64,000 nucleotides of DNA, taken from contig NC_068992.1 of assembly GCF_001194135.2 (NCBI RefSeq), forward strand, positions 4,364,066 to 4,428,065, given 5' to 3'. Below the pieces are notes generated by a model that was given only the letters and a program-made list of their open reading frames with translations, was not told the DNA's origin and made no database searches. The position numbers and the translations under genes were made by a program. Shown one piece after another: positions 1-64,000 of this stretch. The stretch is from Octopus bimaculoides. Taxonomy: Eukaryota. The first letter of the stretch is position 1. Each line of letters begins with the position of its first letter.

Positions 1-805
1 ATATATATATATATGCGGCAATATAGAAATGCATTTATCCATCCATCCATCCATCCATCCATACATACATACATACAAATGCACTCTCATACGTATACAC
101 GCAGATAATGAGGGTAGGCTATTGGACTTCGAAGACACACACACACATTCACACATTCACAAACTTCCAGAAACGCATTCTGAAATAGCTATATGCACAC
201 TCCCATCTGCATAAGAATGTGTTTTTATTTTGTTTTGTGTACTTATTTGTGCATGAGCTCTTTCCGAATAATATATACTGTACGCTCTTGTTACATATAT
301 CCACACATGCACATACATATATTATGCGTTATATATATATATATATATATGCACACACACATATGCATATATACATATATATATATATGCATATACGCAC
401 ATACAATTGTGTGTGTGTGTGTCTGCTTGTATGTGTGCGGTTATCATATCATATGAGAAATTGGTTGTCTATGTGTTGTTCTTTATGAGCGTATGTGGGT
501 TATGTGAATGCACTCCCGCTTTCCGTTGCATATAGCATTATTGAATTATTGAATTCTTACTTTGGCCAAAGGTCGGGATATTTTACTGCGATATGTAAAA
601 TCACAGATAGAAGTAGAAAGTCTGAGAATGTGAGAGAAGAGAGAGGGTTCTAATTTCTTCAATATATACAAATATGATACTAGTATTATTTTTTTCCTGT
701 TATTCAAACGTATTGGGTTTGATCCACACACCAGGTTCAATGTAATCGACATGCATTTTCCGCGCATATTTCTATCGTAAAAAGAATTATCATTCTCTGT
801 GTAAA

Positions 806-1030
806 GGTGGAAAGCTATCGCAGTGGTTAGTTTTTTTTATTTGGTTGATGCCAAAATGCTTATCTGTGTTTCTTCCGGCTTTATGTTGAGTTCAAACTCC
901 ACCGTGGTCGATTTTGCCTTTCATCCTTTCGAAGACGATAACAGGAGTATCATCCAAGCAATGCGGTTGATGTCGTCAACTTGCCTTCTCCCACCTTCTC
1001 CCGTGTGGTTCTAATAGAGAGAATAATTAC
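806..1030 (+). mobile_element. tRNA-derived SINE, family A, diverged copy
   Basis: B-box-like gagttcaaactcc followed by the family-A central motif gcctttcatcctttcg, shared with more than 15 other loci in the window. Confidence 0.7.
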
Positions 1031-1046
1031 TATTTTCGGCACAAAT

Positions 1047-1260
1047 GCGGGAAACTGACAGAATCGTTAGCATGCCAGACAACATGCTTATGGAATTTCT
1101 TCTTTTAGTGCAGAATTCAAATTCCTCTGATGTCAACATTCCATTTAATCTTTTCAGGGTCGATAAACTAAGTACAAGTCAAATAATGCATTCCATCTAA
1201 TCGATTCACACCTCTCCCTAAATTTCAGGCATTGTGCTTACTGTAGGAAAAAAATATTAT
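1047..1260 (+). mobile_element. SINE family A, second copy of a tandem pair
   Basis: Head gacagaatcgttagcatgcc, B-box gaattcaaattcc, central gggtcgataaactaagtac, tail ggcattgtgcttactgtaggaa. Confidence 0.75.
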
Positions 1261-1624
1261 TCTCCACTGACAAAATTCAGATGCAGCATGGAATTCTGTC
1301 AGTGAACATGTCGCGGTCTCAAAGCGACGAAAATATTTTGGCAAATTAAATTTAAATGTTGAAGTGAACCTAACACTTTTTGTGTGTTTTTAAATGGCTT
1401 ATAAACACCTTCCATGCTGCAATTGTTTTTTGATATATATATAATATATATATATAAATCCACACATACTTTTAAATATGGAAACATTTACCCCGAACTT
1501 TGGAAAGCTGAATCTGATCCTCCTTTGTTAAATATTACTCTTACGCTTACTCCTTTAGCTGCAACACACACTAGTGAGTCGAGGTGAGAGGTGATTCTAT
1601 TGTTTCCCTTGTCTCCTTTGCACC

Positions 1625-1675
1625 TATGTTATATATGAATATATGTTATATATGAATATATGTTATAAATGAAAC
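1625..1675. repeat. 17-bp tandem repeat x3
   Basis: tatgttatatatgaata twice plus a third copy tatgttataaatgaaac. Confidence 0.85.
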
Positions 1676-2504
1676 TTATGAATACGTTAAACCGGGATAA
1701 GAAAACTTTTATTCCGCGAAGATTTATTTCTACATTTTAATTTTCATACATATAAATAGATAGAATAAAATTATTTTTCCTTTATGTTACACAAAAGAAA
1801 GTATTTGTATATAAGAGTTTGGCATATTTTAAAACTTTTCTCAGTATTGTTCCCGTAGAATCAAACACACACATAAACACCTCACGACCCACAAACACAC
1901 ATATTTGCATATGTGTGCATCTATGTGTCTATCTTTATTAAAACTTGTTTGCTATGGTTTTAGAAGTTTAACAACCATTTTTCTAAGTTACCATAATGTT
2001 AATCAGAAATAAAAAAAAAATATATATCATTTCACGATTTATAATTAAACGACACTAAATTAGAGTTGAATCTAACATCCAATAAAAGAGATTTGAATAG
2101 CCAAAATACCCTAGGTAATATCTTAAGAGTTTTGTATAATTTAATTGAAGATTGTGAATAATGTGATGGTTCAGCGATCTGGGAATGAAGAATCGTTGGG
2201 ATAAAGTAGAGTTAAAGGAATGATTTGTTAAGTAGAACAATGTTTATGTAGATATGTATGATACAGGGGCGTGAAAAGTAAGCAGTTTAAAATGAAAGAG
2301 TGGAAATGAAGACAGACAGATAAATCTTCCAAACAATGTTGAAGAAGATACAGTTAAGTTGAGCAGTTAAAACATTGAGGAGGGGCGAATGGGAAATAGA
2401 TAGATATAGTATAAACATGCATAAATTACAATAAAGAGGTACTGTTAATATGGCAGTGTTAAAGGTTTGAGAATGTGTAGTTAAAATATCTTTTTTTATT
2501 TTCA

Positions 2505-2726
2505 TATTGCCCACAAGGGACTAAAGATAGAGGGGACAAACAAGGACAGACAAAGGGATTAAGTCGATTACATCGACCACAGTGCGTAACGGGTACTTAT
2601 TTAATCGACTGCGAAAGGATGAAAGGCAAAGTGGACCTCGGTGGAAATTGAACTTAGAACGTAACGACAGGCGAAATATCGCTAAGCATTTCGTCCGGAA
2701 TGCTAACGATTCTGCCAACTCACCAC
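2505..2726 (-). mobile_element. SINE family A
   Basis: Reverse-strand copy: atcgactgcgaaaggatgaaaggcaaagtggacctcggtggaaattgaacttagaac ... gctaacgattctgccaactcacc. Confidence 0.85.
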
Positions 2727-2850
2727 GCTGTGCTGTTAAAATATTGTGAAACTACTGTTGAAGTATTTGTGGAGAAAGATTGAGTTGGAAATTTAAGAAC
2801 AATGGGTAACGCCGAAACGTGAGTCTAGAAATTAATGACTCATAGTTGTT

Positions 2851-3228
2851 GGCACTCCTTCGCTTACGACGTCGAGGGTTCCAGTTGCTCCGATCAACGG
2901 AACAGCCTGCTAGTGAAATTAACGTGCAAGTGGCTGAGCACTCCACAGACAGATGTACCCTTAACGTAGTTCTCGGGGATATTCAGCATGACACAGTGTG
3001 ACAAGGCTGACCCTTTGAATTACAGGCACAACAGAAACAGGAAGTAAGAGTGAGAGAAAGTTGTGGTGAAAGAGTACAGCAGGGATCGCCACCATCCCCT
3101 GCCGGAACCACGTGGAGCTTTTAGGTGTTTTCGCTCAATAAACACTCACAGCACCCGGTCTGGGAATCGAAACCGCGATCCTATGACCGCGAGTCCGCTG
3201 GCCTAATCACTGGGCCATTGTGCCTCCA
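2851..3228 (-). mobile_element. tRNA-derived SINE family B, near full length
   Basis: Reverse complement aligns end to end with 19223-19604; A-box tggcccagtg and B-box ggtttcgattccc on the minus strand. Confidence 0.9.
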
Positions 3229-3804
3229 CTGATCATAGTAACCCACGTATATCCACACAAAGAAGTATCTACACACACATATACATACACACATACACGC
3301 ACACACGCACACATGCATATGTGCAGATACAATATGAAAATCACTGAAATGTATTTCCTTACTCTTATAAGGACATAGAAGTTTCTTACATTTTCTTAAA
3401 TATATTTTAAATTTGAATGCTTATCAAGGAAGAAGGTATAAAGTTTCAGCGCAGAGCATTAACACGGAAAACGCATTACCAGGTGCAAGGATTAGACTTG
3501 ATGGCGTATCTGAAATCCTAAGGTTTCCGAGTAGGTCACTAAAATTTCGAAGCAAAGGTCAACAATCAGTTATTAAAGGGGGAAAAAATATAAAAAATTA
3601 ACAGGTTTCGTGAATAATATTTGCTAAGCGAATGCAATGAACTGTATANNNNNNNNNNNNNNNNNNNNNNNNNNNNNNNNNNNNNNNNNNNNNNNNNNNN
3701 NNNNNNNNNNNNNNNNNNNNNNNNNNNNNNNNNNNNNNNNNNNNNNNNNNNNNNNNNNNNNNNNNNNNNNNNNNNNNNNNNNNNNNNNNNNNNNNNNNNN
3801 NNNN

Positions 3805-3839
<35 letters not shown>

Positions 3840-4260
3840 GTGTGTGTGTGTGTATATATGTATGTATATATATATATATAATATCTATATAGCCTTATGC
3901 GTATATCTGACTATAAGCAAAGATATGTTACCGTGTGCATGTATAGAAGCACGCGCGAATTGGTAGATGGAATAGTGCGATTAAAGGATGATTTATAATC
4001 CATCAATCAAGCGTTGACTCTATCACTATACTTAACATTCGACAAGTACAAATCTAGATACATACATTCATACGTGCATACATTTGGGCATAGGACATAA
4101 TATTCATTACATACAGAGATTGTTACATACATAGCGTACAATATCATACATAGATATTATGTGTGTGTGAGTATATATATATATATATATGTAGTCACAT
4201 TTTCGTATACAAGTTTATTGGCATGGTTGAGATGTCGAATATACGCAATTATATTTTCAG

Positions 4261-4347
4261 ATTATCGAAGACCAACGAAGATGGAGTGAAAAGTGTTTAG
4301 ACATACTGGTGCCGAACTGTGAAACATTGAATGAGGCCATCGAATGG
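4261..4347 (+). CDS. Candidate internal coding exon, IIEDQRRWSEKCLDILVPNCETLNEAIEW, product unidentified
   Basis: Acceptor ttatattttcag, 87 nt (phase 0-0), donor TGG|gtatta; only frame 0 is open, and a stop follows 3 codons into the putative intron; unique non-repeat sequence. No homology recognised. Confidence 0.4.
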
Positions 4348-4530
4348 GTATTAATATAATATGTGATAACATCCATCTCGCTGACAGTGTACGGCAATGA
4401 TGAATGTCTTGCTGAAGGTTTCATCTTGCACTTGTATGTGTATATATTTATACATATAAACATGCACAAGCACATACACGCACCTATACATACATATGTA
4501 TACGTAGATATATATACATACATACAAACT

Positions 4531-4561
<31 letters not shown>

Positions 4562-4782
4562 GTACAAATACATATCCGTGTATGTATATCCATATATATA
4601 TATATTGATAGATTTATTCCTGAAGATACACATGTATACAGGCATAGCAACAAAAATATACACACAGAAAGAGATGGTGCAGCACGCAGCACCACATATC
4701 TACACTCATGGAGTGAATTAGCGTCCTTCAAATAAAAGCACTTCTCTTTTACTCCTTATTCGGTTCACTGTTGCTATATTAG

Positions 4783-4893
4783 ACTGTGTTACCAGTGACC
4801 CCGAACTGCATGTCTCATTTCCTTGACACTGTTGTAAAGATTCTAATGATTGCAGTTTTAGTGATATTGTCATGTGCACTAATATTAATGAGA
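4783..4893 (+). CDS. Weak candidate exon, TVLPVTPNCMSHFLDTVVKILMIAVLVILSCALILMR, with a hydrophobic stretch
   Basis: Pyrimidine tract then tattag acceptor, 111 nt open in phase 0-0, donor AGA|gtatag; phase-compatible with 4261-4347. Confidence 0.2.
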
Positions 4894-5000
4894 GTATAGG
4901 AACGTACCATGAGAGTCCATGCTCATACTACACTTCCTCAAATATCTACATGCATACTTACTACTTACACATACACGCACGCACATGCATGCATGCATAG

Positions 5001-5320
5001 CTGGCATTCTGTTGGTTACGTCGGCGAGGTTTCCAATTGATGAGATCAACGAAACATCCAGCTTGTAAAATTAAAGTGGAAGTGGCTGAGCGCTCCAGAG
5101 ACACGCGTACCCTTAACGTAGATCTGAGAGAGGTTCAATGCGGCACAGACTGTGACAAAGCCGGCCCTTTCAAATAGAGGTACTACTCATTTTTGCCAGT
5201 GGAGTGGACTGAGGCAGCTTGAAATAAAGATTCACGCTCAAGGACACAACACGCCGCCGGGAGTCGAACTCACAGTCTCACGATCATGATCTGAACACCC
5301 TAGCCACTAAGCCACGTCTT
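5001..5320 (-). mobile_element. SINE with tRNA head, CORE-like middle (gtgtccttgagc) and family-B 3' domain
   Basis: Minus strand head gtggcttagtggctagggtg...gagttcgactccc; 3' part gtggctgagcgctccagagacacgcgtacccttaacg shared with family B. Confidence 0.8.
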
Positions 5321-6210
5321 TTCACATACATACATGCATACATACACACATACACACATACATACATACATACATACGTACATACATACACGCGTTGTAT
5401 TCTAGAGCAAAACAGTTCATTTCACCTTGTTCTGCGGCCCGTCGACATCGGACTTGTGGAACACCATGTAGTTGTACAGGCAATCTCAACTGGGTGGAGA
5501 CAATTGGCTAATGTACAGCGCAAATATGGTACCATAAGAAAATCAAATCATCTAAGCCGGTTATTTAACAAGAACTTGTCTTCACCTGCCCTCTTCAACA
5601 GGAGAGTCCTTCATACACACTTACGTATATATATATATAAATATATACACGTATGTAATTATACTTATACATTTGTGTACATAGAACTACATAAATATAG
5701 AATGCCGAAAGTTTACAATGTCTACTTTATAATGTAGAACAATATATATATCAGTATTTATAATCATGCACGTCCGTTCACATATAAATTTACAATACTT
5801 AAAGCTGAAAGTAAGTCATCCAAATACGAGGGTTGAATACTAAGAAACTGTATATGTGTGAGTCACTATTCAGAAATTTTCAGACAATTGATGAGATATT
5901 TGGAATGTTCTTATATACATATTCACTCACACGCGTTCGTGCACACCCACACATATATGCACATATATATATATATTTGTTTAGGTATGTGGGAGTGTGT
6001 GTGTATGTATTTGGGCTTTCACACATGTTTTCTACAAAGGAAGTTATCGTCCGAAGCTCTTCCCTCAGAGAATGAACTTCACACGTTCCAAGTGTACCCT
6101 TGGATGTGTGAAATGTGCCTGTGCGCAGGTGCTCGCGCACACACACATATATACACACATACACACATACACACATACACATAAACACACACATACACAC
6201 ACGCACACCA

Positions 6211-6262
<52 letters not shown>

Positions 6263-6989
6263 AATTTTCTATGAATGATTCCTTTTAAAACCTCTGAGAA
6301 GGGCTTTGAGATGCCCAAATATGTAAAAAATAATGGATACTAAATGGTAGGAAGCTTTAGAAATTTGCAATAAACTAGCTTATATTTCGCTTTTCCTCAG
6401 GATTGAGATGTACAGGAATTAATTACTGAATAACATTCTTTGTCATTGATGTTTTTAGTAATGATTAACACTATACGACTACGTTTGTTTTTCATGCCTC
6501 TGAAGATGACTAGATCAGCAGCTTTACTCTCCGTGATTCTTGAGGTGATTCAATAAACCAATATTGACATAAAATCCACGTTTACAGAAGGGACACGTAA
6601 TAGCAGAGTTAGGACCCACTCTTTTAGTTTCTCTGATCATTTCTGATTCTGAGTGGTATATTCCAGATTAAAAAACACACTGCGTGGCACATAGTTATCT
6701 CCAGCTAGATGCTCACAAGTAAATGGCTCATATAAACTTTCCAAGGCTGCTTTGAGAGTGTCTTTTCATTTCAAATTCATCAACTTATTTTTATCTATAT
6801 TGTATACTATAATTTAGCAAGTCGGATGTCAGTCTTATTTTCATATCATTGGTGAAGTATAGGTCAGATCATATTTTATATTGTGCTTACAACATAGTTG
6901 AAAACAGTCGTATAAAAACCACATAAAAATCCACACACGCAATTATGTACATACATTGGCCACTAGAAGAAACTCACAACCATGTTTAT

Positions 6990-7200
6990 ATATATACATA
7001 CACACGTAGACTGTTGGTGATTTTTCCCTCCTTTTTCCTTTTCTTTTAGACTTTCCTGTCTCCTGTTTCTGAAGAAGGGTTATGCTCGAAACTTAACAAA
7101 ACAACTCTTTTCCTTCTCTGAGCGTCTTATTAATGCTTTGCATGTGCTACGTCCTCACATTGTTGATTTCTTCTTCTTGCCTTTTTCTCGTTTTTTTAAA
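6990..7200 (+). mobile_element. Penelope-like terminal-repeat remnant with decayed hammerhead-like motif
   Basis: CTGAAGA-A-GGGT-TAT-GCTC-GAAAC at 7069-7092, next to a (TA)n array. Confidence 0.45.
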
Positions 7201-7213
7201 AAATTAATTTATA

Positions 7214-7250
<37 letters not shown>

Positions 7251-8728
7251 NNNNNNNNNNTGTGTGTGTGTGTGTCTGTATCGTATTCAATGGTTAAACT
7301 CAAAGTAGATAAAGCTATAAATAACATCCGGTTAAAAAGCCCCCTTGGGTAGGAATAGTCGAAGGCTGATTGTAATTCTCTTTTGCAGTATCATTTGCTG
7401 ATTTATGCAAAAGCTGACCAGATTAAAACTAAATTAAGATACTCATGTGGGGCAATATTAAATGGAAATAACGGTGTGTAAACCCATTTTATAAATGAGA
7501 CCCGTTTCTGCGGAGTTTCATGCGAGAAAAATTAAAGCAACTGCTTGTATGCATGAAAGCAATCATTATAAAACAAATGCAAATACGTGAATACTTTTGA
7601 AGAAAACACTTTAAAGAATACACATGAAATACGTTTTATCCTGCTTGAATGGGAATCGTGTTTATCGGAATTTTACGCCCCTTCTGATCGTCGATCCACA
7701 CATCAGGAGATTCCTCATGTTATGCATTATAGTGGATCAATGAAGAAACAACACCTTGCAAGTAATGGAGTACCTACTCGTGCACTTGACCTGATTTCAT
7801 TTTTATCATCATGCATTTTTCTAACTTTGAGCTTTGCAAGCTTAAATGATTTGCAGTATGGCTAATATTTTTATTCTGCATGAAACATTTGTGAAACGTC
7901 TAACGTAATATCTTTAAGACTCCTTTCGCATTACTACATTCACTTGCAGGTCAAACTTTCTTTATAGTTATATCCAATAAACGTAATACAGTACAATGTC
8001 TGTCTTCTACATCTGTAAATGTTAACACTCACAAATGGTAGTGTTATATACATTAAATACACGATACAAAAAAAATATACAAAATATTTTCCTTCCGAAA
8101 ATATCACATCCATGTCATGATTTAAAAAAAAATTAAATTTTACTCGAATTAAAATATAGATAGTGGGGCGTACGTTCTTCCTACAAGAAGCAAGACTATA
8201 ACATTTTTACTAAGTGGAGTATGCCAAAGCCAGATTTTCTGTAAAGTGGGTATTCCAGCATTGTAAAAGCTACCAGTGTTCGGCGTTGGAACAACAGTAA
8301 TGTAGTTTTACTTAACTGATTTACTAGAATACAAAATAGGCTGTAGTTTTGCTTAATGTATTGTTTTCGATCCTCTCTAAACGCGATATCTTTGAACGCA
8401 CTGAAATTTGCTTTGAAATTATGAGGCCAATGGNNNNNNNNNNNNNNNNNNNNNNNNNNNNNNNNNNNNNNNNNNNNNNNNNNNNNNNNNNNNNNNNNNN
8501 NNNNNNNNNNNNNNNNNNNNNNNNNNNNNNNNNNNNNNNNNNNNNNNNNNNNNNNNNNNNNNNNNNNNNNNNNNNNNNNNNNNNNNNNNNNNNNNNNNNN
8601 NNNNNNNNNNNNNNNNNNNNNNNNNNNNNNNNNNNNNNNNNNNNNNNNNNNNNNNNNNNNNNNNNNNNNNNNNNNNNNNNNNNNNNNNNNNNNNNNNNNN
8701 NNNNNNNNNNNNNNNNNNNNNNNNNNNN

Positions 8729-8781
<53 letters not shown>

Positions 8782-9051
8782 GTATGTAGGTACTGTAAAT
8801 TCATATATTTAAGATATTCACATAATTACATAATTATTATGTATAAAATATATATAATATATAATTATATGTATGTGTGTGTGTGTGTGTGTGCGTGCAT
8901 GCATGTGTTTGTGTTAGTGCTTGTGTTAGTGTGTGTGTGTATGTATACATGTGTAGGACATGTATATAGGCAATCAGAGGTGTTAGAATTGTTATGGCAG
9001 TATATAATATTTAGAAACTTACATGTGCGTGAGAAAGCATCAGAGTGTGCG

Positions 9052-9109
<58 letters not shown>

Positions 9110-9339
9110 CATTATATATACATATGTAATATCTACCTTTGTGCGTGTCTGTGTGTGGTTTGTGCCTGAGAGTGTGTGTAAGTATGTTTGCGTGTGTGAT
9201 GACGACACCCACACATACGAATCGTTAACAATCCTACAATTTGGAAGGGAACATAATTCAATGCTCACCGTAGTTGTCATCGTGATCGGCATCATGGTCG
9301 TCACCATCTTGGTCATCATCTCGAAAGCGACAAGGAAGA

Positions 9340-9409
9340 CGACGACGACGACGACGACGACGAACGCCCTAATCATCAATCATGCCTTCGCTGCGGATGA
9401 TGTCGATGG

Positions 9410-9470
<61 letters not shown>

Positions 9471-9886
9471 ATGCTGATGATAATAATGATCATGGTGGCG
9501 GTGACGGCGATGGTGATTGCAATATTGTTTGAATCATGAGGCTGCCAAGGAATACAACGTGCGATGGAGGATGATGCTGACGATGATATTGAAGGTGATG
9601 ACGATGATGATGGTGATGATGGTGATGATGATGATGATGACGAGGAGGNNNNNNNNNNNNNNNNNGGAGGAGGAGGAGGAGGGTGATTGATGAAACTGAT
9701 GACAATGACGTTGATGACAATGACGACGACGACAATGAAGAAGAAGAAGGAGAAGAAGAAGAAGAAGAAGAAGAAGAAGAAGGAGAAGAAGAAGAAGAAG
9801 AAGATGACGAAGACAAAGAAGAAGATGACGAAGAAGAAGAAGAAGAAGAAAAAGAAGAAGAAGATGACGAAGATGACGAAGAAGAA

Positions 9887-9917
<31 letters not shown>

Positions 9918-10280
9918 AAGAAGAAGAAGAAGAAGAAGAAGACGAAGAAGAAGAAGAAGAAGAAGAAGAAGAAGAAGAAGAAGAAGGAGAAGAAGAAGAT
10001 GAAGAAGAAGAAGAAGAAGAAGAAGAAAAAGAAGAAGAAAAAGAAGAAGAAGAAGAAGAAGAAGAAGAAGAAGAAGAAGATCATGGAGTTAACAAGGCTC
10101 AGTAATAGGGTGGATAATGCTACTGCTGCTGACGATGCTGCTGATGATGGAAATGATAAAGACGAGTATGATGATGATGATGATGCAGGTGATGGTGGTG
10201 CTGGCGGTGGTGGTGATGATGATGATGATGATGATTATGAAGACGACGACGATGATGACACAGATGAAACACGACGATGA
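9340..10280. repeat. Compound trinucleotide microsatellite (GAC/GAT/GAG/GAA)n with a long GAA tract
   Basis: Direct reading; source of the poly-K, poly-E, poly-F and poly-D spurious ORFs. Confidence 0.95.
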
Positions 10281-10502
10281 TGGTGACTGTTCCCGCTATA
10301 TTTGTTGTTCTTGTTTTCGGTGGAAGCAGTCGTATATTTCATTAGCTTCCAGGCAATGGCTGATATTGTTGCGATCTGTCAATAAAATACGGAAGAACAG
10401 CTTCAATCAGCTTTCTGCAATGTTACAGTTGTTAATTTCTTCACTAACCCAACGTGACGTATCTTTCTAATCGCGCTTAAATAGCTGTAGCACAGATACA
10501 CC

Positions 10503-10549
<47 letters not shown>

Positions 10550-10595
10550 GTCTGTCTACCTCTTTTTCTTCCTTCACTCACTCACTCACTCACAT

Positions 10596-10635
<40 letters not shown>

Positions 10636-11084
10636 TAGGTGCGTGTGCGTTTGTATGTATACATCTATTTAAGCATCGTAGTATCATCAACACACAAATG
10701 CATTCACGTCCATAAACGCACACGCGATACACAGCCTTATATTTTCACACTCACACGGCAGTGACTACCAACATCCTGTCCAAACTGTTGTTGCTTCAAT
10801 GTCGATAATACTATGCTAGCTACACCATGTCACCCGTGTTGAGCAAAAGCAGCCAAATTCCAGAATCCATATTGGACCCTCTCCATTCGGATCTCTTTAC
10901 CTGAGGAGTTAGGTTCGTTGAGCGAGCCTCTGAATCTTGAATATGCATGGAGTCGAATCTAATTTCTACCGGATGGATTGAGTGCCACGGTCTTCCGTTT
11001 GCCCACTCACTAGTATATATATACATGCGCGCGCGCGTGTGTGTGCGCGTGTATACATGCAACTAGCAAAAATGAGTAGTATCT

Positions 11085-11262
11085 GTATTTCAAATGGCCA
11101 GCCTTTTCACATTCGGTGTCACGCTAAATCCTCCTGAGATCAACGTTAATGGTAGCTGTGTCGGTGGAGCACTGAGCCATTGGCACGTTAATCTCACGAG
11201 CAGGCTGTTCCGTTGATTGGATCAACGGGAACTGTCTTCGTCATAACCGGCAAAGTGCCAGT
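11085..11262 (+). mobile_element. Family-B 3' domain SINE fragment
   Basis: gtgtcacgctaaatc...gtggagcactgagccattggcacgttaatctcacgagcaggctgttccgttgattggatcaac matches 19440-19604. Confidence 0.8.
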
Positions 11263-12017
11263 TTCAAATACACATACATATATATATACACACACACATA
11301 CATACATACGTACATACACATATACATACACACATATACATATACACACACACACTTGAATTAGCTTAATATATTATACTGACCGGGTAGAAGAAAATAT
11401 CAAATTAAAAGAAACATGTTCAACCGGACACAATTTTGTTTCTGCTAAACTGGTTTCATATAACGAGGCACAACTAGCACCATTTTTAGCCGAAAATATA
11501 TGCGGATAATTCAAATTTACCAGATTATACAGACACTGCAGCAAATATTTCGCTCGTAAATATTTGGAAATTTAAATACTTTAAAGTTTTCAAAGAATTC
11601 TGAATGCTTCTCACCTGTTTTCTATTATCAAGAATACATACGATAAGCATAAATTTGCATTTATTTTATTTACTTCCGGTTGACTACGGTTATGAACGTC
11701 TGTCTATGATCAGAGTCAGATTTCAGAAATACAATTGTATCGCGGTATGACACTCGTATATTCTAAATTAATACATGTGCGTTGATTTCTCTCTCTCTCT
11801 TTTTCTTTTTTTAAATTGAGTGAATCGACTTGACAATATATCTCCCTCTGAAACCTCTGTATGAAACACACTTTTGCATTTCTACTTACGTACGCGTTCT
11901 TGATTTCAGAGCTATATATGTATTCTTTTATATTATATACACACGAGGAGGCACATAAATGCAAAAGAAGGTGGGAAAAATAGTACTCTAATACCGAAGG
12001 TAGAGTAGTGCGCATTC

Positions 12018-12157
12018 TTATTAAAGCTGAAAAAAACATCACAAAACCTGTTACTCAGAGTTTCACGTTCCTGTTCGTCGGGCATTTGTGATCACGACTG
12101 TCCGACGAACGGGAACGTGAAACTCTGGGTTCTTGTGGTGTTTTGCAGCTTTAATAA
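12018..12157. mobile_element. Palindromic element: head-to-head copies of a hammerhead-like terminal repeat
   Basis: 32-bp stem 12053-12084/12099-12130 (only G-T wobbles) and outer arms ttattaaagctg/cagctttaataa; CCGACGA-ACG-GGAA-CGT-GAAAC at 12102-12123. Confidence 0.7.
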
Positions 12158-12420
12158 AACTGTGTACACACACACACACACANNNNNNNNNNNNNNNNNN
12201 NNNNNNNNNNNNNNNNNNNNNNNNNNNNNNNNNNNNNNNNNNNNNNNNNNNNNNNNNNNNNNNNNNNNNNNNNNNNNNNNNNNNNNNNNNNNNNNNNNNN
12301 NNNNNNNNNNNNNNNNNNNNNNNNNNNNNNNNNNNNNNNNNNNNNNNNNNNNNNNNNNNNNNNNNNNNNNNNNNNNNNNNNNNNNNNNNNNNNNNNNNNN
12401 NNNNNNNNNNNNNNNNNNNN

Positions 12421-12463
<43 letters not shown>

Positions 12464-13790
12464 TAAACATTCAAACACATACATACCCCACTCACACGCA
12501 CATAATTGGTGTTAAATGATTAACAATGAGTTGAGATCCAGAACATGCATTTAGTAACATATCTAAATACATTTTACATGGAATTTTCGGAAGGGACAAT
12601 TTTATAAAACGAGTAAGTGTTGTCAAGTAGCCGACTATCCCTGCTTAACAACTAACATGAAAACAGCGCCATACCTGCCGGAGTAACAATTGTAAAGCCT
12701 TTGAGCCAAGAGCGCTTTCATCAGTTTACTGCTATGGTTTAGTGATTTAGATTATCGGTCCTGGGAGAAAATTTGATCCCCGTCGGATTTGGGTGACAAA
12801 CGTGACATCTTGCTCATTATTCTAATGGTCCTGCCAATTGCTCTTCTTGATTCACCTACATTCACACATTATAACTGGATCTGAGTTGTATATCAATTTG
12901 TGGAGACGTTTTTGAGATTTTATCTCATCTAAGCCAGTCTATTAATGGAGGCTTTCCAACGATATCTATTTCAACTAGCTTTTGTGCATAGATTATTAAG
13001 GAATGCACAATGCAAGATATTTGCGTAATTTTAAACGCAACAGAATGTCATATGAAAGAATATTGTGTACTATTCCTAACAAATTCGATAACCCCTTAGA
13101 TGTTCTTCCCGCATTAGTGGAAAAGACATTTGTAATTATATATATATTTTCACATATATAAAACCTTCTAGAACATGGAATAAACCGCATTTTTCAAATG
13201 AATAAACAAATATGCAAATAAGTGTAATTTCTTTTTTGAGGCGAGATTGAATGCATAAATTTGTTATTACATACAAAAATATTGTTCCACACATGTAACG
13301 GACAGCAAATCGAATTTATTCTCTTTATAATATGATTTTTAAGGAAAAATTTTGCGGAGGGCTTAAAAGAAACATTTCACTTAAAGATTCGACTGCACGT
13401 GATGATAATTTTGCAAAAGTTGAATTTATTGTGTACATATTCATTTCTTTTAATTTATAACTTTGTCATTTTCCAATCACAGCAAAATGTATCAGGCTCT
13501 TGACAGATTCTATGCAATCTTGTCGGTAGATGGCGCTGCTGGTAGAGTTGGTGGGTCTACTTAATATAATTATGACGTACTTAGTCGGTGAGTGGATTAC
13601 GAAAATTTAAATACTTAGTGACTTGTTAGAAGTGATGTAAGGAGAAAGTGGAGAAGAAAAAGCGAAGAATTATTACCAGAACCGCAGCTTCCACCATCAT
13701 CACCTGCATATCACCAGCGGTTTCCTCATCGGCACACCACAAGCAGCTGCACTACCAAGTGCACATCACCACCACCACCAGCAGCATTAC

Positions 13791-13855
<65 letters not shown>

Positions 13856-13873
13856 TAATAATAATAATAATAA

Positions 13874-14018
13874 GCACTATTAGGCAGCGCGCACATCCTA
13901 CATAAATCTCTTTCAATACAGTAACCATAAGAGCATCATAGCAAATCACAGCACATACCCAAGGCACACAGAGCTGTGCTCGGTAGTGCAGTGAAAGCAT
14001 GTGGTAAAAATATGACAA

Positions 14019-14022
<4 letters not shown>
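13874..14022 (+). mobile_element. R4/Dong-clade non-LTR retrotransposon, extreme 3' fragment inside (TAA)n
   Basis: Translates ALLGSAHILHKSLSIQ* (C-terminus typical of the restriction-like endonuclease ORF end), then about 100-nt 3' UTR; (AAT)n at 13788-13873 and 14022-14086. Confidence 0.75.
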
Positions 14023-14086
<64 letters not shown>

Positions 14087-15129
14087 GTTTTTGAAGCAGC
14101 AACCAAATTTCTTACGGATCTCAGTATACGGTCTTAACTTAGGAAAGAACACATTGGACCTTCTACAAAATGGTTAGTTCGTCGTTGATGCAATGGATTT
14201 TACCAAAGGTCTGCTAGGGCAGGTTTGATCTAGAACGAAATATAAACATCATCAACAAAAGTAATAGTTGCAGCAAACAACAACAACAACAAAAACAACA
14301 GCAGTAGCAGCAGCAGCAGAAGCCACTGTAGTTGCAGCAAGAAGACAACGGCAGCAAACAGCAAAAAAAAAACAAAAAAAAACAGAACAACACAAGTAGA
14401 AATTAGCAAAAGAAACCAGTAATCCAGAGAAATTCCCCCCCCCCCAACTTTCTCACCAACCTTCTACACCCTTCNNNNNNNNNNCCCCCCCCCCCAACTT
14501 TCTCACCAACCTTCTACACCCTTCCAGAACCTTTCTGCCCCGCCTAAGTCTAACAACTACAACCACTACAAACATAAACACACAAGTAGTATGTTGCAAA
14601 TAAAGTAACTGCGGAATACTCTAATCCCTTCCTCCTTTCTTCAAAACAACCACCAAGCTTCCTCCTCCTCTTCCGCCTCCTGCTCCTCCTCCGCTTCCTC
14701 TTCCTGCTCCTCCTCCTGCATAGTAGCCATCACCGTCACCATCCCCGACGCATATATCTAATTGCATTTTCTTTTTAGTTAACAAACGAAGAGGAAGCCA
14801 AAGAAACAGCAATTTCGAATAGAATCTTGATGGAAATTTCTCTAAAATAATGACATTGCTTCTTAATTGGATCTATTCATACATATTCATGTTTTAAACT
14901 GTTTAAACACTCTATAGATTTATAGCTCTTATTTTATTATTAGCATCGTGACGTCGTATCGTCGACGCCGAACTAATTTGTTATGGCGGCGGATATGCAT
15001 GCTGTTTGCATTTGTTGTTGCTTGTTGTTGTCAACGTTGTTTGTTGTTTTTCTCCCATTTTTGGTCATTGCTGTTGTTGTTCTTGTTCCCATTGCTCTGC
15101 TTGATGTTTCATCTGTTCAATTTTCACTT

Positions 15130-16581
15130 CTCTGTCACCCCCTCCTTTCTCTCTCTCTCTGTATTTCTCTGTCAGTCTCTATGCCTCTGTTTCCCCTCAA
15201 TGCGCGGATGTGTTTCACTTTTTTCACTGGGTATAATTATGTGTCTATCTTTCGCTGTGTTTTTATATCTTGCCTCTCATCAGAACTTTGTCTCTTTATA
15301 TCTGACTATGTATGTGTGTGTGTGTGTCTGTGTCTCTCTTCCTCCGAGTACATGTCTCACTCTTTCCTACACTTTTATGTGTGTATATCTTTCATTCAGT
15401 GTATGCATGTACGTATCTCTCTCTCTCTCACACTGCGTATATTTGTATCTCACTCACCACTCAATCACTCACTCGCTCACTCACCACTCATTCACCACTC
15501 AGTCACTCCCTCACTCACTCAAACAATGTGTCTTTCACTCTTTCTCATACTCCGTATGTGTGTCGTACTCTCTCACTCTGTCTATGCTTGTCTCTGTCTG
15601 TTTTTTTTTGTGTATCTCTCATCCTCTTTCTCCCTTGCTGTGTGAATGCGCATGCGCATCTTTCTCTCGCTCACAGAATGTATAACAATTTCTCTGGTCA
15701 TTCTTGTTGGTCTTACTCTCTCTCTCCCTCTCCATCTCCCTCCTTATCCTTGTCTCTATCCCTCTCTATATCCCCTCCCTAATATCTCAATATATTTCCC
15801 TCATAGTTTCTTACTATTCTCACTCTCCTCTCCTCTCACCCCAACTCTTTTTCTCTCTACACCCATCTCCCGCATATCTCCTCTTTCTCCTCCCCCTTTT
15901 AATACCCCCTTATATCTGCTTCTCGTTCTATATCATAGCCTCTTCCTATCCTCTTCAAACCGATTTCTCTCTCTCTCTCTCTCTCTCTCAGCTTCTCTCT
16001 TTGAAATATGTCTATATTCTCTCTCTCTATAATAGTTTCCTCTTAATCACTGCAAAACTCTCGTACCATCACTCACTCTCCCCCTCTCTCTCTCTCTCTG
16101 ATATTTCACACTGTATCACTCTCTATCTCCCTCTCAGTTTTGTCTTTATATCTCTCTCTATCATACATTCTTCAGACCCCTCCCCAACTCCCCCTCTCTC
16201 TCTTTCAATCCGTTTGACATCCCTTCTTCTAGTTTCTGACCCAGGTTTCCTCGTATTTTCTCTCCCTTCCCCATCTCTTATCCTCTCTCATTTTTCTCTC
16301 TCATATCTCTTTGTACCTTTCTTTCACTCATCCGTACTTTATAATATTCTCTCGTTCTTTCTCCTCCTGATTTCCTCACACTCACCTCCAGCTCGCTTCC
16401 TCCCTCTCTATCTTCATACTATCTCCGCCTCACCTCCCTCTCTCTGTTATTTCTCTCTGCTGTTTCTCCAAGACTTTCTCCCTCCCACCATTCTCTTCCT
16501 TTCTAACTCACATCTATCAATGACTCTCTTTATGATTGCACTGCACTCCAAATGATACCCCTTCTTACATATTCTTCCCCT

Positions 16582-16612
<31 letters not shown>

Positions 16613-17015
16613 TGCATGTAAGACACACAGAGCCACCTCCTATTCTCTCCTCCTCCCACTTCACCTTCCTTTTCTCTTTCTCCATTCTCCTCCTCCTCTG
16701 ATATTCACTCCTCACCCTCACCCCCCCCATTTCTAGTCACACAACTCATTTACTATGGTATCACAGAGAAATCTCTGTCAACAACTTAAATACCTAATTC
16801 TTACATCTGTATTCTTTTGATGTTCTCTCACTTAAAATTTACATTTATTCACGTTAATGTCTTGCTTTCCTTCTTTTAATTTATTATTACTGTTTGTTTT
16901 GTTTTCATTACACTTTTAATGTACATAGAACTCTATATCTGTTCTAACATATACCCTCTCTTACCCTCTCACTTCACCCCTCTCAATATTTCTTACCATC
17001 TCTTATGTTTATCAA

Positions 17016-17068
<53 letters not shown>

Positions 17069-17508
17069 TGTATGTATGTATATAGATGTGTGTTTGTGTG
17101 TACGATACGTGTGTGTACATATATAATTGTGTATGATTAGATGTATATATATATGGATGTGTGTGTATGTATGTATCTATCTATATACATACATACATAC
17201 ATACATGCATACGCATGCACATATATATTCTGTCTTGCTCTCACCTTTTCTCTTTCTTTGTCTCTCACCATTCCCCGCCTCTATATTTATCTCATATATT
17301 TCTTCTTCTTCTTCTTCTTCTTCTTCACCACTTGTTCCTCCTCCTCCTCGTCCTCCTTCCCCTCCTCCTTCCCTTCTTCTCTTCCTCCACCTTCTTTCTT
17401 CTTCTTCTTCTTCTTCTCCTCCTCCTCCCCCTCCTCCTTCTTCATCTTGTTGTTGTTGTTGTTGTTGTTCTTCTTTTTCTTCTTCTTCTTCTTCTTCTTC
17501 TTCTTCTT

Positions 17509-17539
<31 letters not shown>

Positions 17540-18350
17540 TTCTTCATCATCATCATCATCTTCTTCTTCTTCTTCTTCTTCTTCTTCTTCTTCTTTTTCT
17601 TCTTCTTTTTCTTCTTCTTCTTCTTCTTTTTCTTCTTCTTCTTCTTCTTCTTCTTCTTCTTCTTCTTCTTCTTCTTCACTCTCTCTCCCTCCTTCTTCCT
17701 CTCCCTCTCCCTCTCTCTTTCAGTGTCTCATTATCTCTCTTCTCTCTATTCATTATATACACCTATCTCTTCTCTCACATATCGTCTTCTTTCTCTCTTA
17801 CTTTTCCTCACATCACGTCTCATCATCTATCTTATACACACACACACACACACTCTCTCTCTCTCAATCTCTGAGTCTCTCTCTCTCTTACTCTTTGCCT
17901 TTCCTTTACTCTTATACTATGTTACAATCTTATCTATCCACCAGAATTATTTCTATTCTCACATACATCCTCTCTACATACGTCTCTCTCGCTCTTTCTC
18001 TCTCTCTCCCAGTCTCTCAACACCTCTCTCTATCTAACACAGATATTATATATTTCTTTACTCCTACCACTATATCTCGCTCCTTCTCTCTCTCTCTCTC
18101 TCTCCCTCTTCCTCTGTATTTCCTTCTTGCTACCTCTACATCTCTTTCTCTCTCTATGTTCTCACTATATTTTCTCATCATATGCTTTCTCCTCTCTCCT
18201 ATCTCCACCTCTCATATGCCCCCTTCATATAAGCTACATTTTAGTCACACACAGTTTCTACTCACTCTCATATACATCCTTTCAGTAACTCGCTCTACTC
18301 TACCCTTGCCCTATCAACCACCCTTGCCATTACTTATCCTCAAATATAAA
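15130..18350. repeat. Pyrimidine-rich low-complexity block, degenerate (CT)n, (TCAC)n and (TTC)n
   Basis: Direct reading; (TTC)n core at about 17300-17680. Confidence 0.9.
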
Positions 18351-18359
18351 TATATTTGT

Positions 18360-18386
18360 TATAAAATGAGCTCTCCTAACAAACGC

Positions 18387-18435
<49 letters not shown>

Positions 18436-18490
18436 GGATTTTTAGATAGATAGATAGATAGATGCGTTTGTTAGGAGAGCTCATTTTGTA
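18360..18490. repeat. Near-perfect fold-back inverted repeat around (TCTA)n/(TAGA)n
   Basis: aaaatgagctctcctaacaaacgca-(tcta)n ... (taga)n-tgcgtttgttaggagagctcatttt. Confidence 0.9.
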
Positions 18491-18510
18491 GAAAAAAAGA
18501 GTACAGAAAA

Positions 18511-18710
18511 TATTGATTTCAAATTTTGGAAAAGTCCAGCACTTTCGCGGATGGGATAATGTCAATTACCTCGACTTCAGTGTTCGACTATTACTTACTT
18601 TATCGACCACGAAAGACAATGTCGCTCTCAGCAGAATTTGAACTCGGAACATAAAGATGGGCAAAATACCGCTAAGTCCTGTGTGCTAACGATTCTGTCA
18701 CTACTCAGCC
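18511..18710 (-). mobile_element. SINE family A
   Basis: tatcgaccacgaaag...gaatttgaactcggaac...gtgctaacgattctgtca. Confidence 0.75.
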
Positions 18711-19222
18711 ATATTTATGAGAAGAGAAAATATTAAAATTGCTAAAGCTAGTTCGTGAAAAGACAGGAACATTTTTTCATATCGTTTTAGCGTTATATTC
18801 TTAAATAACACTCTCAGTAGTGGAATAGATTATAGACGTAAGAGGATTCTTTCAACAAATAATCTCAGTTTTAAATTAAAATAGGACAAAAAGAAAGGAA
18901 AAAAACCTACGCTAGATCACCTGTAAACCCTAAACATTTTACCAGCAAAATGCAAAACGAAGTATAAAAGTATGCTGCAATAGCAGGCCTCACCTCTAAA
19001 TTAAACAACATGGCTTAACGGATTTAATATGTGAAGAAGGACGATTGGGAAAAATTGAACGGAATCTATGTAGCAGAAAAAGGCTTTAAGTTTAGCTGTA
19101 ATATTCTCTGAGCACAGGATGATACTGAACAGAAACATCTATTTTTTATCAGCATGACCAACATAAACATCTCGGTTAAATGAAGTGCTGTTGTTTCCAC
19201 AAATCCTTATAATTCTTTCTTG

Positions 19223-19604
19223 TGGAGGCGCAATGGCCCAGTGGTTAGGGCAGCGGACACGCGATCGTAGGATCACGGTTTCGATTCCCAGATCAGGCGT
19301 TGTGAGTGTTTATTGAGCAAAAAACACCTAAAGCTCCACGCGGCTCCGGGAAGGGGTGGTGGCGAACTCTGCTGTACTCTTTCACCACAACATTCTCACA
19401 CTCTTTCTTCCTGTTTCTGTTGTAGCTGTATTTCAAAGGGCCAGCCTTGTCAAACTCTGTGTCACGCTGAATCTTCACTGGAAAATTGCGTTAAGGGTAC
19501 ACGTGTCTGTGGAGTGCTCAGCCACTTGCACATCAATTTCACGAGCAAGCTGTTCCGTTGATCGGAGCAACTGGAACCCTCGACGTCGTAAGCGACGGAG
19601 TGCC
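19223..19604 (+). mobile_element. tRNA-derived SINE family B, near full length
   Basis: Head ggaggcgcaatggcccagtggttagggcagcgg...ggtttcgattccc; aligns to the reverse complement of 2851-3228. Confidence 0.9.
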
Positions 19605-19610
19605 ACGATA

Positions 19611-19746
19611 ATACTTATTTTATCGTCTCCAAAACTATGAAAAACCAAGTCGGCCTTAGCGGTATTTGGACTTATAACGTAAATCCGGAAGAAATACCAC
19701 TAAGCATTTTGTCCGTGGTGCAGTAATAATTCTGCCAGCTCACCGA
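19611..19746 (-). mobile_element. SINE family A, 5' half, tail-to-tail with family B copy
   Basis: tacttattttatcgtctcc...ggtatttggactta...attctgccagctcaccg. Confidence 0.7.
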
Positions 19747-20090
19747 CATTATAATCATTATAACGCAATGCTCAGCAGCTAAGGTAATCAGTTGCTACAC
19801 CAGAGCTTGGAGTAATTTTATTCGTATGTCGAAATAAGTTAATACCAACGTATCATATTTATGATGTGCATTTACATCTCATTAGATCAGCTTTGTAAAT
19901 ATGCACGCGAATCCGCTTAGACCTCAAGACGAAATGAATAAAATCACACACATAGATGTACATGATAATGCATGTATACACACACACATGCACAAACATA
20001 CACACACACACATACATATGATATAAGGCGAAGTAGCAGAATTGTTAGTGCGCAGGCCAATGTTCTTAGCAGCAATTTTGTCCGTCTTCA

Positions 20091-20479
20091 CGTTCTGAGA
20101 AAGTATTTTTTATACACGTATAGAGTTAAAAAAAGAAAAACAGGAAAATCATTCAGTATATTGGTGTGTCTGGGGAGAGTCATTCTCTTTTGGTGCCTTA
20201 TAATTAAACACACTCACCAGTCAAATCATTGAAAAGGTTGCAAGACGCAACGAAAGCTTTAGAAAAATAAAGAAGAAATGTGGAAATTTTACCGGTAAGT
20301 GTGTTCAATTATAGGGCACCAAAAGGGAATGACTCTCCCCAGGCACAACAAAATATGTTTCAACACACGAACTCACATGAAGAATCTTGCCAACCAAATC
20401 CCAAAACGAAACATTCAGTATTTGATATATTCCTGTCTTTTTAATGCTGTACGTGTATAAAATACGCTTTCTCCAGACG
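20091..20479. mobile_element. Fold-back element with about 130-bp inverted arms and a hammerhead-like motif in the spacer
   Basis: Left arm 20091-20221 matches the reverse complement of 20291-20479 (right arm has an insertion of about 60 bp); interrupts a SINE-A head at 20016-20098. Confidence 0.75.
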
Positions 20480-20875
20480 AATGTCGCATTTTTGAAGGCT
20501 TTCAATAGAATATATTTTCTAAGACTGATAAACAGATTAGTAATTTGAATTGATCTGCTTCTCTCAGTAATAGCAAATTGATATATAAGTTTAATTTGTT
20601 GCTTTACCACTATAGTAGGTTTAGAGCTTCATAATTCAGGTGTTATTAGCCGCTAGCTTCACTTTGTTCTGACAAGATATACTTAGATGCTATCTATATG
20701 TCTAGACATGATATAAAACGGTCAAATTTCCAACAGCCACCTACAGAGTTTATATTTTAAGTGTATATAGTTCTCACTAAAAAAAAAAAAACAACTTTCA
20801 GGATAAGAATTACTGAAACAGGTGTAGGATTAGATTTTTCTATTCGTACAAACATACATGTCAACACCGGTATTG

Positions 20876-20960
<85 letters not shown>

Positions 20961-22049
20961 TTCCTTATATATATAGGTGTGCACGCCTATCTATAGATGG
21001 TATATGTGTACATACACATATAGACGTGTATATGTGTGTGTTTTTGTGTCTATGTAAGCGTGAGTTTCTTTGTCTTCATTTATACTTTTTTTTACATGCA
21101 ACTTTAAGCATGTCGATTTAGTACGCTTTGGTCTTTTGTCAGTTTAAAAGTAACTCAAATGTCTATTATATTTTTATCGTAACTTTGGAACAGTAGGTCT
21201 TTATTATTGTCTTTTGACACAATAGAATTTGACTTAAGTCTGATATGATTGTTATTTGTAGCTTGCTGTATGCTTGATTAAATGGCTGTGATAGTGTAAA
21301 GCTCAACAGAACAGACCCATAGTTAAACGCTTCCCAGCAGTGGCCATTCCGTTGATCAGTTCAAAGTGAAATTAATCACTAAGTTATATTCGTCTTTGTA
21401 ACGCTAAAATATAACTCACTTATTAGAATTAGCGTCTCCTTCTATTAAAAATCTTTGTAAAGACTTGGTTGTTATATTTCATGCAAATGACGTGTCTTGA
21501 TATGGTGCGTCAGCTTATATGAAACCATTTGCATTTCAATAATGTAGCTTGATAATGCAGTACTGTAAAAGTTCCGGTTTAGTACATAAGCACAATGATA
21601 TCTTATCACCAATTTGCAAGGATGGAGGATATTATGCTAGCTTGAAGAGGTCTAATAGATCCAAAACACGTCCAGTGGTTTCACCCGCACCTACCTAAAC
21701 CTTATTAAACTAGTGTTTTCTTCTCAGATTATGAATATGAATATTTAATTAGATTTCCCCTATCATTTCATGAAGTTGTCTTGTATTGATTTGATTTATA
21801 GTTTTCAAGCAGATGGTGCACCTGGATGGATAATTTGCATTAGTCATTATGATAATTTGTGACATCACTAATGTTGATTGTCAAGTCTGACTCCCGTCAT
21901 TATGCGTAAATATATTAGATTATCATCAAATGTCAGAACACTTATTGAATACAAAAGATTGTTTTCTCTGATATATGTATTAGACAAGTCATGTTACATC
22001 CACTCGCACAGAAAGATTCTACCACTTATAACATACAATCTTTGTAAGA

Positions 22050-24350
22050 AATCTCTATGCATTTGTTCAGCCAGTAAATTTACAGCTAAAGTTTCTTCAA
22101 ATACTATATAATATCTTTAAAATGGTCAAATACTGAATATCAGTCGATATCGGATACAAGCCAGAATAGCAGTCAAAAGACGAAATTTCGATACACAAAA
22201 AGTTTTCTCGCAGCACATAAAGATATCATAGAAAAATAGAAGTAAAATCTGAACACTTAACAAACCTTAATACCTGTCCAAAAGTAAGATTTCTGTAGTT
22301 AGTTTTCAAAACTCAGCAAACTCTTACAGACAATTTAGAAATACACATTTGTGTAACTTATGCAACAACGAAAAGAACACCGTCCAATTAAATAATGAAT
22401 GCTATTTACGTCATCACAGACTCTGACAGAGATCAGGAAAATATACACGCCTCTTGCTCACAAATATACATACATGCACTGATATAAAGAAAATGAGTAA
22501 TCATTACATTAGAAAATCTAGAAATTCTTTAATAGATCAGTAAATGTATTAAAAACACCTTCATATAATTAAAAATATCGCACTCAATCTCGTCGGCAAT
22601 AATGAAGAAACATTCTTAAAACCTCAACCAGAATACTTTCCATTATAAATCGCATAGTGGTTTGACTAAAGAGAGGCTTCCTGAGTGAGATAGTGTTATA
22701 ATGATGTATTAAATCTTCTATCCAATATATAAATATCACAACTGGTATACACGAAAAGAAAATGTACGGATTAATACTAGATACGTTTGCTTACAAGATC
22801 TAAATCAGTAAAATGCGATACTTCAGAATGATGAGCTTTCGCATATCGCTAGTGAGCGCACCCGGCTCGCCACACCGGGTTACCTAATGGAACCTCCACA
22901 CTTTGATAATCACATAAACACCCTGAGGGAGTTGGTTCATTGTAATTGAACATAAACTACATTAAAATTGACCCGTACTGTATCACGAGTCATACACACC
23001 ACCAAGCCAAATATAAGAAAAACACATTTTGCCTCACACGTCGAAGTACAAAAACAATTTTAAAAATATTTTCTTAACTTTTCGCGGATCAACATACTCG
23101 CACATTGATATAGAAAGCAAATAAGAAACAAAAATTGATAAAAGCGATATGGAATGCATTTTAAACAATAATCACAATCAAAGTTTTTAGAGTACAACAA
23201 CAATCCAATCAACATCAGAGATAGAACAATAAATAATAAATACTAATACAATTATAGATGTATCGAAAACGCACGCGCATATTATGGAAGGTGACGTAGA
23301 AAGGAAATGTGAGCTCATGGAAATAAACCGAACGTAGAAGTGGTCTTAAACATGATACGTCAAAATGACGCCACACAATAAAACTCCGTTCCAAACGATT
23401 AAATAAGAAGGAAATAGATTAAACAACAGACGAATGACTTTTCTATTCATACCCTAACATATACTATGATATCTAATACTTCATATTGCTAAGCCAGACA
23501 ATCCCTTCCCCCACCAAAAATATATGGGATTGAAATAATTACATTCATCCATACCGTTACACAGAAACCTCACTGAAAACGCCATGGCTTCAAGAACTGG
23601 GAAACCTACTGTTCAAAGGTTGCGACTCTATTCGCTGCTATCAACATATCGAAAGAAAAAAACAAAAACCTAGAAAATTTATTTACCATTTTATGAAATT
23701 TCACATTACGCTAGAGAGCAGACAATTTCCATGCCGACAACTGCGTAATGTAACACAACACTTCCTGAACCCGCAATTTCCTGACATGTCATGTCGTCTT
23801 GTGCTTTTAACCTTTATCTTTATGATTTATCCAAACGTACATAAAAGCTTATGTAGATCGTTTTTGTCTCACATAATCCAACATCACTCAAAATACCGAT
23901 GCACATCTACTGCGACCATATATAAAATCACAAGTCTACGAATACTACATTAAACTTACTGTAACACCTTCGATTTTCTTGGAAAACCAGAGAAACACCA
24001 AACGAATGAAACAACATTAATTAACAAGAGAATCATCCTAGACACATAGGCGTCAATAATGTTACAACTTTACATTCATCTCCTTACAGCACTTACAATA
24101 TTCACAATAATTTACAAAGACGCATTCAAAGTAAAAAGCATAGTAATACACTAAATTACACTAAAAACATTTAACCAACACACAAAATAAAAATAATTGT
24201 ACAAACAATACTTTACATCCATCCTGGCCTATACAATTTTCGCCTGAGTATCCAATCTGTCTAATTCCAAGCATCGTACTGTGTCATCTCATATGCTTCA
24301 TGGTATATATCGACACGGCACACAAGACATGGAAATAAAAACAAAACAAA
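22050..24350 (+). mobile_element. Possible heavily decayed LINE body (L1/Tx1-like?)
   Basis: About 2.3 kb of A/C-rich, microsatellite-free, coding-like composition; only faint RT-like traces (LKRG near 22670, AY near 22790) with many stops. Motifs are weak. Confidence 0.25.
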
Positions 24351-24515
24351 AAGAGAGACGATTTGAATATGCGAGAGAGACAGTTTGCTATCACAAACCA
24401 TTTCAAGCCACATTGTTCCTCTCTCTAAACAACCAGGCCATGTACAGCACCTGAGGACATCATGTAACCACTAACTCCCCCACTCAACCTGGGTGTGCAA
24501 AAATGTATATGTATG

Positions 24516-24548
<33 letters not shown>

Positions 24549-24557
24549 GTATACATA

Positions 24558-24634
<77 letters not shown>

Positions 24635-24790
24635 TATAGATAGATACACATAATAGAATCAAGCAAAGGTAATACACCTCATTAAGGGATAATAAAATCC
24701 AATGAAAATACTGGTTAGTTACCAATCTATAGAAAGTTCAACTATAAGGTTACCATAGAAAACATGGTTCGTATATTTATATATTTAAAA

Positions 24791-25036
24791 AATAAGGAGA
24801 AAAATGGCGAGGTAATTAATAAATTTTTTATTAATTATGAAATACGACATCTCTGTTAACATTTTATAGCCGTTATCTCAACATGTATTTCTAATCGGTA
24901 TGTCTTTACTACCTCTGAAGAGATTCATCTTCTAATGATTTTAATTTTTGTAAATTAATTATCTAAAGATTTCTGAATCGAAACAGCTACCAGAGATGTC
25001 ATATTTAATTAATTACGTCTCCATTTTCTCCTTATT
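24791..25036. mobile_element. Inverted-repeat element with hammerhead-like motif, between (TA)n arrays
   Basis: Arms aataaggagaaaaatgg...gacatctctg (24791-24855) and cagagatgtc...ccattttctccttatt (24991-25036); CTGAAGA-GATTCA...TGAATC-GAAAC-AGCT at 24915-24988. Confidence 0.65.
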
Positions 25037-25057
25037 CTTTATATATATATATATATA

Positions 25058-25270
25058 TACTCTTTTACTCTTTTACTTGTTTCAGTCATTTGACTGCGGC
25101 CATGCTGGAGCACCGCCTTTAGTCGAGCTAATCGACCCCGGAGCGTATTCTTTGTAAGCCTAGTACTTATTCTATCGGTCTCTTTTGCCGAACCGCTAGG
25201 TGACGGGGACACAAACACACCAGCATCGGTTGTCAAGCAATGCTAGGGGGACAAACACAAACACACACAT

Positions 25271-25309
<39 letters not shown>

Positions 25310-25367
25310 GATATATACGACGGGCTTCTTTCAGTTTCCGTCTACCAAATCCACTCACAAGGCTTTG
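25058..25367 (-). mobile_element. SINE family C with internal (TA/TG)n microsatellite; head lost in gap
   Basis: gacgggcttctttcagtttccgtctaccaaatccactcacaaggctttg and tail tactcttttacttgtttcagtcatttgactgcggccatgctggagc. Confidence 0.85.
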
Positions 25368-25589
25368 NNNNNNNNNNNNNNNNNNNNNNNNNNNNNNNNN
25401 NNNNNNNNNNNNNNNNNNNNNNNNNNNNNNNNNNNNNNNNNNNNNNNNNNNNNNNNNNNNNNNNNNNNNNNNNNNNNNNNNNNNNNNNNNNNNNNNNNNN
25501 NNNNNNNNNNNNNNNNNNNNNNNNNNNNNNNNNNNNNNNNNNNNNNNNNNNNNNNNNNNNNNNNNNNNNNNNNNNNNNNNNNNNNNNNN

Positions 25590-25625
<36 letters not shown>

Positions 25626-26338
25626 ATGGGCTTAATTAAATAGTGAGGGCAGGCTCCTGGGTTACCGTCCTCTTCCCTCGAAAAGCCTGATCGCTGAGAC
25701 AATTTCTAGTAGTCGAGGCTGGGCCCAGCTCTCACCAATGGCTGAGCCTGCACCCATATCTAAATAAAACACGTTCCTCACTGATCCAAAAGGCTTCGTC
25801 AGTGAGATATTGTGTGAGTGAGTGATTGTGCGTGTGTGATGTGCTTGTGCGGTTTTTCTTTTGACGTCATAATTACTACAGTTATGGCAGTGAATATTAA
25901 TTGGTTGTCTTGTAATTATTGTACTTGTAAATGTTATTGTTTCCAGTAATTATGTTTTCACTTTTCTATCCATTTTGATAAAAATAGCGTTGATGTTGTT
26001 CTTGTTGTAGTCGTTGTCAATGTTATTGTCATTGTCACATTGTCATTGTTTATTGTCATTGTCAATGTTTATTGATGTTTTGCTCTCATGATTTACCGTG
26101 TTCGACTATATTCGTTGGTTCATTTCCCCACCCCCTCCTTTTCTCTTCTATATTTTATGTACCTGCGAAAATTCCTTTATTCGGTTCTGTTCAAAGATAA
26201 ACATTAAAAGTCACGTGATATTTCTTATTCATTCGTCGTTTATCGTTTTCCTCCTCTCCCCGCTCCGTCTCACTGTTGTATATATATAGATATATGCGCA
26301 TATATATACATATATATATGTATATATGTGAGTGTGTT

Positions 26339-26369
<31 letters not shown>

Positions 26370-27095
26370 GTCTGCATACATATATGTATATATTTGAGTG
26401 TATATATTATATATGCATATATATATATATAAACATATACATACACATATATATGTATATACATGCGTATGTATACGTATATATATATGCATATATATAT
26501 GTGTGTTCATATATGTATGTGAACATATATACATATATATACGCACACACATATATATATGTATGTATATATATATATATATATATATATNNNNNNNNNN
26601 NNNNNNNNNNNNNNNNNNNNNNNNNNNNNNNNNNNNNNNNNNNNNNNNNNNNNNNNNNNNNNNNNNNNNNNNNNNNNNNNNNNNNNNNNNNNNNNNNNNN
26701 NNNNNNNNNNNNNNNNNNNNNNNNNNNNNNNNNNNNNNNNNNNNNNNNNNNNNNNNNNNNNNNNNNNNNNNNNNNNNNNNNNNNNNNNNNNNNNNNNNNN
26801 NNNNNNNNNNNNNNNNNNNNNNNNNNNNNNNNNNNNNNNNNNNNNNNNNNNNNNNNNNNNNNNNNNNNNNNNNNNNNNNNNNNNNNNNNNNNNNNNNNNN
26901 NNNNNNNNNNNNNNNNNNNNNNNNNNNNNNNNNNNNNNNNNNNNNNNNNNNNNNNNNNNNNNNNNNNNNNNNNNNNNNNNNNNNNNNNNNNNNNNNNNNN
27001 NNNNNNNNNNNNNNNNNNNNNNNNNNNNNNNNNNNNNNNNNNNNNNNAGAATTTACACACACACACACACACACTCACACACACACACTCACACA

Positions 27096-27168
<73 letters not shown>

Positions 27169-27239
27169 GCATATACATAAGAGAGGGCCACTACTTGGTA
27201 AAAACGGCTCACTAACTGCAGACCGAGGGGAAGATAGGT

Positions 27240-27705
27240 GAAACACTATATAAATAATTCCGATTTATTTTCACTTCTCCACTGGAAAATATGCAAATAA
27301 ACAAGCCTGGGGAGTTCTTCAATGTCACAAATTTATTTGGAAAATAAGCTACCATCGATTACATCAACATAACAGAAGAACGTGTAATATCGGCGATTGA
27401 TAAGATGAGATCGTTCTCAGCAGCAGGCCTAGATGGACGCCCGGCTATTCCATTAAAAACATGTAAAAAGGCTCTTAGGAAACCACTGGAGATACTCTTT
27501 CTGAGTTTCCTTGCATATGGTAAATTTCCCGACATGCTAAAATAGGATATAATATGCCCTGTCCATAAAGGATATTAAAAACTACAGGCCCATCTCTCTG
27601 AGCTCACATGTTATCTAGACAATGGAACGCATTGACAGAAAAAGGTTGATTACGTTCTTAGAAGAAAGCAATCTTTTCACAAACATGCAACATGGCTTCC
27701 GTCCC
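27240..27705 (+). pseudogene. CR1/L2-type LINE ORF2 fragment, N-terminal part of reverse transcriptase
   Basis: From 27354 translates IDYINITEERVISAIDKMRSFSAAGLDG...KFPDMLK*DIICPVHKG/KNYRPISLSSHVI*TMERI...LEESNLFTNMQHGFRP; NYRPISL and QHGFR motifs with stops and a frameshift. Confidence 0.85.
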
Positions 27706-27718
27706 TTGTAGATTTTGG

Positions 27719-27810
27719 CCATCTTCAGTACCTGCCTTATTCGGTACCTGCCTTTTTCGGTACCTGCCTTATTCGGTACCTGCCATCTTCAGTACCTACC
27801 TTATTACCTG
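27719..27810. repeat. 16-bp minisatellite, about 5.75 units
   Basis: ccatcttcagtacctg / ccttattcggtacctg / cctttttcggtacctg / ccttattcggtacctg / ccatcttcagtaccta / ccttattacctg. Confidence 0.9.
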
Positions 27811-28852
27811 ACAGCTAATAAAATCCACGCGAATAGCATTTTATTATTCTGTGACCCAAAGCAATATTATCCTCCTTTGGAGTGATTCTATTCCTTGTTG
27901 TACCTTTTAATATTTTACTGACCCGCAGCATTGTTATATTTTTGACTGACCCAGCAAATGAAATGGGAGTTCCAAACTAACTAGTTTACTTCTTTTAATA
28001 AATAATCTTAATGACCTCGGTGGGATGGGATTTAAATGAGAACGGGAATCTCTCAACAGAGAGCGATAAACACGGTGAGTCACACCAACTCTATACATAA
28101 TGTGCATTTAAGAACGTATGTACGTATATATCTATGTATATATGAATGTCCCCCTCCTCTCTCTTTGTCTCTGTTTCTGTCTCTCTCTCTCTCTTCACAC
28201 ACACACAGAGGCATAAGTACGCTACTAAAATATATTCACTAATCCTCAGTTTAGTGCTAAACAGCTTTTATACATAAATCAACATAAAGAGAAACATTGA
28301 TATACATACATACATACAAACACATAGACACACATAAACACACACACATGTATATGCATTGGAGAAACTTTGAGTATAATCAGCCGAAATTGCGAAGATA
28401 ATATGGTACTCGACTGAGGAAAGAAAACTTCGAATAACCCGTCCGTGTTTTCTTTGTATGATTTATCTGGATGTTTTGTTGTCCTATTTTTGTATCACCT
28501 AACTGTCCGGATATTTTGCGTTCTTGTTCCATTTTGTATTATATATATATATATATATATATNNNNNNNNNNNNNNNNNNNNNNNNNNNNNNNNNNNNNN
28601 NNNNNNNNNNNNNNNNNNNNNNNNNNNNNNNNNNNNNNNNNNNNNNNNNNNNNNNNNNNNNNNNNNNNNNNNNNNNNNNNNNNNNNNNNNNNNNNNNNNN
28701 NNNNNNNNNNNNNNNNNNNNNNNNNNNNNNNNNNNNNNNNNNNNNNNNNNNNNNNNNNNNNNNNNNNNNNNNNNNNNNNNNNNNNNNNNNNNNNNNNNNN
28801 NNNNNNNNNNNNNNNNNNNNNNNNNNNNNNNNNNNNNNNNNNNNNNNNNNNN

Positions 28853-28896
<44 letters not shown>

Positions 28897-28970
28897 CATA
28901 CACAATACATATATACTCAAACAGACACACTCTCTCACACACACACATATACATATAGATATACATACAC

Positions 28971-29003
<33 letters not shown>

Positions 29004-29410
29004 GACACATACACGCACACACATATCAGTATGTCTATAAAACATGAGCGGTAGCGTAAGTTATGTGTTTACACATGTTATGTATTTGTTTAGTAGTTAT
29101 AATATAGTCAGCCAACAGCAGTCTACTGTAGTGTCTAGCTATCAAACATGAATGCTACGAAGATATCATAAGTATTGACATAGTAGATATTGCAACGTGT
29201 TTGAATATGTCTAAAATTTGCTATGTAGATGTTGGAAATATTATATATAACAGGGGTAGAAAAGAACATAATAATCCATAAAATATATCTAGCGGTGTCT
29301 GTCTGTATAGTGATGCAGCGAGATTAAGAGATTTTGAAACTTTCAATGGTGATTAAAGTCAGAATTTATTCCTCTCAGTGTCTGTTTGCGTATGGATGAT
29401 TGTGTGTGTG

Positions 29411-29453
<43 letters not shown>

Positions 29454-30264
29454 ATGTGTTGAAGCGTGTATGTGTGTGTGTGAGAATATATGAGCATTTC
29501 TGTGTAAGCGTGCATGAGTGTGATAGCGCGAGTGTGGGGTTTAGATGGTTGTGCGATAATATATTGACATTTTAAACAATATTGAAATAATCTCGCCGCA
29601 AGACTAGGAAAGATTTTCAGATTAAAACTCTGTAACCCCCCCCCCCCACACACACGCACAGGCACAACCTCACAGAGCACTTATATACTTGTGGTTTGAA
29701 ATGTAAAGAGCAAAAGTCCTCACAACATGACATAGAGTATAGAGTATAACTATATTAATTCGGCTGCCATGGACTTCTGATCTGGCTTCCACGTCGTTCG
29801 GGAAACAACCCAATTGATTCTATTGAAAAGTTCGTTTGTCTATGCTAGCGTTCGGAGTTCCCTATTTCACTAGATAAACTACATCATTCTCTCATAAGAT
29901 GCACTCCAGTGCACACGTAGTTGCAGTTGTACGTATATTAAAGACGGGTACCGAAGAAGACCAGACATTTCAAAAGCAGCCCCATTTGTTTAGATCCGGG
30001 AATATTTGCAGGGAGGTATACCGTTGGATATATATCTTTGGTCCTTGATAGTCTAATAGGAAAACAATTTTGCGATAAAACGATGTATTAAAAAAACGAA
30101 AAAAAAAAAAACGAAGGGCATATTACGGTTATGACAGCTAAGTTTAGCAGTGTGTGACACAGAAACTATTCGTATGCGACCTAATCAGTATCTTGAATGA
30201 AAGAGCTTAAATCTTAAAACTATGCTTCTTTGCTAAGTATTTAATAACAATAATGATGATGATG

Positions 30265-30330
<66 letters not shown>

Positions 30331-30332
<2 letters not shown>

Positions 30333-30484
30333 TGCACTACTGGGTACTGCACACATTCTACGCAAAACACTTTCAATACAGTAAACATAAGAGCACCACA
30401 GCAAACCACAGCACATACCCAAGGCGCACAGAGCTGCGCTCGGTAGTGAAGTGAAAGCACGTTATAAAAATAAAACTACTGAAC
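30331..30484 (+). mobile_element. R4/Dong-clade 3' fragment inside (TAA)n, paralog of 13874-14022
   Basis: Translates IALLGTAHILRKTLSIQ* (stop 30382-30384), same 3' UTR; (AAT)n on both sides. Confidence 0.8.
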
Positions 30485-30577
<93 letters not shown>

Positions 30578-30597
30578 CCTTTCTGCTATAGATACAA

Positions 30598-30930
30598 CGG
30601 AAAAAAATTGAGATATTCCCGCCACTTCTGGACGAGATAGGAAAGTTATGAGGCATGAGGAAAGTAAAGGTGATACCGGTGGCATTTGGAGCATTAGGTG
30701 CAGTTTCCAAGGGCCTTGAAAAACATATTAAGAATATTGGAAGCGCTGTCAGGCTCGACGTGATCCAGAAGACAGCATTGTTGGGTGCAACTCGCATTCT
30801 AAGGAGAGTATTGTCTCTTTGAGTCACAGGAGAAGGCATTACTTGAAACCTTTGGTGTTTTGCTATTGTCTGCTTTCAAGTAAAGAACAACCAGTAATTA
30901 AAAACTGTCCGAGTGTCTTTCAGAATAACA
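30598..30930 (+). mobile_element. Second R4/Dong-clade family, 5'-truncated, endonuclease C-terminus plus 3' UTR
   Basis: 30601-30822 translates KKIEIFPPLLDEIGKL*GMRKVKVIPVAFGALGAVSKGLEKHIKNIGSAVRLDVIQKTALLGATRILRRVLSL*. Confidence 0.85.
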
Positions 30931-30940
30931 ACAATAATAA

Positions 30941-31115
30941 TCCATTCTCTTATAGGTACAATGCCTGAACTTTTCTGGGAGCCGGTTAGTCGGAGAGGTG
31001 GGGATAGTAACTGATACTTATTTAATCGACCCCGAAAGGATGAAAGGCAAAGTTGACCTCGGCGGAATTTGAACTCAGAACACGAAGACAGACGAAATGC
31101 CGCTTAGCATTTCGT
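30941..31115 (-). mobile_element. SINE family A, left copy of tandem pair
   Basis: atcgaccccgaaaggatgaaaggcaaagttgacctcggcggaatttgaactcagaac, close to the family consensus. Confidence 0.9.
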
Positions 31116-31297
31116 AAGGCCTGAAATCTGAGGGACAGGGGCTATTGATTACATCGACCCTGAACTGATGATTATTTTATCGACCCTAAGGATGAATAAG
31201 TAAATCTGCCTCGTAAGAATTTGAACTCGGAACGTAAAGACGGATGGGAAACCTCTAAGCATGTTGTCCGGGATGCTTACGACTCTGTCAGCTCGCC
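31116..31297 (-). mobile_element. SINE family A, right copy of tandem pair
   Basis: aaggcctgaaat...ttttatcgaccc...gaatttgaactcggaacgtaaagacgg...ctgtcagctcgcc. Confidence 0.85.
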
Positions 31298-31618
31298 ACT
31301 AATTTCCATTCCCAATAATTAATACAATTGTTCTTGCGTATTGTTAGTTTATTCATTAATTACTTTTGCTAATTTTTCATACAAGAATTTCATGAAGCTT
31401 CTCTTACAAAGGTCTCACATGATAGGATTCAACCAATGAATTCACGAAGCCGTAACACCATTTTGGAAAGTAGAACATTTCATTACATTACAGCAAGCTG
31501 CTGTCTGAAGCATGAGTATACACGTAAAAGCTAAGTAACGCCATAGAGCTACATACCTTTGAGGATATAATCCTGCTTCACTCCATAGCAATTCAATGAA
31601 GAAGCAGTATATATCCTC

Positions 31619-31674
<56 letters not shown>

Positions 31675-32422
31675 CGGACACACGCATACACGTGTAGCAA
31701 GCTAGTTAGCTAGATGGAAAGACAGATAGAAAGAAAGATAGATAGATATACATATGCCGGTGAATATATATCATTACACAGCAACAGCAACACACGGACA
31801 TATGTTTGTTTTTATATAAGAAAATATTTTGCGTTATATTTTCTATTTACTTATTTTCTACGCTTTAACCATAGACTTGTGAATCAGATGACAAGGTTGC
31901 TTCAGTGTTTGTATGTATGCATACATACATAATGCATATAAAACCATCCATCTGTTCACACACACACAACACGGTCACATACACACGTCGGTAGATACAT
32001 AGATAATTCTGTGTGAATTATATTGGCAATGAATATACTACTAGAAAAATATGAACATATATAAAAGAATAATAGAATATATGTTTAAAATAAACATTAT
32101 CATATATAAAAGATCAAGAAGAAAACATTTAAAATAAAAGCGATAAGGAAAGTAAAGTAAATAAGACTCGGAATCTAAGCTCTTAGATACGTGTCCGCGC
32201 ATCTTTTGTGCATATTTTGATAGGAACGTAAATTTATACAAGCAATGGTTGTCACGTTGAATTTAAATGTGAATCTACTTCATAGATCTACAACACATAA
32301 TGTTAATATGAAATATTTTCTTATTCTGATTCCGTGTATTCTCTAAGTTAGTTACGCATCTAATGGAATGCATATGGGGGAAGAAGATAAATAGAATGAA
32401 TAAATAACATATAGAATAAATG

Positions 32423-32491
<69 letters not shown>

Positions 32492-32960
32492 GATATACAT
32501 ATATAAACGAAATATAACTCATGAACCTTTCACTTATAGAAAGCGATACCAAATCATCTTAGACATATTCTTCTAAGCAGAATCTCTTCTGTTAAATGGT
32601 AAAATTTAAGCGTGTTGACAAGATTATGAAAACACCTTTCAGGAAATTCTTCGATTGAAGGGATTTGATTGTACAGAAATGTCAAAATGGATTAGATTAT
32701 GAAGCATTATGAAACGTTCCACACACACATACGGGCACATATGGATGCATATATACATGTATTGATGCATAAATGAATACATACTTATACACATACGTAC
32801 ATACATACATATGTCTGTATGTATGTTAATACTCACACAGACATACACACACTCAGGATTAGCCAGCAGCGACCAAATACACGCAAATTCATACACATGT
32901 TTATATGCATAATATATACATACACAAATGCTCTCTCAGCCCTTTCTCTCTCTCTCCCTC

Positions 32961-32991
<31 letters not shown>

Positions 32992-33809
32992 NNNNNNNNN
33001 NNNNNNNNNNNNNNNNNNNNNNNNNNNNNNNNNNNNNNNNNNNNNNNNNNNNNNNNNNNNNNNNNNNNNNNNNNNNNNNNNNNNNNNNNNNNNNNNNNNN
33101 NNNNNNNNNNNNNNNNNNNNNNNNNNNNNNNNNNNNNNNNNNNNNNNNNNNNNNNNNNNNNNNNNNNNNNNNNNNNNNNNNNNNNNNNNNNNNNNNNNNN
33201 NNNNNNNNNNNNNNNNNNNNNNNNNNNNNNNNNNNNNNNNNNNNNNNNNNNNNNNNNNNNNNNNNNNNNNNNNNNNNNNNNNNNNNNNNNNNNNNNNNNN
33301 NNNNNNNNNNNNNNNNNNNNNNNNNNNNNNNNNNNNNNNNNNNNNNNNNNNNNNNNNNNNNNNNNNNNNNNNNNNNNNNNNNNNNNNNNNNNNNNNNNNN
33401 NNNNNNNNNNNNNNNNNNNNNNNNNNNNNNNNNNNNNNNNNNNNNNNNNNNNNNNNNNNNNNNNNNNNNNNNNNNNNNNNNNNNNNNNNNNNNNNNNNNN
33501 NNNNNNNNNNNNNNNNNNNNNNNNNNNNNNNNNNNNNNNNNNNNNNNNNNNNNNNNNNNNNNNNNNNNNNNNNNNNNNNNNNNNNNNNNNNNNNNNNNNN
33601 NNNNNNNNNNNNNNNNNNNNNNNNNNNNNNNNNNNNNNNNNNNNNNNNNNNNNNNNNNNNNNNNNNNNNNNNNNNNNNNNNNNNNNNNNNNNNNNNNNNN
33701 NNNNNNNNNNNNNNNNNNNNNNNNNNNNNNNNNNNNNNNNNNNNNNNNNNNNNNNNNNNNNNNNNNNNNNNNNNNNNNNNNNNNNNNNNNNNNNNNNNNN
33801 NNNNNNNNN

Positions 33810-33840
<31 letters not shown>

Positions 33841-33977
33841 TGTATATATATATATAATATATATATACATACGCACACACATATATGTGAGTGTGTATCT
33901 CTCTCTTTCTAGACACATACATATATATATATATGTATATATGTATGTATATGTTATACGTATGTATATATGTGTGT

Positions 33978-34182
<205 letters not shown>

Positions 34183-34396
34183 CACACTCGTGCTTGTTTG
34201 TGACTTATTGATACGATACGGCATCGTACTGATTGTCCTGACGGGTGTTTGTTGCTTCGTAGTTCTATTCCGAATTCACATTGAGCGTCTATATTAATAT
34301 TGCTCTCTTACAAACACTGGCCGTACATTTTGTGTGATTACGCTGACGTCATTAGGCAAGAAGATGTCGTTATTTCTATCATTCTTAAACAGATAA

Positions 34397-35000
34397 AACG
34401 CAGAGGAATCGTTAGCCCTCCGAACAAAATGCTTAACGGCATTTCCTCCGCCTTTACGCTCGGCGTTGAAATTCCGTCGTGGTTAGCCTCTCATCCCTCC
34501 GTGATCGATAAAATAAATACCAGTCATGCACTGGGGTTGATATAAGTGCCTGTCATCTATCCCAAAGTTTCAGACCTAGTTCCTATTGTAGAAAGTTTTA
34601 CTAAATAGATGAGAAAAAGAAAAAAAAGCGAGTTGGCCGAATTGTTAGCATGCTGGAGAAAACACATATCGGCATTCCTTTGATCTCTGTGTTCTGAGCT
34701 CAAATTCTAGCGACGTCGATAAAATAAGCACCAACCTCTCATTGTCAATGAAATCGACTAGTTAGCTTACCAAACGTATCAGGCCTTGTATCTATCATAG
34801 AAAAGATTATTACATAAAAGTCGGAAAAATTCGTACTTGCATGTCTTATGGCTATGTACTTTCCGAGTTCAAATTTTGCATGGAGTCAAATGTGCCTTTC
34901 ATCGTCAATAAATTAACGTAGTAAACAAGTACTAATGCAGAAACTATTGACCAACGCCCTCCCTTTCGATAACAGACCTTGTGCCTATATTGGAAAATTC
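34397..35000 (+). mobile_element. Three consecutive co-oriented SINE family A copies (about 34397-34600, 34627-34812, 34820-35000)
   Basis: Each has a gaatcgttagc-like head or a gagttcaaatt B-box, gataaaat central motif and ccttgtgcctat-like tail; increasingly decayed. Confidence 0.7.
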
Positions 35001-35865
35001 ATCAATATATATATATAAAACACTACATGTCTATATATATACTTCTTTTGTGAGTACACTTTAGCGTTTGAATCTGTTGAATTTGTTCCAATTTATAAGA
35101 TTTATACTTTCTATAAATCATTCGACACACGCTGGAGTGGTTTCGTTTATTTTTTGCATTTGTCTCATAGCATTTCCACTCTAGACTGACAGTTCCAATA
35201 GTTATTTATATAATAGATTAGAAATATCGTTATTTTTTTTCACATTTGTCAAACTGTAAATGTCTGCTTATAGAGATGTAGAAGGAATAAATCTGTTAAA
35301 GCTAAATGAAACACCAAGAAAATAAATAAATTTGTGAACACTGTTCATTTGACGTCGACCACCAGCTCAATTTTTCGGCGACTATTGCAATACATATGAA
35401 AGTGGTTACATCTGAAAAGAAGAGAGTAAATCCATATGTGAAAAGTAACTCGGTTTCACGTCCAGGTTGGAATAATATAATTTCGTATACGTTAGCAGCA
35501 AGATATGAATATCATATATTTCATTTCTCCTCAACAAACTATAATGTTCACCATATATCCACGTCTACTGAGGTTAAAATACACTGTAATGTATCTTAAA
35601 AATGAAGAAGTGGATAAAAAAAAAAGATCAAGTGTTATTTAAAAGACAAAGACATTGATGCGACGCTTATGAATGGTGGTTTTTTTAAATCATACTTCTA
35701 AAGAAGGAAGCATTTAACATTTCGTAGTTTCATTCTTATTTTGAAATGTTTAATTCTCCTTTTCATCCCATCTCATTTATAAGTGTATACCCTCGGACTA
35801 CCACCCTCAAATGAAATTAACTAAACAGTATATGGGCGTGTATTTATGAGCTTTTATATCTGAAG

Positions 35866-35945
35866 TATGAGGAGGTACCTAAAAGTAACCGGAAATGTTC
35901 CCCGTGGGACAAGCTCATTGTTGTTCGGGCTTCTGCTACTATATT
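35866..35945 (+). mobile_element. Possible Tc1/mariner terminal inverted repeat fragment
   Basis: TA followed by tgaggaggtacctaaaagtaaccggaa resembles mariner-type TIRs; no partner TIR found. Confidence 0.35.
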
Positions 35946-36019
35946 TGGTGACCTCATCAGTAATCCTTTGCTTTCTTCTTTCTTTTTTGTGTTTTTCCTT
36001 CCTAACGATCGTTAGCAAG

Positions 36020-36063
36020 GACCACTGATGAGGTCACGGAAGTGTGACGAAAGAACTATGGTC
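36020..36063 (+). ncRNA. Minimal type I hammerhead ribozyme motif
   Basis: Stem I GACCA/TGGTC; core CTGATGA (36025-36031); extra G; stem II GTCAC-GGAAGT-GTGAC; GAAA; 2-bp stem III AG-aa-CT; cleavage triplet CUA (36056-36058). Confidence 0.65.
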
Positions 36064-36519
36064 GAAATACAATTAATATGAAATAAAGCTGAAGCAAGTG
36101 AACACTAAATATATAGTGCATGTGTTATCATTGGCTAAACTGGCAACATGACGATCCCCAAATACAACAATATCTGCTTCAATACACAGTAAAGAAATCG
36201 TTGGTTGTGTCCATGAGTTGAGCAGTGACGAGCAAGCAAACCAGCGTAGATTGTGGCTCGCTGATTTTTATTGTTGTCACTTCTAACCCTTTCCCATCGA
36301 GTGAAGATGCTTTTCTATAGCAGTGTGGGAGCATTTGCTCCTTTGTCATTCCATTATAGCTTCGGAAAAATAACTGTTAAAATCGAATTGCACTACGAAT
36401 AAGTACAAGGTAAAATTACTAGTTGCTTTAATAGTAAGTTGATGCACATAGTCTAACCCATTCCCTTCCGAATTTTAGTTCATTGAATTGAATGGTACGA
36501 CAACTATCTCTGTGCCTCT

Positions 36520-36608
36520 ATTATATCAGCTGAACCCTAGAGTTAATGTAATCGACTTACCCTTCTCCCAAATTTGCTGGCCTTGTGCCAAAGTTTGAAA
36601 GCAATAAT
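36520..36608 (+). mobile_element. SINE family A, 3' fragment
   Basis: atgtaatcgacttacccttctcccaaatttgctggccttgtgccaaagtttgaaa. Confidence 0.75.
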
Positions 36609-38171
36609 GAAGGTTGATGTGTGTAAAGATTTCATGTATTTCATATAATTGATTATTTATTTACTCAGTGTTTTCTCTTTGTACTGCTGCTTATTCTATG
36701 TCTTTAAATCTGTTATCGATATACTCATACCAATATTCTCTAACACTCGAACATTTTACGCTCTTATAGTTCGTGCATACAACGTCTATCAACTCATTGA
36801 CACACTTTCGTTTTGTAGTTCTTTGCAATTAGTTCACACAATTCATAACATTACTTCCATTTTGCAAGTATTTTCATTAATGTCTTTTGGAAGTAGATTA
36901 ATGTTTGCATAAAGATTCTTCGAAAGATTGTATCTTGTCTAAAAGCAGAGACCCTTTCAGTTTCTTTTTGTTTTCCTCAGGCTTCATGAAATAATGGCGT
37001 TCATGATTGTAATTTTTATAGATTGTAATTTTTATAGATTGCAATCGAATTGTTACAAATACTAAACGAACCCTTTCCATTTACAATTATAAAGAATAAT
37101 GTAATTTTAATTCATTTCTTTTTTCTTAACGAAAAAGTTCTTTTGTCGGCAACTCTTGTATCTTCTTTTAGTACGAACCATTTACAGAAGAGGTTTATTT
37201 TTATGCTATTTAAAATATTGATTTTTGATATTTAATGATAAAAAAAAAACAGTAAATGGCCCGTGAACGAAACTAATTCCAATTCAAAATTATAGCATGT
37301 AATTTGTAATATTACGTCTGACAACAAATCTAGAGGTACTTTAAAAACACACTGACTACTCGTCACTAATAACAACATAAAGTAATACAAAATAAAATTA
37401 CAGTTTCGGGGAACTCAAATACTAAATTCTATTAAACTTAATTAAGTGGGGAAGTATTACTTCATTAACACGTACGTACTTCGACTTATAATTAATGTTA
37501 TAGAACATGCATAACGGCCGAGAACATTTCTTCAAGTTTTAAAAGCTACGTATTATTTGGCTGGAATCAATTGTTCTTATATGGAAGTAAGTCTTTATGT
37601 GTCGCAAGGTTGCCGATTAAAATATTCGTTGATCATGCACTTACCTACTATTGATAGCAGACTGTCTTCTTAAAACGGAGATCTTGTCTGAGTACTTCAA
37701 ATAGAATGTACTCTACGAACGGCACCAAGTAGTAGTGGTATTAAACTGAACGACAATTCGAATGAAACTTCGAATTATTGCATCTCAGAAGGCGGAGAGC
37801 GGGAATAAACCTGCTCAGCATCTGTTCTGATACTGTTACTGTCTCATCTTTGATTGTTACATTTTTTATCGACACTTTATGTTGCCAATCAAGTCTTAAA
37901 ACAATGAAACCAGAGATACTAATTATGTTCAATAGACATGTCTAAAATTCTTTATTCCTGGGAAAAAATATAATTCTTTCTCTTAGATGACATTGCTTTC
38001 CTAAATTGCTTATGAACAGGAAATTATTACCACGCACCAGACAATGGAAACTAGAAGCCAGGGTATCACTTGACAGAAGCCAAACTAATTGTCTGAGAAT
38101 ATATGCACATAGTCATATGTATGCACAAACATGCGAACACACATAATCATATACGCACATTTACCTGTCTG

Positions 38172-38313
<142 letters not shown>

Positions 38314-38629
38314 CATACGCGTGCGCGCACATACACACACATATGTGCATGTATGAATAAATTTACGCGTGCTTTGTATGTATCTCATATTTCTGCACAC
38401 CTAACAACATACGCACACATATATTTAGAAAATTAGATACGTTACTGTGAACCATACATACATGCATATATACATGCATGCATACACACACACACACACA
38501 CACATATGTATCTAGGTATATGTGTGTGTGTGTGTGTGTGCGTTTGCGTGCGCGTCCGTGTGTGCGTGCGTGTATATATATACATATATATGTATGTATA
38601 TATATATATATATATATATNNNNNNNNNN

Positions 38630-38669
<40 letters not shown>

Positions 38670-39162
38670 CGTAAATATAGGAATCTGTTCATACGCACAC
38701 ACAGAAACACTAAGAAACGTACACTCGCACACACATATATGTATTCTTATAATTTTCCCTTCTATCGTTAATTTCTAGAAATAATGTCAAAAAGAAAATC
38801 TAGATAAAATCTATCTAGATATTAATTTTCTTTTATCAGCTTTGTATATCCTATATATATCTTTCATTAAAAACATGTTTTTGCCTTCCAATTCAACATC
38901 TATTTCTTTTTTTTTTCTTCTTCTTCATCTTGATATTCTCCAAACAGAATATTCCACTTTCTTTTTCTTACTGTGATTTGCTTTAATTACATTTTAGCTT
39001 GAACTGTACATTTACTGGTATCATTATTTTTACATATTTTTATTCGTGTTTTTCTAAAAAAACTATCTTCCTTTCGTTTATTTCGCATTTTTCTTTGAAC
39101 GCTTGTATCTATCTAATTATATATACACGCATATGAATGGATACAGAAATGTATACGTTTAT

Positions 39163-39258
<96 letters not shown>

Positions 39259-39661
39259 GTTCATGTGTATGTTCAAGTGTGTGTATACATACGCACATAA
39301 ATACATACATACGTATATACTATGTAATCACACGTACCTGACGCCCAGGCGCCTGCAGCTGAAGTGGCGCCATGCTCAGATAAAAAGCAAAATAAACATT
39401 TTTATAATAGAAAATGAGAAATAAAATGAATTAATAAAAAAATTAGAAAGTCCTGCTAAATAAAACCTATTTCAATCTAATATAAGATATCACATACCTT
39501 CGCGTACTGTCGCATACGTCTGTCGAATTATCATATATCGAATACATATATGATGTATATCGAATACATGAAAGCGCACGTACGCACGCACACGCACACA
39601 CACACACACGAACACAGAAAATATTTACTCGTTTCTCTCATGGTTGAGCTACACATACATG

Positions 39662-39695
<34 letters not shown>

Positions 39696-40184
39696 CATAC
39701 ATATGTATATATAAATAAGGGTCTGTTCACCTGAATGCTCCCGCGACATTCAAAAACGTACATAAAGTGAGCAAGTTAAAATTTTCAATTTAAATAAAGT
39801 ATTATTAGCATTATTAAATATACTAATAATATCAAAGTGGCCAGCAAACTTAATCTTAATAGACAAAATATATAAAAATAAATGAGAGTACTGAAATACG
39901 AACCAGCTTGCTAGAAATAGGAGACAGCACTCGAAAGATACAATCTCTCACTCTAAGTAAACATGCACGGTTAATGGCGGGGAATATAAGAAAAATAGAC
40001 CTTACATTTGCAAAAACTACAAAGTAAAGAACAGGTATATTGGCATCAATTTAATTCATCTTTTGTGCGTTAGCACTTGTGATCGACTGCCAAGTTTACT
40101 GTACCTCTTGTTTATCCTCAATTTAATCCATTTATTTTCAAAACAGCGAAGCGGAAGAGCTGCAAAATCTTTCTATTGAATTAT

Positions 40185-40395
40185 ATCTCTTAGAGGCACA
40201 AGGTCTGAAACATCGAGGACAGGTTAATCGATCGCATTGATCAACGTATTTTTGCACGTATTTCATGTTATCGTATCGAAAAGACGAAAATCCAAGCCGG
40301 TGCGGCTGGATTGGAGCTTCGCACATAAAAAACCCAGAAGAAATGTCGCTGAATATTTCAACCGACGCGCTAAAGGTATTGCGAGATCGTCGCCT
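40185..40395 (-). mobile_element. Strongly diverged SINE family A
   Basis: aggcacaaggtctgaaac...ttatcgtatcgaaaagacgaaa...gaaatgtcgctgaatatttc...gcgctaaag...tcgcc keeps the family order. Confidence 0.55.
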
Positions 40396-41372
40396 CAAGC
40401 TTTATATAGAATGCTTGTACATGTTCCGACCCTTGGTGCTCTGGCTCCATATCCCGCCGAGGTGAAATATGCATTGTTTAGTAGTGAATAGAAACGTACC
40501 ATACCAGAGTAGTGTATTAATGAAACTGCTAGAGGGATGGATAAGGTGCCTGGGGGATTCTAGGCCCGATTAACGTCAATGGCACTGGTGCTAAGCGATA
40601 TCGGCCTAAGTCGGCGGCTTTTCCTTTTGGTTAAATACATGTGATACGCCGTGGGATGACATGAATCCATGGTTAAACGCCGGTATTACTACATATATCC
40701 ATTCCATGCTTTCACATACATGTGCAGATACGTAGCAGACCTTGTCCGATGGATAACCTACACTGGTATTTTAAATCTGTCAGTTGGGTATTCATCATTG
40801 TCAATCCAATAATATGATTTTGAATATTTTCATAATTTAGAACTGTGTTTTTAGACGTGGTAAAAGCATCAACACTTCACACAGAACATGGGTTCTATAA
40901 ATGCTATATACATTACTTTTTATATCAATTAATATTCCACAGAGTCGCAAGTGGTCTTATACTGCATCGAAACAAGAATGCCTTGTTTGAGAAAAACAAT
41001 CCTTTAACATTAGAAGAATAGAAGTGGGTCTAAAAATGGTCTCAGTCTCTATTATGAGCTGAACTCATAACAACACTACCAAACAGATGATTACGAGTAC
41101 ACGTTCACAAAGTTAGGTTCTCTGTACTCGATTTTGATAATGGAGTACATATCTGCGTACATTCACATGTATTTATGTGTACGCATATACGTACGAACGT
41201 ATGTACGTATTTTTGTAGGTATGTAGTATGCATGCATGCATTTATGTATGTATATATGTACGTATGTAAGTACGTATGCGTGTGTACGTGTATATGTATG
41301 CATCTATAAATGTACTTGCGTGAGAATATCTAAACGTATACACATGGTTGTGTTTGTATTGGCGTGTTTGTG

Positions 41373-41411
<39 letters not shown>

Positions 41412-42257
41412 GTCATGTACCCAGTAACGTATCTATATGTACATGTGGATGAAGGTATATACATACATGTACATATATATGCATATACTCATATATTGTT
41501 TATATATATATATATATATATATTGTTTATANNNNNNNNNNNNNNNNNNNNNNNNNNNNNNNNNNNNNNNNNNNNNNNNNNNNNNNNNNNNNNNNNNNNN
41601 NNNNNNNNNNNNNNNNNNNNNNNNNNNNNNNNNNNNNNNNNNNNNNNNNNNNNNNNNNNNNNNNNNNNNNNNNNNNNNNNNNNNNNNNNNNNNNNNNNNN
41701 NNNNNNNNNNNNNNNNNNNNNNNNNNNNNNNNNNNNNNNNNNNNNNNNNNNNNNNNNNNNNNNNNNNNNNNNNNNNNNNNNNNNNNNNNNNNNNNNNNNN
41801 NNNNNNNNNNNNNNNNATATATACACATACAAACACACTGTCTGTCTGTCTGTCTATCTGTTCATGTCCCTCATCATTGTTTACCTCCATCTCTAGGCAT
41901 TTTCTGTGTTTTCTTTTATTCATTTCTTCTGGTATTTTTTCATTCTTCTACTTCCATCTCTCTCTTTCTGTCTCATAGGCAATTTTTCATCCACTGAGCA
42001 AATCAGTCTTATTTTTCTCTTTCACCTTGTGACATAGTTTCTTCTTGTTTGTTTCTATTGTGTTTCTGTATATATCTCTTCTCTCACAGATACTCAAACT
42101 TCGACTGTAGCAATATTTAATTCAATTGTTCTTCTTTCATCCTTTATTTCGTCCTTTCTTGTCCTTCACATCTTTTTTTATTTATCGTACTTTGATTGCT
42201 GCTATTTATCTGTCTCTCTCGCTGTGTATCCGAACGTCTGCCTGTCTACCTGCCTGC

Positions 42258-42298
<41 letters not shown>

Positions 42299-43055
42299 NN
42301 NNNNNNNNTGTGTGTGTGAGTGTGTGTGTGTGAGTGTGTGTGTGTGAGTGTGTGTGCGTGTGTATATTTCCATGTATATATATATGATGCACCTATATGT
42401 ATTTGTGTGTGTGTATGTATGGATGTACGCATGTATGTAGGTATGTATGTATGTATGTATATACGTATGTATGTTGGTACCTATTTATCTATCCATTATC
42501 TCATAACCATCGTTTTCAATCTAAATTTCTTTTCACCTGTAACTCCCCACCTTTCAATTAATATGACATTCTTTTCTTTCTCAACCATCCTCCCCCTGCA
42601 TCTCTCTACTACTTGCGCTCAATCATCTTACAACACCGCTTTTCACTTTAGTACAAATACAAATGTGATACGTTAAAAAAAAAAACCAAGTAAATAAACA
42701 TATCAGTAAATAAAAAAAAAAGAAATTCTCAAAAAATCCAAAAAGAAACAACAGTTTATTCTCGAATGTTCCTGGAAGCAACTATATTAGTTGAAAGACA
42801 CCATACCATATCCTTGTTTTGAAATTATACTATTTCTTTTCCTTCTTATTTAGTATTGCACTAGTTTATGCCTAAACTATGCCAACGTTTCTGGAGACTA
42901 CGACAAGGAGACGGACGTAGTTGTAAATGCGCATGCGCACTTCTATTAGTTTGTGACAGTATTTATTTTTCTATATATGTATATACATGTATATTTACAC
43001 ATACATGCATAATGAAAGTAAGAAAATGTTTAAGGAACAGGAGGTTATAAAATGA

Positions 43056-43115
43056 ACATCCTTTTGCTTACAGCTGTTTCTTCGATCGCTTTATAGTAAA
43101 GCTTTCATTTTTAGG
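43056..43115 (-). other. Decayed hammerhead-like 3' half (GAAACAGCTGTA)
   Basis: Minus strand reads TGA-aagcttta-cta-taaagc...GAAAC-AGCT-GTA...aaggatgt; CTGA core is broken. Confidence 0.35.
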
Positions 43116-43824
43116 CAAAGAGAAACACCTAATTTCGAAAGTGATAAACCATTGAATGTTAGGTATAAAAAATGCCAGCGTATTACTGGTGGGCCCTTGG
43201 GTTGAGTTTTCCCTGTAGATTTCCCTCCAACAATTTCTATAAAAGACGTTTCATTTATGTTTAACGACTAATCAGTTTGTACAAATTTTCTGTCATAATT
43301 ACCATAGCCTTCAAAGCAGAGCACTCTGAGAAGTAATGAAATAAACTAATTCAATAACACGAAGTAGATTCATTAGCATGTAATGTATTAATAGAATTAA
43401 ATGTGTTATTTTTGAATCAAGAGAGAAGATCCTTAATTAATTACTACTTATACCACTTACATATCAATGCGACTACTTCTAAGGCACCACAATGTGTGCT
43501 GGCTTGTGTACAAATATAGTTTCTTATTTCTCCATTGTTATTTAAAACGGCTGACACCAACTATTTGCTTCGATTTCTTTACAATCGTCGAGTAGAGATA
43601 AAATAATATAAATTGTTTTTTTTTTTACATATGTATAACAGGGTGAAATTTTTATCTCAAACGTGATTGGAGGAAAAAGCAGAATTTAGAGAGAAATGTT
43701 AACGAGCAACAAATATGGACGGTTAAGAAAAAAGGAACAGATTTTTTCAAGAAATGTGGCACCTGTGAGTGTAATGTCTGAACTACAACATAGCCAATAG
43801 CATCTACATTAACAACATCACAAG

Positions 43825-43871
43825 CTTCCTCCTCCACCTCCTCCTCCTTCTCCTTCTCTTCCACTTCCGCC

Positions 43872-43905
<34 letters not shown>

Positions 43906-43953
43906 TTCTCCTCCTCCTCCTCCTCCTCCTCCTCCTCATTTCTTCTTCTTCTT

Positions 43954-43984
<31 letters not shown>

Positions 43985-44015
43985 TCCTCATCCGCCTCTT
44001 TTTCTTCTTCTTGTG
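43825..44015. repeat. Compound (CCT)n/(CAT)n/(TTC)n microsatellite
   Basis: Direct reading. Confidence 0.9.
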
Positions 44016-44127
44016 AAGAATTATCCAATTAAACATACACACATGCATACATATCCTTTTAATCTTTTACTCTTTTACAAGTTTCAGCACTAAGGCTGTG
44101 GCCATGCTGGAGCACACACAAACTTAG

Positions 44128-44345
44128 AGGCGTGGTTGTATGGTAAGAAGTTTGCTTCCTGACTTCATGGTTCTGGGTTCAGACCTACTGCCTGGTACTT
44201 TCAACAGAAAAATCTTCTATTATAGCGTCCGGAGGACCAACTACTTATGAGTGGATTTGGTAGACGGTAACTGAAAGATGCCCATTGCATATATACATGT
44301 GTGTGTATGTGTGTGTCTGTGCGTGTATGCTCGCGCGCGTGTGTT
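44128..44345 (+). mobile_element. SINE family C, 5' half; a minus-strand tail fragment lies at 44064-44114
   Basis: ggcgtggttgtatggtaagaagtttgcttcc...ctgggttcaga...gagtggatttggtagacggtaactgaaag. Confidence 0.8.
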
Positions 44346-45845
44346 ATCCATTTCGTTTAACCCGGGTCATCGCTAATTGAGGAAATCTACAGTGTAAGTC
44401 ATTCGAGCTCTGATCATTTCTGTCACCACCATATTTTCAGGCGTATTATAAATAGGATTATGTTTTCCTAAATGCTATTCTTTTCGATAAAATTTGGATC
44501 CATTACCGTCCAATTTCTCCTACAGACAGGAAACACATTTAGTCACATAACCTAATATGGAAGGAGGATTTATGGAGAATTGGCTACTATCGGTTCTTGA
44601 TACCATTCTGTACACATAGACTCGTTATATTTCATTAGCTAGATATCATGTAGTTGATAAGGGCAAGTATAACTTCTGAGATAGAGGGTGGCAAATATTA
44701 ATATTTTCAAGGGTATTTTGTAGCTGGACGTAGGAAGCTATCACCCATGACACGCGAAGACTTCCGGTGAGGATAAGGAAGCGAAGAAGAAACCACGACT
44801 GATTGGCTGCTGAAGGTATGAATTTATCCTCAGACCAAAATATCTACTATGATAACCATACCAACGTAGACACTGCCTAAAACACCTAGGAGACAAGTGA
44901 TACTATTGAACTCGAAAACAGATTTCGACTGATTGGTACGGTTGGTTTAAAAGAGCAAGCGTAGATTTAATAGGAAGGGAAGAACTACAAATACGAGAGA
45001 CAGCACACATATGTGGACTTGTGGTTCGAACAGATTAGTAAGTAGATCATTTTTCAATACGTAAGACTGACATTGTGGCGAGCGGAGTGTGGATGGTGTT
45101 CGATCGTATGGTTTGTTTGTGTCAATAACTGTTGCTTTTATTGTAAAAGATTTGCTAAATTATATTTCTTTCATTTCTAGGCAAGTGTACAACTGATAAA
45201 ATATTTGCATATATTAAATAACAAAGCGAAGGAAATAAAGGGACCGATAATAATAATAAAAAAGATGGTTTGTCGTCTTTATTGTTTCAATATCTTTTCA
45301 TTCCTGGTAGTCTTTGCAAAAGTTGTCATTTCATATTTCCAGCAATAATGGCGGCAAGTTAGCAGAATCAATCATTAAATGTATTAAACCATAGACCATT
45401 CTTCTTTCTATGTATTGAATTCAAATCCCCGCTGGTAAAGACTTTCACTGTCACTTCTCACCGCACCACACATAGTACGGTCGTTAAAATAAGAAATATT
45501 GGTAGTCGATTTTATCGACCGCACTCACATACTAGAATGTTTTTTTTTTCAAATGTCAAGGGTTCGTGTGTTTAGCGGAAGGATACATACATACATACGT
45601 AGATACGTGTGTCTCAGTACATAGATATATATATGTACAAACACACATATATACATATAACCATGTGTGTATGTTTATGTTTGTAAGGTAGGTGGTTATA
45701 AGCATAAAAGCACCAATCATCAAGTGAATTAAAATATTCATAACGATATAGAGTCTGATAATTATAATTTTTATTGATAGTGACTTCGAAGTTTCCACAG
45801 AAATTGTTATGTATGTATGTATGTATGTATGTATGTATATGTGTA

Positions 45846-45890
<45 letters not shown>

Positions 45891-45894
<4 letters not shown>

Positions 45895-46000
45895 AACATA
45901 ATTAAGGGATCAGCAAACATTTGCTTCACCACATACCGAAGTTCAGAAATAGCAGCTCATAGTAATTTAATAAATTGATAAACCTTTACCCTTTTAATTT

Positions 46001-46006
<6 letters not shown>
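45891..46006. mobile_element. About 115-bp MITE-like element with short terminal inverted repeats, between two (TA)n arrays
   Basis: tataaacataattaaggg ... cccttttaatttgtttata. Confidence 0.5.
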
Positions 46007-46038
<32 letters not shown>

Positions 46039-46044
46039 ACTTGA

Positions 46045-46335
46045 AGGATTTTAGCAAACAAATCGACCCCTGTAATTACTCAGTTTCTTTTGCGAATCTC
46101 TAAGTTGCTAAGCGGTAAACAAACCAGCTCTGTCTATTAAACAGAGGTGGGCGAGCAGAAACGCAGACAGGTGCGCGCATACAGACGCACACATTATATG
46201 TATACATATACGACGGGCTTCTTTCAGTTTCCGTCTTCCAAACCCTTACAAGGTTTGGTCGAGCCTACGCAGATGGTGTGAAGTCAGAACCATGTTATTG
46301 AGAAGCAAACTTCTTATCGCACAGCCATACAAGCG
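46045..46335 (-). mobile_element. SINE family C, internally deleted
   Basis: gacgggcttctttcagtttccgtcttccaaa...gaagcaaacttcttatcgcacagccatac. Confidence 0.75.
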
Positions 46336-46849
46336 CACAGATACATTTGCCCAAAACAAATGCTACACTGCATCTTCCGACGATCAAACTAATTTAAACC
46401 TTGGTGAGGAAAGAGGTTGGATGGTGATATTAATATGTCACTTAAGGAATCGAACAGAATAAATACTTGGCGCCAAGAGTAATGAAAGAACATGATGGAG
46501 AGGCAGAAAACACTGCGAAAACGATAAATAGGATGACAATGAAATGAATGAAGCCATGAATAGACGAAATTTTGTAAGGTAAATCAGGTTAAAAGGTTTT
46601 TTACATAGCAAATGCAATTTAAAGAAAATCAAATATTTTACCCCACTCAAAAACTATTCTTTCGAAATTTCCTCGGCGAAGGCGGCGTCGCTGTTTCACA
46701 AATCTAAAAGAAGCTATTAAGCTTTTGAGCAACATTTGGTTAATTCCGACTAATACACAAGTGAGATTAATTGATTAAAAAAAGTTGGAAATGCAATGGA
46801 AAAGACCAGCCTTAAAGCAAGTAGAAATAAAAGTGAGAAAAGGGGGGAA

Positions 46850-47168
46850 GTAATTAAGAAAGATGTCTAATTGGGAGACACCTAGTTCTGATGAGATGGA
46901 GTATTTCTAGCTTGAGAGTCATTCCAATTTACAAGAAAAAATGCGGCATGATGGAAGAGTACCCAAAAGATGGATGAGAGAACGACACTTTTGATTGAAT
47001 GATAATTACAAAGCAACAGTTGTTGAGAAATTATCATCCTGTAAAATGTTTAAATGTGCTTTGGAAACTTTTAACGTGTCTGCTACTGAACAAACATAAT
47101 AACGATTTATACTAAATTATCTTTTTCCTGTGGCATAAAGTAGACTGAGGAAGGGTCACACTGACCAG
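46850..47168 (+). pseudogene. R4/Dong-type reverse transcriptase fragment, decayed
   Basis: Pieces translate LRKMSNWETPSSDEMEYF*L...GRVPKRWM, NYHPVKCLNVLWKLLTCLL (47029-47085) and FPVA*SRLRKGHTDQ, in the order of the R4-clade motifs NWK-PG-D, NYRPI-CL-WKLLT and EQKG-R-DQL. Confidence 0.7.
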
Positions 47169-47177
47169 AAATGTTGT

Positions 47178-47632
47178 AATTGTTTTCAAATTTTGGCACA
47201 AGGCCAGCAATTTCGAAGAAAAGGGTAAATCGATTTGATCGACCCCAAGTACCCAACTGGTATTTCATTTATCGACACCAGAAGGTTAAAAACAAAGCCG
47301 ACCTCAGCGGAATTTCATTTCCGAATGTGAAAACGGACGAAATGCCGGTAAGCATTTTACTCGGTATGCTAATAATTATTCTGCCAGCTCGTGTCCTAAA
47401 TTTAATCATAATTAATGCTTTCAAATGTTGACACAAGGGCAAGAATCTCTGGGGACGGGCTAAGTCGATGAAATCGACCCCAGTGCTCAACTGGCACTTA
47501 ATTTATCGACCCCCGAAAGGTTAAAAGGCAAAGTCGACTTCACCGGTATTTGATCTCAGAACGTGAAGACGGACGAAATACCGCTAAGCATGTTATCCGG
47601 GGGCTAATAATCATTCTACCTGCCCGACGCCT
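47178..47632 (-). mobile_element. Two co-oriented SINE family A copies (47178-47395, 47410-47632)
   Basis: Both have ttttatcgac...aaaggcaaag...gacct...gaattt...gacggacgaaat...ctaagcat. Confidence 0.88.
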
Positions 47633-48787
47633 TAAATGATTCTAGTAATTGATTGTACGTCAGGGGTAGATTTAAATGCAGAGCTCTAATCTTGTGCCTC
47701 GACCACCACTAGTAATGTGCGTGATGACGATGTTTGTCATTGCTGAAAGTGTTATCAACACCTTAACATTTAGCAAGTAAAAGAAATTTATGTTGGTTAT
47801 AAAAATGCTGGGTCTGTCCACATTATTTATAGTTTTTACAAGATTATTCTTTTACTACGATATTATTTGTGTTATTCTCGATGCATTCGTCAAGAATAAT
47901 ACATGCGACTGGGATTGACTACGACTCAGAAAGGAAGTTCCATTGATTAAGCATGTATTTATAAAACGGTTTACTCAGTCATAAAATAAAACCGATATAC
48001 TTGTAAAGACTATGCTAGAGTTGCCAGGATGTCGTGATGCTAAACGTCATTCCATAGGAATGGGGTTTAGCGTTTCACATGTATGATTTAGTTAGTGTGA
48101 AAAGAGGTAACAGAAAGGGAGGAAGAGAATGTGTGTAAGAGAAAGAGAGAGAAAGTAAGATAGAAAGAGAGGGAGAGTGTGTGAGTAAGTGAGAGAGAGA
48201 GAGAGAGAGATGCAGCTGCATGCATTTGCCATGTAGAGAGATTATTGGTGATCCTCAAAAGTTTGGCTACAAATATCTAGGATAAAAAAATGAAAAGAAA
48301 ATTCCAGACAAAGAAGCTGCTGCAGTCGATTTCAATGGAGAATGGACTTGGGCCTCGTCGACTAAATCCTAAAATTCCCATTTCTTTTTGTTGTGGGATA
48401 TATCGAGTGTGCCCTCTCAGGCCACCATATATTCAACCATGACAATTGTTTTGAGATTCCTAGATAGTAGAAACATGTCTGGTTGGAGTGATGTATATGT
48501 AGATGAGTGTATTCGGATCAGTGAATCTGTGTGTTTGTATGTGTGTACGCGTGTGTATGTGCGTATGTACGTATGTCTATATATCACTGGACAGAACAGT
48601 ACGCATTGATATTCAATATACATTTATATGCATACACAGTTTATGTTGATGCAGTCACATCTAAAACGTGGATATATTTTCACACACAACTATATTACAT
48701 CCGTGCATACACACTATTGTAATATTTATATATATATATACATATTTATATATACATACATACATATATACACACACACATATATAT

Positions 48788-48880
<93 letters not shown>

Positions 48881-49005
48881 TACATATGTACACGTATATA
48901 TACATATTCATACATACATATATGTATATATGTGTATATATGTATATATATGTATATATATATGTGTGTGTATGTGTATGAGCGTGCGTGTATATATATA
49001 TATAT

Positions 49006-49048
<43 letters not shown>

Positions 49049-49057
49049 TAGAGAGAA

Positions 49058-49100
<43 letters not shown>

Positions 49101-50339
49101 GAGGGAGATGAATGCACACTTATATTCTTATCAAATAAATTCAAATATATATTATGGGAATGCATACAAACATATACACACATAGAAAGACATACGCAGA
49201 TATATAGGAATATATATACATAACACTGATAGAACCGTAGATGTTAGATAGACAGAATCACAATCTTCCAGTTACATACATATGTACGTACAGTTATACA
49301 TACATACATACATACATACATAGATACATGCATACATACATACATGGATTCATGAATTTTTATATATACATATATGCATATATATATGCCTATATATACA
49401 TGTATACATGGAAATTTATGTGTATATATGTATATAAATGTACATATGTGTATGTGTGTACGAGTTTGTGTGCGTGTGTNNNNNNNNNNNNNNNNNNNNN
49501 NNNNNNNNNNNNNNNNNNNNNNNNNNNNNNNNNNNNNNNNNNNNNNNNNNNNNNNNNNNNNNNNNNNNNNNNNNNNNNNNNNNNNNNNNNNNNNNNNNNN
49601 NNNNNNNNNNNNNNNNNNNNNNNNNNNNNNNNNNNNNNNNNNNNNNNNNNNNNNNNNNNNNNNNNNNNNNNNNNNNNNNNNNNNNNNNNNNNNNNNNNNN
49701 NNNNNNNNNNNNNNNNNNNNNNNNNNNNNNNNNNNNNNNNNNNNNNNNNNNNNNNNNNNATATATATATACATATAGTTACAAGAACTCATACGTCTGTT
49801 CCTGAGTGTGTACGTATCCGTCATTTTGTACGTGAATAAGTCGTTTCGTTTTTTTTCCCCATTATTTGTTTCATTTTATATGTATGTTTGTTTTGCTTTT
49901 CTTCTTCTTCTTCTTCTTCTTCCAATCTGTCATTAGTTCTCTGCCTTTCTGTCTCTACCTTTAACTATGTCTCTCTTTTTATTTCTCTCGCTCTGTGTCA
50001 ATGTACGCTATAATGAAGTCTGTAAACAAACATCGTTAGCACGCTATCTGTTGCACACATCTGCAAGACTTGGCGCAAGACATTTGACAAGGGAAAGAAC
50101 TGTGGTGGGCCTAATGTGAAAGCTCTACATTCTTCTGCAGCCGTTTGGCTTGTTTATTATAATAGGCTAAGAATGGAAGATTAAACATAAATAGGAGCAA
50201 CGTTCAGACATGTACGCGGTGATAGACACTAAATCACGCAACACACACGCACGCACACACGCACACACACACTACGCACGTGCACACACACAGACACACA
50301 CACACATACACACGCACGTGCACACACACACACACACAC

Positions 50340-50382
<43 letters not shown>

Positions 50383-50583
50383 CTTACACACAGAATGGAG
50401 TCGGGATTTGACAAGAATTGTGTTGCCCATGATTTTAAATGTTCCTGATTATATTTCTTCTAATTACTTTTATATAGCGTAACAATAGTTATTTAGCACA
50501 GGAATACACCGTGTAAATTAATGGCTGCACAAATATACATACATACATTCATACATACATACATACATACATACATACATACC

Positions 50584-50623
<40 letters not shown>

Positions 50624-50889
50624 CATATATATATACCTAGCTAGATACATACATATATACATATATACATACGTATTGATAGGAATGGTATGAGAACAAA
50701 AGAATGAAAAAGACCTCGATATTATGTAAATAGAGGAATGAATCTGTAAATATAATATGTGACTGAAGAGATAACTGAAGAGATGCCGGCGCGGGTTCCC
50801 GCCCTGACATCCGAAACTCGGAATCTTATCATAGCTACCGAATATTTATCACATATTATATTTACAGATATATATATNNNNNNNNNNTC

Positions 50890-51069
50890 AAGAGTGGCTG
50901 TGTGGTAAGTAGCTCGCTTACCAACCACAAGGTTACGGGTTCAGTCCCACTGCGTGGCAACTTGGGCAAGTGTCTTCTACTAAAGCTTCGGGCCAACCAA
51001 AGACTTGTGAGTAGATTTGGTAGACGGAAAATGAAAGTAGCCCGTCGTATATATGCATATATATATATG

Positions 51070-51103
<34 letters not shown>

Positions 51104-51171
51104 CGTGTGTGTTTGTCTCCTCCTCCCGCCATCGCTTGACAACCGATGCTGGTGTGTTTACGTTCCCGTAA
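50890..51171 (+). mobile_element. SINE family C with tRNA head, CORE-like motif and internal microsatellite
   Basis: gtggctgtgtggtaag...gggttcagtcccactgcgtggcaacttgggcaagtgtcttctac...gatttggtagacggaaa...gcccgtcgtata-(TA/TG)n. Confidence 0.88.
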
Positions 51172-51566
51172 ATACCCGAACATATCAATGTTGAATAACA
51201 GAATCTGAATATTCCCGTCGTTTTTCTCTGAATGTTTACAGCATCAGGATTTTAACCCACATGGGTTTACGCAGGATTGTATTTAAGGACGTATGCGTTT
51301 GTTCCTACAACATCGGAAATTTGAACTATGAACTTTTAAGCCTCTTTTTTATTCTCTTTCTTCATCTCCCTTTTGTGTATGTTTGTGTAAGTATACGAAA
51401 ATATTGATATATTTATGCATAAACTTATGCAGTGCGTATTTTACATAATAAATATCAATACAATCATAGATATTGGTAGAGATTTACAAAGTCCAATTTA
51501 TACAAACGAATGCGCGCGCACGCATATATACAGGAATACAGATGTGTACTTATAGCAATATCTTGT

Positions 51567-51803
51567 GAAGGCACATGTCTCAGCGGTTCGAACGTGGGGC
51601 ATCTTGAGCAAGGCATATTATTACCCCAGTTATCTCAGCTATAGAAACGAGTGCCATGCTGTATCGGTTTTTGCTTTTCATTTGGAGAACACTGCTGGCG
51701 TGGAGGCTGGTATTCATGGGTGACTGCTGGTCTTCCATGAAAACAACCTTACTTGGAATTATGCCTCGGAGGATAACTTTCTCGGTGCAATCCTATGGTC
51801 ATT
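51567..51803 (+). mobile_element. Degraded tRNA/CORE-type SINE of a further family
   Basis: gaaggcacatgtctcagcggtt head, cttgagcaaggca CORE-like motif, distinct tail ending ggtgcaatcctatggtc. Confidence 0.45.
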
Positions 51804-52859
51804 ATATTATATCTTGTGCGCACAGTGACATGTACGAGTGCGACTCTTGAGTTCAGACCTCCTTGTCCATTATCATACACTTTGCTTCTAATATAACGCT
51901 GCTTAGTTTTGTACTACTATTCTCAATAGTTTTACTGGTTATGATATACAGAGCGAATGCAAAAGAATTCGTGATAAACACAAGTTTTGTACCATTTGTT
52001 CCCTACGTAATTATCGCCGTTGTGGCTGTTTATAATTAGAGCATTGAATGTTCAGAGTGTTGTTGGATGCTTAACGACAACGGTTCATCACGGTCAGTCT
52101 TTATTGTATTGCTATCAGTTCTTAAATCCAATTGTCTGGGCCGCGAAAATAATGAAAAGAAAACATCGTGTGGACGGAGAATGTCGGAATGAATATCTCG
52201 GAGAGGATTCCACGACAATTAAGGACAAATGTGAGATGTTAAGACGTGATGAATATTATGTGAAATATCTGAAAATATCTAAAGGCACGGATGTATTTTC
52301 ACATTCATTCAAACAAATTCCTAGAAGAAAATACATATTCATCTAGATATTTTACAAGAGGTAATCGTTTGAAACATATCTATAGATACATCTTATTCTC
52401 ACACACATGAATGCGAATATCCAGAAATTTCTAGAGTTAGATAAGTGAAACTTGTGTTTTGTTAACAGCTGTTTTCTAGTTGTGGAAACAAGTCAGATTT
52501 AAAGAAAACACCATAAATACGCCGGGAAATGTCTAGACTTTAGCTTGTCACTATTGTTAATGGCTATTTCCTAGACTGTTAGGAAGAATATATCATACAT
52601 ATTGACATATATAAATACAGACAAATATAAATATTCTGTCTAATATTTGGTAAATATGGCAGAGACATTGACCATCACACAAAATATTTATTCCAGTCGA
52701 AATAGTACGCCGTATGACTATAATTATTTATATAAAGGCTGCTTGGTAATCAAGGTCGTTTTCTAATAAAGTCATTTCGAGTACCTCATACTGCGCCTCT
52801 CTAAAATGTCTTCTATTATAGCCTCACACGTCGACAAATGTCATGTGAGTGAACATGGT

Positions 52860-53229
52860 AGATGGTACTTATTTTATCGACCTCGAAAGGAAGAAAAGCA
52901 AAGCTGACCTCGGCGGAATTTAAAGTTGGAACGTAGCGATGGCCGAAATACCTCTAAGCATTTCGTCCAGTTAACGGTTCTGCCAGCTCACCGCCATTTG
53001 TACATGTTTCAATAATCTTTTCTACTGTAGGCACAAGGCCCGACATTTTGAGGGAGGCTCCCAGTCGATTAGATCGACCCTAGTACGCGACTGGTACTTA
53101 ATTTATCGACCCCGAAAGGATGAAAGGCAAAGTCGACCTCGTCGGAATTTGAACTCAGAACGTAAAGACAGACGAAATACCGCTAAGCATTTCGCTCGTC
53201 GAGCTAACGTTTCTGCCAGATTACCGCCT
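52860..53229 (-). mobile_element. Two co-oriented SINE family A copies (52860-52995, 53010-53229)
   Basis: Right copy is close to consensus: gtacttaatttatcgaccccgaaaggatgaaaggcaaagtcgacctcgtcggaatttgaactcagaacgtaaagacagacgaaataccgctaagc. Confidence 0.9.
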
Positions 53230-55681
53230 ATTTTACGTGTTTTAGTGATACCTTCTATTAGTCAGCGACCGAACAAAATCTTTTGTTATTGACTGGAAAG
53301 AAAAATGCACTAATAGCGAAATGTCAAAGACATTGTAAAATATAGTGTACTTTAAAAAAAATGTTTTGCATGTATTTTGGAATAATTTTCTTGTTTCTTT
53401 GAAATTATTATTGTTAGAAACGTTCCGAGCAAATCCACTGATTTAAATGCTCAGTTCGTTCACACATCAATTAGATTTTGCTTTTTATTGCTTTCTTTCT
53501 TGTTTATGGATGCATCACAGCATCGTAACGTTTTCTAGCTTAGAATATATTGCGCACATTTGTCGTAAATTCGGTAAAGAATTATTTTATGCTTGCTGTA
53601 GACATACTTGTGGTGAAGAAAACTTGTTATATGCGTAATTTATTATCTGCTGGATATTTCTCTCGAGTTTGTTTAAAGAATAATTTCGAGAAATTCATTA
53701 ACCAATGTCTTTATTAAATTTGCTTTTTCGTAGTGGTAGTCAGATAAAGTTGAATATACGTTTGGGTTATACGAGAGGATTTGACGGGAACTGGTTCATA
53801 TTTATGCTACACCTATTCTAATCTTATCATAACTGAATTTGAGTTAAATTGATAGGTAAGTTGGATTAGAGCTGACTTGGGAGGAATCACCTTTAATGAA
53901 GAAAACATTAGATAATATAACTAAATACATTGTTTTAAAAAGGAAATATTTGGAATAATTTTGATAATCAGTGTAAATGTTTAGTGCACGAGAAAGTCAG
54001 CTTCTACGAAGAACTCACGAGATTATGTGATCCTAGATACATTGTTTCACAAAAAAAAAAAAAAATAAATAAAAGAAAGAAAGAAAGAAAGAAAAAGGAA
54101 AAATGTCTGAATGGTCCACATCAGACAATTTTGGTAAAAGATCTGATGAAGCGGGGTTGATTATAGAGTAAAAGCCAGGCTCTTCATGAGTGGAATGATT
54201 TACTTTCTTTCATCATAGTTCATCCGGATCAAATCTGACGAAGGAAAAAATCAATGTAATTTCTTTTAAATTTACACCGTGTATTTTTCAACATACAATT
54301 TAAAATTTTCACACCAACATTTGGAGCAAAGAAAGGGACATTGAAAGGGATATGTCAAGCAATTTTGGAAGATCAAAAATGGCACATGAATTGCTGCTGG
54401 ATTTGGAAAGATAGTAACAGTATTCAAATGTTTACGGTGCATGGCTACACTAAATATTAAGGCAACTTCATTAAAACACGTAAACTTCTATGTAAAAAAT
54501 ACGGTATGTAGGATATCCGACAAGTTTTTCCAATATTTCTAATTTACTAAACTATACCTTATTATACTCAAATATAACTGTGGCTGAAAAATTTCTCTTC
54601 ACAAAATCATGGATTCCGCTTCGGTCCCACATGTTAGCCACATGTCTTGTACTATCGGCTAGGAGCGATAGAAACCTCATCAGTGAAGACTTTTTAAATG
54701 AAGTTATACAAACTCATCGAATGGATAAATGTGTTGGGTATATTATCTTTTGTCTGAGGATCGGTTTAAAATTACTACCTGCTATTTACGTCCGTGTAGC
54801 GTAGTGAGATATTTCTGTGATATGCATTGCACCAATCTAACAATATGAGGAGACGTTTGTATTTTCCTCCTCCAGTTTCATAGGCCACTGGGAACAGAAT
54901 CATAAGTGATGACTATCAACTTTGATCGAGAATTAAATTTCAAATAAATGAAAGTACTGTATATGAGCATCACGAACCGCGCCAATGTTAAAGACAGAAG
55001 TTTGTATCGGGCAGAAAATATTCTTACTAAAAAAAAAAACAACGTCAAGATATCTGTTAAAAATAAAAACGCAAAATATTGGATTAATAACTATGGAAAA
55101 CACAAACAAATCGATTTATATGAAAACTGAGCAAAAAGAAAAAAAGCAAATATCTTTCTCGTTAAAATTATTCAACAGCCTGATCTCTTCTTCCTACAAT
55201 ATCTAATATTGGGCAGGAACGTTATTATCTATGAAATGGAAGAGTGTAGGAGAATGGCACCAAAACATGAGGCAGCTGTTTTCTTTTCATATATTCTTTG
55301 TGAAGATTCTGCAATGGAAGAGACACTGAAAAGACAGTCTAATTGTTAAACCATATTTTGCATCACGTTTTCCTTCTTTTGCCGTTATTTGTTTGTATAT
55401 CTATTTATTTATTTACTTATATAAATATTTAGTATTTATTTGTGTGTTTGCTTATATACTTTATATCGCGATATAAAGAGAGCATTATCGATGGCTATAG
55501 ATTATACTTACGTGTCTACGAATGGTTCATAAATAGAGCTTCAAGAAGACGTCTGCTGCAATTAGTTGCAAAGAATGATGTTCTTGTAACGGACTGCGAT
55601 CGAAGAGCACCGTTTTCTCGCACCGATGTACATCGTCGAAAAGACTGAAGTCAGATAACCAATCACTGCACACTCGCAAAC

Positions 55682-55742
<61 letters not shown>

Positions 55743-55794
55743 AAAATAGTGAGATAATCAATAGATTATTATTTATTAATAAAAAAATTGACAA

Positions 55795-55870
55795 ACATCC
55801 TTTACAGCTGTTTCAATTCAAGACCCTCAGAAAATTCCTGCATGTTGAGTAGAATTGTCTAGACAATGTA
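55795..55870 (-). other. Decayed hammerhead-like 3' half next to (TA)n
   Basis: Minus strand reads gaatt-GAAAC-AGCT-GTA-aaggatgt; same palindromic ACAGCTGT stem III type as 43.07 and 24.98 kb. Confidence 0.4.
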
Positions 55871-56052
55871 GACTTTCATTATTAATATATTTTAATTTTA
55901 GTTGCATATACCAAAGTCATTAATAAGATTCTTTCTCTATTAAAGTTCAGTAATGGACTGGATTATGTCGACTTCCAGTGATAAATGTTTATGAATTTGT
56001 CTTTTGAAATAAGGTAAACAAACTTATTATATTTTGTTTTTTCTGACTTAAG

Positions 56053-56165
56053 GAAATGTTCATTTGAAGAAATTGTTAAATCTTCTTCAGCCAGTGATTG
56101 GTTGGAGATCATTTCTCTTTGTTGTAACAGCAATTCCATTTTCGTATTAAACCTAATGCATAGAG
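56053..56165 (+). CDS. Candidate exon, (R)KCSFEEIVKSSSASDWLEIISLCCNSNSIFVLNLMHR(G), unidentified
   Basis: T-rich tract, ctgac branch-like site, unusual AAG acceptor, donor GAG|gtatct; 113 nt open, phase 2 to 1. Confidence 0.2.
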
Positions 56166-56366
56166 GTATCTGTCAAAATATATAACATACATAAATAGTG
56201 ATCGATATCCATAAACATATATCATCTATTTATATTAGAGTTACTTTTGTTTCATAACCGTGAATGAAAAGACAGAAAAGGAAACGCTAGATATTACAGG
56301 CTAGCCATGGGTGCAACTTTTTGGTAAGACATAGTCACCACAGAGCTATGATCTGGGAAACAATTA

Positions 56367-56443
<77 letters not shown>

Positions 56444-58232
56444 NNNNNNNNNNTGTATAAACATATATAAATATATATGGCGGGGGGCGTGTGTGTGGGG
56501 GGCGTGTGTGTGGGGGGACTTGTTTGCGAGTGAGCACATCTGTTTGTGTGTGTGTGAGAGAGAGAGAAATATCTATTTCAATAATAGTTCTAACATGTCA
56601 GACAGACTGAACAAACAAACGACTGAAACGCAGACAAGCCTAAACGAATCAAGGACAGTATTCATCACATGTAACAAAGAAACGTTTATGCGAAGAACGA
56701 CTTCGCAATCTAGAATACACTACCAAATTAAAATACAGGTAGATATAAAATAATGTACATGACAACACTTCGAAAGACAAATCAATCAAACTGTCTGGTC
56801 TACTTCCGAGATTGACAATTTCTTTTTTAATCTGATATAATGCATAGTGAAAGTAGTGACGCAGACCTATATCTGAATTAATTACATGCATTCTTTCTCA
56901 CCATGTCTTTCACTATGATATATATATATATATGTATTTATATGTGCATACGTGTATATAAAATAAAGCAAAACAATTATGTCTGCTTGTGTGTGGGGTG
57001 TTTGTGGGAGAAGGTAAATAAAATGATTGAATGTCTCAATGGAATGCGTAACTAGATATTTTACAAATACAAAAACACAAGGGGGAAAATATATATATAG
57101 ATAGACTTACACACACATTTACAGACCAGCGTGGCACGCTCGTACACTGAGACGCACACTTAGAGCCACATGCATGTGTCCCTGTTTCTTACTCATATTA
57201 ATACACACACACATATATGTGTGTGTGTGTGTATTTATTTTTCAGTATATATTATTCATTGTGTTCCATATGTGTAGGAGGGAAACTGTCAAGGTATCTA
57301 TCCGTTCAAACATACCACCACCCATTTTCTAATTAACGAATTATTTTTTTAGCAGTGTTTGGGATAGAAAAAAAAATCTACGCAAGAATGTCCCGTAATA
57401 TGACAGCACCACTTTCTGCAGAATGCTATCATTCAATATTATTGAAATGGTTCACGAATGTAGGAAAGTATTATATGAAATGTAAGACCTCTAATATAAT
57501 AACCATGTAAGAATATCCCTCCAGAAATAACAAATGTTGAGTGTGCAACAGTCTACAGAATAACTGCATAATTAGGGATCCAGTGTACAATATGAATTAT
57601 AATGGAATGTTAATGCAAGGGAAACCGAAGCTAACTGTATAGGCAGAACAACCTGCTGTATATTTGAAAGGAAGCGATAACACAGGCGTGAATGGCATAA
57701 AAAGAAACTGGCAGATATTGTGTACCAGCTACTATAAAAACTATGTAATAATACACATATATCATTGATAAATAATTTTATTTTCGTACTTCCTAGAATA
57801 GCCACCATCACGGCAGTTTACAGATGACGTAACAATAGGGGAGTGAGATTCAGACACCAAACACAGTAAAGAAAATGAAGGAGAATATCACAATTATGCT
57901 GCATGAGCCATGCACCCAAAACTACCATGGACGTAACCATCATCAAGCCAAAAGTCAGTCACTACACACACACTCACCCCCCCCCCCCCACACACAGAGA
58001 AACATAAAGAGGGCGCTTCATAAATTTTCAAAATCTACTTTTTCGATTAAAAGCTTTCCCTACGATTTGCAAAGATGCGAGTGGTGTTGAAAAACATTTC
58101 CACAATCCTCATGCTGGTGTGCTATTCAAAAAGTCTGCCCTGCCTAGACATTCTATTGTGAAAACCAGCAAGTGCAGGGTATTCCGCTAGCGTGTATATA
58201 TATATATAAATAATCATTATTATTATTCCAGA

Positions 58233-58775
58233 TTTACTTCCAGTCATTCGACTACGGCCATGCTTGGGCATTGACCTGAACATTTTAAGTCGAACTTATC
58301 CACGCTAGTATTTACTTTATTTTTAATCCTGATATATATTGAATCGGTCTTTTTACCGAACCGTTCGGTTATGGGGACTTAAACACACCAACATCGGTTG
58401 CCAAGCAGTGCTGGAGATAACACAGACAGAAAGACACACACACACACGTATACACACACACACCCACACACACACCACACACACACCACCCACACACACA
58501 CACACACACCACACAAACACACACAAACACACACACAAACACACACACACACACGCACACACACTCCAACATACTCACATATACACACAAAAACACACAC
58601 AAACCTTTATATGAATACGTCGGGCTTCCTTCAGGTTTCCTCTGCTAGTCATAAAACTTTACTCAGCTCAAGGCTTTAGAACAAGACACCTCCCCAAGTT
58701 GCCACGCAGTGAGACTCAATCCGAACCATGAGGTTGGGAAGCAAACGTGTTACCAGACATCCACACCTACGCCTT
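58233..58775 (-). mobile_element. SINE family C, full span with expanded internal (CA)n
   Basis: Tail cagtcattcgactacggccatgc, middle accaacatcggttgccaagc, (CA)n of about 170 bp, head ...ccacgcagtgagactcaatccgaacc...gaagcaaac. Confidence 0.82.
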
Positions 58776-59714
58776 GTGCGTGTGTGTGTGTGTCCCATCA
58801 GTGGCATCCCTAGTGTGTGTGTGTGTGAGTCAATCAGTGTCATCTCTATTGCGTGTGTGTGTATGTGTGTGCGTGTGTTTGTTGTAAGGGAATCACTATG
58901 ATGTAATTATCCATTTCATAAACCTTGTGTAGATAAGACAAAGCGCGAATGTGGCCGTAGTAGTTTGAGCTGATGAAAATGGCGGCTAAATTTCCCCCAA
59001 GTTACGCTCAATAGACTCGATGTGACCTGGGGTTCATTGTGATCACATAATTCAAGATGCATATGGTGTGAATTAAACAATGGGATTATCACAGATTAAA
59101 AATCTTAGATTATATGTAAGCCTAAACCGGGGTTGAACCAGATATAGCCAACATTAGCAGTGACAAGTAGAAAAACAAAAAAGGAACAAGAAATTATTTG
59201 AAACGAATTGTATAAAAGTTTGTGTAGCTCTTCGCTATTTTAATTACCTGGATATTATTCGTAATAATTTCCAAATGATGATACTGCAAATGACCTCAGA
59301 TTATTTTATTAGTGACGAATAGCTAAATGAACTAATTTTAATTTCCATCACCATCATCATTATGATTTGCAATGAAATTGATAACGAACGTTAATTATAA
59401 AAAAAATTACTCTAATCGAAGAATTTTTAACAAATAATATTTTGTCTTTGTCATTTAATGCTAATTTCGTAACATTGTTACAAGGGCATGCATTTATGAT
59501 TGCGTGAGAAGTGTTGTCGCATACATCGAAGGTAATGCTGTGATGAAACTTATTTATCGGCTTCGGTCGTATGAAGGTTAAAGTTTGTGGCTGCGAGATT
59601 TCAGTTAAATGCATAAAAGTTCCTAATTAAATATCGCAAAGCAATTTGTTTCATGTTGTAACGATTGTGTTTCATCCACGGCTATCTGTGCTCTTTCTAG
59701 AATAAGAACAAGAC

Positions 59715-59830
59715 ATGAAACTTGGGGCGGGTATTAGTCGTCATCACCGATTCCAGTCCTGGATTGATACCTTACTTTATCGAACTTGGAAAGATGAAAG
59801 TGATGGTTGATCGACTCGATTAAAACTAAG
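59715..59830 (-). mobile_element. SINE family A, 3' fragment
   Basis: gataccttactttatcgaacttggaaagatgaaag...gactcg. Confidence 0.5.
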
Positions 59831-60377
59831 ATTATAAAGAACCAGAACAATGACATTAGGCGATATGCGCACCCAGATAATCCTCTTTTATTTCTTAAAT
59901 ACTTTATTAGGTACATCTTTAGATAGAGGTATAGGAATTCACTGATCAAGGAAAAAACCTCAAAAACTTGTCAATGTACATTTAAAAAGTATCACCAGTA
60001 AAATCTAAGGATTAAACATTTCGTCATTTAAAGTCGATTCCGAGATATTCGTTTGATCTCAGTGACAAATGTAAGCGTAACTTCAATTGCTAACTTTCAT
60101 AAGCAGATTAACAGATGTTTAGAGTTAGATCATCTGCAAATATTTGGCAGAGTTGTACGTGTGTATATACTGAGATTGGCATGGAATTGCAATCAACAGC
60201 ATTTCCACCCGTTAATGTCTTATACTGGTTAGAGTTGATTTGCTTTTTTTGTAATAAATTATGCTCATTATGTAATTTTATGTCTTCCATTATTTTAAAT
60301 GGTTTACTCATGAAATTTTTCGCAAAATATTTCATCGGCCCCCTTTTCGTTTTCATATATTAATCGTTTTCTTTCAG

Positions 60378-60450
60378 GTGCCGCATCATCATCATCCTCA
60401 TCAGAATCAGACTCTCTTTCGGATCTCAAAGCATCGCAAGAGCAGTCTTG
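60378..60450 (+). CDS. Weak candidate exon, (G)AASSSSSSESDSLSDLKASQEQS
   Basis: Strong acceptor cgttttctttcag, weak donor TTG|gtatat; all three frames open, so the frame is undetermined. Confidence 0.15.
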
Positions 60451-60572
60451 GTATATTTTATTATGTTTGAGATGCCCTTACCACTAAATCTCAGTAACCT
60501 GTTATCACAATTGAAACCCAGAAGGTGAACCAGCAGTCCTTTTGATGCTCTTTCGAGCATCAAGCTAACTGT

Positions 60573-61033
60573 TAGGAACAGCATATAATCTGCTCAGCTT
60601 GTTCAAATGGTTTGATTGATTGGATAAATAAAAGGAAGAGTAGAATGGCGTTTGCAGTAACGCTGATATGGAGACAATCGAAGGATCATTTAACAAACAA
60701 TCATTTCTGCATGGATAATGTATTTCAGCTTGGTGCTAAATCCAAGCATAACATTGAATATCCCACCTTGAAATCAACAAGAAGGAAAATGTTACACAAC
60801 GATGATGACATTCCTATTCCAGTACCACCGGAGAATCGGTTTCAAATGTCTGACGAAAAAGTACTTCCCGGGGAGACTAAAACTTATATGGAAGAAACGA
60901 GAGCGGATGAACATCATGTGCTGAAAATGATGAAGAACCACTGAAATTTCCTTAAAAGTAGTTGAATGATTTGGTTAGAGACTTGGCTCTGTCGAAGGAT
61001 AATGTTGAACATTTTAGCAACTCATTAAAAAGT
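60573..61033 (+). pseudogene. Chapaev(3)-type DNA transposase fragment, N-terminal Cys/His region
   Basis: *EQHIICSACSNGLIDWINKRKSRMAFAVTLIWRQSKDHLTNNHFC...IEYPTLKS...HNDDDIPIPVPP, then after a frameshift PLKFP*K*LNDLVRDLALSKD; matches the H-x2-C-x2-C...W-R...DH..CYFC...YP...ELNDLVRDL-LSK signature as recalled for Chapaev3 transposases. Confidence 0.7.
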
Positions 61034-61084
61034 TAAGCGTCAATAACTCTTCTGGTCGATTTCTTCGACTGAAACCATTCATGT

Positions 61085-61222
61085 TTTTACCAGTTTCTGT
61101 CTGCTAAATCCCGACCGAAGGCTTTGGTCGGCCCGGGGTAATAGTAGAAGTGCATCGCAGACGATGTGAATCAGAAATCATGTGGTTGGGAAGTAAACAG
61201 CTAACTATGCAGCCACGCACGC
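61085..61222 (-). mobile_element. SINE family C, 5' part
   Basis: cagtttctgtctgctaaatcc...ggctttggtcggcccgggg...atagtagaag...gtggttgggaagtaaacagctaactatgcagccacgc. Confidence 0.7.
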
Positions 61223-61364
61223 ACCTGTTCAAATTTCCATTTCATTAAGATCAATAATCAATAATATTTTTCTTTCATTTTAATAAAAAAAAAACCCAGA
61301 GAGAATATAAATTATTTTATAGATATCAGCATTATATCAAAATGATGATTTTCTTGTATGTTTG

Positions 61365-61618
61365 ACCTTGAAGGGAGATGATTCTCAAAGTTGACCTCGT
61401 GGGGATTTGAACTGACTAATATCGGTTTCCAAATTTGGTACAAGACCTAAAATTTCGAGGGAAGGATAAGTAGATTATATTGACCCTAGTATTTAACTGG
61501 TATTTTATCGACTCTGAAAGGATGAATGGTAAAGTCTATCTCGTCAGCATTTGAACCCAGAACTTAAAGACGTTCACCATTTTGTCGTTGTGCTGACGTC
61601 TCTGCCAGCTCGCTGCCT
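61365..61618 (-). mobile_element. SINE family A, partial copy (61365-61410) plus full copy (61420-61618)
   Basis: aaagttgacctcgtggggatttgaact, then ttccaaatttggtacaagacc...ttttatcgactctgaaaggatgaa...ctgccagctcgctgcc. Confidence 0.75.
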
Positions 61619-61794
61619 CAAACTGACTATTATTAGATTTCAATGAGATCCCGGTTCTTCCTTCTTGCTCCAGCTGGCCTTATTGTCACAATCACTATGA
61701 ATTCTTATTCTTGTTGCTATTGTTGTTGTCAATGCCGCTTACGTTCAAGATAAGGATAAGCCTTACAATGCCAACACATGCAAATCATTGATTC

Positions 61795-61822
61795 TTCTTC
61801 TTCTTCTTCTTCTTCGTCTTCT

Positions 61823-61869
<47 letters not shown>

Positions 61870-62177
61870 TTCTTCTTCTTTTTCTTCTTCTTCTTCTTCT
61901 TTTTTTTCTTCTTCTTCTTCTTCTTCTTCTTCTTCTTCTTCTTCTTCTTCTTCTAATTTGCTACATTCATCTACTCCATCATCATCACCATCATCATCAA
62001 TGACATCATCGCCTTCTCCTTCTATTTCGCTTTATTCACCTACTCCATCATCATTATCATCATCGTTGATATAATGTTCTTCTTCTTCTTCTTCTTCTTC
62101 TTCTTCTTCTTCTTCTTCTTCTTCTTCTTCTTCTTCTTCTTCTTCTTCTTCTTCTTCTAATTCGCCTCATTGACCTA

Positions 62178-62228
<51 letters not shown>

Positions 62229-62355
62229 TTTCTTCTGCTTCTTTTTCTACTTCTTTCCTCGACCTCCACTTTCATTATCATCATCTTCCTTCATTATCTT
62301 AATCATCATCAACATACCCATCATCATCGTAATCAACCTCTTCCTCCTCATCATT

Positions 62356-62386
<31 letters not shown>

Positions 62387-62420
62387 GCATCGTGATCATC
62401 CTCCATATCATCATCTTCTG
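61795..62420. repeat. Compound (TTC)n/(CAT)n microsatellite
   Basis: Direct reading. Confidence 0.95.
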
Positions 62421-62929
62421 CAGCTACTTCCTCCTTTCCCGAACACCTTCCCGAATCCTCACCACAAATTTAAATGCTTAAAGATGTTCTTAACAGCTTC
62501 TGTGATTTTTCAGCCAGCGAATCAATTAAGACGAATCAATACATAATTTATTGGATATGAGTCATTGTGTGATAGAAAATATTCACATCCATTCTTGCAG
62601 ATAAGGTGTTTATTCACAAGTTGAACAATGCCAAGTGCCTATACAAGTTAACTTAATTGTTTAACTGATGCAACACACGCACACACATGCACACACACAC
62701 ACAAACGCATATATACACGCGTACATATACAGAAATAAGCACACACATACTCAAGCGCAAACACACACAAACAAATGTAAAGCATAACAAAAATAGAAAC
62801 AATAAATAAATAAAATTATGTCTTAAGTGACGAGTTTTATTCTATTACGTAATTTTAGCAAATGATGGAGTTATGAAGGTGAATTTATAATTTTTTTCCC
62901 CACTAACTTGGTTTTTTTCTTTGTTGTTT

Positions 62930-63080
62930 TATCTGTTTTCTTCTTCTTCTTCTTCTTCTTCTTCTTCTTCTTCTTCTTCTTCTTCTTCTTCTTCTTCTTC
63001 TTCTTCTGCTTCTTCTTCTTCTTCTTCTTCTTCTTCTTCTTCTTCTTCTTCTTCTTCTTCTTCTTCTTCTTCTTCTTCTC
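62930..63080. repeat. (TTC)n microsatellite
   Basis: Direct reading. Confidence 0.95.
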
Positions 63081-63130
63081 ATTATTATCACTATTAATGT
63101 TAATATTAATACTGCTGCTACTGCTGTTAA

Positions 63131-63345
63131 AGCGGCGTGTGCTGGTAGAATCTTTTTCACGCCGGATAAGACGACGCCTATCGGTATTTCGTCCGTCTCT
63201 ACGTTCTGAGTTCGAATTCCTTCAGAGTCGACTTTGCTTTCATCCTTTCCGAGTCGATAAAATAAATACCAGCTGAATACTGAGGTCACTGCAATCGACT
63301 TACCCCTCAATTGATATTGCTGGCCTTGTACTAAAATTTGAAATA
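63131..63345 (+). mobile_element. SINE family A followed by (AAT)n at 63343-63407
   Basis: cgttctgagttcgaattcc...gactttgctttcatcctttccgagtcgataaaataaataccag...ggccttgtactaaaatttgaa. Confidence 0.88.
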
Positions 63346-63357
63346 ATAATGATGATG

Positions 63358-63408
<51 letters not shown>

Positions 63409-63765
63409 GCCCTAGGTGTACGGAAAAAAGTCGGTGAGAAATGGAAGAAAATTTGAAGAAAGAAGAAAGAAAACAACAATAATAATAATTATTATTATTA
63501 GATTCGTTGCCGAGTAGTAGTACTTTGGAACACGTTACGGTTGTTTGTATGGGTTATAATTTTTGCTTTCACTCCCCCGTTATCGTTTTATGTGCTAATT
63601 TTTTGCTAAGGTCTATTAATAAGAACGTCAGGTGTACTATGGTTGGTTTTTGCCCTCGTAAGCGGCAATATTTTCCACGTTCAGTTAGGTTCTTTTTAAA
63701 ATAGTAAATACATATACAAGATAGAGTCATTAAGTGCTATCATGGGAGCATCAAATGGGAGTACC

Positions 63766-64000
63766 TTTATTCCCACCAGCCCGCCCACAAACAAAAACAT
63801 TAGGCGGATAAGGTGGAGGCATTGTTTTCAGTCGTGTTTGTTTGTCCGTGGACAAGATATCTCAGAAATCGCTGGATAGTTTCCGGTGGTTTCGGATGGT
63901 TTCAGGGACGTTTGGCCTCGTGACTGGAACGAACTGATTAGATTTGGGGATCGATCCGGTACCGGACAAAGTTACCTGGATTATTTTTCTGATTTTGTTT
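63766..64000 (+). mobile_element. Possible Helentron/HINE-type non-autonomous element 5' end, runs off the window
   Basis: ttatt...ccacc..ccgcc/ggcgg..ggtggagg subterminal inverted motif, then gttttcagtcgtgtttgtttgtccgtggacaagatatctcagaaatcgctggat and gatcgatccgg, the layout recalled for DINE/HINE-like elements. Confidence 0.4.

What the first reader, a model, noticed from the sequence alone, without database searches (positions are those of the whole stretch)
13788..14086. Two about 150-bp Dong-like 3' ends truncated at the same codon, each embedded in (TAA)n
Seen: 13874-14022 and 30331-30484 start at the same position (A of IALLG) and end at the same position (ctgaa), with (AAT)n on both sides. 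In the 17 shared codons, 11 nucleotides differ: four codons differ synonymously (L, G, A, I) and three conservatively (S/T, H/R, S/T). Established: Dong elements of the R4 clade insert specifically into TAA repeats using a restriction-like endonuclease. Inference: the copies come from two diverged, once-coding master lineages yet stop at one point. This suggests either an ATA/ATT microhomology truncation hot spot or a Dong-derived SINE-like mini-element. Insertion would also split and seed TAA arrays.
Basis: partly seen in the sequence, partly recalled or inferred. Interest (0 to 1): 0.7.

Follow-up and report, generated by a model that had tools for sequence, protein, structure and literature searches.

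The report
Truncated Dong LINE tails in TAA repeats
Two 148-bp pieces of an octopus "Dong/R4" jumping gene (last 16 codons plus 3' untranslated tail) sit inside TAA microsatellites; they are ordinary dead-on-arrival copies, and with only two copies their shared 5' end cannot be told from coincidence.

Summary
Copy A (13874-14021) and copy B (30334-30481, plus two extra T at 30332-30333) are 84% identical over 149 bp without gaps, and each lies between long (AAT)n arrays.

Each copy carries the last 16 codons, the stop codon and a 97-nt 3' UTR. The tail ALLG(S/T)AHIL(H/R)K(S/T)LSIQ* matches the conserved C-terminus of a very large family of invertebrate LINEs. That domain's best sequence and fold matches are the restriction-like endonuclease of R2 proteins. 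Relatives elsewhere also lie in TAA arrays, so "Dong-like" is supported.

The 11 coding differences are 8 synonymous and 3 replacement (pS 0.60, pN 0.09; P about 0.01 under neutrality). A UTR hairpin also keeps a compensatory pair. The copies therefore come from two separate coding lineages. Flanks are unrelated, and there is no pol III head.

A self-propagating mini-element is disfavoured. A truncation hot spot is possible but untested. Relatives truncate at many different points, and I estimate coincidence at roughly 1-3%. No further octopus DNA was reachable.

Dong-R4 LINEs are already catalogued in octopus genomes. Interest is low.

The parts
13791..13873 (.). (AAT)27.7 array on the 5' side of copy A
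   Evidence: TRF, 97% matches; sequence
13874..14021 (+). Copy A, 148 nt. It holds 16 codons ALLGSAHILHKSLSIQ (13874-13921), the stop TAA (13922-13924) and a 97-nt 3' UTR (13925-14021).
   Evidence: tblastn match to the tail of a relative's endonuclease domain
13956..13985 (+). 3' UTR hairpin in copy A: UACC-CAA-GGCACA-cagagc-UGUGCU-C-GGUA
   Evidence: Consensus fold with one compensatory pair against copy B. The UTR folds with z = -3.8. The inner 6-bp helix is 100% paired in four sequences of three families, and three of its pairs change on both sides.
14022..14086 (.). (AAT)21.7 array on the 3' side of copy A. It starts in AAT register immediately after CTG.
   Evidence: TRF, 100% matches
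30242..30331 (.). (TAA)30 array on the 5' side of copy B, with GAT variants at its 5' edge
30332..30481 (+). Copy B, 150 nt. TT (30332-30333) is either the remnant of the Ile codon ATT or two untemplated bases. Then come 16 codons ALLGTAHILRKTLSIQ (30334-30381), the stop (30382-30384) and the 3' UTR (30385-30481). The hairpin lies at 30416-30445.
30482..30577 (.). AAC followed by an (AAT)31 array on the 3' side of copy B. This array is also the 5' flank of the third Dong-like fragment.
30578..30599 (+). 22 nt that resemble the 5' head of the octopus SINE and recur at 30942-30963 (17 of 22 identical, each directly after AAT repeats). Probably the target-site duplication of the third fragment.
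   Evidence: P about 2e-5 for this fixed register
30601..30941 (+). Third Dong-like 3' fragment, from a different subfamily. Its decayed coding tail reads ...KIEIFPPLLDEIGKL*GMRKVKVIPVAFGALGAVSKGLEKHIKNIGSAVRLDVIQKTALLGATRILRRVLSL*, with the stop at 30820-30822. The UTR runs to 30923, and the tail AAT AAC AAC AAT AAT AAT covers 30924-30941.
   Evidence: best hits are Octopus bimaculoides proteins; tblastn E 3e-14

Best explanation
Copies A and B are two independent, dead-on-arrival, 5'-truncated insertions of two different subfamilies of a Dong/R4-type LINE. This kind of LINE carries a restriction-like endonuclease (RLE) and targets TAA repeats. The host is an octopus genome.

Inferred mechanism, by analogy with R2:
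- The element's protein nicks one strand inside a (TAA)n array.
- It recognises the conserved hairpin in the 3' UTR of its RNA and primes reverse transcription from the nick. Every 3' junction seen reads ...G|AAT, so the priming register or an element-borne (AAU)n tail is fixed.
- cDNA synthesis or the template ended about 148 nt in, 48 nt upstream of the stop codon.
- The 5' end was joined to the upstream TAA repeats with 0-2 nt of overlap or two untemplated T.

The units share no truncated ancestor. Their difference arose while the parent elements still coded. Whether the common end point reflects a preferred stop or joining site (about 0.4) or coincidence (about 0.45) cannot be decided from two copies.
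For: SHOWN
- Homology and TAA flanks.
- The 16-codon tail matches the conserved C-terminus QK(I/T)ALLGT.(H/R)ILR(K/R).LS.. of more than 7,500 proteins. P0108, for example, ends QKIALLGTAHILRKVLSIQ.
- A profile of that domain hits R2 proteins best, aligning the PD...D...E.K..KY motif (9nl3_A E 0.007, 9dou_A E 0.011). A predicted model, of low confidence (pLDDT 60), matches R2Tg, R2Pm and R2Bm first (E 2e-4 to 1e-2).
- Relatives sit in TAA arrays. L012 holds a 299-bp copy and L013 a 213-bp copy, each between TAA arrays. The 436-bp copy in L001 has a TAA array on its 3' side only. L013 also holds a 2.1-kb RT + CCHC + RLE element between two TAA arrays.
- Coding signature: differences by codon position are 2/2/7, Sd 8 and Nd 3, pS 0.60 against pN 0.09 and 13% in the UTR. 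P(3 or fewer amino-acid changes given 11 random substitutions) is 0.007-0.010.
- The hairpin is conserved with compensatory changes.
- Flanks outside the arrays are unrelated.

LITERATURE
- Dong targets TAA repeats in silkworm, mosquito and a snail (PMC3812793).
- Dong belongs to the R4 lineage (PMC3774820).
- Dong-R4 LINEs are abundant in Octopus (PMC13282606, PMC9115989).
- 5' truncation with microhomology or untemplated bases is usual for R2 (PMC2718515).
Against: - The copies themselves hold no RT or endonuclease sequence. The family assignment rests on 16 codons, the TAA context and relatives from other phyla.
- No full-length octopus parent was retrieved, so the parent sequence at the break point is unknown.
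- The codon test rests on 11 differences.
- Two independent events ending within 2 nt of each other would be a roughly 1-3% coincidence if there is no site preference.
- The structural model is of low confidence.
Confidence: 0.85

Rival explanations
1. SINE-like or non-autonomous mini-element: a ~148-nt unit arose once by truncation and has since been copied in trans by Dong reverse transcriptase. The shared 5' end would then be inherited.
For: Both units have the same length and ends. They keep the UTR hairpin that the reverse transcriptase presumably recognises. The former coding part is more diverged than the UTR (23% against 13%), as expected if only the UTR mattered.
Against: The divergence in the former coding part is codon-structured: 8 synonymous and 3 replacement differences, P about 0.01. 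A non-coding lineage would not show this. There is no tRNA-like gene and no correctly ordered A/B boxes, and no 5' ribozyme or Rfam match. A unit that always lands in promoterless TAA arrays has no evident way to be transcribed. Only two copies occur in 64 kb.
Confidence: 0.1
2. DNA-level duplication: one insertion was copied together with its TAA arrays by segmental duplication or by unequal exchange between TAA arrays.
For: TAA arrays can promote unequal exchange. A relative, protein P0084, shows three tandem copies of one Dong fragment separated by (AAT)5-6.
Against: There is no similarity in the 2.3 kb on either side of copy A against 28000-33000. The copies lie 16.4 kb apart. Their 16% divergence has a coding signature that post-duplication decay would not produce.
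Confidence: 0.03

Closest known systems
Dong (Bombyx mori) and its relatives DongAg (Anopheles) and DongBg (Biomphalaria); R4 clade of non-LTR retrotransposons
   Same: Insertion into (TAA)n arrays. No poly(A) tail, with the 3' end abutting the repeat. The C-terminal domain of relatives is of the R2/R4 restriction-like endonuclease type (PMC3812793, PMC3774820).
   Different: The window holds only the last 148 nt. RT phylogeny, the zinc finger, the endonuclease and the 5' ribozyme cannot be checked on these copies. No direct comparison with the Bombyx Dong sequence was possible.
Dong-R4 LINE families annotated in Octopus vulgaris and O. bimaculoides
   Same: Same host group: the best protein hits to the neighbouring fragment are O. 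bimaculoides proteins. Same class. Five recently active families with 1,129 insertions are reported in O. vulgaris (PMC13282606), and a full-length Dong consensus in O. bimaculoides (PMC9115989).
   Different: I could not match copies A and B to a named library family, because the libraries are not available here.
5'-truncated R2 insertions in 28S rDNA
   Same: Dead-on-arrival copies produced by target-primed reverse transcription from an RLE-type LINE. The 5' junctions show a few bases of microhomology or untemplated bases (PMC2718515).
   Different: The target is a microsatellite rather than 28S rDNA. As a result, target-site changes and the exact junction are hidden inside the repeat.
SIDE elements (R2-derived non-autonomous elements; recalled from memory) and microsatellite-associated repeat families such as those made by RTE LINEs in Lepidoptera (cited in PMC9115989, reference 41)
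   Same: A short LINE-derived unit next to microsatellites, which creates families of similar microsatellite flanks.
   Different: SIDEs keep a 5' ribozyme and arise by internal deletion. Here there is no 5' part, and the codon-type divergence argues against an independent non-autonomous lineage.

Membership tests
Dong / R4-clade RLE-type LINE | Insertion specifically into (TAA)n repeats | tested here: met
   All three Dong-like fragments in the window abut AAT arrays, and copies A and B do so on both sides. The arrays cover only 0.62% of the window. Relatives behave the same way.
Dong / R4-clade RLE-type LINE | The ORF ends in a restriction-like (PD-(D/E)xK) endonuclease domain downstream of RT and a CCHC motif | tested here: inconclusive
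   Copies A and B hold only the last 16 codons. These match the conserved tail of a domain whose profile hits the R2 endonuclease (E 0.007) and whose low-confidence model matches R2 structures first. Relative L013 shows RT, then CCHC, then RLE, then the tail, in one element. The feature is met for relatives and cannot be seen in the window copies themselves.
Dong / R4-clade RLE-type LINE | RT phylogeny groups the element with Bombyx Dong and Ascaris R4 | not testable with these tools
   The window contains no RT sequence, and reference Dong and R4 sequences could not be fetched.
Dong / R4-clade RLE-type LINE | HDV-like self-cleaving ribozyme at the 5' end of full-length copies (PMC3774820) | not testable with these tools
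   The copies are 5'-truncated. The Rfam scan of 13700-14150 gave only spurious CrcZ hits on the AAT repeats.
Dong / R4-clade RLE-type LINE | No poly(A) tail; the 3' end is joined to the target repeat in a fixed register | tested here: met
   All 3' junctions read ...G|AAT. This holds for copy A at 14021|14022, copy B at 30481|30482, the third fragment at 30923|30924, and L001, L012 and L013.
SINE / LINE-dependent non-autonomous mini-element | Own promoter-bearing head (tRNA, 5S or 7SL type, with A and B boxes) | tested here: not met
   ARAGORN finds nothing. The only matches are loose box-like strings in the wrong order.
SINE / LINE-dependent non-autonomous mini-element | Copies diverge from a non-coding master, so substitutions ignore codon positions | tested here: not met
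   pS 0.60 against pN 0.09; differences by codon position 2/2/7; P about 0.01 under random substitution.
SINE / LINE-dependent non-autonomous mini-element | Many copies of one discrete length | not testable with these tools
   Only two copies occur in the window. Searches for more octopus copies failed.

The most novel reading that the evidence does not exclude
The break 48 nt upstream of the stop codon is a real stop point that does not depend on subfamily. Dong-R4 elements would then make a discrete class of ~148-nt insertions, for example from a 3' RNA fragment with a defined 5' end (protected by the bound protein or by terminating ribosomes) or from a strong reverse-transcriptase stop. This class would multiply inside TAA arrays, splitting and re-seeding them. 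The protection and RT-stop mechanisms are speculation with no direct evidence here.
Probability: 0.35. Interest if true: 0.4.

Novelty: already known. Interest (0 to 1): 0.2.

Why it matters
There are three modest consequences.

- Short Dong tails embedded in TAA arrays create families of near-identical microsatellite flanks. This complicates marker design and assembly in cephalopod genomes, and it helps explain clusters of TAA arrays.
- The conserved 3' UTR hairpin (GG-NNN-A ... U-N'N'N'-CU), seen with compensatory changes across octopus and other invertebrate families, is a candidate recognition element for a TAA-targeting reverse transcriptase. That could interest people developing R2-type site-specific insertion tools.
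- If the common 5' end proved to be a real hot spot, it would give a handle on how LINEs of this type terminate or join their cDNA.

Tried and rejected
- Protein search with the open reverse-strand frame across the unit, hoping to catch other genomic copies called as ORFs: no candidate.
- Exact-pattern scans with conserved 19-26-mers:
  - viral contigs: none;
  - JGI metagenomes: none with the first pattern, one hit with the second;
  - GTDB genomes: four hits.
  - All hits are bare 19-22-nt chance matches in bacterial DNA.
- tblastn of RT and endonuclease pieces of a relative against the window: no other Dong parts.
- Rfam: only sub-threshold CrcZ hits on the AAT repeats.
- Pfam on the endonuclease-tail family: nothing.
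- Single-sequence PDB search with the L013 endonuclease region: not significant.
- The original Dong paper (PMC309301) is not held.
- The fifth AAT array, at 63342-63408, was compared with the third fragment's UTR: no similarity.
- Motif and blast scans of 13 relatives' loci for extra short copies starting at the ALLG codon: none.
- Microhomology as the sole cause of the common break: rejected as insufficient. The overlap is 0-2 nt, and better TAA-like stretches, such as CAATACAGTAAACATAAG, lie inside the unit.

Full report
**1. What is in the sequence**

Copy A (13874-14021) and copy B (30334-30481) align without gaps. They share 125 of 149 positions (84%), with blastn E about 1e-42. No further copy exists in the window.

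Each unit reads 16 sense codons, then TAA, then a 97-nt untranslated stretch ending in CTG. The coding tails are ALLGSAHILHKSLSIQ in A and ALLGTAHILRKTLSIQ in B.

TRF finds only five (AAT)n arrays in the 64 kb, together 399 bp or 0.62% of the window. Four of them are the immediate flanks of these two units, with 22 to 31 repeats each.

Two refinements are needed. A starts with GCA right after ...TAATAA. B has TT in front of GCA, giving ATT = Ile. The 5' ends therefore agree to within 0-2 nt. The 3' boundary is best placed after CTG, because what follows is already in AAT register; in B the first repeat is AAC.

**2. A third fragment beside copy B**

Directly after the (AAT)31 array that follows copy B lies a longer, decayed fragment at 30601-30941. 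Its coding tail reads ...KIEIFPPLLDEIGKL*GMRKVKVIPVAFGALGAVSKGLEKHIKNIGSAVRLDVIQKTALLGATRILRRVLSL*. A UTR follows, and then the tail AAT AAC AAC AAT AAT AAT.

It belongs to another subfamily and is truncated at a different point.

The 22 nt before it (30578-30599) recur at 30942-30963, with 17 of 22 identical, each time directly after AAT repeats. These 22 nt resemble the 5' head of the abundant octopus SINE that follows. The simplest reading is a target-site duplication: this fragment inserted at the junction between a TAA array and a SINE.

**3. What family this is**

A protein search used the third fragment's tail together with copy B's peptide. Its best hits were three Octopus bimaculoides proteins. 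One of them, P0001, starts MIIIII, which is a TAA array read in frame. The window is therefore most likely octopus DNA; this is an inference.

Longer relatives show the motifs (R/K)PD ... D ... E.K..KY ... GALG ... QK(I/T)ALLGT.(H/R)ILR(K/R).LS... Several end almost exactly like copy B. P0108 ends QKIALLGTAHILRKVLSIQ and P0041 ends ...AHILRKTLSITE.

A profile of 11 such sequences finds R2 retrotransposon proteins as its best matches among solved structures. The alignment runs over the PD...D...E.K..KY endonuclease motif near their C-termini (E 0.007 and 0.011). A predicted model has low confidence (pLDDT 60). Even so, it matches R2Tg, R2Pm and R2Bm structures first, followed by viral PD-(D/E)xK cap-snatching endonucleases. 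Pfam has no model for this region.

The family is very large, with more than 7,500 proteins at E < 1e-5. It includes corals, Penaeus and Styela.

**4. Genomic loci of relatives**

Three fragments of one "…LSIK" family are 436, 299 and 213 bp long. Each is followed by (AAT)n, and two are also preceded by (TAA)n.

In locus L013, a 2.1-kb element with RT (RVT_1), a CCHC motif, RHN, an endonuclease and a C-terminal tail lies exactly between two TAA arrays. The 213-bp fragment and another TAA array follow it directly. This is the same clustered layout as copy B plus the third fragment in the window.

**5. Agreement with the literature**

- Dong targets TAA repeats in Bombyx, Anopheles and the snail Biomphalaria (PMC3812793).
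- Dong is in the R4 lineage, and its full-length 5' end abuts TAA repeats (PMC3774820).
- Dong-R4 LINEs are catalogued and numerous in Octopus (PMC13282606; PMC9115989).

**6. Do the two copies share a truncated ancestor?**

The 11 coding differences fall 2/2/7 on codon positions 1/2/3. There are 8 synonymous and 3 replacement changes (pS 0.60, pN 0.09). The UTR differs by 13%.

In simulations, 11 random substitutions gave three or fewer amino-acid changes in only 0.7-1.0% of trials. One of the three replacements, CGC to CAT, which removes the otherwise invariant Arg of ILR, looks like CpG decay after insertion (inference).

Most of the divergence therefore arose while the parents were still coding. 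That points to two master lineages and two separate truncation events.

Sequence outside the arrays is unrelated, which excludes a segmental duplication. There is no tRNA-like head and no properly ordered A/B boxes. Together these points argue against a self-propagating mini-element. The codon test does rest on few sites.

**7. A conserved RNA element**

The UTR contains a hairpin, UACC-CAA-GGCRCA-loop-UGYGCU-C-GGUA. It carries one compensatory A-U to G-C change between A and B. The UTR of copy A folds better than all 200 shuffles (z = -3.8).

The same architecture occurs in the "LSIK" family (AGCC-CUA-GGCCCA-AGGAA-UGGGCU-C-GGCU). The inner helix also occurs in a coral family (GGACUA-UAAAC-UAGUCU).

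On a small, hand-trimmed alignment of four sequences, the inner 6-bp helix is paired in every sequence. Three of its pairs change on both sides. None of 500 shuffles reaches the observed covariation score, and versions of the structure slid by 1-3 columns collapse.

I take this hairpin as the likely recognition element for the reverse transcriptase, by analogy with R2. That is inference.

**8. Hot spot or coincidence?**

The overlap between element and TAA repeat at the 5' junction is 0-1 nt in A. In B it is at most 2 nt, or else two untemplated T. This is the kind of junction described for truncated R2 copies (PMC2718515). It is too weak to single out this site, since better TAA-like stretches lie within the unit.

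In the wider family, 5' ends abutting TAA arrays are varied. The DNA-level fragments are 213 bp, 299 bp and 2.1 kb long. At least ten different points are visible among proteins that begin with poly-Ile or poly-Asn. That sample cannot detect very short copies.

No extra short copies were found in about 110 kb of relatives' loci.

My rough estimate assumes short copies end anywhere in the last ~450 bp. Two copies then coincide within 2 nt about 1% of the time, or about 3% for any pair among the three fragments here.

A site preference is thus plausible, at about 0.4, but unproven. I could not reach further octopus DNA with any tool.

**9. Verdict**

These are ordinary 5'-truncated Dong-R4 LINE tails in TAA microsatellites of an octopus genome. 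They come from two subfamilies.

The mini-element idea is disfavoured. The hot-spot idea needs the genome-wide histogram of 5' ends described under next steps.

Noticed in passing
window 30578-30599 and 30942-30963: A 22-nt stretch occurs twice (17 of 22 identical), each time directly after AAT repeats, bracketing the third Dong-like fragment. It resembles the 5' head of the octopus SINE. It is probably a target-site duplication made when that fragment inserted at a junction between a TAA array and a SINE.
   Followed up: partly
window 854-952(-), 2586-2694, 18592-18700, 19611-19712, 31009-31262 (two units), 34424-34524(-), 47255-47357, 47489-47601, 52855-52968, 53067-53194, 61501-61572, 63182-63272(-): There are many copies of a ~100-170-bp SINE-like repeat with the core ...ATCGACCCC(A/G)AAAGGATGAAAGGCAAAGT.GACCTCGGCGGAATTTGAACTCAGAAC.... 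Copies are 70-90% identical, and several are preceded by A/T-rich or AAT-like sequence.
   Followed up: partly
window 63342-63500: The fifth (AAT)22 array is followed by a 68-nt unique stretch and then AACAATAATAATAAT(TAT)n. It shows no similarity to either Dong-like UTR. It might be another tiny insertion in a TAA array or only array decay.
   Followed up: partly
whole window: Microsatellite density is extreme: 135 TRF rows. GAA/TTC arrays exceed 100 units at 9737-10080, 17300-17677 and 61792-62158. There are 3,118 N in many assembly gaps next to TA, AC and ATAC repeats.
   Followed up: no
protein P0084 (ENA contig, a relative; not in the window): One internal Dong fragment (RVYEKEGEKIEKYQ...RLDAWL) is repeated three times in tandem, with the copies separated by five or six Asn codons, i.e. 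(AAT)5-6. Units of [TAA array + Dong fragment] can therefore also be amplified at the DNA level.
   Followed up: no
L013 7924-10308: A relative's locus shows the chain TAA array, 2.1-kb RT + RLE element, TAA array, 213-bp fragment of another family, TAA array. This is the same clustered layout as copy B plus the third fragment in the window. It suggests that TAA arrays beside old insertions are re-used as targets.
   Followed up: partly
window 13956-13985 and 30416-30445; L001 6375-6403; L002 3' UTR: A 3' UTR hairpin with the pattern GG-NNN-A / U-N'N'N'-CU is conserved with compensatory changes across octopus and other invertebrate Dong-like families. Rfam has no match for it.
   Followed up: partly
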